Shown piece after piece: positions 1 through 64,000 of a stretch of DNA of 64,000 nt. Each line of letters opens with the position of its first letter. The first letter of the stretch is position 1. The notes beneath the pieces were generated by a model. It was not told the DNA's origin. It did not search any database and was given only the letters and a program-made list of their open reading frames with translations. The stretch is taken from NCBI RefSeq assembly GCF_038025025.1, contig NW_027117344.1, forward strand, positions 496,001-560,000, read 5' to 3'. Both the position numbers and the translations under genes were made by a program. This DNA is from Phyllosticta citribraziliensis. Taxonomy: Eukaryota.

Positions 1-1839
1 TAATCTTCATCTTGCTTGTGCTTAAGGAATGGAACCGCCGGGGTTCAAAGTGAGTGAATGGGTCGAATCGACAAAGAGTGAAAAAGATGAATGAGTGACG
101 CGCAGCGACCACCAAATGGAAAAAGAACGAAGCCAAAGAAGAGATCAGTGGAATGGAGTAGGGAAGAAAAAAATAGACGCCAGGAAGGACGTATGGCCAT
201 TATATGCCTCTCCAGTCTCTGTCAATTCATCGCCGAGTTTCATGGGGCTTCGCTTAGGCCGAGCGCGCGTGGAGGCCATGACTGGGGTGGTCGCGTGGAG
301 CGATCGACCTCCCAAAACGGCAATTCGCGATGTGGCTAAACGTCGGAGCAGCCCTCGCTCGCGTGCAAAGACGTTTCAAGTTGATGGTGGAAACATTTCT
401 GCTGTTTCAATTGCGTGTGCTCTTCTCCACCAGCGCTGAAGACTTATGGATGTTGAGTGCTTTCGAGGATTGTATTGAAGGGATATCTTGTTCTTTGTGT
501 TAGTCAAATGCAACAAAAAGAAATCGTTTGCCCGCCAAACTTACCATAGTTGGCAAATTTACAGAGTCCGTAGACGCCAGACACTGTATAGTAGTGACCC
601 ACACGTCGGCAGCAACCGAGCTCCAAAATCCTCCCTTTGCCCCTGTCCATCTCGGTTCGACGCTCCAACGACGACGTCGGACCAGCACCCACCTGTGGTG
701 ATGCAAGACCGGCAGACCGGACACCAAAGAACCAAGCTTCCAAACAAGCCTTTGGATCGGCAGAACGTGTAGTGTCAGCCTGAAGCGAACAGCCAGCCAG
801 CAGCACAGGCGACCTAAAAAAGAACACTTCCACAAATCAGACGTGGTTGCTCAGAGCAAGGGGGACGATGTCTCTCGCTTTTACCTGCTTGCTTGCTTGC
901 GTGCTTGCTCGCTCGTGCACCATCCGACGAGTGCCGCCCTTGGCAGACAGACGGTCCGCTCCCGTGGCAGGCAGGCTCTTTTTGGCATGAGTCGGCAAAT
1001 CAAACAAGCCCCTTTACCGCCATCTCACCGCCAGGAGAGACCGCTTCGAACGCTCACGTCAGCTCGTTTTGATTCTTCTTCTACTCGCATGCTCGGTACG
1101 CAGCCGCGCGCGTCCCCTTGCAGAGAGATTCCATTTTCATACGTACCAGCATTGGAATTGGGCTAGATGGGGCGTTTATATGAGCAGAAATAAAAGTGAC
1201 ACAAGACGACCAAGAAGAAGGGTGAGTCTAGTATTATGTGTCTCAGAAAGAGAACACAGCCGAGGAGGCAGTACAGCCCGTAAGGCCTTTCAAAGCTTCC
1301 AGGAAACGACAAGTCTCGCGTGCAAAGGAATTCGGACAGAGAGAAAGCAGCGTTTGTATTTGATCGAAGTAGCCACAGTTGTGCGGATAGCTGGCCACTC
1401 AGCCGACCAGCCATCTATCTCTCTCAAGCAAAGGAAACAAAAAGGAGAAGAGGCAAAAGGGGAAAGGGGTATGAGTCCTACATGCAGCAACAACACAGAC
1501 GGAAAACCAACCAAAAGGAGAAAATAGACAGGCACAAGAAGAGTTAAAAAGGAAATCGGGAGCAAAGGAGGGGAAGAAGGGTGAGGGGGCAAAGTGTAAA
1601 AAGGAAAAAAACACCTGCAAGTGCGCATCGTGTGACCCAAGCAATTTCCAGTCAGTCAGTCAGTCCAGTCCAGTCGTCAAGTCTTGAAAGGGAAAATTTC
1701 GAAAGAAAGAAAAAAAGGGTCGATTACAGTGCGACGAGAGGGGTGGGGAAAGAGGAAGAAGAGCGCCCAAAACACCTTGCCGGAGCAGCAACATGAAAAT
1801 GAGAATGCCGCCCCAGCCGTCCGACTTTTCTAATGCAGT

Positions 1840-4800
1840 TTAGAAGCAGTTCAACGCGCTCTTCTTCTTCTTCTTGTTGCTCTGGTTCAGCGCCGCCATG
1901 CGGGCCTCGAGGTGCGCACGCTCGGCCTCAACGCGCATGCGCGCGTTGCGCTCTTCCTCGACTGCTTGGAGCGAGTAGCGGTTCTTGCTCTGCTCCTGCC
2001 GCAGCACGTTGAGCTCCTCCTCCAGGCCATGGCACTTGCGCTTCCACGTCTCCATCTCTCCCTTGACCTTGGTGCTGTTGGATTCGAGATCCGTGAGGGC
2101 TTCCTCCAAAGTTGCCGTGAGCTGCTTCTCGGCAAAGAGATGCTTCTCGATGGTGCGGATACGCGCTTCTTGGTCCTCGACGAACTGTGCCTGTGCAATG
2201 TCTTTGCTCTGGTGGCGCGATCCCGGCGGCGACGAGGGCGTGGGGCCAGGGGAAGACACGCCGGCAGATGGCGGACTGCCAGGAAGGGGAGGTAGAGGAA
2301 TGGCAGGCGGTGGCGAGGGAAGGCTGTTGTGTGAACTCTTGCGATTCTGGCTCGCGTCTCTGGGGTCCAGCGACTCGCGGTGAGAAGTTCGCTTTGCGCT
2401 GCCAAGTTGAGCCTAAATCATTTGTTAGCCCAGTCACCGTCAGCAGATTCTTTGGTGCTTACCTCAAGGTCCGAGATTTTTCTCTTCGAATCTTCCAATT
2501 CGCGTTCAAGCTGCGTCTTGGCCTGCAGGGCTTCCTCGAGCTGGAATTGGCGCTCCGTCTGAAGAGCCGACAACCGGTGAGTTGCCATCTGCTGCTGGTC
2601 GTAGTTGGAGTTGAGCTGCTCTTCGAGCTCGTCCACCAGACGTGCGCTCTTCTTCTCCCTTTCGCTAATCGATTCAATCTCCTTGAGGAGCTCGTCATTG
2701 ATCATCTTCAGCTCGCTGACCTTGTCCTCGCTGGCCGCAGCCTGGGCCTTGACTTCTTCAAGCTGAGTTTTGGCGTTGTCGAGTTCGGTCGTAGCAGCCA
2801 AATGTTTCTCGCGCAAGTCTTTGCGCTCGCTCGTAAGAGCCTCAATCTGGGACTGCACCTTGGTCGCATCCGTTTCCTCGTTGAGAGCAGCCGAAATGTT
2901 GGCCACGAGGGCAGCCACCGACGCCTTGGCCTCGTGCTCCTCTCTCTGTGCCCTCTCAAGCTCCTCCTCAAGCTCAGCAAGGCGCTGACTCGACTCTTGA
3001 ATCTCCTTGGCATGCGTGTCGCGGAGCGAGTCGAGGCCCTGCTGGTGCAGATCAACGGTGGCCTTGTGTTGCTCGAGTTGCCTTTCAAGGTTTGAGACGA
3101 GCCCGCGGTGGGTCTGCAGCTCCCTGTCCGTCAAGTCTCTCGCTTTGGTGTCCTCGTCAACCTGGCGGATGATTCGAGAATAAGATTCTTCAAGGCTCTC
3201 CAGTCTCGAGGCACTGGCCGCCGCCGTTGCCTTGTGGTGCTCAATCTCCTTCCTCAAAGCCTCGACATCAGCAGCCTGGGCGTCCGAAAGCTCGGCACGC
3301 TCGCGGCGCTCAGCCTGCTCTTCCTCAGCGGCGCGCAAGGCCGATTCAAGCTCCTTGATGGTCGCTTGGAGCCCCTGCTCCGATGCGCGCATGCTGTCCA
3401 TGGTCGACTGGTACTTGGTCTGCCATTGTGCAACCTCACGTTGAAGACTAGAGATTTGCTCATCGTGCGCTCCGTTGAGCGATTGATCGTGGTCGATGGC
3501 CTTGGTCTCTGGCGAAGGAGGTTCAAGGAAGCTTCCTCCTCTGTCCGGCGATTGGGAGACTTGGCTTTCGGCGTCCAAGATGCGCACCGAAGGCGAGCGG
3601 GGGGCGCAAAGCGCATTCCGGAGGCTTTCGATTTGCTCCAAGAGCTCGTTTTCCCGCGTTGCGTGAGTTTCTTGAAGTTGCTTCACCATGTTCTCGTTCT
3701 CCATCATCTGCTCTCGCATCTGGGCAACAACGGAAATGTCGAGAGGGGAGCCCTTCAAACTCGATCGCTCCCTCGTCAGTCCAGAGATGATACTCATTTT
3801 ACCTTCCATTTCCCTGCGCGATTGGGCCAGATCAGCCTCCAGAGCGTTGACGCGTTCCTTGGCAGTGTGTAGGTCAACCATGATGGTGTTGAGGTGCTGC
3901 TCAAATGCCTGTGTAACTTCTGGCTCTTCTTCCAGGTGGTCCAAGCCAATGTTGCGGATAGCGGCAAACGAGCGATTGGCGCGGTCAACTGCTACAATGT
4001 TCGAGCTGAGCTTCCGGCGAATGACGTGGGCGGTTGGCGAGTCTGGGCGAGCAAGTTGCACTGCTCTTTGCATCTCGACCTTGAGCTCCTCGACATACTT
4101 GAGCGACTCCTGGTGATCCCTTTCAAGCTGAGCGTAACGCGAAGTGAGCTCGACCATGCTCTCCTCCTTTTCATCGTGTAACCTCTTGAGCTTCTCCATC
4201 TCGTGGATCAAGCGCTCCTCATCGTGGGGGGCACGATCACCTTCATTGTCCCTCCGTCTCTGATGAGCCGCTTCAGCCTCGGAGGTAGCCGCCGTTGAGA
4301 AGGAATCCCTGGGATTGGTGGATTCCCCAAGCAAGGACAATTCCGATGATAAGGTACGCGAGGATGAAGGTTGCCCATCCTCTTTGGTCTCTCTGACCCC
4401 GTTCACCCCCGCGTCCGCTAAAAAAGAATCCGGCCTAGTAGAAGAAGAATCGCGCTTGTTGGCACGCGCCTCGTCGACAGCATCCTGAAGCTCCGACAAG
4501 GCCCTGAGCGTCGCCTGGTACTTTCTCTGAAGTTCGTCATGGTCGTGAACGGTGGTTTCGTGCTCCATGCGAAGGTCAAGAAGCTCCTGCGTGACGGATT
4601 CAAGCTTGTCGGCGACGAATCTGGATTGCTCGGGGCTCTGAGGCATGTCGTCGCCAGCGTTAGGGGCAACCACGTCTGTCTTTTGAATGTCATCCGTGAC
4701 AATCTCGTCAATGGTATCCCCATTGGCCCTCGGTGTAGATGACCTCTCCTCGTCGGCCTCCTCTGCCCTTGGCTCTTCAAAGACGTCGCTGAGTGCCTTT

Positions 4801-7089
4801 TCACCGTTAGTCGCGCTTTCTCCCTCGCCATTCTTGTTCTCCTTTTGAATGCTGTCAAGCTCGTAGAGAAGGTTGTCGAGTTTTCCAATACTCCTCTGCC
4901 GCTCAATGACATGCTCCAACCGTTCAATTTCCCTTTGCATCAACTCGTGATCCTGCTCGGCCTCGGCCAGGCGGTCCTCGAGCGTAGTGATGTACTCTTC
5001 GGCACTGAGCTCGGTCTCTCGGGCTCTGCTCAACTCCTTGCGCAAGTCTTGAATGATGGCGGTCTGCTTCTCCTCGCCAGAAGTAATGCCGTCAACCTTG
5101 GATTCCAGGTCGCGCAGGTAGCTTTCGTTGTTAGCCTCACGATCCACGAATTTCTGAATGCGGGACTGGAGCTGCTGGTTGACGCTCTCCATGTAGGCAA
5201 TCTTGGTTTCCTTTTCCAGCAGGCTACTTTCGCTTGTCGACAAGTGCGTACGCGTAGTCGACAGGGATGATTCGAGGGATTGGATCGTCTTCTCGTACTC
5301 GAGTACGACTGCTTGGACGGCTTCGGCGAACGAATTTGAACGCTTGAGCCGCTCCATGGCAGTCTCTCCGAGCGCATCGGTCAATTCGGCGGCATCGGAT
5401 TCAGGGTGTGCCTTGGTAATTTCTGAAATGAAGTTTGCGTGGCGCTGACTGAGAGCAGTGTAATTTTCCTGGAGATCAAGCAGCTGGTTCTGCAACTCCA
5501 TCTCACGCTCAGTGTTGCGTTCGGCCCTCTCTTGGGCCAACTTGCTCTTTCGGTCTGTGCGCTCCGAGAGCCTGATTTGGTCTCGCAGAAACGAGACTTC
5601 GGCACGAAGCCGGTCGATGATGGCCTGTTTGTCGCCATCCTCCGACGTTTGCTGAATCTTAGGCTTGCTCTGGATGGCCCTTGCACGCTGCGCATACTGC
5701 ACAGTATTGAGGGTTTCGCTAATGTGGAACTCGGCCGGGTTGACGCAGGCGACCATGTAGGTGATGGCATTGCCGCCCAGCGAGTCTTGCAGCAGACGAG
5801 TGAGCTTCGAGTCGCGGTACGAGACGTGCGCGCCGGATCGCGATGATAATTGAGAAATGACCTTGCCGAGTGCTGCCAGACCGGCATTGATTGAGATTCC
5901 CTCTTTTGCACGTTCGCCCTGGGCACCGCTGTTTTTCAACCTCTCACTTCCTGCAAGATCGACAAAGTGCATCTTGCTGTCGACCGTTACGAAGCCTTCG
6001 GACCCAGTCAAGGCCTCGATGGGCACCGACCGTCTCTTTTCCTGAGTCGGAGTGGGAGCAGGAGGTTTGCTCTTTTTCTGCACCAAATTCAAACTAAAAA
6101 CCGCATGCGAACGCGAAGATTGCGAATTGATGGCCGTAGAGTCGGTTTGTCGAATGGAAGAACCATAGTTCAGCGCATGGAGGAGATCGTCGATCGAATT
6201 AATGTTCATTTGTTGAAGGCCGGTGAGGATTATTCTGCCCTTGGTATCTTCGCGAATGGTGACTTGGGCACGTGCATTAGGAGGGGTTTCGGCAGGAATC
6301 AAAAGGTCCCGCAGGGTTTCGTTGTGAATCTCAACGTAAGTGGCCTTGAGTTGCCAATTCTTGTCACCAGACTTGCCCGGGGGCAGCCCAACGGTGGAAT
6401 AGCGAGTTGGAGCGCGGAGGCCGGTTCCTGGTCCCGCGGATGGAGTAGATGAGCCTATCAGCATCTCGAACAAGGCCTTTGCAGCACGCGGTACAACACC
6501 TGTATCTTGTCAGCCGGGTCTCTGCTAATGCGCGAGCAACATACCCATGAGGTTTGGATCGGCCTGCTGCCCCGGACCGGATGTTCCCATGGTGTACGAC
6601 TTTCCGGCGCCCGACTGGCCGTATGCCAGGATGGAGACATTGTAGCCTTGTACAAACGAATTTATGCTGTCGCTCAGGTACTCCCACACGCCCGACTGGC
6701 CAATGTCCTCGCTAAAAACTCTGTCAAACACAAAGAGCTTCTTGCCTTGGTTCGAGTCGACGGCGATTGTGGTGTCGGAGGACGTCTGACACACGGAGCC
6801 GCGGAAGCGCTGCGGGATGAGCTCGAAGTTGGGGTCGCCAGGCTTCAAAGGTGGGCGGACGCGAATTGCTGCGAGACGCGCCAAGTTAGCGGCGTGGGCA
6901 GAGAAGCGAGGTGGGAGGCAACAACTCACCGACTTTGACGGCCGTCTTGCTATCCTCGTCGGAGGCTCTGCTGCCGCCGGGGCGGCTGCTCATGCTCATG
7001 CGACTGGAGCTGCGATTGGGACGCAGCAAGGCGCTCATGGGCCGCTGAATGCCGCTCGGCGCGGGCGACCCAGGCGGAGAAGCGGCCAT
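1840..7089 (-). CDS. Kinesin-4 family (KIF4/KIF21-like) motor with long coiled-coil stalk, ~1697 aa; exons 7089-6930, 6868-6545, 6499-2463, 2412-1840
   Basis: Spliced N-terminus TAVKVAIRVRP, P-loop AYGQSGAGKSYTMGT, switch I NSQSSRSHAVF, switch II FVDLAGSER, HVSYRDSKLTRLLQDSLGG. Three GT-AG introns with GCTAAC/GCTGAC branch sites join four ORF segments in frame (5094 nt). Confidence 0.95.
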
Positions 7090-9966
7090 CTCCGCAGGCA
7101 GGAGCGCCTGTATGAGAGGTTTCGGGGGTTGAGCGCAAGTAGGTGGTGGTGTCGTGGGTGGAGCGGAGCGGATTTGGCAGTTATAGGAGGAGCTGGAGGG
7201 CGAATGAGGGACGGCGGGAGAGTCGGCGAACAGCGGACATGCGCAGCGAGGGTACACAGCAGGCTGTCTGTGCAACGGCGGGCTGGAAGTGCGTGATGGT
7301 AGGAGGCCGGTTGCGATGGCGAACGAGGGTCGAGGCGAATGTTTGTTTATTGCAAAAGGTGAATGAGGCGGGCGGCGGCGAACAGGTAGGTAGGGTTCAG
7401 GTTCGGGTTCAGGATCAGGTTCAGGCGAACGGTTCAGTTGTCGGGTTGGTGCCAGTCAGGGGCAGGCCGGCAAGGTTTGGTCAGGCAGCTGGGCCAGCTG
7501 GGGTGCGCAGCCAGTCAGCAGCGGCGGCGTCACGACAGGGCAGTCGGGTCGGCGGCGCGTTGTGCTCGTGCTCGGGCTCGGGCTCGGGCGAGGGCTGTCA
7601 ATTCGAAGGGAATGGAAGAGAGAGAAAGAGAGAGAAAGAAGAGAAGGCGGTCGACGTCGACGAGGGGCGCAAGATTTGGTTTGTGGTCGGCTGGGTCGAG
7701 TCTAAAGGAAGACGTCTTTGCGCCGGCGCGGTTGCTAGCAGCAGAGGGCAGCAGATGGGACTAGGCCTGTGCGCTATCATGTTCCAACCTACAGGGCACC
7801 ATGTACCCAAGTCAAGACCTGGGTCGTGGGACGGGCCTCTTCAATCCACCCACGGAACACAATTCTGCGCCAGCCAACAGCCAGACAGCCTCCCCCGGCC
7901 AGGGTCCACTCTGTCTACCAAAGAGCGCAACGCGCCGACATGAACTCCCTCTCTTCTCGGCCCTGCCTGACATCATGGCAGCCCTTCCGAAATTGACCCT
8001 CGCGTGCAATTTCGACAACGGCCCCGATCACCGCCAGACGCCCAAAAAGGTTGCGCAATAGTTTGATTGCAAAGGCCTCAACGTCGCTGCATTGCCGATG
8101 GATCTTCGCCATGGGTGCGCGGGCCGTTGGTCTCCTTATGCAGCCTCCAACCCGCTTCGGGCTGTAGGTTGGACGCAATCCGTCCCGACGCGCGGGAGCT
8201 AAACACTCACCGCGCCCTTCAACAACTGAAGAATCCCCCGAAGCTATTGCTACGATACATGTCGAGTCGCTGGCAATACCTACAGCACCCAGCTCATCCC
8301 TGGATCACAGTCCCTGGCCGTCTTGCTGGCAACCGCCCAAATAAGCTTTTTTCTTATTCATAATAACCTACTGTACCGTACCGCGCCGGCTGCCAGCCCT
8401 TGTCTTCCGCCCGCCATCCCTTTTGGGACGTCGCCAAGCTGCGTGAAAATACTACCGACACACCAACTTCCCCTCATTGCCTCAGGTCCCTTGCAAGACG
8501 AGTCAAACAACAGGACCGACGCTCGAGGTCCGCTCTCAAGACACTCATGTCTCGGCCTCGCAAGCGAAGCGCAGTCGCCGTGCCCTGGTTCGAATGTCTC
8601 TGCCAAGCAAGCCCATGCCACGGTCCCTCGCTCTCCTGCTCTTCAGTTGCTCTGCTCTAACTTTGGCCAACCAGCAGGAACCAGGGCGGGGCCACCATAA
8701 CCAAGAACAAGATCACCACGACGGCCTTGGTCTTCGTCTATCCAAACATCAACACTGCACCAGGAGAAAAGAAAAAAGAAAAGAAAAAAATCAACAGGGT
8801 CAAGATTGTCTCTGCACTTCCCCGACTGAGCTCGCTCGCTGCTATTCTTAGCAATGATGCTCACAATTACCGAGCTTCCTGGCAGATCCCTCCCCATATG
8901 ATCGCCCTTGCACCACACGCACGTCGATCCCAGAACGGACAGCCAGCCACCAAGAGTCGTCTTTCTATGTGGCACAACAGTCAGTCCTTCGGCCACGTCC
9001 AAGACCTGCAAAGGCTTCATCTTTACAACCTGGTACTCAGCTCTTCATTTCTTGTGCTTGTTCGTCTGCATGCTGTGGCGCCTCGCCGTCTGCTCCTCCT
9101 TGCTTCTGACCGAACCCTGACGCCGGCTACATGACTTGCACTTCACGCACCAAAGGTATCAGCCGCATAGTTAATACTGTCGTCTGCATGCGCGCGTCCT
9201 GCACACCCTTTGCCTCTTTAAGTCATGATGCCTATTCGCACGCACAGTACAGTATGGTACATACTAATCGCCACCTCCAAGTCCCCCTTACCCCTCCCTC
9301 GCAACCAATGTCACAATGGATGCCCAAGCCATGCTGTGTCGAACAGAGAATGAAAAACCTACAATGAGTTACGACAATCGTCAATGACCGAGCGCGCAGT
9401 AGATCTCCACCTCCAAATCTGCATCGGCAAAGACGCAGCAAAGAAAGATACACGTTGCCTCGAAAGATCGCGTCTCACTCTGCGATCAGAGTTTGTCCAT
9501 GCAGCTGGTGGTCGGGCGTGTACGGCGGGCGGGGCCTGGGGCCTGGATCCTTTTTCTTTTCTTTTGTCAGTTTTTTTAACTTCTGCGATTCCCAACATAA
9601 CCTACCGCAACCAAACCACCGCGGACAGTCACCGTATGTGTACTCGGAAAAGAGCGCAAAGAGACGTGTATATTTGCTACAGAGGAAAGGAGAAGGGAAG
9701 GAAATGGGACAAAACGTGTCGAGCACAATTCAAACCTATACAATCTACACGCGCTAGCCAGTTCCCCAACCGCACCCCAGACCAGATAGTCCACTGACTG
9801 GTCAGACCGAGGGCGTCTGGCGAACTGGCCACTTGCTCCCTCTCTCTACCTGCATGCATGTATAGATGCGCATTGTCAATTGGATACTTTTCCTCTTTCG
9901 GCGAGCATGCTTGCCTCTCAACCAGCACGACCACCCATACCGACATTCGTGCAGACGAGCGCCCAT

Positions 9967-11519
9967 CTACTCGAAGCTATACCTCAGCCACTCGCCGACC
10001 GCGCGCAGGCTCTCCCATCGGACGCTCTCGTCCTTGTCCGCCATGAGCTGCATGACGCGCGTCTTGAGCCCCATGCGCTCGAGCACCGGCCGCTTCTCCG
10101 GCACCTCCTTGACCAGGCACGCCACGTCGTTGCACGCAATGGCGAGCACCTGCTTGTCCTGGTCCCACGACTTGTCGAGGATGGCCGCCAGCTGCTTGGG
10201 CAGCTCGCCGTTGTTGTCCTCGATGATGCGCCGCGCGTTGTCCCGCCAAAAGGCCGGGTTGCGGTGCGGCGGCGACCAGCGCAGATGCCCGCTGTGCACC
10301 TCGGCCGCGTACTGCGAGAACGTCGTTTGTGTCTTGGTGTAGTCCTCGAGCGACGTCTGGAGCGACGACAGGTCTTCCAGCAGATCGGCGTCCGTGAGGT
10401 GTCGTGATTGCAGCGTGGTGAGGAGTGCCGGGAGACGCGCGAGCGTTGCGGCGGGCAAGAGGGTATCCGGCTTTGCGTCGATGAGGTTACGAAGCGTGGA
10501 GAGGAGCAAGCGCGTGGTCTTTTCCTTGGGAGAGGTGCGCAAAAGAGAAACGTAGAGGGTCACAATGTCATGTTCCCTGTAGATTGCGTTAGTTTGTTTG
10601 TAGGGCGGGGGAGCGCGTCATCACTCACTCATCCAATCCGTCGCCGACAAGCTTGCCCTCAAAACTGAGCTGCCAGAGCACGAGGAGGACGTGATACAAG
10701 AGCTGTAGCCCCACACCGCCGCCGAGTCCAACTTCGGCGTTGGTGCGAATGCTGGCGCTCGAGCTGCCACCGTACAGCGTCGAGTCCGTATCCTTACCGT
10801 TACCAGCCGCTGCCTTCAAAATTTCGACCAATGGGTTCAGCGTTTCCTTTCTCTGCTTCCAGAACAATGATCGCGACTTGGAAGTGCGCAACACTGCCGA
10901 GTATTCCTGAACAGCAATGTCTTGGAGACCGGCATCGGAGCTCTTGGCCAGGGTGGACAAGTAGCTGTAGAGCTGGGGCAGCGCTTCTTCTATCTGGCTG
11001 GATTGCTTGGAGCTGGACACTAATGCTTCGGATATCAAGCTCGAGAGCACCGCAGAGGTAAGGAGGGGTATCGGGTCTTCGGGGTTGGTAGATTGCTTGA
11101 GCAGCGGGAGGAAAGGCGCAAATGGGCGAGGGTGCTTGGTCAGGGCAGCCAGGAATGATGGGATATCTGTAATAAACATGTCAGCCAAAGTTTCCAGTTC
11201 TCGCAAGCTGGCACTCACCGTCTATCAGGTCGCCCGTGAGCACTAGCATGTACTGGATGATGTCCTGACGCTTGCCCTTGGCCGCAGCCTGGAAAATGTC
11301 CTGCGCATCATCCCCGCCGAGCAAAAGTGCGACGAAGCTATTGGTATCGGCCTCGATGGTCTGCTTCCGCTGCTCTTTCCGGACCTTGTCAATCGACTTG
11401 ATCTTCTTGAGGTCGCCGTCGGTGATGGTCTTGGCACGGACGGCTCCCTCCCAGGAGATGGGCCGGGCGCGAATGTTGTTCTGGAGCGAGAGGATGTAGG
11501 TGGGCGGGTCCAACGACAT
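9967..11519 (-). CDS. VMA13: V-type ATPase V1 subunit H, ~482 aa; exons 11519-11219, 11166-10629, 10576-9967
   Basis: Motifs IRARPISWEG, GLQLLYHVLLVLWQLSF, KEKTTRL, LRWSPPHRNPAFWRDNA, LAIACNDV, KTRVMQLM...VRWESLRAV. Two GTGAGT..CAG introns restore frame. Confidence 0.96.
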
Positions 11520-11737
11520 GGCGGCGATAGAGTCAAGGGCCGAGGCGGAGGACGGGCAAGGTGGTGGACAGGTAGGTAGTTACGGTCAAGTAGCTGTAGG
11601 TCGATGTAGCTTGGGCGGTGGAGCGTGGAGGCCGGCCGTGCGCGCGGGCCAATGACGAGATCCCTGCAAGAGCCCATTTCAATAAAGCTCCATCGCCGCC
11701 CCTCGCCCGTTTCGACTTGACTCGACATCCCGTCGCC
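11520..11737. promoter_or_regulatory. Compact bidirectional promoter shared by VMA13 and TBCE
   Basis: Start codons are head-to-head and only 218 bp apart. Confidence 0.6.
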
Positions 11738-13593
11738 ATGGACGCTCAGTTTTACCCCGGCAAGCGATTGTCCTTCAACAACGACCTATGCACAGTGCAC
11801 TTCGTCGGCGCCATTGAGGGCGTCAAGGGCGACTGGCTGGGCGTCGAATGGGACGACCCCACGCGTGGGAAGCACGACGGTTCTCACAACGGCGTGAGGT
11901 ACTTTGAATGTATGCGAGTCTCCCCGGTTTGTTGCCATTCTGACGCGAGACGTATCAGATAGGTGCGCGAAAGTTTTCAACAGCAGGCTCTTTTGTGAGG
12001 CCGAATCGTCCGTCTGATCCGCCGCTTTCCTACGTGCAAGCCTTGAAGAAGAAGTATGCCTCGGATCCTGCCGACGAGGTCAACCTTGACATTGTCGTCA
12101 CTGGACCTGTCCCTGCCCATGTTCCCGTCAACGAGCGTGGAAAGGTCATCAAGATTAGCGGCAAAGAAGCGGAGGAGGTCGGCTTTGACAAAATTCGCAA
12201 GAAGCTTGCCAACCTGCAAGAGCTCCGAATTGTGCTTTTGGACTGCCTGTGCATAGCAAGGCCGCTACCCGCCCTGCTAGAGCAAGCTGCCCAAGGCAAC
12301 ACCGACGTCACAGCAGCAAATCTAACGGATGTCAAAGATGTCTCGCCCAAGATTCACGAACTTGACCTGAGTCGAAATCTCTTCGAGGAATGGAGAGAGA
12401 TTGCATCAATCTGTATCCAGCTAGACAGGCTGACGCAGCTTCGTGCTGACGGGAATCGGTTCAGGGACATTACTTTGGATGATACTCTTTCGGCCGCCTT
12501 TTGCAAGGTCACGTCACTCAGTCTTGAAGATACTCTTCTTGAGTGGAATCAGCTTGTCTCCATCTGCTCTGGATTCCCGAACCTCAAGACTCTTACGGCA
12601 GCTAGTAACGCCCTCGGCAGATGTGACGGGGCGCTTTTGCCCACAACAATTACCGAAGTTGTCTTGGAAAAGAACGACTTTCGGACGCTGGCCGACCTCA
12701 AGGCTCTAACCAAACTACCACATCTGAAGCGTCTTCGACTCAAAAACAATTCCATATCCGACGTTGGCAGCCAGACTTTGACAGCTTCTGAGCCGCTTGT
12801 CTTTTCGAAGAGTCTCGACGATGTCGACCTAGCGTACAACTCCATTGACAGCTGGAGGTTGATCGACGCTTTGCCAGACGTCTTCCCTGGATTGCGATCT
12901 ATTCGTATCGCTGCAAACCCACTCTACGAGAAGTTGCATTCAGCAGACGGCAAGGAGCTCTCAGCAGACGATGGGTACATGCTCACCATGGCACGACTCG
13001 GCGGGCTAGAGGTGATGAACTTTAGCAAGATCTCTTCAAAAGAACGCCTCAATGCCGAAACCTACTACCTCTCGCAGATTGGAATCGAGCTGTCGAATGC
13101 ACCAGAAACCCAAGAGGAGGCTATACTTGGAACACATAGGCGGTATCGTGAACTCTGTGACGAGTACGGAGAACCGAGGGTGGAGCGGCAAGCGACTGAG
13201 AGGATCAATCCCAATTCGCTCGCGGCAAGGCTCATCAACTTCTGCTTCTATCCTGGAGACTCGGTCAAGGCAAAGTTGGCAGGCCGCGGCAGCGAGGCAG
13301 AGGAGTTTAGCGTGGAGCTGCCCCGCAGCTTTACTGTTTACAGTATGCTTGGAGTGGTAGGCAAAAGGCTGGGGTTGCCGCCGCTGAAGCTCAAGCTATA
13401 CTGTGAGACAGGCGACATTGCTCCTGCGGAAGGAGGGTTATTGGGAGAAGGCGGAGAGTGGGACTCGGAAGAGGAAGAGAACGAAGCAGAAAAGGGCGCA
13501 GTGAAGAGGGAAGTTGAGTGGGTTGCAGGAACGAAGATGGTTGGAACATGGGTAGAAGGACGAGAGACTCGCGTCCGGGTCGAAATCAGTTGA
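11738..13593 (+). CDS. TBCE: Tubulin-specific chaperone E (CAP-Gly + LRR + UBL), ~600 aa; exons 11738-11909, 11963-13593
   Basis: CAP-Gly WLGVEWDDPTRGKHDGSHNGVRYFEC, ISGKEAEEVGFDKI, LRRs (ELDLSRNLF, LRLKNNSI, DVDLAYNSI), ERLNAETYYL. Intron GTATGC..TAG joins the exons in frame. Confidence 0.94.
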
Positions 13594-14456
13594 GACGTGG
13601 GTGGGCATGAGGTGGTATAGCGGTTTTTTTGGACGACGACCACACCAGAACCAAATGTACCTCGGCTCAGGTCTGAATCGATGTGATTGGCCAAATCAAC
13701 GCAGACGGGCAGGGTGGTCGGAGACGGAACAACGGCTACGGCCGACGGAGCATTCGATTCGGACGTGCGCAACAGGGGTCCTGATGACACCTGCAGCAAC
13801 ATGGCTCCGAGCCTGACACAATCTTCACCACTTTTTGTCGACTTGCATAAGCCAGAAGTCTCCGGATGCAGAATGCCGACAATCATCTTCTTTGCTGGGA
13901 GAGCCCATTTCTTGGGGGAGGCCGCAGCACGCCTGCCCAGGTGTATGATTTCTTGTCGGTCAAATCAAAGCTCCGCTGCGCCACCTTACGCACGAGTCCT
14001 GTCAGTGGCCATCGCCTTTGGTCGCTGACATTCACCGCATGATGACAGGTTTCTTGTGGTGTTTTGCTGCGATATGACTGCCAGACGTTACCAGGCAGCC
14101 GCGCAGAGCCTCGTAGGGCTCAATAGAATGCCTTACCGCCACTTGGAACATCCAGGCTTGACAGACTGACCGATGTCTTCATATACGGGGCGTCTCGCCG
14201 TGACCAGACCGTGTGAACATATCTCATCGCCCATCGAACGGCCGTAGCATAAAAGAAGCCCGCCCTTTCTGCTAGCAGCCGATTGGCCCCGTCTTCTACA
14301 AGATTCCTCCGTGTCACTACATCAACTCCTGCACCAGCCTTGCAACTACCGGCTTCTTCACTACCGCGGTCCGCTCTTTTCTGGCCTCCCCTTTCTTGAT
14401 TACTCGACCATCTCGCACCGCCTCTGATTCCTATATCTTCACCTCCTGCCCTCGCC

Positions 14457-17400
14457 ATGTTGTCATACTTCACATCTTCGGTTTCTGCAAAAGAGGAAGA
14501 CATGGAAAATTCGGAAAACGTCCCCGTTCCGCAACCATATGGCTTGCCATTTGTTGGCAACCTTAACGCCATCGATGCGGAATTCCCCCTCGGATCGCTA
14601 GTTCGCCTCGCCGATACTTATGGTAGGTCTCGCCGTAACGAATCTTTCTGGTCTAACTCAGATTTACAGGCCAAATATACAGACTCAACATAACTGGCAA
14701 GACCCGCCTTTACATCTCATCTCAAGCGCTTTTGAACGAAGTCTGTGATGAGCGCCGATTCCACAAATCTGTCTCGCCCGCGCTCAAGGAAGTTCGTAAC
14801 GGTGTACACGATGGCCTCTTCACTGCGTACGGCCCGCAAGAGAAGAACTGGGGCATCGCCCACCGCGTCCTGATGCCCGCATTCGGTCCTATCTCCATCC
14901 GATCCATGTTCGACGAGATGCACGACATTGCCTCGCGTGAGTAGACTCTCTTACCTATTACCTATAAGATATTCCTAGTACTAATGACCCCTAGAACTGG
15001 TGATGAAGTGGGCTCGATACGGTCCCACCCATCCCATCTCGGTGACGGACGACTTCACGAGATTGACCCTGGACACGCTCGCGCTATGTGCCATGGGTTT
15101 CCGCTTCAACTCGTTCTATACAAATGACATGCACCCCTTTGTTCAAGCAATGGCCGATTTCCTTGTCGAGTCTGGCAACAGAGCGCTCAGGCCTGCCATT
15201 GCGCAGTCCCTGATGCGCCAGGCGCAGGCCAAGTACGACTCAGATATCGAGCTGATGCAAAAGACGAGCCAGGAATTGATTGATGCACGACGCCAGAACC
15301 CCACCGAAAAGAAGGATTTGCTGAACGCCATGCTTCAAGGGCGAGATCCAAAGACTGGCGAAGGGCTCAACGACCAGAGCATCACCGACAACATGATTAC
15401 CTTCCTGATCGCCGGCCACGAGACCACCTCTGGACTTTTATCATTCGTGTTTTACTACCTTCTCAAGACTCCCCAGGCCTACCAAAAAGCACAACAAGAA
15501 GTCGACCGCGTCATTGGCCAAGACAAGGTCAATGTTGACCATCTCTCGCAGCTGCCTTATATCACCTCGATCCTGAGAGAAACATTGCGCCTGGTCCCCA
15601 CCGCTCCCATATTCACAATGGAGTCGGACGTGCCAACAACACTCCAGGGAGGAAAATACCAGGTGCATCCAAACGAACCCATCCAGTGTCTTCTCTTCAA
15701 GGCGCAGCGCGATCCTGCTGTGTGGGGCGAAGACGCAGAAGAGTGGCGCCCCGAGCGCATGATGGACGGCGAGTTTGAACGCATCACCAAGGAGTTTCCA
15801 AACAGCTGGAAGCCCTTTGGCAATGGCATGAGGGGCTGCATTGGCAGACCTTTTGCCTGGCAAGAAGCCCTGTTGGTGGTGGTCCTCCTGATCCAGAACT
15901 TCAACTTCCACCTCGACGACCCTCAGTATACTCTCAAGTTCAAGCAAACCTTGACTATCAAGCCCAAGGACTTCAAGATGCGCGCGACCCTGCGTCACGG
16001 TCTCAACCCGACAACGCTGGAACACGCGCTTGCTGGTACTGCCGTCAGCACGCCCAATCCCACGCGGCCAGTTACTCCCAATGGGGTTCTAAAGTCTGGA
16101 ATTCCCTTTTCAATTTACTACGGATCGAACACTGGAACCTGCGAGGCCTTAGCTCGCAGATTGGGTAGCGACGCGTCTGCCCACGGATTTCAGGTCAAGA
16201 CTGTGGATTCGCTAGACAGTGCGAATCAGAATCTGCCAAAGGACCATCCCGTGGCAATTGTCACAGCCTCCTACGAAGGACAGCCACCGGACAACGCTGC
16301 GCACTTCGTGGCATGGCTTGAGAATCTCAAGGGCGAAGAGCTCAAGGGAGTCAACTACTCAGTGTTTGGCTGTGGTCACCACGATTGGGCTTCAACCTTC
16401 CACCGCATCCCCAAGCTTGTGGACCGTGTTTTGGAAGAAAGGGGAGGCAAGAGAGTCGCTGTCCTCGGCACCGCGGACGCGGCAGCTGGAGATGTCTTTA
16501 CCGACTTTGAACGCTGGGAGGACGAGGTATTCTGGCCAGCAATGAAGGAGCAATATGAAAGCTCTGGCGACTCGTCAGCAAACGCCCTCGATAACTTTGA
16601 CGTCCAGGTCTCTGCTCCCCGGCCGTCGATCCTCAAGCAAGACGTCAAGGAAGCACGTGTCCTCAAGAACGAAGTGCTCTCAGCGCCCGGTCACCCAGAG
16701 AAGCGTCACATGGAGGTCCAGCTGCCCTCGGACATGGAGTACTCTGTCGGGTCTTACGTGGCCGTTCTGCCGCTGAACCCAGAGGAGAACGTCGCACGAG
16801 TGATGCGGTATTTTGGACTGGCATGGGACAGCGTCATCACCATCTCGGCGGCGTCTCCCACGACGCTGCCCACTGACACGGCCATCTCAGCCCATGACCT
16901 CTTCTCGGCGTATGTCGAGTTGGACCAGCCTGCCTCCAAACGCAACGTCTCGACGCTGCTCAACCTCAGCAAGGACTCGGAGACGCGCACCGCGCTGGCT
17001 CACCTCTCGGGCGACGCCTTCTCCGCCGAAGTCTCTGCCAAACGCATTTCCGTCCTCGACCTGCTCGAAGACTATCCGTCCATCGCGTTGCCCCTATCTA
17101 CCTTCCTATCCATGACGCCGCCCATGCGCCTGCGCCAGTACTCCATCTCATCATCCCCCCTGACCAATCCGACCACCTGCACCTTGACCTTCGCCGTACT
17201 CGACGCGCCCGCTCTCTCCGGAGCCCCGCGCCGCCACCGCGGCGTCGCCTCGTCGTACCTGGCGCGCCTCGCCGCCGGCGACGCCCTCCACGTCGCAGTG
17301 CGGCCCAGCTCAAACAACGCCTTCCGGCCGCCGGCGCAGCCCGAAGACACGCCAATCATCATGATCGGCGCGGGAGCCGGCCTGGCGCCCTTCCGCGGCT

Positions 17401-17834
17401 TCGTCGCCGAGCGCGCTGCGCAAGTGGCCGCGGGCAGGAAACTCGCGCCGGCCGTCCTGTTCTTCGGCTGCCGCGGCCGCAACGCTGACGACCTGTACCG
17501 CGACGCGTTTGACGCGTGGGAGGCCGATGGCGTCGTCAAGGTGTACCGCGCGTATAGCCGGCAGACGGAGCACCCGGACGCCGCGGGCTGCAAGTACGTC
17601 CAGGAGCGCGTGTGGGCTGAGAGGGACGTCGTGACGGGGCTGTGGGAGCATGGGGCCAAGCTCTTCGTGTGCGGCAGTGCGGCGGTGGGCCGCGAGGTCA
17701 AGGAGACGTGCGTCAAGATTGCGGTCGAAAAGAGGCGCGAGGAGAAGGGTGGCGAGGAGGTGGACGTCGAGCGCGTGGAGAAGTGGTTTGAGAGCGTCAA
17801 GGGCGAGCGCTTTGCTACCGACGTCTTTGCCTAG
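14457..17834 (+). CDS. CYP505: Self-sufficient cytochrome P450/NADPH-P450 reductase fusion (CYP505/P450foxy type, probable fatty-acid hydroxylase), ~1090 aa; exons 14457-14622, 14670-14936, 14995-17834 (alternative start ATG 14502)
   Basis: I-helix AGHETT, ETLR (ExxR), PER, haem motif PFGNGMRGCIG; FMN domain YGSNTGTCE and TASYEGQPPDNA; FAD RQYSISS; NADPH GAGAGLAPF and FFGCR; C-terminus RFATDVFA. Confidence 0.97.
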
Positions 17835-19174
17835 TTTAAGGTTTCTTGTTCTTTCTTCTTTGGCTCTGGTTTCTACTGCTGTAGCTTCTTGGCCGGATAT
17901 AGATTTACTCGGCTTGTAGAATACTCAATTTATCATCTCATGAATACCATTTCTGGCACAACCTCAGCATGGACTCTTCGCGTATGTAGTTTGGCATTTT
18001 TTTGATATCATGGGGACGGTAAAAGCACAGAATACATTCAAGCATCGCTTAATCAAGCAGCAAGTCTTGTTATCGTCCCTTGAGACGGCACGGTCACAGT
18101 GGGTGTCGAAATAAATGACTCTCGCGGTCTGTCTGTGGCAATAAATGACCGCTTCCTAATCGCAATTATAGTGGTATATAAATGCTCCTAAGCGTGGACG
18201 TAGCAGTAAATAAGTGCTCCTTAAGATTGACCATAAGAGCAAATTAACGCTCCCCAGACGCATTTCTATTTCCAGGAGGTCTAATTTCTTTCGACGTCCA
18301 CTGTGCAGTGGTCAACAAGGAACTCCATCCAGGAAAGCGAATTGTGGTTGGTCTGGAAAGAAAGGCATTTAACAGGCAACATAGAAAGACAGACAAATTA
18401 CCGTCTGCCCAGGCCCAATTGGATTCGCATATCGCGCGCAGTAAATCAGTCTTTCCCACCTGCTCCTCGAACTGAGCGACGGCCGCATTTGGCTTCCCCG
18501 CTTCTTGTCATTCCTTGCTTTTCGGCAGACCCTGCCATAGCGGGGGTGATATTGCTAAGAAGTGATGGATCTCATGTTTCAGGTGTAAAATGTTTTCACT
18601 GCAAAACCATTGATCCCGTGCAAATGGCGGAGAAGAACAAGAAGCTCTTGCTGGTCACAATATGAATGTACTACGAAGTTAAGTTGGCTTAGGAACAGTC
18701 GCGTCGGTGATGGCGTTTTGACAAAAGAGATGGCGAGGAGGTAGCGCTGGTCGAAAAAGCTATCGAATTCTCAGCTGCACTCCACATTGTTGGTGAGCCA
18801 AATCGGAACGATTCCACGGCGATCTGGATCTCACAAGTCGGGTACCTGAAATACGGAGGTCTGACGTTATCAGGAACAGTGCGCGCCACCGGAGATGCGG
18901 ATTTAAGGCCAAGTAGTCGAAGCCGGAGCTACATGCTGAGACTTGCGCAATTCTCAATACCGCACCGCCTCCTTCTTTGGTAAGCTAGCACTCCTTTACA
19001 GCCACCGCGGACTTTAATTACTGGCGTGTCTTTATTGCCGTGGGAAGACCTGAAGTCGAAGTATAAGAATCTCGGGAAGATTGTAGCTCTTGTCGCAAAC
19101 CAACCCGCTGCATCCAGTTCGACTATCTCTTAAAATTCTACACCTTACATTCTTCCGAACTTTTCTCCGTCGCA

Positions 19175-20265
19175 ATGGCTCAAGTCAATGGCAAGGAAGT
19201 CGGCCGCATCGGCTTTGGTCTCATGGGTATGTTGCAAGTCCACCATGGAGTACTTTTGCCAACGTTCTTTCAGGCATGACTTGGCGGAACCCAGCTCCTC
19301 CAGTTGAGCAATCGTTCAAGGCGATGAAAGCCTCTCTGGCCATGGGAGCCAACTTTTGGAACGCCGGCGAGTTTTATGGCCCTCCCGAGTTCAACTCGTT
19401 ACACCTCCTCAACCAGTACTTCACCAAATACCCCGAGGACGCCGACAAGGTTCTCATCTCAGTCAAGGGTGGTCTCAAGCTTGAGAACCTCCACCCAGAC
19501 GGATCCCGCGAGGGCGTGCGTAGGAGCATTGACCAATCCCTCAAAGTCCTGGACGGCAAGAAGTTTCTCGACATTTTTGAATGCGCTCGGGTAGACCCAG
19601 ACGTTCCGATCGAAGAGACCATTGGTTATATTGCCGAGTACGTCAAGGCGGGCAAGGTCGGCGGCATTTCACTGTCCGAATGCAACGCAAACACGATTCG
19701 GCGCGCCGCGAAGGTGCACCCCATCGCTTGCGTCGAGGTCGAGTTCTCCCTCTACGCGACCGAGATTCTGGAAAACGGAATTGCAGAGGCTTGCGGAGAG
19801 CTGAATATTCCCATTGTCGCATACTCCCCTCTTGGGCGGGGCTTCTTGGTAGGTGCAGACAGCGGACACAAAGACGCAATTCGCTCACAAGTTGAACAGA
19901 CCGGCGCTATCAAGAAGTTTGAAGACCTTCCAGAGGGCGACTTCCGCAGGCACATGCCTCGCTTCCAGCCGGATGTCTTTGGCGAGAACCTCAAGTTGAC
20001 GCAAGAGGTCGAGCACATTGCACAGCAGAAGGGTGTGACTCCTGCGCAGGTCAGCCTGGCCTGGGTTCTGGCGCACAGCCGGAAGAACGGCTTGGCCGAG
20101 ATCATCCCTATTCCTGGCGCAACGACAGAGGCACGAGTGCTTGAGAACAACAAGCAAGTCACGCTGTCTGAGCAGGAGGTGATAATTCTTGGTGAAATAT
20201 TGAAGCGTATTGAGATCAAGGGCGGAAGATATCCTCCGGCACACGACCACCTGTTGAACGGCTAG
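19175..20265 (+). CDS. Aldo-keto reductase, pyridoxal-reductase (AKR8)-like, ~330 aa; exons 19175-19226, 19274-19848, 19900-20265
   Basis: Spliced start MAQVNGKEVGRIGFGLMGMTW, WNAGEFYG, ISVKGG, DIFECARVD, AYSPLGRGFLTG, TPAQVSLAW, IPIPG. Confidence 0.93.
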
Positions 20266-20868
20266 ATACGTGGTGTTTCGGATATCATGGCGACCATCAC
20301 TGGGTTCGAAGTACGATGTTTGGCTGTCTCGTCGAGTTAGCAAGGCTCCGCTGTATTTGTATTGTATCGAAGTCAATTGAAGGAGTGGTCAGATCAAGTG
20401 TAGATTTTGACACCATACGTTCGTCCCGAAAGAGAACTGTCTGGATTGCAGAATTCTTGTTTGTGCATCATACCACAAGTGAATTTGAAGGAAAGGAAAG
20501 AGCCCAAGACTTACCAAACAAAAGAATTCAACGTGTCTGTGCCAGGGCAGTAAGCATCACAAAGGCGACCGGCTTTCCAGTGGCGTTTGCCCGCACCTCT
20601 CCCATGAACAAGGTCACATTGGAGCGACCGGCAACGTTTGCAGTCGTCAAGCCATTGGTAAAGCCGTGGTAGATGTGGAGAGGAAGTCGGGAAGCGTTCA
20701 GTTGCTGTGCCGTGGAAATTTGTAGTGCCAGTCCGCTCCAGAGGGTGACGGAGACCAAAGGCGCAGTTGATTCCAGCGCACGGACCGCAGGCATCGCGGC
20801 AGCAGCTCAACACCTGCGCGTCGTCCCTTTCTCCACCACTCCACAGCACTTCCATCAACCGATTCACC

Positions 20869-22328
20869 ATGTCAGGCGCAGATTCTCCCGGATCGCCTTT
20901 GTCTGAACTCTCATCACAGGCGTTTGAAGAAGACGACAAGACCGAAGACCGCTCGTTAAGCGTCGACACCTACCACGATGCTGACCATGAGAGCGTGCGA
21001 CCCACGAAACGTCAACGGACAGGGCCCTCCGGGCTGTCTAATTATCGTGCCAGCTCTCCAGAGATGAGACATAATCAGGACCCAGACGACATCTACATTT
21101 CCGAAGACACCGAAGGGAGCGTGCCCGCAAGTCCAAATCACCCGCCCGGCCTCAGCGGCATGCAGGACGAGGAAAGCCTCGGTCAAGACCAGGTCACAGT
21201 ATGCAAATGGGATGGCTGTGATGCAGGCGACCTCGGAAACATGGACAAACTGGTGGACCATCTACATGATGACCACATAGGGACCAGGCAGAAAAAGTAC
21301 TCGTGTGAATGGAGCGATTGCGCACGCAAAGGCATCCCGCATGCTAGCGGCTACGCACTGCGAGCACATATGCGCAGTCATACGCGGGAGAAGCCATTCT
21401 ATTGCACACTGCCAGGTGGGTAAACCTATGGGCTTGAACCTCGCCCCTGCGTCGAGAAGCTAGGGGAAGAATCATGGCTAACAAGACTGTAGAGTGCGAT
21501 CGCGCCTTCACTCGTTCCGATGCCCTCGCAAAGCACATGCGCACCGTCCACGAAACCGAAGCTCTGCGGCCATCAGACCCGGTCCCCAAACACCACTCGT
21601 CGAACCCGTCAAACAAGGCCCAGCGCCTGCGGCTGGTATTTAAGAATGGAGTCCCCGAAAAGGCTGGCTCCCCCATGCCCGCTTCTCCCATGTCGCAAGC
21701 AAACACTTCGGTCATGGTTGGACAACACGGATCCTCCGGTCCAGTTGAGAACGAGTACGAGCACAACAATGTTGTATATCGGCCTGCCGACCCGGCCAAC
21801 CCCAACGGCCCCCGCGCCCGCAAGTTTCCTGCCGACATAGAATTCACTGAGGAGGAGCTGGCAATCTCGCCAGACCAGCTGGTAAGGCTGTTGGCCCGGC
21901 AATGCAAATGGGCACATCAAGAAGGCGAGTCGCTGAGGCTGGAAATTGAGCGCCTGGAAAAGCGGCGCTTGGAAGAGTGGATCAGCAAAGAATTGTTGCT
22001 CGAAAACGTCATGGAGGCCGAGGAGTTGCGCATGGAGCGTGTTGATCGTCTCATGCAGGACGAACGGTTCCGCGAGATCATGAGGGAAGATATCAAGACC
22101 AGCAAGGTGCTCGACGTGCAGCCAAGACCAAACTGGCGCGACCTACATGCTGAGAAGATGTCCCAAAAGGAGCGAGACAGCAAAGCGTTTGAAGGTGCTG
22201 CCGGAGTCTTGGCGGGATTGGCTGGAGCGCACGCTTCAACAATGGACCGCGATGAGAGACCAGAGACGGGAGACACGAACCAAACGGGAGGTGGTTCGGG
22301 ATGGACGAGTATTGAGGCTGGCCCTTGA
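20869..22328 (+). CDS. IEC1: GLI/PacC-type C2H2 zinc-finger protein, INO80 complex subunit Iec1-like, ~460 aa; exons 20869-21415, 21493-22328
   Basis: Three fingers: CKWDGC..LVDHLHDDH, CEWSDC..LRAHMRSHTREKPF, CTLPECDRAFTRSDALAKHMRTVH. C-terminal coiled segment EEWISKELLLE. Intron GTGGGT..GCTAAC..TAG. The symbol is less certain than the gene model. Confidence 0.88.
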
Positions 22329-25300
22329 GAATGATGCGTTACGGCGGAGCTGTCTGGTCTTCGGGAGCTTTCCACGTTGCTGACTCGATTCAGCGTAGAC
22401 TCGGTTCGGATGATTGCTATTCTTCTTCTTCCTCTTCATGTCTTCATTGACTGCTTTTACCTGCATGGATAAAGCCACGAAATCGAGCTTTTGAACTTCT
22501 AATGGGCGGATACGACGACATCAGAAGGACAGGATGAGCGAGGTGATAGCCACTGGCATTTCCAAGACCAAAGAACCAACTGTCATTTGAGCGTAGCTGG
22601 TGCAATTATTTGCGTTCTGAGGGTGATGGAAATCAAATTGTCCACATGCCTATCAAAGTTACTTCTAACAGAGCCATCCCGCAATCCCAATTGCAGATGG
22701 GCTCCATGAGATGAGGGTATTGGCTAGCCAGACAGGCCCGACTTCGCCTTATCTTCGCTATGCTCTCCGTTCCCGGTAGTCTCGTTCACCAGCATTTCGA
22801 CGCTTCGAGTCAAGTCGGGACGAGACGAGTCGCGTCGCAAAATGGCACGCTTGTTCCCCGTCGTCACACCAAAACCGCGTTCGGTAGGCGCGACATTCCT
22901 CAAAGTCTTCCTGTTGCGAATCACTTTCGCCTCGAGTTCGACAATTTACAATTGACCAGCACCATTCGAGACGCCTGAGGTCTTTTGGATTGGTCTCAAT
23001 GTGTGCACGAAGGTGAAATCGTCGGCTGTGGCGACTCCTGGCTAATGAGTTGTTCGGCGCAACGCGGCATGGTCAAGTCGTTTGTCGCGTTGTGTGTGCT
23101 TGCTCAAACATGACTCCCTTCACCACCCACCACACACCCCTCCGCGGCAATCCAGCCAATCAAATGTGAGCTAGAACGACAGTGGCTAACGGGGCGCGGC
23201 TCGTCTTGAGTCCTGCCTGCGACGCTTTGGCAAGTGGGTTGCCATTGCATGACCGAGTTGCCAGACCACGCCGGCTTTAGGGAACGGGCGCGCATCGTGA
23301 AAAAACCAGACGCACGGAAATGTCTCACACAGAGCAAGGCAAACATCGCCCAAGCGCCAGGCGGAAGCAAAAAGAAAGGGCAGATCGGCCAGGCCCGTTT
23401 TCCCAGCTTCTTCACTCGTGGCGCTCGTCGCTCGCGTGGCATGACGTCGGACGCTTTCCATCCCATCTCCAGGACACGACGTGGAGAACGGAATGCGCCG
23501 TTGGGCTCGTTGTCAGCTGTATGCTGTCTACACGTCGAGTACTTATCAACAAGTATACTGCTTAGCCGTGTACTCACAGAACCTAGCGTGTGCAGGTAGA
23601 CACAGAAGTACCGCGCAGCATCTGTACGTTGGAAACACGAATACAGCATGGTCAAGCGCCAGCCTGACACACAAGGTTTTCGGGCACTCATTTACCTCTC
23701 CAAGCATCCATGCGGTCCACGCGGTCGAAGAAGAGAGGCGCGCCCGTTGACTGAGTAAGTGGCTGCTTGCTGACTTGCGGACTTGCCGCAGTGGACTGAT
23801 TGACTGCGCTGAGGCAGGTGGCTGTTGGTCACCAGACCAAATTTCTCTCTGCCTCGTCGGTCAGGCATTGACGCGGTTCCGGCGGAGCGGTTCGCTTTGA
23901 AGTGTGTGTGTACAATACTTGCCACACGTGTGCGCGGAGCGCTCTGCAAACGAGCGGTGGCGAGAACATTTGTACGGTTTTGTGGCCAAACAAGGCCTCT
24001 GCGTTGTCTCGACGGCCTGCGTTGAAGAGAATGACTGCGTCGACTCGAACGTCATTCCTCGATGTACTGATCCTGCTGCAAGGGGTGGCTAATCTGCTGA
24101 GGTATCCTCCGAAAGCCATGTCAGCAGATTTTGAGTGTTCATCCCATCGACCTGTTGCACGCGGCAGAAGTGTCTCGAGAGGAAGAGAAAACATACTCGC
24201 TTGCGCGCAAAGCTAACCGTTTTGGGCAGGTCGTGAAGAAGGACGGGAGAACGAACGCCACCACTGCCTGTCTGCCTGCCAACCGAATCAAGCCTTTAGC
24301 GAACAACGCGGCAACGGTCAAAAGCGTCTTACCGCTCAATCCGTCCGAGATTCAATACATTTTGAACCAACACCACGCTATCCGTCGCAAAGGCAGTCTT
24401 CGGCTCCATTCACATCATCCAGTCCAGAGTAAGCATATCCAACGCCACCACCGCCGCCACCGGGCGTATCTTTACTCCACACCGAGACCTTGTATCACGC
24501 AACAAGTCGACAGGGGCCAGGGTGGGGTGAGGGCCGGGGTACATGGACTCAACGATATAACATATTAAGGGATGCCATCCCGCCAACCTACACATTTCCT
24601 GGCAACCCAAATGGGCCGTCAACCTTAAGGCACTTTGCTCTACCCCGCCAGCCCGCCAGCCAGCCACATCCACTGCGGGCTTGGTACGTCACATGAGCGC
24701 GCTCTCTTTCTCTCCAATCTTGTTGGCACGTTCTGCGAGGAGGCGCTTCGATTGCGAGGTTTTGGGGTGCAGATTGTGAGTGCGCTGTCTGCCCGCTTGC
24801 TTGCTGCGAGATACCGACCAATCAGGCCGCCTTGGAGCTCAGCGTAGGTGGGCAGGAAGGCGCTGAATGAGCACCGGCGGCGGCAGCAGCAGCAGCGTGT
24901 AGAATCTAAACACCAGAAACAAAGTAATGTACCTACCCATCCACCAGCTGTATCTCAGCACACAGCTCAAGCCGCCGGCCAGCCCTACCAACCACCTCTC
25001 CGCGCCCACGCCCCGCACCCGCGTCCGCCGTCGCGTCCGCGAAATCGTCCGCGAAATCGACAGATCACTGCGAGCGAACGGTGCCCGAGCCAGCCGACTC
25101 GACGGACGGATCAAGCCGATGCAAGCAGTCGAATGGCGATGGTCCAAAACAACACGATGCCGCACTGCCCCTATCTTCAAACTAATCAGCCCATCGCGCC
25201 GCCGCAGACCAACAGAAGCGGCACGAATGAACAAATGATACGAATGAAGGAACGAACGGGCGTGTGTGCGTGCCTCCCGTCCCGGCACTAGCCGTCCGAG

Positions 25301-25454
25301 ACACCACGGGCGTATGTACAGTGCGATCGGATAAAGCCGATCTGGGACGGGAGCGTCAGGCCTGCAGGCATGCAGGCATGCAGGCACACAGGCAGGCAGG
25401 CAGGGGAGACGACGGCGTAGCTAAACCAGACCAAACCGTAAGGCAGCAACAGCA

Positions 25455-25481
25455 GCGGCGGCGGCGGCGGCGGCGGCGGCG
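25455..25481. repeat. (GCG)9 microsatellite
   Basis: Read directly from the sequence. Confidence 0.9.
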
Positions 25482-28092
25482 GGTTCGTGTCGTTGGACTC
25501 TGATCAGGTATGTATGCGGCGGATAGCTTACTAGACGTCGGTAAGCCTACCCTGCCTCTGTTGATCGTGATACTACATAGATCGAAGGCCGTTGTGTGTA
25601 TGACGCGGTGGTGGCATCACGCCGTTTTGCCCAGCCCAGCCCAGCCCGCTCCAGTCTGGCATACCCAGCGGACCATCCGACCGTTGACTGTTTTATTTCT
25701 GTTTTTACCCGCGCCACGCCCTTTTTGCCGGCCGGCTGCTGGTGTCGAGGCGAGGCGCCGCGAGGCGGGCGTGTCGAGTCGAGTCGAGTCGAGTGTCGGC
25801 AGGCGAGGCGGCAGCGGAGTGGTTTGGGCAACAACTAATGCTGTTTCTGGCTACAACTGCTACTACTGCTGCGCCGTTCATACATAACTACATATGTATA
25901 GCTGCGGACGAAACGGCGATTGGTCATGTTTGGAGATAATGGACGACGGACAGGGGTAAGGGGCAGGGTTGGTGGTCGGTGTGTCTGTGTAGGCCATCCG
26001 ATGCTGATTTCCCGCAACGGCGATCATGATTGTGATTGTGATGGAGCTGAGCTGAGCTGGCTGAGGCGCGTTGGAAGGGACACTATGTGCGCAACGGTGT
26101 CGACGTCAGCAGCGGAAAGCAGCGGATAAATGGGATAGGTGGGTGCTTTCTGTGCTTATAACAGCGTTGGCTTCATCTCATAAAAGAGAAGAGCAAGTGA
26201 CAAGCGTACTTGGCACATACGACAGACAAAACAGCGCGATTGGCTCGACGCGATATAAAAAAAGAATGGTCCTATGTGATGGTGCCTGCATAACAGACGT
26301 CATGCCCTGCAGCGAGCCGCTGCTGCATATGCAAGCCGTGCGGGAAAAAGAAAGAGTGGAAAGAAAGAAGGAAAGAAAGAAGGAAAAAGGAAAAAGATAC
26401 TTTTGAGAAAAGAAGAGAAAGGGGAGACGTTTTGAGAAAAAGGAAGATGTGAGTGAGGCTCTACCGTGTGTTGCAGGGGGAGAGGTATACAACACCCGTC
26501 GCCCTCTCCTTCAACGTCGCAACAAGACCACTCACTCAAAGGAGACGATGATGACGCAGAGAGAAAGGACAGAGTACAGACAGAGCAACAAACACCACCA
26601 GCCGCACCGGCACCGGCACCGCACAAGCCCCCAGTCTACTCCCCAAGCGCTGTCGGGGATGAGGATAAGCGAAGCTCGCTTGCATGGATCTCGGCGTCGC
26701 GTGGAAGCCATGGCCTATTTTTTTCCACCCATTCCACCCCCGATGGAACCCACTCCACTCTCATGCATGCAAGCAAGCACACGGACACGGACGCTGGCAG
26801 AGCGGAGCGAGCGGAGAGAAAGTGGACGGAGGGGCCACGGACGGGGACAAGGAAGGCACAGGGCACGGATTGTGTGCTGCTACCTATATAGGTGTACGTT
26901 TGGCGAAGGTGTTTACATGGTGATGGAAGCGACCTTTCTTGGGTTGGGCTGGGAGGGCAGGGGAGAGAGAGAGGGACGTGTGCTTGCTGCAAGCGACTTG
27001 CTAGGGTGCGTGATGTAGATGGGTACGGTAGGGCACCTAGTTCGTTAGCGACATGAGATATTTGGGTATAGTTGGCGCGTCGCGTGGGCGAGAGCATGGC
27101 AGTAAGGTACCGATCTCTCACGCGTCAGCTACTTGAACCGACTGGCAGGCTGGCAGGCTGGTTGGCCAATTGATGGATGCATTCATTCATCTTGCATGTG
27201 ACAGACACCACAAGCAAAGCCAAAAAGCCAGGGACCGAGACGAACAAACTCTCCCATCAGCAATTGGCGCGTGTGGTAAACACCAATCGAGACACGCAGT
27301 AGCAGTAGCAGGAGTAGGTACATGTACGGATGGCGCAATCCAGCATTTCGAGATTGCGCAACGACCTACGCCTGTCATGTAGCAGGTGGAAGAGAAACGA
27401 AGGCTTTGGTACGGAGTAGGTACATGTAGATTGCGCAACAGGCCAACCAACGGACCAAGTAAACGCATTGCGCAAGCAAGCAAGCAAGCACCAGCACCAG
27501 CTCGCCTAACCACCACCACCACGGCTGTCGCGTCGCGTCGCGTCAATGTTTAACAGAGCAGAGAGAAGTAAGCCGGGCACACAAGCTTTCGCTTCGCAGC
27601 GCCCGTCTGGTTTCCACGCGTCCGTCGCGCGTGCTTGTGTCGAGCCAAGCCCCGCCGTCACTGCTGCTCCCACCATCCCATCCATGATCCATCCCATCAT
27701 CTCATGTGCTTCACGTTCAGTAAACGAGCTTGCTGCTCCTCCTTCTCCTCCACATCATCAGCAGCAGCATCTGCCGCTACATCCTGCGGATCTCTCCGCG
27801 AAACCCCGCCCCGCCGCCATCCCAACCCATCTCATCCCGTTCCATCCACCTAGGTACAATCACAAGGGAAACAAAAACCCGCGGGATGCGGAAAATTTCA
27901 TCCATCCCCACGGATACTGCTCCTTCCCGTGTCTCTCCATGACTTCCTTCTGACTCCTACCAGGTGGTCGGGAGGAGAATTAGTCCCTTGCTTCGTGGCT
28001 AACGACGGGCGCTCGGGTCCCCGCATTCGCTTCTCGTCAGGTCCGAGACGAGACGTTCCATGTGCAAACAAACCAGCAACGACAAGAGGAAG

Positions 28093-28114
28093 AAAAAAAA
28101 AAAAAAAAAAAAAA
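28093..28114. repeat. Poly(A)22 tract
   Basis: Read directly from the sequence. Confidence 0.9.
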
Positions 28115-29083
28115 GGTCATGGCCGAAAACGCTACCTCCCGGTTGGACAAGCTCCAGAAAGGGTACAGCGCCGTGCCTTGGCAGAGGCCCTTTCGTTTGC
28201 TTGCCGACTAGTCTCGGTGCTTGCTTGGAGCACTGTCTAGATTTAGAAGCGAGGTAGCTCAAGGGTCGGTCGGCTCTTGGTTGTAAGTAGTCATGTCATG
28301 CGTGTGGCCTGAGGCGAGGCACAGAGCGGAGGGAGTGCCCTGCCTTGCGGATGTGGCTGTGGCTGGCTGGCAGGCTGGTTCGCAGAGCGCGACCCTTGCT
28401 CCTAGCCTTGCGCAAGGCTCGGGCGCGCAAAAACCCAAAACCATCGTGTCCAACGACAGAGACCAGAGTGCTGCAGATTGGGGCCGTTTTGGCCGTGGTG
28501 ATTATTCACGTTCTGCCGAAACTTGTTTAAAAGGGCCGTCGTGGTTGGTCGGCGGCACGCATCATTTCTTGCGAATAATTTCAATAAACTTGTCCATGTC
28601 GCCGACGCTGCGGAACGCCAGTATCTCTACCAATGGCGGCGGAGGAAACGTGCAGACCGAGGCAGATTAGACACTTGAGAGATTACGGGCACTTCCCCTT
28701 CACAAGTCTTGAGACTTTGAATGTGTCTCGTCCTTGTGGAGATGATGATGACAAGTGCATGAATAACATGGCCTATCGTTTGCGTCAGGGCCGGGGAACT
28801 CGCGCAAGGGGTAGCATCCTGGTGCTTTGGCAGAGTCTTGACGAACGGGCAGAGACACTTGTCACGTCTTGGAACTGCGCCCGATCGGGGTCTATGCTGC
28901 CGACTGGGTGGTCATCCCTGGGGGTTGCTCGAGGTCATGGCATCCCGTCGTCGATCACGCTGGGTTGACTGCACCCGACGCGCTGCGGGTGGTCAGACAG
29001 CGGATGCCCCTGTACGACGGGCGAGTGACAGCTTGGATGACATTGGCTGCGGTGTCTTGGCGCAAGACGCAGGAGTGCATAGC

Positions 29084-30299
29084 TCAGGTGTGCGCGCCAA
29101 AGTCTTGTTTGAGCGCCTCGAGAAGCTTCTTGTTATCCAAGTCGTCGTGGTCGGTGTTGTCGCGGTGGTCTTGACCAGGTCGGCCCACGTTGGCCTCTGA
29201 CATGATTTGGCCGTCGGGCCCCAGCAATTGGTCTAACTCTAGCGCTTCCTTCTTGCTCTGGCGGTAGAATTCGTCCTCCAAGATGAAGCCCTGTGGCAAC
29301 GGCGCATCGCTCTGCGGGAGGACCTTGATGGTCGGAAATTCAATCACTACCTGGTCGCGCAAGGCTTCGGTCAGGGTGGATTCGGGGGAGAGCGGAATCA
29401 GCACTCGAGGCTGCGAGGCAGGAATGTAAGGTTTGAGCAAGTAGAAGGAGCACGCATCGACCGGATTCATCTCTTGATGTCTAGGTTCGGGTCCTTCGGC
29501 CGAGCCGGTGGTCTGCCGTGCGTCGTCGGCGGCGTGGTGGGTTGCTGACAAGTCACCGAGTTGGTTGGGAGCTTCCGGATTGGGCTTGGCAAGCTTGCCG
29601 GGCAGAGATGGTGTCTTGTCGAGGTCCGAGAGCCTTCTCTTTTTGCCGTGGGATTTGGCTCTGGGGCGGTACGAGAGTGCAAGCGGGTCGTCGGCGTTGG
29701 TGTCACACAAGTCTCGGGAGCCGTCGGGGTGCAGCCACTCAACGGTCCATATAACCCGATGCCTATGCACAAGTCAGCCATGTGCATGCTGTCAGATGGG
29801 TGTTGTGGGTGGCTTGCCCCTTTACGGATCGCGTCCTGTTGGTCGTTTGGCGGCTCATGCCCACGGGGGCCCTGTCGACGACGATGCGATTTTCGGCCAA
29901 GTAGTGGAGCAACTTTTGGGGGTTGCGCGGACGCTGATCCAGGCCGATGCGCTGGGCGTTTTCGTCGGCGCGTTGCATGGAGCGCTCCAGCGAGGTGAGG
30001 AAGTTGTAGTCGCGGTCAACGCCGGCCGGGGTGAGCAGTTGGCTCTTCTTGACGTAGGCGGCGGGATCGCGTTTGCCATTGCACTGGGCCCACTGGCGAT
30101 GGCGCTGGACACATGGCAGCGAACAGGTGCGGACGTCGTCGCGCGGACAGCGATACTTGGGGGGGTTTCTGTTGCTGCGGGGAATTCAGCCAGGTGAGCA
30201 AGCAGGCGGTAGCAGGCAGTGGGTGTCACGGCAGACGATGGAAATTTTGGGTGCTTACCAGATGCGACACAGGTCGGTCAGCAAGGGCTCTTCGGGCAT
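29084..30299 (-). CDS. BCD1: Box C/D snoRNA assembly factor, HIT zinc-finger protein, ~358 aa; exons 30299-30259, 30174-29818, 29762-29084
   Basis: LCRICNRNPPKYRCPRDDVRTCSLPCVQRHRQWAQCNGKRDP, DRDYNFL, APVGMSR..N.T....VIWTVEW, TLTEALRDQVVIEFPTIKV. The second intron must be GC-AG. Confidence 0.9.
29763..29817 (-). other. Non-canonical GC-AG intron (55 nt) in BCD1
   Basis: Donor GG|GCAAGC, branch GCTGAC, acceptor CATAG|. This is the only nearby junction that gives the phase needed to join RSVK-G-HRVIWTVEW. Confidence 0.8.
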
Positions 30300-31176
30300 G
30301 GCTGGCTGGCGGAGTCAGGTCAGCGCGGGCGAGCGAGCAGAGTGTGGGCTGGACATGTGGTGGTGACGGTATTGATTTCCTTGACTTGACGATGGTGGAG
30401 ATGGAGTCAGTGGCTGGCGGTGGGGAAGAAAAAAGTCGGGCCCTAGCACTAACCGGCGGCCGGGTTCCAGGGTCTGGGGGAGGTGCCTCGGTCTTGCCGC
30501 CCGCCTACTGCTGCACCGTCGCTTCTGCTGTGCACTGCAGTCCTACAGTGCTCCAACAATAATTCGTGTGGCTGGGCCTTTTCGATGGTGTTTCACAACG
30601 GCAGCGCGCCACCATCAATCTGCCACGCGCAGACCAGACCACACCACACCAGACGGCCGCGTCGGGCTGACTGCAGAGCAGACCTCACAGTCGCAGTGGG
30701 TCTGGCGCGTGCCTGGCGCTAGCGTCGGTTTGAGCAGATGGCTGACAGACCAATTCCTCTTTGAACGGATTCCACGCGGACGGCTGCCGCCGTCTGGGAT
30801 CTCGTGCTGGCCGCTGCGGCTTGCCTCAATCAAACTCTCCAGGCGGCGCCGGCCGCGACATTGCTAGTCCTCTGCCCCCCCCGGTCGCCAATCTCAGGCG
30901 AACAGGAGCAAGCCAAGCTACCCCCGTCCTGGCCCGCCTATCTGAAATCAATGTCCTCCACGACTTCCCCCTTCAGCCTCGACTCTCCGCTTCACTCCCA
31001 AAACTAGTCGCCCGCCCGACTCCACCCACGCCCCTTGGTCCATTGCCAGACGTCCAATTCCTCAAGACGCCGCCTCTTCGCTGAAGACGCCCACCCCGAG
31101 GGCCAACTTGGTCTCTCTCCCCTCCGACCTCCTGCCGCTGCTACCCTCAACTACCCTCCCCCCATCGACACCCGTC

Positions 31177-34116
31177 ATGGCGCCCTCTCTGACCCTGCGT
31201 CCGCGCACTCGCGACGCTGAGCGCCCCTCGACCAGCCAGGGTGAGAACAGTCTCTTTATTCCCAGCCGGACTTCGTCGCTCCACTCGCGCATCACCCAGC
31301 CGCTGCCCTCCCAGCTAAATGCCAAACCCGGCCAGCGCACCCCAAAGACCCTCACCCACGCCTACATGGTGTGCGGTGTGGGGCGCGAGCCTTCGCAGTG
31401 GGTCAAGGCTCCTCCTCCAGCCCAGGGCAAGATCCAGCACATGAAGGGTGCCGTCAGCCAGTTCTGGCTGCCCGAGATTCTCGGTTCCAGTCCGCGTCTC
31501 GAGCAAGACAATGAGATTGCTCGTTCGTTGCACGCTGCCATGCGCGTAAGTTGCCCCAATTGCTCCGTTGCCTCCTCAATGCCTCTGCTGACCGCTTCCA
31601 CAGGCTTGCTTTCCCCATGATGTCGAGATTTGTACCGGACGGAACCAACCCCACTGTGTCCACCACTCGTTCGTTCTCCAACAGGACTCGTCTCACACGC
31701 TCTACGGCATCGCTCTTCGCGTCTGGTCTCGCGCCGACGACAAGAGGGCTGAAACGATCCGCGAGCTTCGCAAGCGCACCGAACCCGACTATTACGAGCA
31801 GTCTGATGAAACGTACTGGATCCCCTACTGTTTGAGCTTTCTGTCCAGGTACCCTCTGTACGACCTCCTTGGCGACTACCTTCGCGGAATGTGGATTCAC
31901 TGGAACAAGGCCACCAATCTTTTCCATGCTGAGGAAGTTTCGCGCATTCTGAGTTTTCCTGCCCCGCGCTTGAATGACTTGGTCAGAATCGACATGAAGG
32001 ACTATGCCCTGTGCTACCAATTCCCGTCTTCGCCCACCGGCTTCCAGAACTTCGCCATGTGGCCGCTCTTCACGTGTCTGTCGATCCCAAACATTGTTGG
32101 CGTCGTCGAAGCCGCTGTGTCGCCGACTCGCAGGATCATCTTTGTTTCTCACTACGCCGCCATGCTGACCGTGGCTGCCGAGACTTTGCGTTATCTGGTT
32201 CGTGTTTACGAGTGGAGCGGTCTCTACGTTCCCGTCGTTCACGCTCGCCATGCCAAGAGCCTGGTCGACGAACCGGGTCCGTACATTCTTGGCGTGACCG
32301 CCGAATGTCGAACCTTATTCTCCGCGCCTAACGACGCCCTGCTCGTCGACTTGGACCGCAACTTCGTTCTGACCTCGAACCCTCCAAACGCCCTCACTCC
32401 GGGTCAGCGCAACAAGATGATCAACCGCATGACCCAGGCTCTCAACGGTGAAGTCGTTCCTTCTGGCGTCCCGCAGCATCTCCGGTCCGCGTACGGTGGT
32501 GGTAAGCTTGTTCCTGCCGGACAAATCATTGTGATGCGCGGCGAGGTCGAGAGCATCCAGAGTCCGGAATGGTGGAAACAGGACAGCGTCATGAACGTCA
32601 TGGATCACATGTGCGAGAAACTGGTAAGCTAATCGATCCGGATCATCCCAGGGACTGCGCTGACATGAACTAGGGCCGCAACACTGGCGTCAAGGCCATC
32701 TTTGGTGGCGCCCAAAAGAAACCATTGATGACCAAGGTGTCGATGAGGCACCTCAACGAGATCGTCCGCGAACGCAACCAGTATTCTCGCGACGCCATGG
32801 AGGCATGGCAGGACTACATCAACCTGAAGGGCCGGATGGACACGGAAATCACCAAGGTGTCCAAGAGGAACAACTTTCTCGTCGAGGAGTTGGAGAGCTG
32901 GAAGCAGCAATTCCTCAAGTTCCAGTCGTTTGCTGAGCAACTCACCAAGGAAACGCAGGATCTCAAGGTCAAGATTGAGCATCACAAGAAAGAAAATCGC
33001 CGCCTCTCCAACCTGATCGATCAGCAAAAGGACGATGCTGCCAGGCTCACCGTTCGCCTCTCTGGAACCGAGAAGCAGCGCGACGACGCCCTCGAGGCGT
33101 TGGTGCTCCAGCAAGAAATTGCCGAAGAGTTGGAGCGCGAGAGGAAGCGCAACAGGAAAGAGCTCAGCTCGCTCGAATCGTCCAACTCGGGCCTCATGCG
33201 CCAGCGGGACGAGGCACAGCGCGTGGTTCTGCATCTGCGCGCCCTCATCGACGGCCAGGCTCACCACATGGAACACATTGTCAAGTCCCTCGCCAACGAC
33301 CCCGACTTTACCGAGTTGATCGAGTCGGCTTCCGAGGCCGCACGCGAGCAGCAGTCTGTTACCGAAAACGAAAACGAGGACGAGGCGACGGAGCATGGCA
33401 GCGAGCGTTCAGAAGAAGAATCAGAGGTTGGTACCATCCGTGGGGTCGACGGTGTGGATTCTCGCACCTCTTCGCGGGCTCATAGCCGAAGTAGCCATCT
33501 TGACGGCGAAGATTTCAGCCCCAACATGGAAAACCGCCTCTTCAACAGCCCGAACTCGCGCAAGCGCCTCTCTCAAATCAGCATTGCCGATGTTGCCGAC
33601 AGGCACCTTCGCGACAAGACCGACGCCATTGCCTACATCATCAGGAACATTTCTGAGCAGTGCGCTGCCGCTGTCGAGGGTCTGCATCTCGCGCAACGCG
33701 CCGAGAGTGACGAGGAGAGCAGCAACGGACACCAGCGGAACAAGTCCGTCTCTTCCGAGGGAACTGTTGACGGTGGTGACAACACCACTGCTGCCAGCGA
33801 CGTTGGCGACGACGATACTTCGTACCTGCGCCCGTCCAACAGGCACTCGAGCATCCCGCCAACTCCGGATCTCATTCACAACCGTTCTAGCACGTCCATG
33901 TCGGTGGCTTCGACGGCTACAACGCCCGATCGGCGTTCTCTCCAACACTATAAGCACGAGGAAGTCCCTGACGTGCCAACCAAAATCGTCGAAGACGATG
34001 AGTCCTTTCGTGACGCACAAGAGGAGATCCACCACCACATTGCGCCAGTCTCAAAGTATGCGCACAACATTCGACGGACGTCGTCTGGCCGGCCTCTCGC
34101 TGATCGATCGAGTTAA
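31177..34116 (+). CDS. DENN-domain (Rab GEF-type) protein with C-terminal coiled coil, ~943 aa; exons 31177-31545, 31604-32623, 32674-34116
   Basis: uDENN/DENN motifs ACFPHDVEI, HSFVLQQD..TLYG, YWIPYCLSFLSRYPLY, PLFTCLS, RRIIFVS, YVPVVH, PGPYILG, LVDLD; heptad-rich third exon. Both introns are GTAAG..YAG and in frame. The 3' end may be alternatively spliced (see findings). Confidence 0.92.
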
Positions 34117-35558
34117 GCGCGAGTCTTTGGCACTAGAGCCCGGTCCAAGCAACAGAGACTCCACCATGTCGTCTAGGTCAATCCCCACCATTAGGGTGGA
34201 AGAGGATCGATCCGGAGAAAGCTGGTTTGACGCCGATGAAGGAGCCCAAGGCAGTTCCGACGAAACGTCTCAGGATGACCCTTTCACGTCTGCCCGGGCA
34301 AGCCCAGCACCCGATCGCTGAGGGAATGATGAGGCAATACCCCATTACACTGTTTTGTTTCAAGCACCGTTTCTTTCTAGTCGTTTCTTTGCGTTTTCTG
34401 CGTCGACTTGATATTTTGGTGGAGTTTTGATTGGTTGTTCACTTCTCCCCCGTCGCTTTTGCCTCATGACGAAACGGGTATCCTTTGGAAAGCGCTCCCC
34501 GAATTTGCTTTGCTTTGACCACATCATGTGCAGCTCTGCCATCTGAAAATTGGCTGCCCCTTTTCTTTCTCGCATCTCCAACGATCTTTGCAACCACCCT
34601 TTTTTTCTTTGCTTTGCATCTCAACACCCCATCAACAGTCAGCATCGATTCCCTTGACGCAGCGGCTTTTTGGATATACGTTACCCATGGCCGACCCATC
34701 ACAACTTCCCTCACATTCACGTCGCTACATCACTCCCATTTCCTTGTGTGCGAACAAAATTTCTAGCAGGCTTGTCTTCCGTTGGATTGCGAGCCGGAGG
34801 TTTATATAGACTTCCAGGTCTAAATTTGTACATAATCCAGGTCCATCCAAGGATTCTGTTTAATCCAGGCCGCCGGCCATCATCACCTTCAAACACCGCA
34901 AACGGGGCTTTGCGTCGAAACTGTCGCAGCGCCAAGGATTGATGGCTGGGTTGCAAATCCCGGTAGCCATGTGGTTGTCAAGCTTCGCGACAAGCCTTGG
35001 ACGGGCGCTTATTATGAGTTACTCCTGCAATCCACAGCGAGCAAATGACTGAAGCGACGGTGCCAGGCCACGACTGTTGGTGTTGACTCTGGCCAGACTC
35101 AGCCCACGACCGCTTGGGACAAGGCTGCTGTGGGAAAATCAAATGTGGTCGACAGGAACGAGACGGCGTAGGCTGGATGGGGGCGCAGCGACCAGGGCAG
35201 AGACAGCGCAAATACGAGCTACAGCGCCAATAGCCCCATCATCTCTCGGGAGGCGTTGGTGGACTCGTCCAGCTTCACTGGCGCCCTTTTGTCCAGTGGC
35301 GGCGTTCGCGCTCTAGCTGCTGCGCTGCGCTGCGCCTGGCCTTGTGGCCCCAATCGTGTGTCTCGTGGCCTGCTTTGAAGCGAAGACAATAACAGTAGGT
35401 CTGCAGCCTTGCGTCTTGCTCTCTTGATCCATCATCTTCATCGAAGTCTCTCGTTTTTCTCCGTCTGCTTTGTGTTGCACCCGACGATCCTTGCTCGATT
35501 TTGCCAGTGGCTTTCGACCACCAACCACCACAGGAGTAGCAGCAGCACCCCTGTCAAG

Positions 35559-37160
35559 ATGGTCCCTCCGCACTCGATGCTGACGCTCCCTCTCGTCTCT
35601 CTTTTGGCCTTTTCGCGCTTCGCCCGCGCCGACGACAGCGACAACAGCGGCGACGACGCCTCAGCAAACCAAGACCTGAAGCAAAACTCGGCCAACTGCA
35701 GCTGCTACGCCATCGGCTCCGGGTCGCACAACTCGAGCGAGTACTTCTCGTACCACCGCTTCTACGACTTCCGCTCGCTGGCCACGTCGGCGGACCAGTA
35801 CACGGTGCCCGACGTCGTCAGCAACGACGAGGACCAGGGGACCGAGCCCGTCGCCGCCGACGATGCGGGCTACTTTAATGGCACGCAGTTTATGAATGAC
35901 TGGGATATCCAGAGTTGGACGAGCAATGCGACGGCGGATTTTCCGGTGCGCATGGTTAATACGGCGCAGAATGTTTATATCAGTATGTTTGTTGGTCTTT
36001 GCTTGAGCACCACCGCACCCCCTGGCGCGAGTTATGCCCCCTTGATACTTTCCCTCGCTCTTTCCCCACGCAAAACTGGAGCACCAGGCTAACGGCAGCA
36101 ACGCACAGCGCAATCCAACGCCAGCGACACGGGCAACAGCGACAGCGAGTACCCAACATACCTCACCATGCGAGTGGCGCGGCTAGCCGACTTCAGCTCA
36201 GCGTCCGAGCTGGCCAACAACCAAGCCAACATGCTGCACGCGTCGGTGCGCATGTGGGCGCGGGTGGTGGGCGCGTCGGGCGCGTGCGCGGGCTTCTTCA
36301 CGTACTACGACGACGACAACGAGTCGGACATCGAGATCCTGACGCAGTACGGGCCCAACGAGTACCAATACACGAACCAGCCGAGCGTGGACAAGGGGGG
36401 CGACGAGATCGAGGCGGCGAGCATCAACGTCACCATGCCGGCCAGCGACGGCGCGGGCGAGGACTGGACGCAGTGGCACGAGCACCGCATCGACTGGCTG
36501 CCGCACCGCGTCAACTGGTACCTCGACGGCAAGATGGTCGCGACCAACACGTACAGCGTGCCCCGCAAGCCCAGCGCCCTGTACCTCAACATGTGGAGCA
36601 ATGGCGGCTCGTGGAGCGGCAACATGACCGAGGGCGATGCCGCCGAGTTCCATGTCCAGTGGGTGCAGATGGTGTTCAACACCAGCGGGCCGCGCGCCGG
36701 GCCCGACGCTGATAGCAAGCGCAAACGGCGCAGCGTCGACCTGTTGGAGGAGCGCGAGTGGATGGAGGAGCAGTTCGGCACGACGGGCGGCAGCTCTGCC
36801 GTGGTGCGGCGCGGTTGGGACAGCGACGTCGAGGACGACGACGACTTCTCCTCTTCCCCCTCTTCCAGCGTGTGGGACTGGCCGGCCGGCATGGTCGACT
36901 CGCTGAGCAGCTGGGCCGACAAGAGCAAGAGCAAGAGCAAGGCGAAGAAGCGCAGCAGTGGCATCCCTGTGCTGGAGAAGCGCAAGAAGCACAAGGCCGC
37001 CCAGGGCTGCAGCACCATCTGCCGCGTCGACGGCGTCGAGGCCGTCGGCTACCCCGAGGTCGCGTATGTGTCGACGGGCGGCGCGGCGAGCGTCGTCTGC
37101 AGGCATGGCGCCGTGTGGTTGGTTGTGGCGGCTGTTGGCGCGCTGTTGGCGTGGGCGTAG
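35559..37160 (+). CDS. Secreted glycoside hydrolase family 16 protein with hydrophobic, possibly GPI-signal C-terminus, ~491 aa; exons 35559-35982, 36109-37160
   Basis: Signal peptide MLTLPLVSLLAFSRFARA, HRFYDFR, GACAGFFTY, catalytic ESDIE (ExDxE), YTNQP, WHEHRIDW, LNMWSNGGSWSG, C-terminal AVWLVVAAVGALLAWA. Confidence 0.92.
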
Positions 37161-37936
37161 ATGTGGTGTGGCATCATGGCATGGCGTCGAATATGTTTGG
37201 CGGTTTGCATGCATTTTGCAGCCTGGAGTTGCGGTGGCGGTGCTTTGTCCTCGTCGTTGTCGTGTACTCGATCGACTTCTTGCATGTCGCCGGCGCTTGT
37301 ACAGTACACCTCTAGATGCGGTGCGTGTGGTGTTAGTTACGCGGTCATGATTTGACGTCTTAACGATACATTTTCTCTCACATACTCCATTCACTCTGCC
37401 TGCTCCTCGTCTAGAGGCACCACGGGCAAAATCAAAGCCGTCGTAGAAGTGTCGAGGTCACGCTCTCCGCTTCGAGAGAGGCTCGGCCGTCACGATGCCC
37501 CTGTTTTTTGTATTGTCACTCCCGCTACAAATTGTCCGAGCCGCATTGTGTGAGTGGTAAGTAATGTGGCCGTAGGAAGGCAAGCGAATAAGGACGCGTC
37601 TCTCGCATTCAACATAAGAATGGAGGCTGGCTGGATTCATGACGACGACGTGTCCAGCGAAAGAGGCCCGGCAAGTAGCAATATGAAGAGTCATTTCTAT
37701 CAGCTCTACTTGCTTCTACTCCTCCACGACGGGGACAAAAAGAGTATACCTTCTGTACTCACATATCTGTCGAATCCCAACGACGACGACGGCCGAGTCC
37801 TCTAAACGCCATGCTATGCCAATGATATGAGAAACCGAATACAACAGCCAGCCGACTGAAACACCGAAACCCACCCAGAAGCCCTCATCTTTCCAGCACC
37901 GTCTCCCGTCCCCTCCAGCCGCAGCTCCGGTTGCTT

Positions 37937-39244
37937 TCATATGCCGAGATAGTACTTGCTCCTCTCGTACACGAAGAAGCTCGTCGCAACCATCGGAATC
38001 ACCTTGATGTAGCCAATGGTCAAGCCGACGAAGAAGCCGCGCCACCCGCGCTCGAGGAAGATGGTGCGCGTCGTCTCGGCCATGCCGAGCCTGTGGCCAT
38101 CGCCCACCACGCCGCCGACCTGCATGCGTCGCCGGATCACCTCGAGCGGATATGATACGGTTTGCCCGACGAAGCCCGCCAGCCCGCCCGTGGCCAATTC
38201 AGCCCAATACCGCAGCTGAGCGGGCTTCTTGGGGTTGCGCCGCGCTTCTTCTTGTGCGCCGTCGCCATCTCTATGACTGCCCTTGGTCGACGGCCGTCCG
38301 CCCTCCGTGTTGGGTAACGTCGTGTAGGGCGCGAGCCGCGGATGTCGCATCAGGTCGGATGCCGTGTCGTGTGTGAGGAACGAAGCGCCGGCGTACGGGA
38401 ACATGCCCCATATCGTGGGAGTGAAGCCGCGGAAGAAGTTTCCAAGGCCATGGCGAGGAGTGACGGCCTGAGCGGTGGCTGCTGCAGCGGCGACGGGAGC
38501 AGGGCTGCCGCCAGGGACGGGTCTCGGGGGTATTCGCTCGTTGTAGATCTTTTTGCAAATGGTCGAAAAGGTCGAACGAGAGTCTTGACGGGTCTCAAAG
38601 GCCAGGCGCACGCGGATAACTTCGAGCGGGTAGGTGAAAAAGACGGAGATGATGCCGGCCGAGGAGCCACTGAGAAAGCGGCGGACGGGCGTCTCTTGCG
38701 ATTTGTCGCGAATGATGGCGGCGCGGAGTTGTTCGTACGCGAGGAACTTGATTCCACCGTAGGGAAAGATGCGTAAAAGGGTTGCCGAGTGTCCTTTGAA
38801 GAGCCCCCGCACGCCGTTCTGGTTGTAGATTGCGCCCATTCCTTGAGCAATCCCCAACCAGGAGCCGCTGTATTTGACGAATTGTGGATTCGATGCTTGC
38901 AAGAGGATCTTGACGCGGTCGAGAGGGCCAACGACGGTTTTTGCCTGTGTCGTGCCTTGTTAGCCAGGATAGTTCTTTGACGTCGTCAAGTATAGCCTTA
39001 CAGCGCAACTTGCTACTCCGCCTGCAAGCCCGCTCTTGACAATGTACTCCCAGCTCTGCTTTTCCATTTTCGGCCGAGGCTGGAGCCCTTCGCTTCTCGA
39101 GTCAAGACGTTGCGGAGGGGCGGCGTGCGCTACCGGAGCGGTCATCGGGGATGGCGGGGTTTGGTGAGATGGTTGTGGAAGGTCAACGAGTTGGATAAGG
39201 TGCGGGTCCTCTGAGGCATGGCCGCCATGGATGCTCTCTGGCAT
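37937..39244 (-). CDS. LEU5: Mitochondrial carrier, LEU5/Graves-disease-carrier (CoA transporter) type; exons 39244-39002 (start could be ATG 39145) and 38944-37937
   Basis: Three carrier repeats with Px[DE]xx[KR] motifs (PLDRVKIL, PLEVIRVR, PLEVIRRRMQ); GHSATLLRIFPY, AKTVVGPL, FFVGLTIGYIKVIP. Confidence 0.92.
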
Positions 39245-39807
39245 CCCCTTGGTCTGGAGGCGACTGACGGCGGCCTGGCTGGATGGCACGCGGGGCGAGG
39301 GTCCTGGTTGTGGAGGTGGGCCGGTGGAGGAGTTGAGTGCACCGGCAGCGACATCAAATCCCGTAATGCCTATAGGCCGAGGTCCAGTTCAATTCCAGTC
39401 CGGTCCTTCGGCCCGCCACCTGGAGCCGAGACCGCTTCCGATGCCTCAACACCAACTACTGCTCCATCACGATGGCCCTTTGTCCTGAAATACCCTTGTG
39501 ATAAGGGGTGTTAATACAGTGCCAACGATCAGGGTCCCTCATCCATTCAGGGTCTGTCACCCATTCTTTCCTTGGACCATGTTCTCAAGCGTTACCAGAA
39601 GAAAAAGTCTGCTTTTTCATTCCTGTTTCAATCAAGTCATTCATAAATCGGCCGTGTTTGATCTTTATGTGTTTTGAGCAATACAAGTCCTGCGCCAATT
39701 CTATCGATCTTTGAGATCCTCCAACTTTTCGAGAACCGTGCCGTCTCTTCGCGAAGACCTCCACCCAAATCCATCCGCACAGCCTGCAAACTCCGTCGAC
39801 TCTCAGC

Positions 39808-41244
39808 ATGAATCCAATTCTCTACCAAAACTATGATCGCACAGTCATTCTTCTAGACATTCCGACCTCCATCGCCGCTGCCCAAGGAACAAAGTTGCAT
39901 CCAATTCGCTCGCTTTTGCTCTCACGCGAGCCCCCAGCCGAGCCATACGGCGGACCGCTGCATGAAAACTCGAATCTTGCGACCAATCCCAATGGTTTCG
40001 ACGAAGGACTGCATCGGTCCTACCAGGAATTGTCGCTTGCCGCCCTGAGCCACATTGAAGCCAACCGGAGCAACCAACAGTGGTGCCTGCCTAGAAGCCT
40101 CCCGTCGCTTGAGCATGCGCCTCCGCAAAGCGTGCAAGGTTCCTTGAAGAAGCGCAAACTTGAGGAGACGACTACGTCTATGGAAAAAGATTGCAGCGAT
40201 CCAGATACAGCCGAAGGACAAGTTTTGAGAATACCGGCCGAAATGCTGGCCAAGCTAGTCAAAGACGATCCACATTCACTCGCCTTGAACCAACGGCAGA
40301 CATGGCGAGAGCAGCAGGACGGCAAGAATGAAAGCCAAGCCCACGTCACAGAATCCATCGAAGGGTTGGACAGCGACGAGTACGACTCTTGCTTCTACAA
40401 TGCAGAGCGGTTTCCCGTCACCATAGCCATCACGAACATGAAATCCCAGAACCCCAGGCTCTTCCAGATCCCTCCATGTGCATCTTTCCTCCTATCCGAC
40501 TGTCGCGAATCAGGCCATTTGCGCTCAGCAATAAGAAGCCTATCACAAGACTACGGCCATCCTAGAAAGTTCGACCTCGTCGTAATGGACCCTCCATGGC
40601 CCAACGCGTCGGTCCGGCACAAAAAGGGCTACCAGACCTACAACCTCAGAGAGCTAAAGACTATGCTACTCAAGATGGATATCGACATGGTGATTGCACC
40701 GAACGGTGTTGTCTGCGTGTGGATCACCAATTCGGAGCGTGTCCGACAAGGCGTCCTTGGACCCGGTGGCCTCTTTGAGCACTGGGGCGTCGCTTTGGTG
40801 GAAGAGTGGATTTGGCTCAAGACGACTGTGTCTGGCGTCCCGCAGAGCCCTCTTTCCAGTGGATGGCGCAAGCCGCACGAGGTGTTGCTGGTTGGCCGAG
40901 TCTCGGATTGGATGCAGCCGGAGAGCCAGGTGTTTGCCGGACAAGAGACGATCAAGAGGAGGGTCGTGGCGGCGGTGCCAGACCTGCACAGTAGAAAACC
41001 GTGCATCAAGTCACTGGTGGAGGAGCTCGTTCTGAACAAGAGGGAGGGAGAGTATGCTGGGTTGGAGTTGTTTGGGAGGTATGCCGTCGCCGGCTGGTGT
41101 GTTTGGGGCAACGAGGCAATCAAGTACAATTGGGACGTGTACTGGAAGGACGAGGTGAATCTGGGAATGACGGGAGCAGAAAAGCAGACGGCAGATCTCG
41201 AGCAAGGTCCAGAGGCAAAGAAGCCCAAGCTTGCAGCGGAATAG
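39808..41244 (+). CDS. METTL4: MT-A70 family N6-adenine methyltransferase, METTL4/DAMT-1-like clade, 478 aa, intronless
   Basis: FDLVVMDPPWPNASVR catalytic motif IV, VCVWITN, EEWIWLK, RKPHEVLLVGR, VPDLHSRKP, LELFGR..AGW.VWGNE. Confidence 0.9.
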   Translation: MNPILYQNYDRTVILLDIPTSIAAAQGTKLHPIRSLLLSREPPAEPYGGPLHENSNLATNPNGFDEGLHRSYQELSLAALSHIEANRSNQQWCLPRSLPSLEHAPPQSVQGSLKKRKLEETTTSMEKDCSDPDTAEGQVLRIPAEMLAKLVKDDPHSLALNQRQTWREQQDGKNESQAHVTESIEGLDSDEYDSCFYNAERFPVTIAITNMKSQNPRLFQIPPCASFLLSDCRESGHLRSAIRSLSQDYGHPRKFDLVVMDPPWPNASVRHKKGYQTYNLRELKTMLLKMDIDMVIAPNGVVCVWITNSERVRQGVLGPGGLFEHWGVALVEEWIWLKTTVSGVPQSPLSSGWRKPHEVLLVGRVSDWMQPESQVFAGQETIKRRVVAAVPDLHSRKPCIKSLVEELVLNKREGEYAGLELFGRYAVAGWCVWGNEAIKYNWDVYWKDEVNLGMTGAEKQTADLEQGPEAKKPKLAAE

Positions 41245-44200
41245 ATCACTAACACCATCCAATCTTGCAAATATGCACTTGAGGATGTTGAGGTTGCTGT
41301 TGCAAATGGGTTCGGCCGTACAAGTCACCACTTCTGCAAAAAGACTGGCTGCCTTCAGTGGCTACTGGCTAAAAGCAAAAAGAACATTGACAAAGGTAAT
41401 GTCAACAGTCAAAACAGTTCGGTCGCAGGACGGGCCCAATCCTGCTCCCTACGTCTGCCCACGCGCGGAAACCCTCTCAGAGGACGAGACCCGGTCAAGT
41501 CTCGAACTCCAGACCACCAGGTTAGGGGGTAAGGCGCATGCAGAGGCGGAGGCAGCGAGATGTGTACTCGCCTACCAATTGACCACACCACCGGACCCGT
41601 AACCTGGTGAATGGGATGATGACTGCGTTTTTGGTTTATATAGAGGGGCTCCACTCGCAGCTGACCGAGGTAGTGCCGTTGTGGTGATTGTTGCCGTCGT
41701 CGTCGGGTGCTGGTGACGATGCTCGCTGCCATCGTCGCCATCGGCGTGGTGTTGATGCCGCCGCACCGTCTCCGCCGCCATCACTTCACCACAGATGGAT
41801 TTTTCTTACCGTCACCCCGCCACAGTCAGTCTTCTACTATTCTCCTACTCATTCTCGCCAGCCTAGTAGTGTGGCAACTTTCTCTTGCCGTCGTCGAAAT
41901 GCTGATGTCGCCGCCGGCGCCAGTCACCTCACGCACAGGTGAATAGAGTGGCGGCTCATTGAGCAGCAAAGAAATCACTTTGTCCTCAGACCACACTCAA
42001 GTCTCCGCAGACAAGTGCAGGCAAACAAAGGAGGATCGCCCACCTCCCAAAACAAAGCCGATGCAAAAACAAAGACCCGAGCCTCACTGATTGCGCGCAG
42101 TCCCGGCCCAAGCCTTCAACACGATGGGACATGTTTCGTTCGCATATCATTCAGAGCATTTCAAACTTTGAAATTTTTACCCGCAGCTCTATGCAAAGTT
42201 CCCTTCGAAAGACTCCACAATCGGAGAAAACTCCAGGCGAAATCGAGGGATCGCCACCACTCGGTTTGCACAACAGCTAGCAATGGAGGCTTTGGAAATG
42301 CTCTAGTGTGCGATGGAAGTTTCGTAAGTTTTGCGAGCCTTGACGAGCTTGGGGGAGGTGAGTGCTGTAAGAAAACCTGGGTATTTGTAGATTTGACAGC
42401 TATGGATGCAGCAACAACACCGTGTGGTGGGAAGGGCCTGGTATGAAGGGTGTGATGCAATATGGATTGTGCTATTTGAAGCGTGTGGAGCGTCGTCTTC
42501 AGACATAGCCAACTCTTCAGGCCTATCTGCTCTACGTGTATTCACTCAAGATGATTTTCCGTTTCTATATCTGCGGCCGAGCTTGCGCAACTCTAAAAAA
42601 GTCGGCGAAACTACACGGGAAGGGCGGAATTTGAATAACCAAATTCATTTTTGCTTGGTTTGCGCCACAATATGATAGTTTCCAACACTTGCTGTTCCAG
42701 GGAGCATTCCATCCACACATGGGTTCTGTGAATCAACAGGTGGGGTTCAGATAATTTGCTTTTTCCATCGTATTGCCTTTTCTCCCAGAAACGATACACC
42801 CAGCTTGGTGCAAACACCAGGCATCAGCCAAGGTTCTGAACGAGTATTCGTGGTGCCCCTACTTGGATAAGCTTTGAGGCAAGACCATCAAGCCCGGAAG
42901 ATTCCCAAAGACGAGCGAGGTGGCGAGAAGAGCCATTGCGTCGTGGCTGAGGTCTTGCTCTGCATGGCTGAGGCTGTCTTCGGCTTCCTTGGCAATGGAG
43001 AGACATGCTATCAATTGAACTCCGGCACTTTGACCGCTCTTTCTCATTGCGTAAGTTGTGGCATGTGGTCAGATCAAGAGGGCTGAAACGCGTCATATTC
43101 TATCGTGATGCCCGTCAGAGACTGCAAGCAGTCATGATGATGGGTGGATAGGGTGTAGGCATCCAACGACAATATCCGGTCAGTCGACCACAACCCAAAC
43201 GGAGAATTACCAGATAATGGAGGGGATGGTGCTGCTGCGGTGCCTTGGTGTCTGAACAAGGGATGCGCATGCTCAAGTTTGGCCGCAAATTGTTCCGCTC
43301 ACATGGGCAGAGGCGTCGTCAGTCTGGTATGTGTAGCCATCGTCTTTAGAAGCTGAAACACAGATCTCAAGCCATCTCGCAGGCTTGGGGGGCCGTGTGT
43401 GCCCTCAGGCCTATTTTACGCGGGTATAGATGCTGGTTGGAGGCAGCACACCCTCGTCGAGCGTGGCAGACCGTTGAGACAGAGACAAGAATACACGAGG
43501 ACAAGAAGATTGTTGGGTGACCCCCTTGCGCAGGTCGCACGGCAGAGGAGGTGGTGTTGGAGTTGAGAGGACTCGCGCATTGATTTCCGACGCGACCCCA
43601 TCCATTCCTCTCGTCACCACCAACCAGCCAGCGCCCTCGCCCGCGTCCCGTCTGCATCTGCGCGCGACAAACACCGCAAGCGCAGCATTCGATTATCGAC
43701 GCGTCCATCTGACTTTTCGCCTCGTCCCTCCAAGCTGCTGCTGCTGCTGCAGGGCGCAGCCAAGCTCAAGGGCCGATCCGCTGGGGACGCACCAAAGGCG
43801 AGCGCCATTTGTTACTCACGACTGCGACGACCAATCATCACGGCAGCCCGCAGAGCTGCTTTTGGCCGCCACTGCTACCGGCAGGCTGGACGAGAAGAGC
43901 TCCAGCTCCCCAGCAGAGGCAACCGGATGTGCTAGCCTGGCGTCGTGAATTCGAAGCGAGCTGTGCAGATCGACAAACTGCCTCCCTCTCTACCCTCGAC
44001 ACACCCAAACTCTTCCCCTCCGGCCTTTCTGCCATCGACACAAGTCCGCTGACCGCTGTCTATCCTCGTCCACGGCCCCTTGCCCTCCTGACAGGCCCTT
44101 CTGACTGCCCAGCTCTCCTTTGACAACCCTACCTAGCGTCCTTGCCCGTCGCCTCCCAGCCTCGAGGTAAGCTTGCGCTCCGTCCGCATCCTCTGCGCAC

Positions 44201-46973
44201 AGCAGTAAGCAGGGCCACAGTCAACACTGGAAACCAACGTTCCTGCCATGCGCCCACTGGGATCCGGTCATCGCCGCGCCCTGACTGTCCACAGCACCCA
44301 GTCTGGTGAGAATCCATGCTCAGTCCAGCACCGTTTCGCCTTCCTGCTTCCTTCGGACGCCCCCCAACCCAACGATTCTTCAATATCAATCGCTACCCAA
44401 CCAGGTGCGCAACATGTCTAAGCCAAAGACCCAGGAAGAACCCATGATGCGCCTCACAAAACTGCCTTCACTGCCACAGTAAGCCCTTGTTTACATTGCC
44501 AGTCCCGTGCCTTGGCTGGATTTTCCAGCATCCGAGCAGGCTGCCATGGTCAAGGGGATCCAAAGAAAGAGCAAGCCCGTCAGCCTTTGCCGTGGCTGCT
44601 TCGCCTCCAAAGTATTCGTAACCATCCTCTCAACACCATCACCAAGGCCAGCCAAACCCCGATAACGCCGAAAAGAGTATAGCCTGTCAGCCACAAAGCA
44701 CACATCTGACTTTGCTGCAAGCACCCGAGCCAGGCAAGTCGGAGAGGATCCCGCCCTCCCAAAGCTCCATCAGGCTTGGTGTAGCAGCAAAATCCAGGGT
44801 TCACTTGCACGCAGCCACCCGCAAGAACCACGGGGCCGCAAATCCGCTTTCCTATTCAGTGTGGTGGTCGACGCAAGCACTGATGTTGCACTCGACCACC
44901 ACCATTATCAATGAGCGGCACTCGCATCTCGCGTCGCCGCGCATGCCGTAAACTCCGATCCGTCACCACCACCGTTGCAGACCAAGTTCAAGGCCGACCT
45001 CCATTTCTCTTATCCATGTACTCGACGCAGACTTGCCATGCATGCATGGCGCGGGACGCGATGGGCCCGTCCGGCCGCCCGCATCCCATGCGATCCCTAT
45101 TGACGCGCACGCGCGGACCTCCGTAGCGTAACCGTGGTCAGCAACCCTGCTCCGGATATTCACTGGACCAAGACGAACCTTGGCGAGCAGCCTCCTTTCC
45201 GTCTTGTTTTTTCTCAAATTTGCTTTTTGAGAGGGCGGAGGGGCCGAGACGAAATGAGCCTCGCTGGACGCGGCTAAGCAAAAACAAATCAAGCAAATGA
45301 GGTACAATGGCGTACGGCACGACGGGCGGCCCGCGGACGACAGGTCCGTGAACAGAGTAGGAGTCGGATACGACGTACGGACCACATCGACGAGCTGCAG
45401 GATGTCGATCAGACCAAGGTCGGTGGCCCAAGACCTGTCCAAACCAAAAACGGGACCTGCCAAAGATGAGGGTGTGCTGTGCTAAGGCAAGGTCAAGGGG
45501 CACCCCGCCCATCTCCACGTGCAGCAACTCTGGATGGCTCATGGCCAACGCCAATGGTCAAACACGGGTAAGAGCGGCCAGGAGTAACTGGATAGTTTCG
45601 ACTGTTCGGCTGCGTTCCAGAATGCGTTTCTATCCGCTGCCCGCACTTTTCGCCGCTTCAGCTTTCGCCATGGTCTCAGACACTTTGCCGTCTACCTCTG
45701 CCATACCCCGGCCCCTTTTCGCTTTCCCAATCTGCTGCGCAACAACCACTACCACCAACAAGACGCCCGTTATGTCGTGTCCCGACCGAGAAAAAACAAA
45801 GAAGATTAACTGACGAGCCCGCCCGGGAACTGGCGACAAAACTAGGCAGCCAAGCCAAATGTAGGCTCCAAGTTTGGCCTGGCAGCACGGTGGGAAGTTT
45901 GAGCGTTTCGCAGACGGCGACACGGCAGGCCGCAGCGACAGCGACAGTCCCGGCAGCAGAAGCAGTAGGTTGGCCGCACAGAAAGGAAGAGCTGCCGCCG
46001 GCGCTGATCCCGACAAAGGACGACTGGCCGGCCCAGAAAACGCCAACCTTTTGCTGCTCGTACAAGGCCGCAAACGAGACGGGCAGACGCGTATTAGCCA
46101 GCACCTTGGTGGATTGCTTGCTTGCTTGCTTGCTTGCGCAGCATCTTCGTCACCGTCCACCAGGCCAAGTCTAATCACATCGTCATTGTTGGCCACGCAG
46201 CCAATCACAGAGCGAATGCGGGGAAATCGCCGCGCGCGCGCACCCTGAATGCAGGCCCTCGTCCATCCATGGTGGAGAGGGAGCGCGGGCGACGACGGGT
46301 GATGTAAGCTGCAGACCGCTTGCTTGCATGCATGCGAGAGCTTGCTTGGTTCCCTGGCAGAGGTAGGTGTGCGATGTTTGCTCGTTGGCTGAGCATGCGC
46401 GCGCGCCGGCGACAGGGACAGGGGTCCCATTGGCTGCTCCGTCCGTCAGTTCCTACTACCGTACTGTATGTGCGGGAGAGGCACCAAACAATACAGCTCG
46501 CTTGGCTGAGGGTAATTAAAGCTCTGTTGCTGCCGCTTCTCCTGCCGATATGATCTGATACGGTTGCAGTCTTAAACCATGCACATCTCGAGAAGCAAAA
46601 TGTGAGTGAAGACCGCGCCAAGTCCTCACTGGCAGAGCGTGAGCGAGCGAGCGATACCGGCGGTGGTACAGGCGAGTGAGCAGGAGGTCAGTCATCAATC
46701 GGAGGAGAAACAAGATGACACTGCGCCGGGTATTGCCGTCCGTCCAGGTAGGGCAGGCAGTGCAGCAGGAGGGTGGGCAAGCAAAAAACCAAGTGATGGG
46801 CAAACAGGTTGGCTGTCTGTCTGTCTATCCGGCTAGCTCGGGCCGGGCGTGGTGGGCTGGACTGGACTGGACTGGATCGTCGTCTCGGAGCTGTGGCTTT
46901 ACTATAGGTAAGTTTTCTGTCTGATTTCTTTGTTGATTGGCAGGGCTGTTACAGAGTGCTACTGGGCTCCTGC

Positions 46974-46978
<5 letters not shown>

Positions 46979-47008
<30 letters not shown>
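46979..47008. repeat. (CTG)10 microsatellite
   Basis: Read directly from the sequence. Confidence 0.9.
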
Positions 47009-47011
<3 letters not shown>

Positions 47012-48613
47012 GTGGTGGAGCAAGCGAGCGAGCAAGCACGAATGCCGAGCGCAGAGCGAGAAGCATCTAGGTTAGGCGTGTGCAACCTGGATTCAAGCTG
47101 GCTAGCCTGCACTCAGTCTACACACAGGCACGGCGTATCCCACCACCACCACCACCGACAACAACTTACCGGTACGGTACCGACGGTCGATGCGCAGAAG
47201 TAGCACACAAAATGCCGTCTACTCTTGGAGGCATTTTTTCCCCTCCACCCTTGGCCTTCATGCCTACATGCCTACATGCCTACATACATGGAAACCAAGG
47301 TAGATCGGTCGGCGGCCGGCGGTGGTTACATTCATCAGCTGCCCGTCAACGGTAATCTCCCTCTCCTACACACACACGGGCTCTGCGCGCCGCCGATCCC
47401 GTCACATCAACCCAAGGCACCACGGCAGTCGTCTGTCAATCTGTCCGTCTGTCAGTCTGTATGTCAGTCCGTCAGTCCACCTGCGCCCTTAATCACTTAC
47501 CCACCACCACCATCACCTTCTTTGTGGCTCCGCTGGCCGGCTAGCCGGCCGCTCGCAACCGCTTGGCTTCGACTAGAGAAAGGAAGGGATCGTCGCTCTG
47601 GTGTGTGCTTGATGCTCTATACTCGCTCGCCTCCTCCACCTCCACACTACTACATCCGGCGTGATAGAAGTGGGTCTGCGGCAGACTCACTCGCCCGCTC
47701 TTTCTGCCTGCGGTGCCTGGTGACCCTCTTCCTCATTTATGTCTTGCTTGCTCTGTGGTCCCCCCCTTTTTGCAGCGTGATGGACGGTAGAGTGGGAGAG
47801 GAAAGAGGAGGGGCGGATTGACGAATGAGAGCAGCAACAGCAGCAGCAGCAGTGGGATAAAGTGTGGAGCGTGCGTCGGTTGTGCGCTTGCTTGCTTGCA
47901 TATGCGATGTACACCACCACAGATAGACAGACAGATGGACGTGCAGAGGTAGATGTCTGGCGGACTGACTGTCTTGCCTGAGGTGCGTCTCTGCTTTCCT
48001 TCCCGTCCATGGAGTCGAAGGCACTTGCTGCATGGTTTGCTTCATGTGGAGGCAGAGACAGAGACAGAGACAGTTGTATACACAGAAAGCAGTCTGTTGA
48101 GAACTACCAACTACAAGTCTATTGACTGTAGATGTAGATATGGATGTATGATGATGCCAAGAAGAGATGGGGCCCTCTCCCTCCCTCCTTCTTTCCATCT
48201 TTCCCTATCCCTATCAGACCATGCCATGCTGTCTGGTCAAAGGCAGTTAGAATCAACCATCTTGAAGGCGACTGTTCGACTACATTGTTCCACTGTGCCG
48301 TAGGCGCCGGCGCGTGGCGTCAGAGTGGCGGAAAGGGTGGGGGGGGGGCTGCACTGGGCTCGGCTTATGTCATGCTGCGTAAGGTAGGCAGGTTGACCAG
48401 CTAGGAGCGAGCTGGAGTATGTATGCTTGAGGGCTGGTTGAGTAATGTAGGGAGGGAGTGGACTTGAGTGTAATGGAGAGAGAATACCAGCTCTGTCCCT
48501 TACACGCCAAATCCATTAGAAAAAGCAAACCAACTCCACTGACTCATTTGTTGCGCGCTGTGCTGTGTGCTTTGTGCTGGACGATGGACAGTAGCATCAC
48601 CACTTCCCCCTTT

Positions 48614-48629
48614 CCCCCCCCCCCCCCCC
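48614..48629. repeat. Poly(C)16 tract
   Basis: Read directly from the sequence. Confidence 0.9.
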
Positions 48630-49209
48630 TCCCCCCTTCCCTGGTCTCCTTCCCATTACTATTACTATTGCCATTACCCTCACCAACCTACACCACCGCA
48701 CTGCGCCTGTCAGACGCGCCAACCGCCCATCAGTCAACGCACGCACGCACCACTAATCAGTCAGTAATCCAACCCCCCTGCGTACGCCCACGTTTGCTAT
48801 CCCCATGTCATGCCAAATGCAAAGGCGAGCGGGTAAGCAGGAACAGACTGACTGACAAATGGACAGGCAGAATGACCGACAGGCCAAGCGCAGACAGACG
48901 CCTCATGGCCTCATCTCGTCTCGCTTAAACGCATTCATTTCCATCAGCATCAGCATCTTCGTCATCAACAACATCGTCGTCATCATTCTGGAAAAAACGC
49001 AGACACACTTGCCCACTTTCCCACGCCATCATCGCAGCAGCAGCAGCAGTAGCAGGGAGGCCCATGCAAACAGGGCAGGCCAGCAGACTGGCAGCCATAG
49101 CTCCCAGATGCGCACGGACAGGGTCAAGGTAGCGGCCTAGAGAGGGTTGACAAGCGAGAGTCGAGTTAGAGTTGCGGCGGACGTGGGAGGTGGGTGCATG
49201 CGGGGGGTA

Positions 49210-49230
49210 GCGGCGGCGGCGGCGGCGGCG
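49210..49230. repeat. (GCG)7 microsatellite
   Basis: Read directly from the sequence. Confidence 0.85.
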
Positions 49231-49825
49231 GCAGGGATGAGGATGCGGATGGGGATGTGGAGGGTTAGTTTGGTTTGGTTTGGTTTGGGGAGGGAGCTGT
49301 TGAGAGGGGGTGGGGTGGGATGGGGTTTAGGGGAGTGATAGAGGGAGGGAGGTGGGTGGAGAGGTAGTTCAGATGAAAGAGAGAGAGATAGGAGAGGAGG
49401 TGACCGTATCGTCGGCGGCGGCGGCGACGCGAGGGAGGATGGACGGATGGGCAAAGGATGAATAGCCAGTCAAAGCAGACATCAAAGAAAAACTGTGGCT
49501 ATCACGCTGAAAGGCATCGAAGAAAAGGGAGCGGACAAGCGGGCGCCCGCCACGTCGACGGACGGTCAGGCCCGTCCGAGGAAAGGAAGAACGTGCATGA
49601 CGGATGGCATGGCGTGGAGTAGCTTTGTAGTGTAGTGGGTGGGCAGGATAACCGGACGCCTGGCCTGGCCTGGCCTGGGTCTATGGATGATGGCAAAGTA
49701 GAGCGTGACAGACTGACGGATGCGCGCGAGCGAGCGAGCGGATAAGATGGATAAGATGGGATGCGGGAGAGGTTGGTTGGTTTAGTTGGACGGGCAAGCT
49801 AGCTACCTAGCTAGAGATCGACAAC

Positions 49826-49849
49826 AGGTAGGTAGGTAGGTAGGTAGGT
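49826..49849. repeat. (AGGT)6 microsatellite
   Basis: Read directly from the sequence. Confidence 0.9.
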
Positions 49850-51438
49850 AGGAAGGAAGGCAGCTAGAGGTCGGCAGGTAGAGTGGTAGCTAGCTAGCTG
49901 CCGGCAGACGAAATAGAGGATAAATGACAGGAGGCCGACGGATTGGCTGCGTGGGCTGGGCGGGAAGCCGGGGCTGCACTGGGTCGTCGTTGTGAGGACT
50001 CCGGCGCTAAGCTTTTAGTCGCAGCTAGTTCTTGGAGCTAATAGCAACGACGGTCCGCGTGGGCGCTGCACCGCACGCACTCTTCACCGCACGCTGCCTG
50101 CCCGTCTCGACCGGAAGCCTGCGTGCGCATGCAGTCTGTCTCTTGGTCCCTCGAACGGGCGCGACAACAGAGGCCGTGACGGCACGATGACGACGGGGAC
50201 ACGGGGGGACGGCATTTGCCTGTCTGCGATGCGACTACTGCTGGGGGGTGGGGTGGCGAGTCTACAACAAGTAGCGAGCTAGCCGGGTAGCCATGTCCAT
50301 GGTGTGGTGTGCAAACTGAGTCCACTGAGTGGCATTGTGTCCGCGCGCGCCGTCACCGCCCACTGCCTCGGTACGGTGTTCAGGGCGATATGCAAAGCAG
50401 AAGAAAAAGAAAATAAAATCACTGCTGCCGTGTGTTTGGCGCTGCGGCGGCGCCGCGCTGCCTTGTTTGCACCTTGTCGACCAACCGCGCTGCCTGACAA
50501 TTCTCCCGACCGTCTGGCTCTCCCTGGGCCTGGTCTGCAGGCCGTGGTGTGGGCAACACAAGTGGACGCTCAAGCGTCGGGAGCGCACGGAAGGTCGCCG
50601 TGTGGCCCCGACCAGCAGCAGGGCAAGGCAGGGCTGACGGCTTGCTGCCGCTGTCTGTCTGGCCTTGACAGGCCGGGGCCCTGAGCACAAAGCACGACTG
50701 GGGACGGATGATGATGGCTGCCGGGGTCATCAGAGGAAACGAGTCATCGCATCCACAGCGTCATCGTCACCATGGCTGCTAAGAGAACTGCGAGGCGCTG
50801 CGCCTCAGACAAGACGACCGGACATGTTGCTTCAGCCTCGTTTTAGTTTGCCCGCGCGTCTCGGGGGGGTTTGGATACGGCGCATGGCTCTGAAGGCTTG
50901 CTTTGGAATCAAAAAAAGAGTCAGAAAGGTAGCATGGGAGAAACCAATATCGTAAACCGGCACACTGTGGCGGATGGAGAATCATAGGTCGTGCTTGATA
51001 AATCATGCGTGCCTTGGACGACGACATAGTATTGGACGATCCGGAAAAGGGCCCTGAGCCGTGAGCGTTGCATCTCACGCAAGGCGCCATTATCCGCGTT
51101 GGTGGATGTAGGAACTCGCGCGTCGTGATTGGCGAAGCTGAGACGGGGTTCGCGGTGAGTAAGCCGAGCGGTGGGCAGATGATTGTCCATGCCTGAGCAA
51201 GATGCTTTTTCGTCTCCCCTCTCGACATGGGAAATAATCAGAGACACGGACATGTCAACAAATGACTCCCAAGGGTCAGGCACCGGTGACATACAAGCAG
51301 GCAGCGAGGCCATTTCATTCGCAACGTCTTGAATTCTTGGGGAGCAGCGACGCGTCGCCATGTCTGGGACGACGCGCACGCAGCCCATGCCATGCACGGC
51401 AGCAGCAGCAGTAGCAGCACAAGCGGCCGGCGGCATTT

Positions 51439-52829
51439 CTAATCGTTCATCCAGGCCGCCACTCGGTTGCCTCCAAAGCGCGCAGCGAAGCGCAGGCCGG
51501 AAGATCCCATCGGAAAATAGGAGACGAGATACCACAGCAGACAGATGAGCTGGGCGATTGACGAAATGAGGGTGAGAAAGGTCGAGTGTAGCTATAGCGC
51601 AATCACGCGCCCCAGACGTCAACACGAGCAATCGCATGCGGCGCCTAGCGTGGGGTGGTGGGAAGGAGGAGCAAGTGGTGGTGGCGCGACAGGGATGCAG
51701 CAGACGAGGACGAGGCTTGGTGATGGGAAGGGGATGCGAAAGCAAGTTTATCGATTGCAAGGATGACGGGACATGTCTACTCACCCCGAGCGAGAAGTAG
51801 AGCGTCAGCGCGATGGTGCCAAAGTAGGCGGCCGTAAAGGGCAGACGCGGGCCAGACACGAGATGCTGGACTGGATTCCAAAAGAGGATTGTCAGCTCGA
51901 GCAAAAGGGAACGGGGTGGAGCTTGGATTCATGCTCACCATACTGCTTTGGGCCCATCATGACGGCCCATGAGGCCAGGAAGAGGACGGAGCCCATGGTC
52001 CAGCTGAGGAGAGAAGAACGAGCGTTAGCGGGCGCGGATCCCTGCGTGGCTGCCAGCTGATGATTGGAACATGGGTAGAAGAGAAGTTGAGATTAGGTAG
52101 CGACATCTGCAGTGCACCGCAGGTAGCACCCGCATGATCGCTGGTGGGTGTGGGCCTTTGTCTCAGGAGGGGAACGTGGCTCAGGGCCGTCTTGATGTAG
52201 ACGACGTCGCCACGGCAGGCCGCCCGGCCTGTCAAAATGCATGAAAGCGGGTCGGGCGAGACGACATGGACATTTGGGAGGTGTGGTGGTGGTGCTTGTG
52301 GTAGCAGTCGTACCGGCACTTACAGAACGGCAAACTTTGTCGGCTTTAGCACAAAGATGCCCGTAGGCATTAGGGCAAAACAAGTGATGAACATGGCGGC
52401 GGCGGCCAGGTTGAGGCCGCCAAAGACGAGGAGCCTATCCCATCGGCTCACTGGAGCAGTCAGCCAGAGGCACGTCGAGTTGGCTGGCAGGGTGGTTTAG
52501 GTTGGACCCGCGCATGCAAGCGAGCGAGATGCGGAGCAGGGAAGGGAGCACGCAGGAACTACTGAGAGAAAGAGAGAGAAAGCAAGCAAGAAAGACTCAC
52601 GGGCAAACCAACCCTCCTCTTCCTCTCGTCTCGAAGGCGCAGGCAGGGGAGCGCCGGGGTTCTCGTGGGTGGGCAGCCTAACATAGCCGCCACCGTTGGC
52701 GAAAGGGTTCAGCGACTGGAGCCTGCCCAACATGGGGGTAGACTGGGAGGTGGTATTGACGGGCAGGTCAGGATCGCGCCGACTCCATCCCAAAGAGTTG
52801 ATCGAGTCGCGAAACGAGGCCGAGGCCAT
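51439..52829 (-). CDS. SFT2: SFT2/Got1-family tetraspan vesicle-transport protein, ~219 aa; exons 52829-52601, 52450-52324, 52003-51939, 51870-51785, 51591-51439
   Basis: EEEEGWFALSRWDRLLVF, KPTKFAVLWTMGS, MGPKQYVQHL.SGPRLPFTAAYF, LWYLVSYFPMG. Four GT-AG introns; 660 nt total in frame. Confidence 0.94.
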
Positions 52830-55432
52830 GACGGCGGTGTTGGAGGAGCAACGCCTGGGGAACCGGTGGATGGAGCACCGGGGCGGCAGAGGCTGGTGCT
52901 TGGCGCGCAGTGCTACTCGATCGGCGGCGCTCGTATAGGTGGTGATGGGGGACAGCGACGGCGGCGGCGGGCAAAAGGTGGGAGCAGAAGGCGGGCTAGC
53001 GCGTCGGGACGGCGGCGAATATTGCGGCGATTGCGTGCAGATGATTCGAGGTGGGTCTTAGACAGCGCAGGCTGGGGCTGGCAGAGAGGGCGACGTGTGA
53101 TGTGGAGGATGGTAGAGCAGGAAGAGGAGATGGATGGGAGGAATAGGTGGTTTGTTGACGAGAAGACGACGTCAGGAGCTAGCGCGACGCGGCGGAGACG
53201 AGAGGAGTGCCGGGGCCAGGAGCAGGGGCAGGAGCAGGACCAGGTCGGCGGCGGGAGAGGGGACGAGCGCAGCAGAGAGGTGTCGTATCTTGTTGATGGT
53301 GTAGTGTGGTGTGGGTGTGGTGTCGATGTCCGAGTCGGTGGTCGAGGAGTGTGAGGGAGGGAGAGAAATGCGCAAGGTAGGTAGGTACAGTAGGTACCTA
53401 CAGAGCTGGCGATCCTGGACGTGGTGTGGTGTGGTGTGGTGTGCCTGTCTCAGCATGTGTGGCGGTGGGGTGGGCACTGCGAGAACGAGGGCAGAGCGGA
53501 GGGCAACGAAGACTGAGACTGGAGCCAAACGTGACCCAAGGGTGTGGCTGTCAGGTTGCAAGACGCCCATATATTCCGCCATGGGCCCCGGCGAGGCGTT
53601 GGGGAAAAAGGGAAAGGAATTAATTCGTGCCTTGCCTTGCCTTTGCTCTATACTGCACTCTACACTCGCCCTCCAACCAATCCAATTCTGGCGCTCTCGG
53701 CGGCGTCGCCCATTTTCTGCCGAAGCCGGCACCAGCAATAATAAAGACCCAAGCCAGCCCAAGCAAAGCGGAGATCGTCCAAAGCACGCCCGGGGACCCC
53801 GCCATCATCCACCACTGCTTCTTCCTTCTCGTCGCTCCATCTCTCTCTCTCTCTCGCTCCTCTCCTCTCTCCTGCCTCAGCTCAACCACCGGAACTCCCT
53901 CCAAGTCCCCGCGCGACTCCAGGCCGCTGCAGGCCGAGCGCCAGTCATTCCAATCCAATCCCACCACGACGACCGTACCTCCCTCTCGTCGCCGCTCCCT
54001 TCCGACCGCTTCCCTCCCTCCCGCCCACCGCCACCCACCGCTTCTTCTCCCCCTCCGCCTCCGCTCGACTCCATCTCCCTCTTCGCCACCTCCACTCTCC
54101 ACCTCCCAAGGTCCACCTCAATTGCTACTGTACGTCCTCACCCACCCCATTGCCTCCCCACGCCTGCGTCTGGTCCACTCTCTTCGCTCCCCGCCCTCGC
54201 TCGCCGCCGCCCTTCAGCCTTAGCTTTGCGCTGCGCATGAGGTTAGACTCTTGTGCGACCTGCTTGCCTGCTGTTGTGCGAGCTCCTCCCCAGTCCAGAC
54301 GACGCCTGCCGCATTTCCCGCTGCTTTTCGCGCCCTTGAGCCATTGTCTCATTCGGTGCGCCGCGCGCCACCTCTCCATGTGCTTCTCTTGAGCGGCGGA
54401 CCGTTGCGACGCTGCCTCAGCACCGCGCACTCCAAAAAAAAAACCAAAAAACGCTAATCCTTCTGCTGTAACCCCAGACAAACAGATTCGGTCGCTCTCC
54501 GTCGACGACGTGTTTGTCGCCAACCGCCCTGTTCCTCCACATCGCCTCCCACCCTCCTCACCGCCCATCGACCGTTCCACACGGCTGACGGGCCCTCACC
54601 ACGTCGCCGACACGCCCGCTGTGAATTCGTCCACTCGATCCAGCCACATTACCAAGCACGCCCTCTTTGCAAAAAAAGGTACGACGACCACCAGGACTCG
54701 CCCAAATTCAGGCGTTCCGGGCCAAGGCATCTGGATGCCGGAGTGTGCCGCGACAACGTTCAAGCAATGCAAGGCTAATACTCTCATGCAGGCGTCGACG
54801 CACCCTCGTCCGTAAACTGGAAGCGCATGCAACCTCTGCCACTTTCTCACCCCCGATCATCCTCAACGCCTGTCCGGATTGCCTGATTCTCGCCTGCCAA
54901 AGCGCGAATCGCTTCCAGGACCATCAATTCAAGCAACAAGGGACCCCCTTGGCTCTTCCGTTGCCGTCTGCCTGCATAGAGGCCCTCTACGTCAGGCCTG
55001 CCCCCAGCAGCACTCCTCAGTCGAGCACATACCACTCGCGTAACCATCGACACGAGCCGACTCAGTGATGATTATAGGTTAGTGTCCATCTGTCATTTCC
55101 GTCGTTGCGGCTCTCTGGGGGGCGTTGCTTCTTCACATGCGGTCGTGGCTCGGTGCCATGCGGTCGACGTCCGTGCCTGCAGCTGCCCTTGTGAGGGTCA
55201 GTTCAAGGCTAAGCGCGGCTGTTGCGGGGCTCCTTCCATGATGCGCGCACTGCTCGCTCCCAATGCGCACAGGCGACGACTTGGTTTGACTCTTGGCTAT
55301 AAGTTGGACCCGCTGACTCCTTCACCAGCCGACACCAAGATCACCCACTTTCCATCCTTCGGCAGCTACAACAAACCAGCACCCGGAAAACAAGGATTCC
55401 GCGACACTGCAGATCGACCTTTTGCCTCGAAC

Positions 55433-57001
55433 ATGGCCAACACCGGCTCGCCGGACACATACATCAAAGAGGAAGAGCAGCACTTCAATCCAAACCAATT
55501 CAACAACAGCGACTTCGACATGTCGCAGCACTTTCCCAACTCAGGGCAGCAGTTCGGCGTCAACCCGACCGAGCTGACCATGGGCACAAATTTCATCATG
55601 AACAATGGCTACGGCTCCACCAACATGTCGTCCAGTATCCTGGGCAACTCCAACATTGCCGACGACGAGCTCGCCGACCTGGTGGGCGACCAACCAAACC
55701 AACACGGCGGCTTCCAGAACTTTGGTGAGAATAGGGACCAGCAAAACCGCCCCGGTTTCTTCCAGAACCCACCTAGCAGCGGCTCCATGGCCGTCAACAC
55801 TCAGAATATGAACATGTACTCGCATACACCCGAAGGCGCACCGATCCAGAGCCCATTCGTCGAGGGCGGAAACTTCCACTATGGAAGCCACTTCCCCAAC
55901 ATGCAGCGGGTCGGAAGCGTTCCCAATAACTCGTTTCACATGAACGCGAGGCAACCGTCGAGAATCGGCCTCGACCGCACAATGTCAGACTCGCGCAGCC
56001 CGATGACTCCCAAGACTCCGGCCCTCGGCGGTCTTCACCTCAACACTCCGGACTCGGGAAGTTTTCCTCAGCCCATCCACAACCCGAACCGACCTGGACA
56101 TGGCCACCACAAGAGCATGTCTTCGAGCAACTGGGACAACACGCCTGGCAGCGGAGGATCCTGGATCGACTCGCCCATTGCTTCGCCTCACCAAGTCTCC
56201 ATGCACCCCCAGATCGATCACGTCTTGAGCACCGGCAAACACGGTGCCTCGCTACCTGCCAAGGTCGAGAATGCTGGCCCAGGCTACCAGACGCAAGAGG
56301 CAAAACGACGTCGGCGCCGCGAATCGCACAACATGGTGGAGCGTCGTCGGCGAGACAACATCAACGAGCGCATCCAGGACCTATCCAAGCTGGTACCGCA
56401 GCACCGCCTCGAAGACGAGAAGATCCGCAAGCACATCCACAACAACGGGCCTCTGTCCCCCACCCTTGCAGCTAGCGGCATCTCACCGCCGCAAGCCACG
56501 TCGTTGCTGGCAGGACCCAACGGCAGGCGCGCTGCGGGCAACATAACCACCGGACTGCCGCTCGATGAAAAGGACAAGGGACCCAACAAGGGTGACATCC
56601 TGAACGGATCAGTCAGCTGGACGCGCGACTTGATGTGGATGCTGTACATGCAGCTCAGGCGCGAGTCGGAGTGCCACGCAATCATCCGCCAACTCGGAGG
56701 AGAAGTCCCGTATGAAACGTGCGAAGAGGAGATTCGCATGCGAACTGAGCTCATCGATGCCGTCGAAAAGAATGGGACGGACAGCTTCCGCTACTCGCGT
56801 GGCCCGGGCAGTGGTCTGAGGGTTCCCAAACACACCAACATTGCCGGAGAGCCTCTGCAGAACCCGATCTCGCCGCAAAGCCTCAGCCCCGCCATGCAAG
56901 ACGCCGGCAGTGGCAACGTGTCAGGTGGTGCAGGGCAGCACCAATACTGGAACAATCAGACTCCCTTCAAGGAGGAAGACGAATTTGGCATGGAGCTTTG
57001 A
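55433..57001 (+). CDS. bHLH transcription factor, RTG3/MiT-TFE-like, ~522 aa (possible N-terminal extension from ATG 55068)
   Basis: Basic region KRRRRRESHNMVERRRRDNINERIQDLSKLVP, long loop, helix 2 PNKGDILNGSVSW; Asn/Gln/Ser-rich N-terminus; good start context AACATGG. Confidence 0.92.
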   Translation: MANTGSPDTYIKEEEQHFNPNQFNNSDFDMSQHFPNSGQQFGVNPTELTMGTNFIMNNGYGSTNMSSSILGNSNIADDELADLVGDQPNQHGGFQNFGENRDQQNRPGFFQNPPSSGSMAVNTQNMNMYSHTPEGAPIQSPFVEGGNFHYGSHFPNMQRVGSVPNNSFHMNARQPSRIGLDRTMSDSRSPMTPKTPALGGLHLNTPDSGSFPQPIHNPNRPGHGHHKSMSSSNWDNTPGSGGSWIDSPIASPHQVSMHPQIDHVLSTGKHGASLPAKVENAGPGYQTQEAKRRRRRESHNMVERRRRDNINERIQDLSKLVPQHRLEDEKIRKHIHNNGPLSPTLAASGISPPQATSLLAGPNGRRAAGNITTGLPLDEKDKGPNKGDILNGSVSWTRDLMWMLYMQLRRESECHAIIRQLGGEVPYETCEEEIRMRTELIDAVEKNGTDSFRYSRGPGSGLRVPKHTNIAGEPLQNPISPQSLSPAMQDAGSGNVSGGAGQHQYWNNQTPFKEEDEFGMEL

Positions 57002-57828
57002 GAAGCTCCGCGCCAGTCACCTTCAGCTGCTGATTCGTTTGAGTGCGCGCCAGAACTGCAGAATTTGAGATACCCACACTACACTGACACCGCATCTGTT
57101 CGAGCGTGCTGCGTCTCTTGGCGGCAGAACCGGTAGAGATGCCTCAAGTCTCCTTTACTCCTGAATGGACAGGCCAGGTTGGCGTTTCACGGTTTCCCCG
57201 GTCGACTCCTGCTGGCTGCTGCCCTCTCCTTCGCTTCTCTGTCCCAATATTCCCATTTAACAGGAGTTCTGACGGGCATATGTACGGCATCCAAACGGCT
57301 TGGCCGGAGTTCCTCTTTGCTGCTGGCTTTTCAAGTACTACTGATTCGGGGCGGATTCGAGTCGATTGATGATATCCTCCGTGTGGCTTTTCCCAATTTT
57401 TTCCCTACTCCGTACCTCCCGATCTTGACTTCCTCCCCCTGGTTTTCAGCCCCCCTTGCATATTCAATCTGGATTTCTCTCCCGAGGTACGACGACTCTA
57501 CTCATCTTCCTCATTTTGTTTCGAGCAATTGCTTTCACACACCACTCACGACGCGGTCCAGTCTCTGGATGTATGGCTTTTTCCCCTGCTTTCATAGAGC
57601 GAGCAAAGAAAGAGTCATGGATTTAGACGATTGGCCGCAGGGCACGAACGACATTCGGGACAACTCTGGGAACAATTCTATTTGCTTTTTCTTTTTCCCT
57701 CAGCTTTGTTCTTCTGCAAAACCACCACCATCGACTTTTTGCTCTTTTTATACAATGCCAGGGAGATTGGGTTCTGTGTGTTGTTGTCCTCTTTCGGGAA
57801 CCTACCTACCTACCTGATCTGATGGCCT

Positions 57829-57862
57829 GCCTGCGTGCGTGCCTGCGTGCGTGCCTGCGTGC
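57829..57862. repeat. ~3 copies of the 12-bp unit GCCTGCGTGCGT in the bHLH 3' region
   Basis: Read directly from the sequence. Confidence 0.8.
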
Positions 57863-58586
57863 TTGCTTTTTGGGTTTTGTCTTCTTTCTTGCGTGTCATT
57901 TTGCGTGCCTCCTTGCCTTTCTTTCTGCGTTGGTGCGATGCGATGGCTACTACGGTACTCACTCTGCTGCGATTGCGACTGCGACTGCTTTTTGGTTTCT
58001 ATGGTTCGGTTTTTGGTGGTGGTGGTTGCTGGCTAGCTAGGTAATATCGTGATATACACACTCTTCACACTCTTCACACGACTCGACTTCGATTTGGTGC
58101 ATGGCTATCCCTCTCTCCAACGTGCGTAGTGTTTGCTCGTGTCACTGATGGCTGTGAGGTGTGACGGTCGCCCGCCTCTGCTGTGTTAGCTATTGGAAGG
58201 TATGAGGTGGTCGCTGGAAAGGTGCTCGAGACTGCAAGTCACATGTGAGCGGCGGCAGGGTGAGCAGCGACAAGGCGGGTAATGTAGCTATGCCTCCATC
58301 TCCACTCCACCTCTACCGTGTCTTTCCCCTTCTTCTACCCCTTTTTCCTGGCCGGGCATCTGGCTTGACAGGCAAGATTAGTTGCTTGAATACAGCTTCC
58401 GGTAGGATAGGAGGGAATGCCGTGTGCGGTGGAAAGGGGGCGTGAATGAAGCGTGAGGGGGTTGACATGCATGTATCAAGCAGGACAGCCAGCCAGCCAG
58501 CCAGTCAGCCAGTCAGTCAGTAGTCAGTAGTCAGTTGATTCGATATCTATCCATTTGTCGTTGTTGTTCTTGCAGTTGTGGTCCTG

Positions 58587-58610
58587 GCTGCTGCTGCTGC
58601 TGCTGCTGCT
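58587..58610. repeat. (GCT)8 microsatellite
   Basis: Read directly from the sequence. Confidence 0.9.
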
Positions 58611-59115
58611 GCATCATACGCATCCAGTCACGTCATCCCCGTAGTCTTTCAATGTCCTGTAGATCAACGTTTCCGCATTTCTACCTCTCTACTGGTACCT
58701 CTCTGTCCGCCTGTCTGTCTGTCTATCTGCCAACGGCTACCGCCGCGCTCTCTCCTCTCCTGCTCTCCCTCCCGCCATCCCCCACTGACCTAGTTATCTA
58801 TCTCCAACAGCCAACCCGCACGCATCATCCATCCACCAAGCAGACAGACCCAGCACACCGGGCAGCGCCACACCACCACCACCATGCCCATGCCCATCCC
58901 TTCCCACACACACACACACCACACCACACAAACTACACCGCCCACTCGCCCACCAAAACAGCTTCTCTCAGCGTCATCGTCACCGTCACCGAACGTCCAG
59001 GCCCGGACCAGACCACATACCACAGCGTCGTCGTCCACCCTGTCCACCCCCGGCCGGCGCTGGCCCTGGCGCTTACCCAGGGGAACGAGGCATGAGGTAT
59101 GCAAGATAGACAAAC

Positions 59116-59116
<1 letters not shown>

Positions 59117-59146
<30 letters not shown>
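59117..59146. repeat. (GT)15 microsatellite
   Basis: Read directly from the sequence. Confidence 0.92.
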
Positions 59147-59151
<5 letters not shown>

Positions 59152-59380
59152 GCCGGCATATGCCGCTGCCACCGCTTGGGTTACCTATCTATCTGTCTAT
59201 CTATCTGTGTACATGAGCTAGATAGATGGTGGAGGCGGGCCAGATAGGCAGGTACCGTGCGCTGCGCTGCGCTGCGCTACGCTACGCTCGAAGCCTCCCG
59301 TCCATCCGTCGTCCATCTGTCCGTCTATCCGCGCGTTGACTGGTGTGTTGGTGTGTTGATCGTGATGGACTGGTCACCAA

Positions 59381-59427
59381 GACGACGACGACGACGACGG
59401 TCAGTCAGTCAGTCAGTCAGTCAGTCA
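59381..59427. repeat. Compound microsatellite (GAC)6-(GTCA)7
   Basis: Read directly from the sequence. Confidence 0.9.
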
Positions 59428-60619
59428 GTTGGCAGAGGTCACGGCCACCATCACAACCACCATGGTCCGTCGCCGCCGCTGATGACCACCCACCCTGCCT
59501 TGGCTGGTCTGGGCGATTCAGCGCAATCAGGTTGGCGGGAGACGCGAATGAATGGACATACGGAGGCGGCGGCTGCTGCTGCTGCTGCTGCTTCAGACGC
59601 TCGCTGGAGAAAGTTCCCAGTTTGTGTGCAAAAGGGGAGATGGCCGCGGCCGCGGCCGTGGCCGCCCAAGCCAGACGGCCAGCCAAACACCAGCAGCAGC
59701 GCAGCAAATGGAGTCAAGATGGACGACGAACGACGGGACGGACAGACCTTGGAGGGAAAGGCTCTCGTCCCTTGCATGCATGCCTGGCAGCCAGCGCAGC
59801 GCAGCAGCGCCGTGCCGTGCCGTTCCGCGCCGCCGGAAGCGCGCGGGCGGTCAGGTCGACAGACAGCTGATCGGTGACTGAACTGCGCGCTGGCTGGCTG
59901 GCTGGCTACCTGGGTACATACATTACGCAGGAACGGCGAACAGACGGGCGGGTGCGAAGGTATGTATGTGGGTGGGTGCTGCTTCGGATCGTGCCGAGGG
60001 AGGGATGGATGGGAAAAGTTTGGGTGAGGTGGCTGCTGCGCATACATGCGTGGGCTGATTGGTTGGCTGGCTGGACCGCTGGTACGTAGGTAGGTAGATA
60101 GTTGGGTAGGAGGGTGAGGGTGTGCAGGGTTCGTTGCGCAAGGAGAGAACGGCACCCGCGATCAACGGCTGCCGAGAGAGCGTTGAGGGACGTGGGTGCT
60201 CTGGAGACAGTCGACGTGGTGGCTGGCTGGCTAGCTGCTAGCTGGTTGGACGTGCGGGTTGGACGGATGGATGATGGGTGTTGAGGCGGTGCAAGGTGGG
60301 TGGTGCGGTGACGTGGACGCAACAACGGGCGGGACAGGAGAGGAGGGAGAAGAAGCGGAGCGCAGGAGGGGGGAACGGCGGGTACGACATTTATTTTGTT
60401 CCAAGGGTAATCGGACGATGCGTTGGCTGGTATCTTGGATGCCCTGAGGCGGTGCTGTGCGCTCATCTGTGTCCACCCCTTGCTTTGCTTGCCGCTTGCC
60501 GAAGGAGTACGTTGAAAGGGACACGGAGCCGCGGGACTGGTTTGGTGGAGGGGAGATCGGCGGCGCATCTCTGGACCGGTGCGAGGGTGCGTCTTGCGGC
60601 GAGCGGACTGGCTGCTTGC

Positions 60620-61327
60620 TTATGCCTTCTTGGGCTCTAGAGATTCGGTGGCAGCGGAGGCAGCGCCGTTCGTCTTCTTGTCCTCCCCGAATCCAAGGTT
60701 TTTCATCTCGTCAGGAGCCATCAGGTTGCTAGAGAGTTTGTTATCAGTCCTCATGTCCTTTCAAGGGGCGCCCCATTTGCGGGGTTTGCCGTCTCATAGA
60801 TTGCGGTTGTGGTGTTGAGAATGGGGGCCGGATGACTTGCGTCATACCGTTTGGCCGGGTATGTCTTGCAATTGCGGCGACGGTGGTGGAGGACATTTGC
60901 GCGCTTCGACAGGGGGCAATCGAGAGGGCGTGACTCACTGGTCCATGCGGCACTGGAGGTATGACTTTGCCAGCAGCCGGCATTCTTGGTCGTTGGTGCC
61001 TCTGTGGGTCTTCAAACAGCGCATGTACTGGCCCATGACGGCCTTGCATTCGCCTGGCGTGACGGCCTGTCAGTCTGGTGCCTTCTCTGCACATCTTGTC
61101 TCCATGTCGAACAATGGCAATAGTCGGGTCTGAGATGGGTTCTACGGGGGAAGGGGAGGTCGAGTTTGTGCGGCGTACCAAAGTGGTCGAGAGGGAAAGA
61201 TCCGCGTTCCGGCCTGAGATTCTCTCTGTTCAGCTCGCCACTCTTTGCGCCTGCGCCTGGGCGGGGATACTCACGGGATGGGCTTTTGGATCTTGACACC
61301 GCCCCCGGGGGCGCCGAAGGAACTCAT
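60620..61327 (-). CDS. COX19: Cytochrome c oxidase assembly factor Cox19 (twin CX9C), 103 aa; exons 61327-61275, 61213-61179, 61053-60939, 60728-60620
   Basis: Spliced product MSSFGAPGGGVKIQKPIPPERGSFPLDHFGECKAVMGQYMRCLKTHRGTNDQECRLLAKSYLQCRMDHNLMAPDEMKNLGF... Donors GTGAGT, GTACGC, GTGAGT; YAG acceptors; 312 nt in frame. Confidence 0.96.
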
Positions 61328-62240
61328 CGTGTTGGTGCCGAGGTCGAGGTTTGTTGGATTGGTGACGCGACGACGTCTGGTTGCGCGAACGTGCGAGTAA
61401 AGTTCGGAACCAACGCCACAGTTGCGCCACACATGGCAGATCCCCCGGATTTCTTCTCACCACTTCCGCCCGACCTGCGGTGCTCATCACCAACACCATC
61501 ACCATTGGCCAACGTCCCGTAAGCATTGTGCTCCCCCAGATTTAGATTCAAACATCATGCCACCCCCCGACAGCTCTCTCACCAAGGAAGAAACGACTCT
61601 ACAAGCACGCACTGCTCAAACGGGCTGCATGTTGCGATTGTCTTGTCCGTCAGCTCACTCAAAGCCTCCGTCAGAGCCAGCCATTGGAATTGATAGGCCG
61701 AATCACCAAGAACGGTGAGGGAGGGCTAGAAAGATGACAGGTCTTCATCGTCCGACTTGAACCTTGGCTTCATCGCGTCTTCGATCCCCGTCTCAAACAC
61801 TGTCTTGCATTCCCTTGCTGCCTCAGCTGCGTATGCAAACGCCACAAAGAAACGGCGCTCATGCATGGAGCTAAGGCAAGCCGTCTGTAGATTTGAAGAA
61901 AGCCTTGTGTCGCCGGTCAAGTTGAGCGAGAAAACGAGTCGATTCTTATTTCCTGGTCGAACTGCTGGGCTCGTTCACGAACCACCATTCGCTGTTTGAC
62001 TCGGAAGATTGCAATCTTAGTAGAGACTCCATGTGCTTGTTTCAGTCGTCAAGTTGCAAGCGGTGACGTACTTCGAAGCAGTAGGTAGTTGGCGGCCAAG
62101 CGCCCATCCTACCACGAGAGACAATGGGCTCATGTCGAAAACAGGATCAGTGTCCCAAAATTGCAATCCACTGACAGACAATCGCATCTTTTCCAAATTA
62201 TTCGTGCGCGTAGTAACTACGAGTTTAAGTCATTGAGGTT

Positions 62241-62488
62241 AGGCGCTGGATAGGGATGGATATGTACCACTCGGACCGAACACTTTACATCGCCCCCCTC
62301 CGCGCACCGGCTCGCTGGTGCAATGGGAGGGGGGCAAATTGACGGGGTCAGCGGCCAGTAGTGCGAGGGTGCCGCCAGTTCGAGTCTGGTCCGCGCCGCT
62401 GACTTTCCGATCGTGTACTATAAAACCTACCCGCGGGGAAAGGTTTGATATATCCCACGGACCGCCGTGGGTGAAGTTTTGCTCTTTT
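62241..62488 (+). ncRNA. Candidate structured non-coding RNA with tRNA-like T-arm/B-box (family unassigned; boundaries approximate)
   Basis: At least five helices in ~210 nt, including perfect 10-bp, 9-bp and 7-bp stems; G-U pairs favour the + strand; GTTCGAGTC B-box at 62378-62386; T4 tracts at 62477 and 62485; no credible ORF. Confidence 0.6.
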
Positions 62489-62939
62489 GTACTTTGCTGG
62501 CTCTAACCTATGTTTTCCTCGTTCGGCGACTTTTCTATGACTATCTTTCTTAGAGCAGCCGCAATCAACCCAATTCACGGTGTTGACTTGAGAGGACAAA
62601 CCTGAACAGCTGATGGCAATGCATTACCCTCATCTGCAATCAACGCACCAGATCATGAACAAGTCGGTCCGAGGCTTGGTAGCAAAGGTCACGGCATACA
62701 TATTCCCGATGTTCTGCGAGTTGCGGCTCGAATCTCGAATGCTCCCTAGCACTCTTCTTGTAGATGCTTCGATGCTCCTGGGTACATACTTTAGTCTAAG
62801 GTGGCTTCCATGCTCCCTTTAAGTTGCCTGTTGAAGCGTATGAATACTTCCAGTCTACAATAGTGTGTACCATAGCTTTAGCAAACAAGTCATGGTCCTG
62901 GAAGCAGTCCAAGTCAAAAGCACAATCTTCCAACAAGTC

Positions 62940-64000
62940 CTACCAATGCCTAACAACATACAAGACATTCCTCTCCCTCAACGCATTCAACACACCCCAA
63001 ACCCTCTTCCTCTTCACGCCCTCACGCCCCGCAATATCATCAAGTGCGTGCGCACCGTCGAAGTATTTTTGCAAGACGGGAAAAAGCTGGCGCACCTCGT
63101 CGTCGACCAAGCCGCGGCGGATGTGGTCGATCCAACGCGCCTCGAGCGAGTTTGCCTTCTGCGGGCTGTAAATCATGCGCGGTGTGTAGTCAGCCGGATC
63201 GTTGGATGCGTGCGAGTGCTGGTGGTGCGCGTGATGCGGGTGCGGCTGGAAGCCGGGCCGCAGCACCCCATTGCGCTGCGGTGTTGAGGGCGTGCCGTGC
63301 GGGTGGGAGAAGTCGGAGAGGGCTGTGAGCGAGGCGACGGAGTGCGATGCTTGGAGTGGTGAGTGGCGAAGGGCGGTTGGGGAGGTGTTGGTGGTGAGTG
63401 TCCCTCCCATGCCCGTCGTTTTTGTGCTGCGGTTGCTCTCGGAGTCGCTGTTGCGCGGCGACCGTCGATGCTGCGGCGTCGAGGGCGCGTCTTCACTGGC
63501 TATGGTTGCCCGGTCTGACGCGTCGTCTTGGTGGTCGAGTGCGGCGTGTCGTTCACGCGCGGCTGCCACGGCGGCTCTGGCTGCATCCTTGGCTTCGCGT
63601 TCCATGATTGCGGCGACGTCTGCTTGCACTTCTGCTGACACGCGGATCCAGGCAAAAGTACGGAGCTGTGTTACCCAGCCACCGCGCATGAGCCAGGCTA
63701 ATATGTCCATGTATGCGGAGCGGTGGTCTTTACTGGGAATGAGGGATCCATAGGTCCGTGGGGATTGATTCGAAAGGAGGCTGAGCATCTTTGGTAAAGA
63801 CGGAAGTGTTGGGAACCGGGAGGCATAGGTAGGAATGGCCTGAGGGAGCTTGCGCATGTCAGCGTTGGGAGAGACGATATAAGTGTCTCGCTGATGCAGT
63901 GGAGGTATTGCTCGAGCCCGTCTCCAGTATATCAAGTGCGCAGCGATGAACTCGAGATCTGCCAGTGGTATCTTATGTGCCAGAGCAGTCTTGTGGAGCG
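62940..64000 (-). CDS. NPR3: Nitrogen permease regulator 3 (GATOR1/SEACIT subunit), C-terminal part; gene continues beyond the window
   Basis: AAHLIYWRRARAIPPLHQRDTYIVSPNAD, LIPSKDHRSAYMDILAWLMRGGWVTQLRTFAW, KYFDGAHALDDI..REG, C-terminal VVRHW. The frame is open to the window edge. Confidence 0.93.
   Translation of the reverse strand, partial: LHKTALAHKIPLADLEFIAAHLIYWRRARAIPPLHQRDTYIVSPNADMRKLPQAIPTYASRFPTLPSLPKMLSLLSNQSPRTYGSLIPSKDHRSAYMDILAWLMRGGWVTQLRTFAWIRVSAEVQADVAAIMEREAKDAARAAVAAARERHAALDHQDDASDRATIASEDAPSTPQHRRSPRNSDSESNRSTKTTGMGGTLTTNTSPTALRHSPLQASHSVASLTALSDFSHPHGTPSTPQRNGVLRPGFQPHPHHAHHQHSHASNDPADYTPRMIYSPQKANSLEARWIDHIRRGLVDDEVRQLFPVLQKYFDGAHALDDIAGREGVKRKRVWGVLNALRERNVLYVVRHW

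Follow-up and report, generated by a model that had tools for sequence, protein, structure and literature searches.

Background

Low-copy, tRNA-related SINEs of 140-493 bp, which are transcribed and located in gene-rich regions, are described for Aspergillus fumigatus in PMC5063351. For budding yeast, PMC3395662 and PMC4228148 document extra-TFIIIC (ETC) sites and the influence that Pol III complexes exert locally on intergenic transcription by Pol II. A leader-trailer interaction in MALAT1 is reported in PMC8457004, and the Arabidopsis GUT15 RNA, a lncRNA made by Pol II, gives rise to a tRNA-like molecule that is not autonomously transcribable, according to PMC6152437.

Here we analyze a locus from the fungus Phyllosticta citribraziliensis that resembles each of these systems in part. 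The window, by which we mean the whole analyzed stretch of 64,000 nucleotides (contig NW_027117344.1, positions 496,001 to 560,000 of the forward strand), contains an element of 248 nt at positions 62241-62488. A sequence-only reading of this element had proposed a highly structured noncoding RNA with a perfect tRNA T arm. The feature is real and conserved, yet it is not the large, highly structured noncoding RNA that was proposed. Its functional core would be a module of ~145 nt on the + strand (about 62344-62490), smaller than the whole 248 nt, and the unit within it is best filed with the known tRNA-derived Pol III-type elements.

Gene context and transcription of the region

The element lies between two genes of the minus strand, and a spliced transcript of the + strand runs between them:

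60941-61326, - strand: CHCH-domain (COX19-like) gene with introns, ATG near 61326 (Pfam CHCH 3.6e-07 on exon 60941-61051)
61944-62144, + strand: exon (at least 61944-62080) and GT..AG intron (62081-62144) of a spliced transcript (contigs of run X1)
62940-63998, - strand: 3' part (C-terminus) of the NPR3 gene (Pfam NPR3 1.6e-59, HTH_NPRL3 1.1e-16)

These Pfam matches support both neighbors that had been assigned to the element, COX19 and NPR3; the CHCH-domain gene is the one that we take to be COX19, from its N-terminal motif. At least three short introns interrupt this gene, and Pfam scans of whole ORFs miss the CHCH domain as a result. The NPR3 protein has relatives in Aplosporella (71%), Saccharata (66%), and Lasiodiplodia (63%), which places the DNA with a Dothideomycete close to Botryosphaeriales.

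The ~1.6 kb between the COX19-like gene and NPR3 looks noncoding, since neither the ORF over the element (62318-62503, + strand) nor the minus-strand ORF 61729-61974 had relatives in the protein collection. Another minus-strand ORF, 62351-62599, was considered as a coding candidate and rejected, its single match being to a repeat protein and attributable to chance. A frame of 82 codons on the minus strand (61726-61974) has a gene-like look, has no protein relative, and runs antisense to the spliced + RNA; we think it unlikely to be a gene. In organism E, the flank 61900-62086 has a likeness of ~84% and carries single-base indels, which argues against coding.

Run X1 matches the window without differences. 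One of its contigs skips 62081-62144 (depth 85), and an unspliced contig spans the same positions (depth 150). A contig of 1319 nt begins at 62145 (depth 524), passes the element and continues into the NPR3 coding sequence; it may merge transcripts of both strands, and such contigs give neither the strand, the ends nor the level of an RNA. No matching sequencing run is recorded as RNA. From the spliced and unspliced contigs and the GT..AG borders on the + strand we conclude that run X1 contains RNA and that a Pol II transcript of the + strand exists. The element region is transcribed: contigs of run X1 cover it, as the sequence-only reading had asked of transcript data. The spliced + transcript is apparently noncoding, with no long ORF across the splice 62081-62144 on direct reading. 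It runs toward the element, diverging from the COX19-like gene and converging on NPR3, and its intron lies 200 nt upstream of the unit described below.

Composition of the element

The following parts were distinguished:

62261-62275 with 62406-62422, + strand: bulged closing stem of a three-way junction, weak (minimum-energy fold)
62288-62339, + strand: GC-rich hairpin, a 10-bp stem around a 7-bp hairpin (fold and shuffles)
62292-62301/62326-62335, + strand: 10-bp perfect stem (stem search)
62304-62321, + strand: inner hairpin (predicted folds)
62344-62406, + strand: putative tRNA-derived unit, a small hairpin and a T arm within a 9-bp perfect stem (stem search, fold)
62347-62355/62395-62403, + strand: 9-bp perfect stem, extendable by three G-U pairs (9-12 bp in total)
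62361-62372, + strand: small 4-bp hairpin with two G-C and two G-U pairs, loop GAGG (predicted folds)
62362-62399, + strand: head module, 38 nt, common to another locus
62374-62390, + strand: T arm, 5-bp stem with one G-U pair, loop TTCGAGT (folds, exact match)
62391-62398, + strand: CCGCGCC plus G, a 7-nt run resembling the 3' strand of an acceptor stem and a discriminator-like G, directly after the T arm (direct reading)
62423-62446, + strand: hairpin AAACCT/AGGTTT (stem search, fold)
62450-62490, + strand: tail module, 41 nt, a hairpin followed by two T4 runs (stem search, motif scan)
62454-62460/62465-62471, + strand: 7-bp perfect hairpin CCCACGG-ACCG-CCGTGGG (stem search)
62477-62480 and 62485-62488, + strand: two T4 runs (motif scan)

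All stems named in the sequence-only reading were thereby recovered, including the bulged closing stem, which is present in the minimum-energy fold of the + strand. The T arm is canonical, as first described, with its 5-bp stem, G53-C61 closure and TTCRANN loop. The small hairpin stands directly 5' of it with one base between them, and it pairs on the + strand only. By direct reading, seven possible G-U pairs on the + strand become A-C on the minus strand, in agreement with the asymmetry of wobble pairs pointed out before. The predicted fold of the unit is a three-way junction with no D or anticodon arms. Further downstream, the arms 62419-62428/62441-62450 are imperfect, being 90% complementary.

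With respect to possible Pol III stops, the + strand has no T4 run within 62241-62476, for which we estimate that ~0.5 would be expected by chance. The A4 at 62422-62425 is a T4 for a reading of the minus strand.

tRNA likeness and searches against known families

The 3' part of a class II tRNA consists of the long variable arm, the T arm, the 7-nt acceptor strand, and the discriminator. The head module 62362-62399 opens with the small hairpin that precedes the T arm, and its last base is the one after the 7-nt strand and the G. Since the order of small hairpin, T arm, 7-nt strand, and G matches the class II layout, we infer that the head derives from the 3' part of a tRNA with a long variable arm, in which the hairpin 62361-62372 would be the variable-arm-like part. 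The sequence-only reading had offered a tRNA-derived element as its alternative, and it is this alternative that the layout of the head supports.

The B-box consensus served for comparison with the T arm. The T arm DNA matches the B-box core GTTCGANTC, and the core GTTCGAGTC is intact in it. An A-box-like GGCCAGTAGTG is found ~25 nt 5' of the B-box; read directly against the consensus it is approximate and fits poorly, as had been conceded for the A-box from the beginning. A D-arm-like GGCCAGTAG lies just upstream, near the 5' strand of the unit.

The expectation that the element belongs to no known family agreed with the scans. Rfam gave no match on the element on either strand at lax thresholds (E up to 10; stretches of 6001, 551, and 81 bases), nor at the gathering score when the whole window was scanned. 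The four weak Rfam matches from the lax scan of 6001 bases fell off the element and far below the cut-offs. The Rfam tRNA model gave no match at E up to 10 on 6001, 551, or 81 bases, and ARAGORN reported no tRNA genes in 60000-64000 or in the whole window. By hand, no anticodon arm could be placed, and neither a D stem nor a 5' acceptor strand matching CCGCGCC was seen.

Elsewhere in the window, a GC-rich run of GCT/GCG triplets at 59550-59670 produces long frames in several frames on both strands and a spurious weak Rfam match (isrG, 13.6 bits).

Other candidates were set aside. A tRNA with a long intron would need a partner for CCGCGCC; a complement of 6/7 at 62242-62248 is about what chance provides, and the anticodon arm is not placeable. 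HDV-like and hammerhead ribozymes, box C/D and H/ACA snoRNAs, Sm-class snRNAs, and a retrotransposon primer-binding site were rejected on reading the sequence. A telomerase RNA was rejected with no template for TTAGGG repeats and an intergenic space of only ~1.6 kb.

Folding compared with chance

Perfect stems of at least 9 bp (loop 3-60) numbered 10 in the window, compared with 14.0 +/- 3.8 in 20 first-order Markov simulations of it. Fold energies were compared with those of 200 shuffles for each segment. For the whole 248 nt, the z-score was -1.66 on the + strand (12 of the 200 shuffles as good) and -3.11 on the minus strand (1 of 200). The segment 62288-62339 reached -5.40 on the + strand and -5.57 on the minus strand, with none of the 200 shuffles as good. 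In contrast, the T-arm unit (62343-62407) scored -0.95 on the + strand, where 31 of 200 shuffles were as good, and -1.96 on the minus strand, and the 3' part (62404-62490) scored -0.10 and -1.02, respectively.

The description of the element as highly structured therefore holds by these scores for the hairpin 62288-62339 and fails for the T-arm unit and the 3' part. As thermodynamic features the stems are weak, except for this GC hairpin. The closing stem, and with it the large three-way junction that had been built on it, is without statistical support; moreover, the change of 62264 G>A in organism C would break one of its pairs unless compensated.

Scanning of both strands of the window located one hairpin of the T-arm type (five stem pairs, G/C closure, TTCRANN loop), against two such hairpins in 506,680 bases from other fungal loci. 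Such a hairpin is uncommon, but this is not decisive.

Conservation in related organisms

The comparison with other samples used contigs of runs X1, X4 (organism C), X5, and X9 (organism E). Pieces from X9 are absent on 62087-62346 and 62410-62800, and those from X5 lie within 62287-62525 only; these gaps carry no weight. In organisms E, F, G, and others, only two of the 25 sampled words were present, and small shares of this kind in runs outside the comparison were given no weight as evidence.

Conservation of the region had been set as a test by the sequence-only reading, and the outcome was positive. In organism E the unit (62347-62409) is ~97% alike: the individual pieces have one other letter over 62347-62393, two over 62364-62409, and one over 62364-62408. 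The flank 61900-62086 of the same organism is ~84% alike, with 30 other letters and six gaps in 187 nt. In one contig of organism E the unit stands twice in tandem, the copies being 21 letters apart, and the stem strands are preserved in each. Judged from these aligned letters, the unit is under stronger constraint than the flank in at least one relative. In organism C (X4), the pieces of the element are 89-95% alike and the flanks ~89-90%. Over 62145-62798, X4 yields two sets of contigs, ~90% and ~95% alike, and the sample could be a mixture of two haplotypes, strains, or species.

Among the changes listed, five are fully supported inside 62241-62499; the list shows 40 of 105 single-letter differences in total, so that invariance of the stems cannot be claimed from it. 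Four of the five fall in loops or linkers, namely 62311 (C>T in organisms C and D), 62461 (A>G in relatives), a loss of four nt at 62254, and an A inserted behind 62335. The fifth is the change at 62264 in organism C, in the weak closing stem.

More distant fungi were represented by 80 NPR3 loci. In these, blastn and nhmmer found no match beyond words of 15 nt, and the loci contained no tRNAs and two T-arm-like hairpins. One of the latter (2907-2923 on the minus strand of locus L009, an unrelated fungal metagenome contig, ~500 nt downstream of NPR3) lies within a coding gene, in a stretch that looks like an intron, and is ascribed to chance. A covariance model of the unit, run on the 80 NPR3 loci, recovered only the window itself (99.9 bits); a match of 17.7 bits at locus L048 was rejected as a relative, being without a T arm. 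The 24-nt core had no matches in metagenome contigs.

Partial copies at other loci

The head (62362-62399) recurs at another locus, where it is doubled. In record 5 of run X1 the two copies stand 96 nt apart with zero and two other letters, and in record 10 of run X4 (organism C) they stand 97 nt apart with zero and three. The doubled head is thus seen in organisms A and C. Its flanks in both records are unlike the window, and the likeness of the head to other loci stops at 62399. After the doubled head, both records contain a 21-nt piece of the tail (62469-62489).

The tail (62450-62490), with both T4 runs, is present in record 6 of run X1 and record 13 of run X4, each with five other letters in 41 nt. 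The letters before this paralogous tail resemble 62425-62446 with indels. Compared by eye in a loose end of 30 letters, the paralogous arms read CCCT/AGGG against ACCT/AGGT in the window, which is possibly one compensatory pair. Directly after the tail, the loose ends of both paralogous contigs continue in GC-rich, coding-like sequence. The paralogous pieces in run X1 lie inside long contigs (3155 and 4570 nt).

Altogether, the head and/or the tail are found at at least two other loci in two organisms, with a middle that differs, and from this sharing of letters we regard the module as a member of a small family. The GC hairpin 62288-62339 and the closing stem are outside the modules common to other loci, and any link between them and the unit would be tentative. 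The 64-kb window holds no second copy. A search for target-site duplications between 62180-62350 and 62470-62560 returned only four T-rich 6-mers as direct repeats; an old insertion could have lost its duplications. Many dispersed, SINE-like copies had been named as the outcome that would count against a new RNA; the few partial copies found push the interpretation toward the SINE-like or relic end.

Interpretation of the element and its alternatives

Overall, the element is probably a small tRNA-derived unit that is read or bound by the tRNA transcription machinery, as opposed to a new RNA class. As a specific form of this, we tentatively favor a low-copy, tRNA-derived unit of the TFIIIC/Pol III type, SINE-like or a tRNA relic, and would grant it somewhat less than an even chance. 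It is favored because the head and the tail are kept across loci while the middle differs, which is the pattern of an internal promoter and a terminator. The + strand without a T4 between the head and the tail runs, and the wobbles that are G-U on this strand only, are in its favor as well. It also draws on the likeness and the tandem doubling of the unit in organism E, on the layout of the head and its single T arm in the window, on the fully supported changes, four of five of which spare the stems, and on the precedent of the Aspergillus fumigatus SINEs.

Under the favored reading, a tRNA with a long variable arm would have lost its 5' half, so that the 3' part remained. A new stem of 9-12 bp would have closed this tRNA remnant, with two hairpins and two T4 runs placed after the head. 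TFIIIC would bind the B-box of the head; transcription by Pol III would begin a few tens of bases farther 5' and terminate within the T runs, giving a small tRNA-like RNA of ~140 nt. A second possibility is that the complex itself, once bound, would separate the tandem minus-strand NPR3 and COX19-like genes and limit the noncoding transcript of the + strand. TFIIIC binding, initiation and termination by Pol III, and the barrier role are all predicted steps.

Several observations weigh against the Pol III-type unit. The element lies inside long contigs of run X1 together with a spliced + form, and Pol II alone could explain the RNA cover. The A-box is poor and would stand only ~25 nt from the B-box, the fold of the unit is unremarkable against shuffles (z -0.95), the Rfam tRNA model is silent on the 81 bases, and the window offers neither a target-site duplication nor a second copy. 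T4 is a weak Pol III stop in fungi.

The involvement of Pol II is central to a different explanation, unlikely in our estimate, namely that the unit is a tRNA-like processing signal inside a noncoding Pol II transcript, like those of mascRNA/MALAT1 and GUT15. The spliced + RNA would extend into the unit, with cleavage by RNase P on the 5' side of the unit and by RNase Z on its 3' side; the upstream RNA would end just after the GC hairpin 62292-62335, and a tRNA-like RNA of ~60 nt would be released. In favor of such an arrangement are the GT..AG intron upstream, a contig that extends from 62145 through the element, and the position of the GC hairpin, which alone is strongly stable and directly precedes the unit; leader-trailer G-U pairs can also lengthen the acceptor-like stem. 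The unit is not a cloverleaf, however, and the four nt (CCGC) between the T stem and the long stem would interrupt the coaxial stack of acceptor stem and T arm, which is what RNase P and RNase Z measure. A processing signal also leaves the conserved tail with its T runs unexplained, and the GC hairpin stays outside the modules common to other loci.

That the element is a decaying relic without function, composed of old tRNA or SINE fragments and chance GC-rich palindromes and transcribed passively, seems equally unlikely to us. Stems of this size do occur at chance frequency, the overall z-score on the + strand is only -1.66, and neither Rfam nor the tRNA searches gave a match; in organism C the element pieces (~89-95% alike) scarcely depart from the flanks (~89-90%), and the 80 distant fungal NPR3 loci yielded no relative. 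Neutral decay is nonetheless difficult to reconcile with organism E, where the unit is ~97% alike against 84% for the flank and both tandem copies keep the stem strands, and with the head and tail modules kept at other loci around a middle that differs.

We consider it quite improbable that the locus acts at the level of DNA only, as an ETC-like site with no productive Pol III whose role between the COX19-like gene and NPR3 is that of a boundary or roadblock. The B-box core is intact and conserved, and it sits between two tandem minus-strand genes in the path of the + noncoding transcript, as such a site might; yet the conservation over the whole 63-nt unit, in which the two strands of the 9-bp stem are covered, together with a tail 60-100 nt away, exceeds what a B-box needs.

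Helix P4 of RNase P and MRP RNAs has a bulged U. An active minus strand, that is, a structured NPR3 3' UTR or a minus-strand RNA such as an RNase P/MRP-like one (GGAAAGUC, possible partner UGACUU), is very improbable: the whole region does fold better on this strand (z -3.11 vs -1.66), an X1 contig joins the element to NPR3 coding sequence, and coding-like GC-rich sequence directly follows the tail in the loose ends of both paralogous contigs, but the T loop and all seven wobble pairs are sensible on the + strand only, no RNase P, MRP, or other family matched either strand at lax thresholds, GGAAAGUC is part of a local 9-bp hairpin in which its pairing would leave out the bulged U, and the tandem doubling of the unit fits an RNase P/MRP-like RNA poorly.

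Possible significance

If the unit binds TFIIIC or yields a tRNA-like RNA, it would be a tRNA fragment re-used in filamentous fungi, possibly as a small-RNA gene, an RNA-processing signal, or a barrier between closely packed genes. These three uses are known from yeast, plants, and mammals and, to our knowledge, hardly charted in Dothideomycetes. Should the element be no more than a relic, it would be a commonplace product of decaying tRNA genes or SINEs.

A bolder proposal, which we put forward as speculative and unlikely, is that Botryosphaeriales-like fungi have a lineage-specific family of small structured RNAs. Its members would combine a half-tRNA elbow, a variable middle, and a conserved tail of hairpin and U tracts. 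Their source would be either Pol III, acting from the relic B-box, or spliced noncoding RNAs of Pol II that are cut in the manner of RNase P/Z. By the latter route, if true, it would be the first fungal counterpart of MALAT1/mascRNA and GUT15. Among the literature matches listed, none described such an element in Botryosphaeriales or a mascRNA-like system in a fungus. With its pattern of head, variable middle, and tail, the family should be easy to find once genomes are searched.

Comparison with known systems

With mascRNA of MALAT1 and the tRNA-like molecule of GUT15 (PMC6152437), the unit shares a tRNA-like fold of ~60 nt that bears a T arm; it may also, like them, lie within a spliced noncoding Pol II transcript. 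Those RNAs form cloverleaves recognized by RNase P and RNase Z, whereas the unit is without D and anticodon arms and has a 4-nt linker.

Class II tRNA genes show the same succession of small hairpin, one base, 5-bp T stem, loop TTCGAGT, 7-nt strand, and G. Unlike them, the unit lacks an anticodon arm, a D stem, and a 5' acceptor strand that would match CCGCGCC, and it is missed by ARAGORN and the Rfam tRNA model.

For tRNA relics of budding yeast, ZOD1 is the case for comparison. The yeast relics and the ETC sites (PMC3395662) have in common with the locus a conserved intergenic B-box without a functional tRNA, which may act on neighboring Pol II transcription. The element differs from them in its longer conserved structure (stem, small hairpin, and tail) and in its several partial paralogues.

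There is also a likeness in general organization to AfuSINE2 (PMC5063351), which likewise joins a tRNA-related part with Pol III promoter features, here putative, to a tRNA-unrelated extension. Low copy number, gene-rich location, transcription, and a size in the AfuSINE-type range of 140-493 bp are also shared. By comparison with AfuSINE2, only the 3' part of the tRNA is recognizable here, no target-site duplication was found, and no LINE-like tail or simple-repeat end is apparent at the locus. In further contrast, the element has stayed at its orthologous position, with strong conservation of the unit from species to species, which suggests an old copy, possibly exapted, and not an active element.
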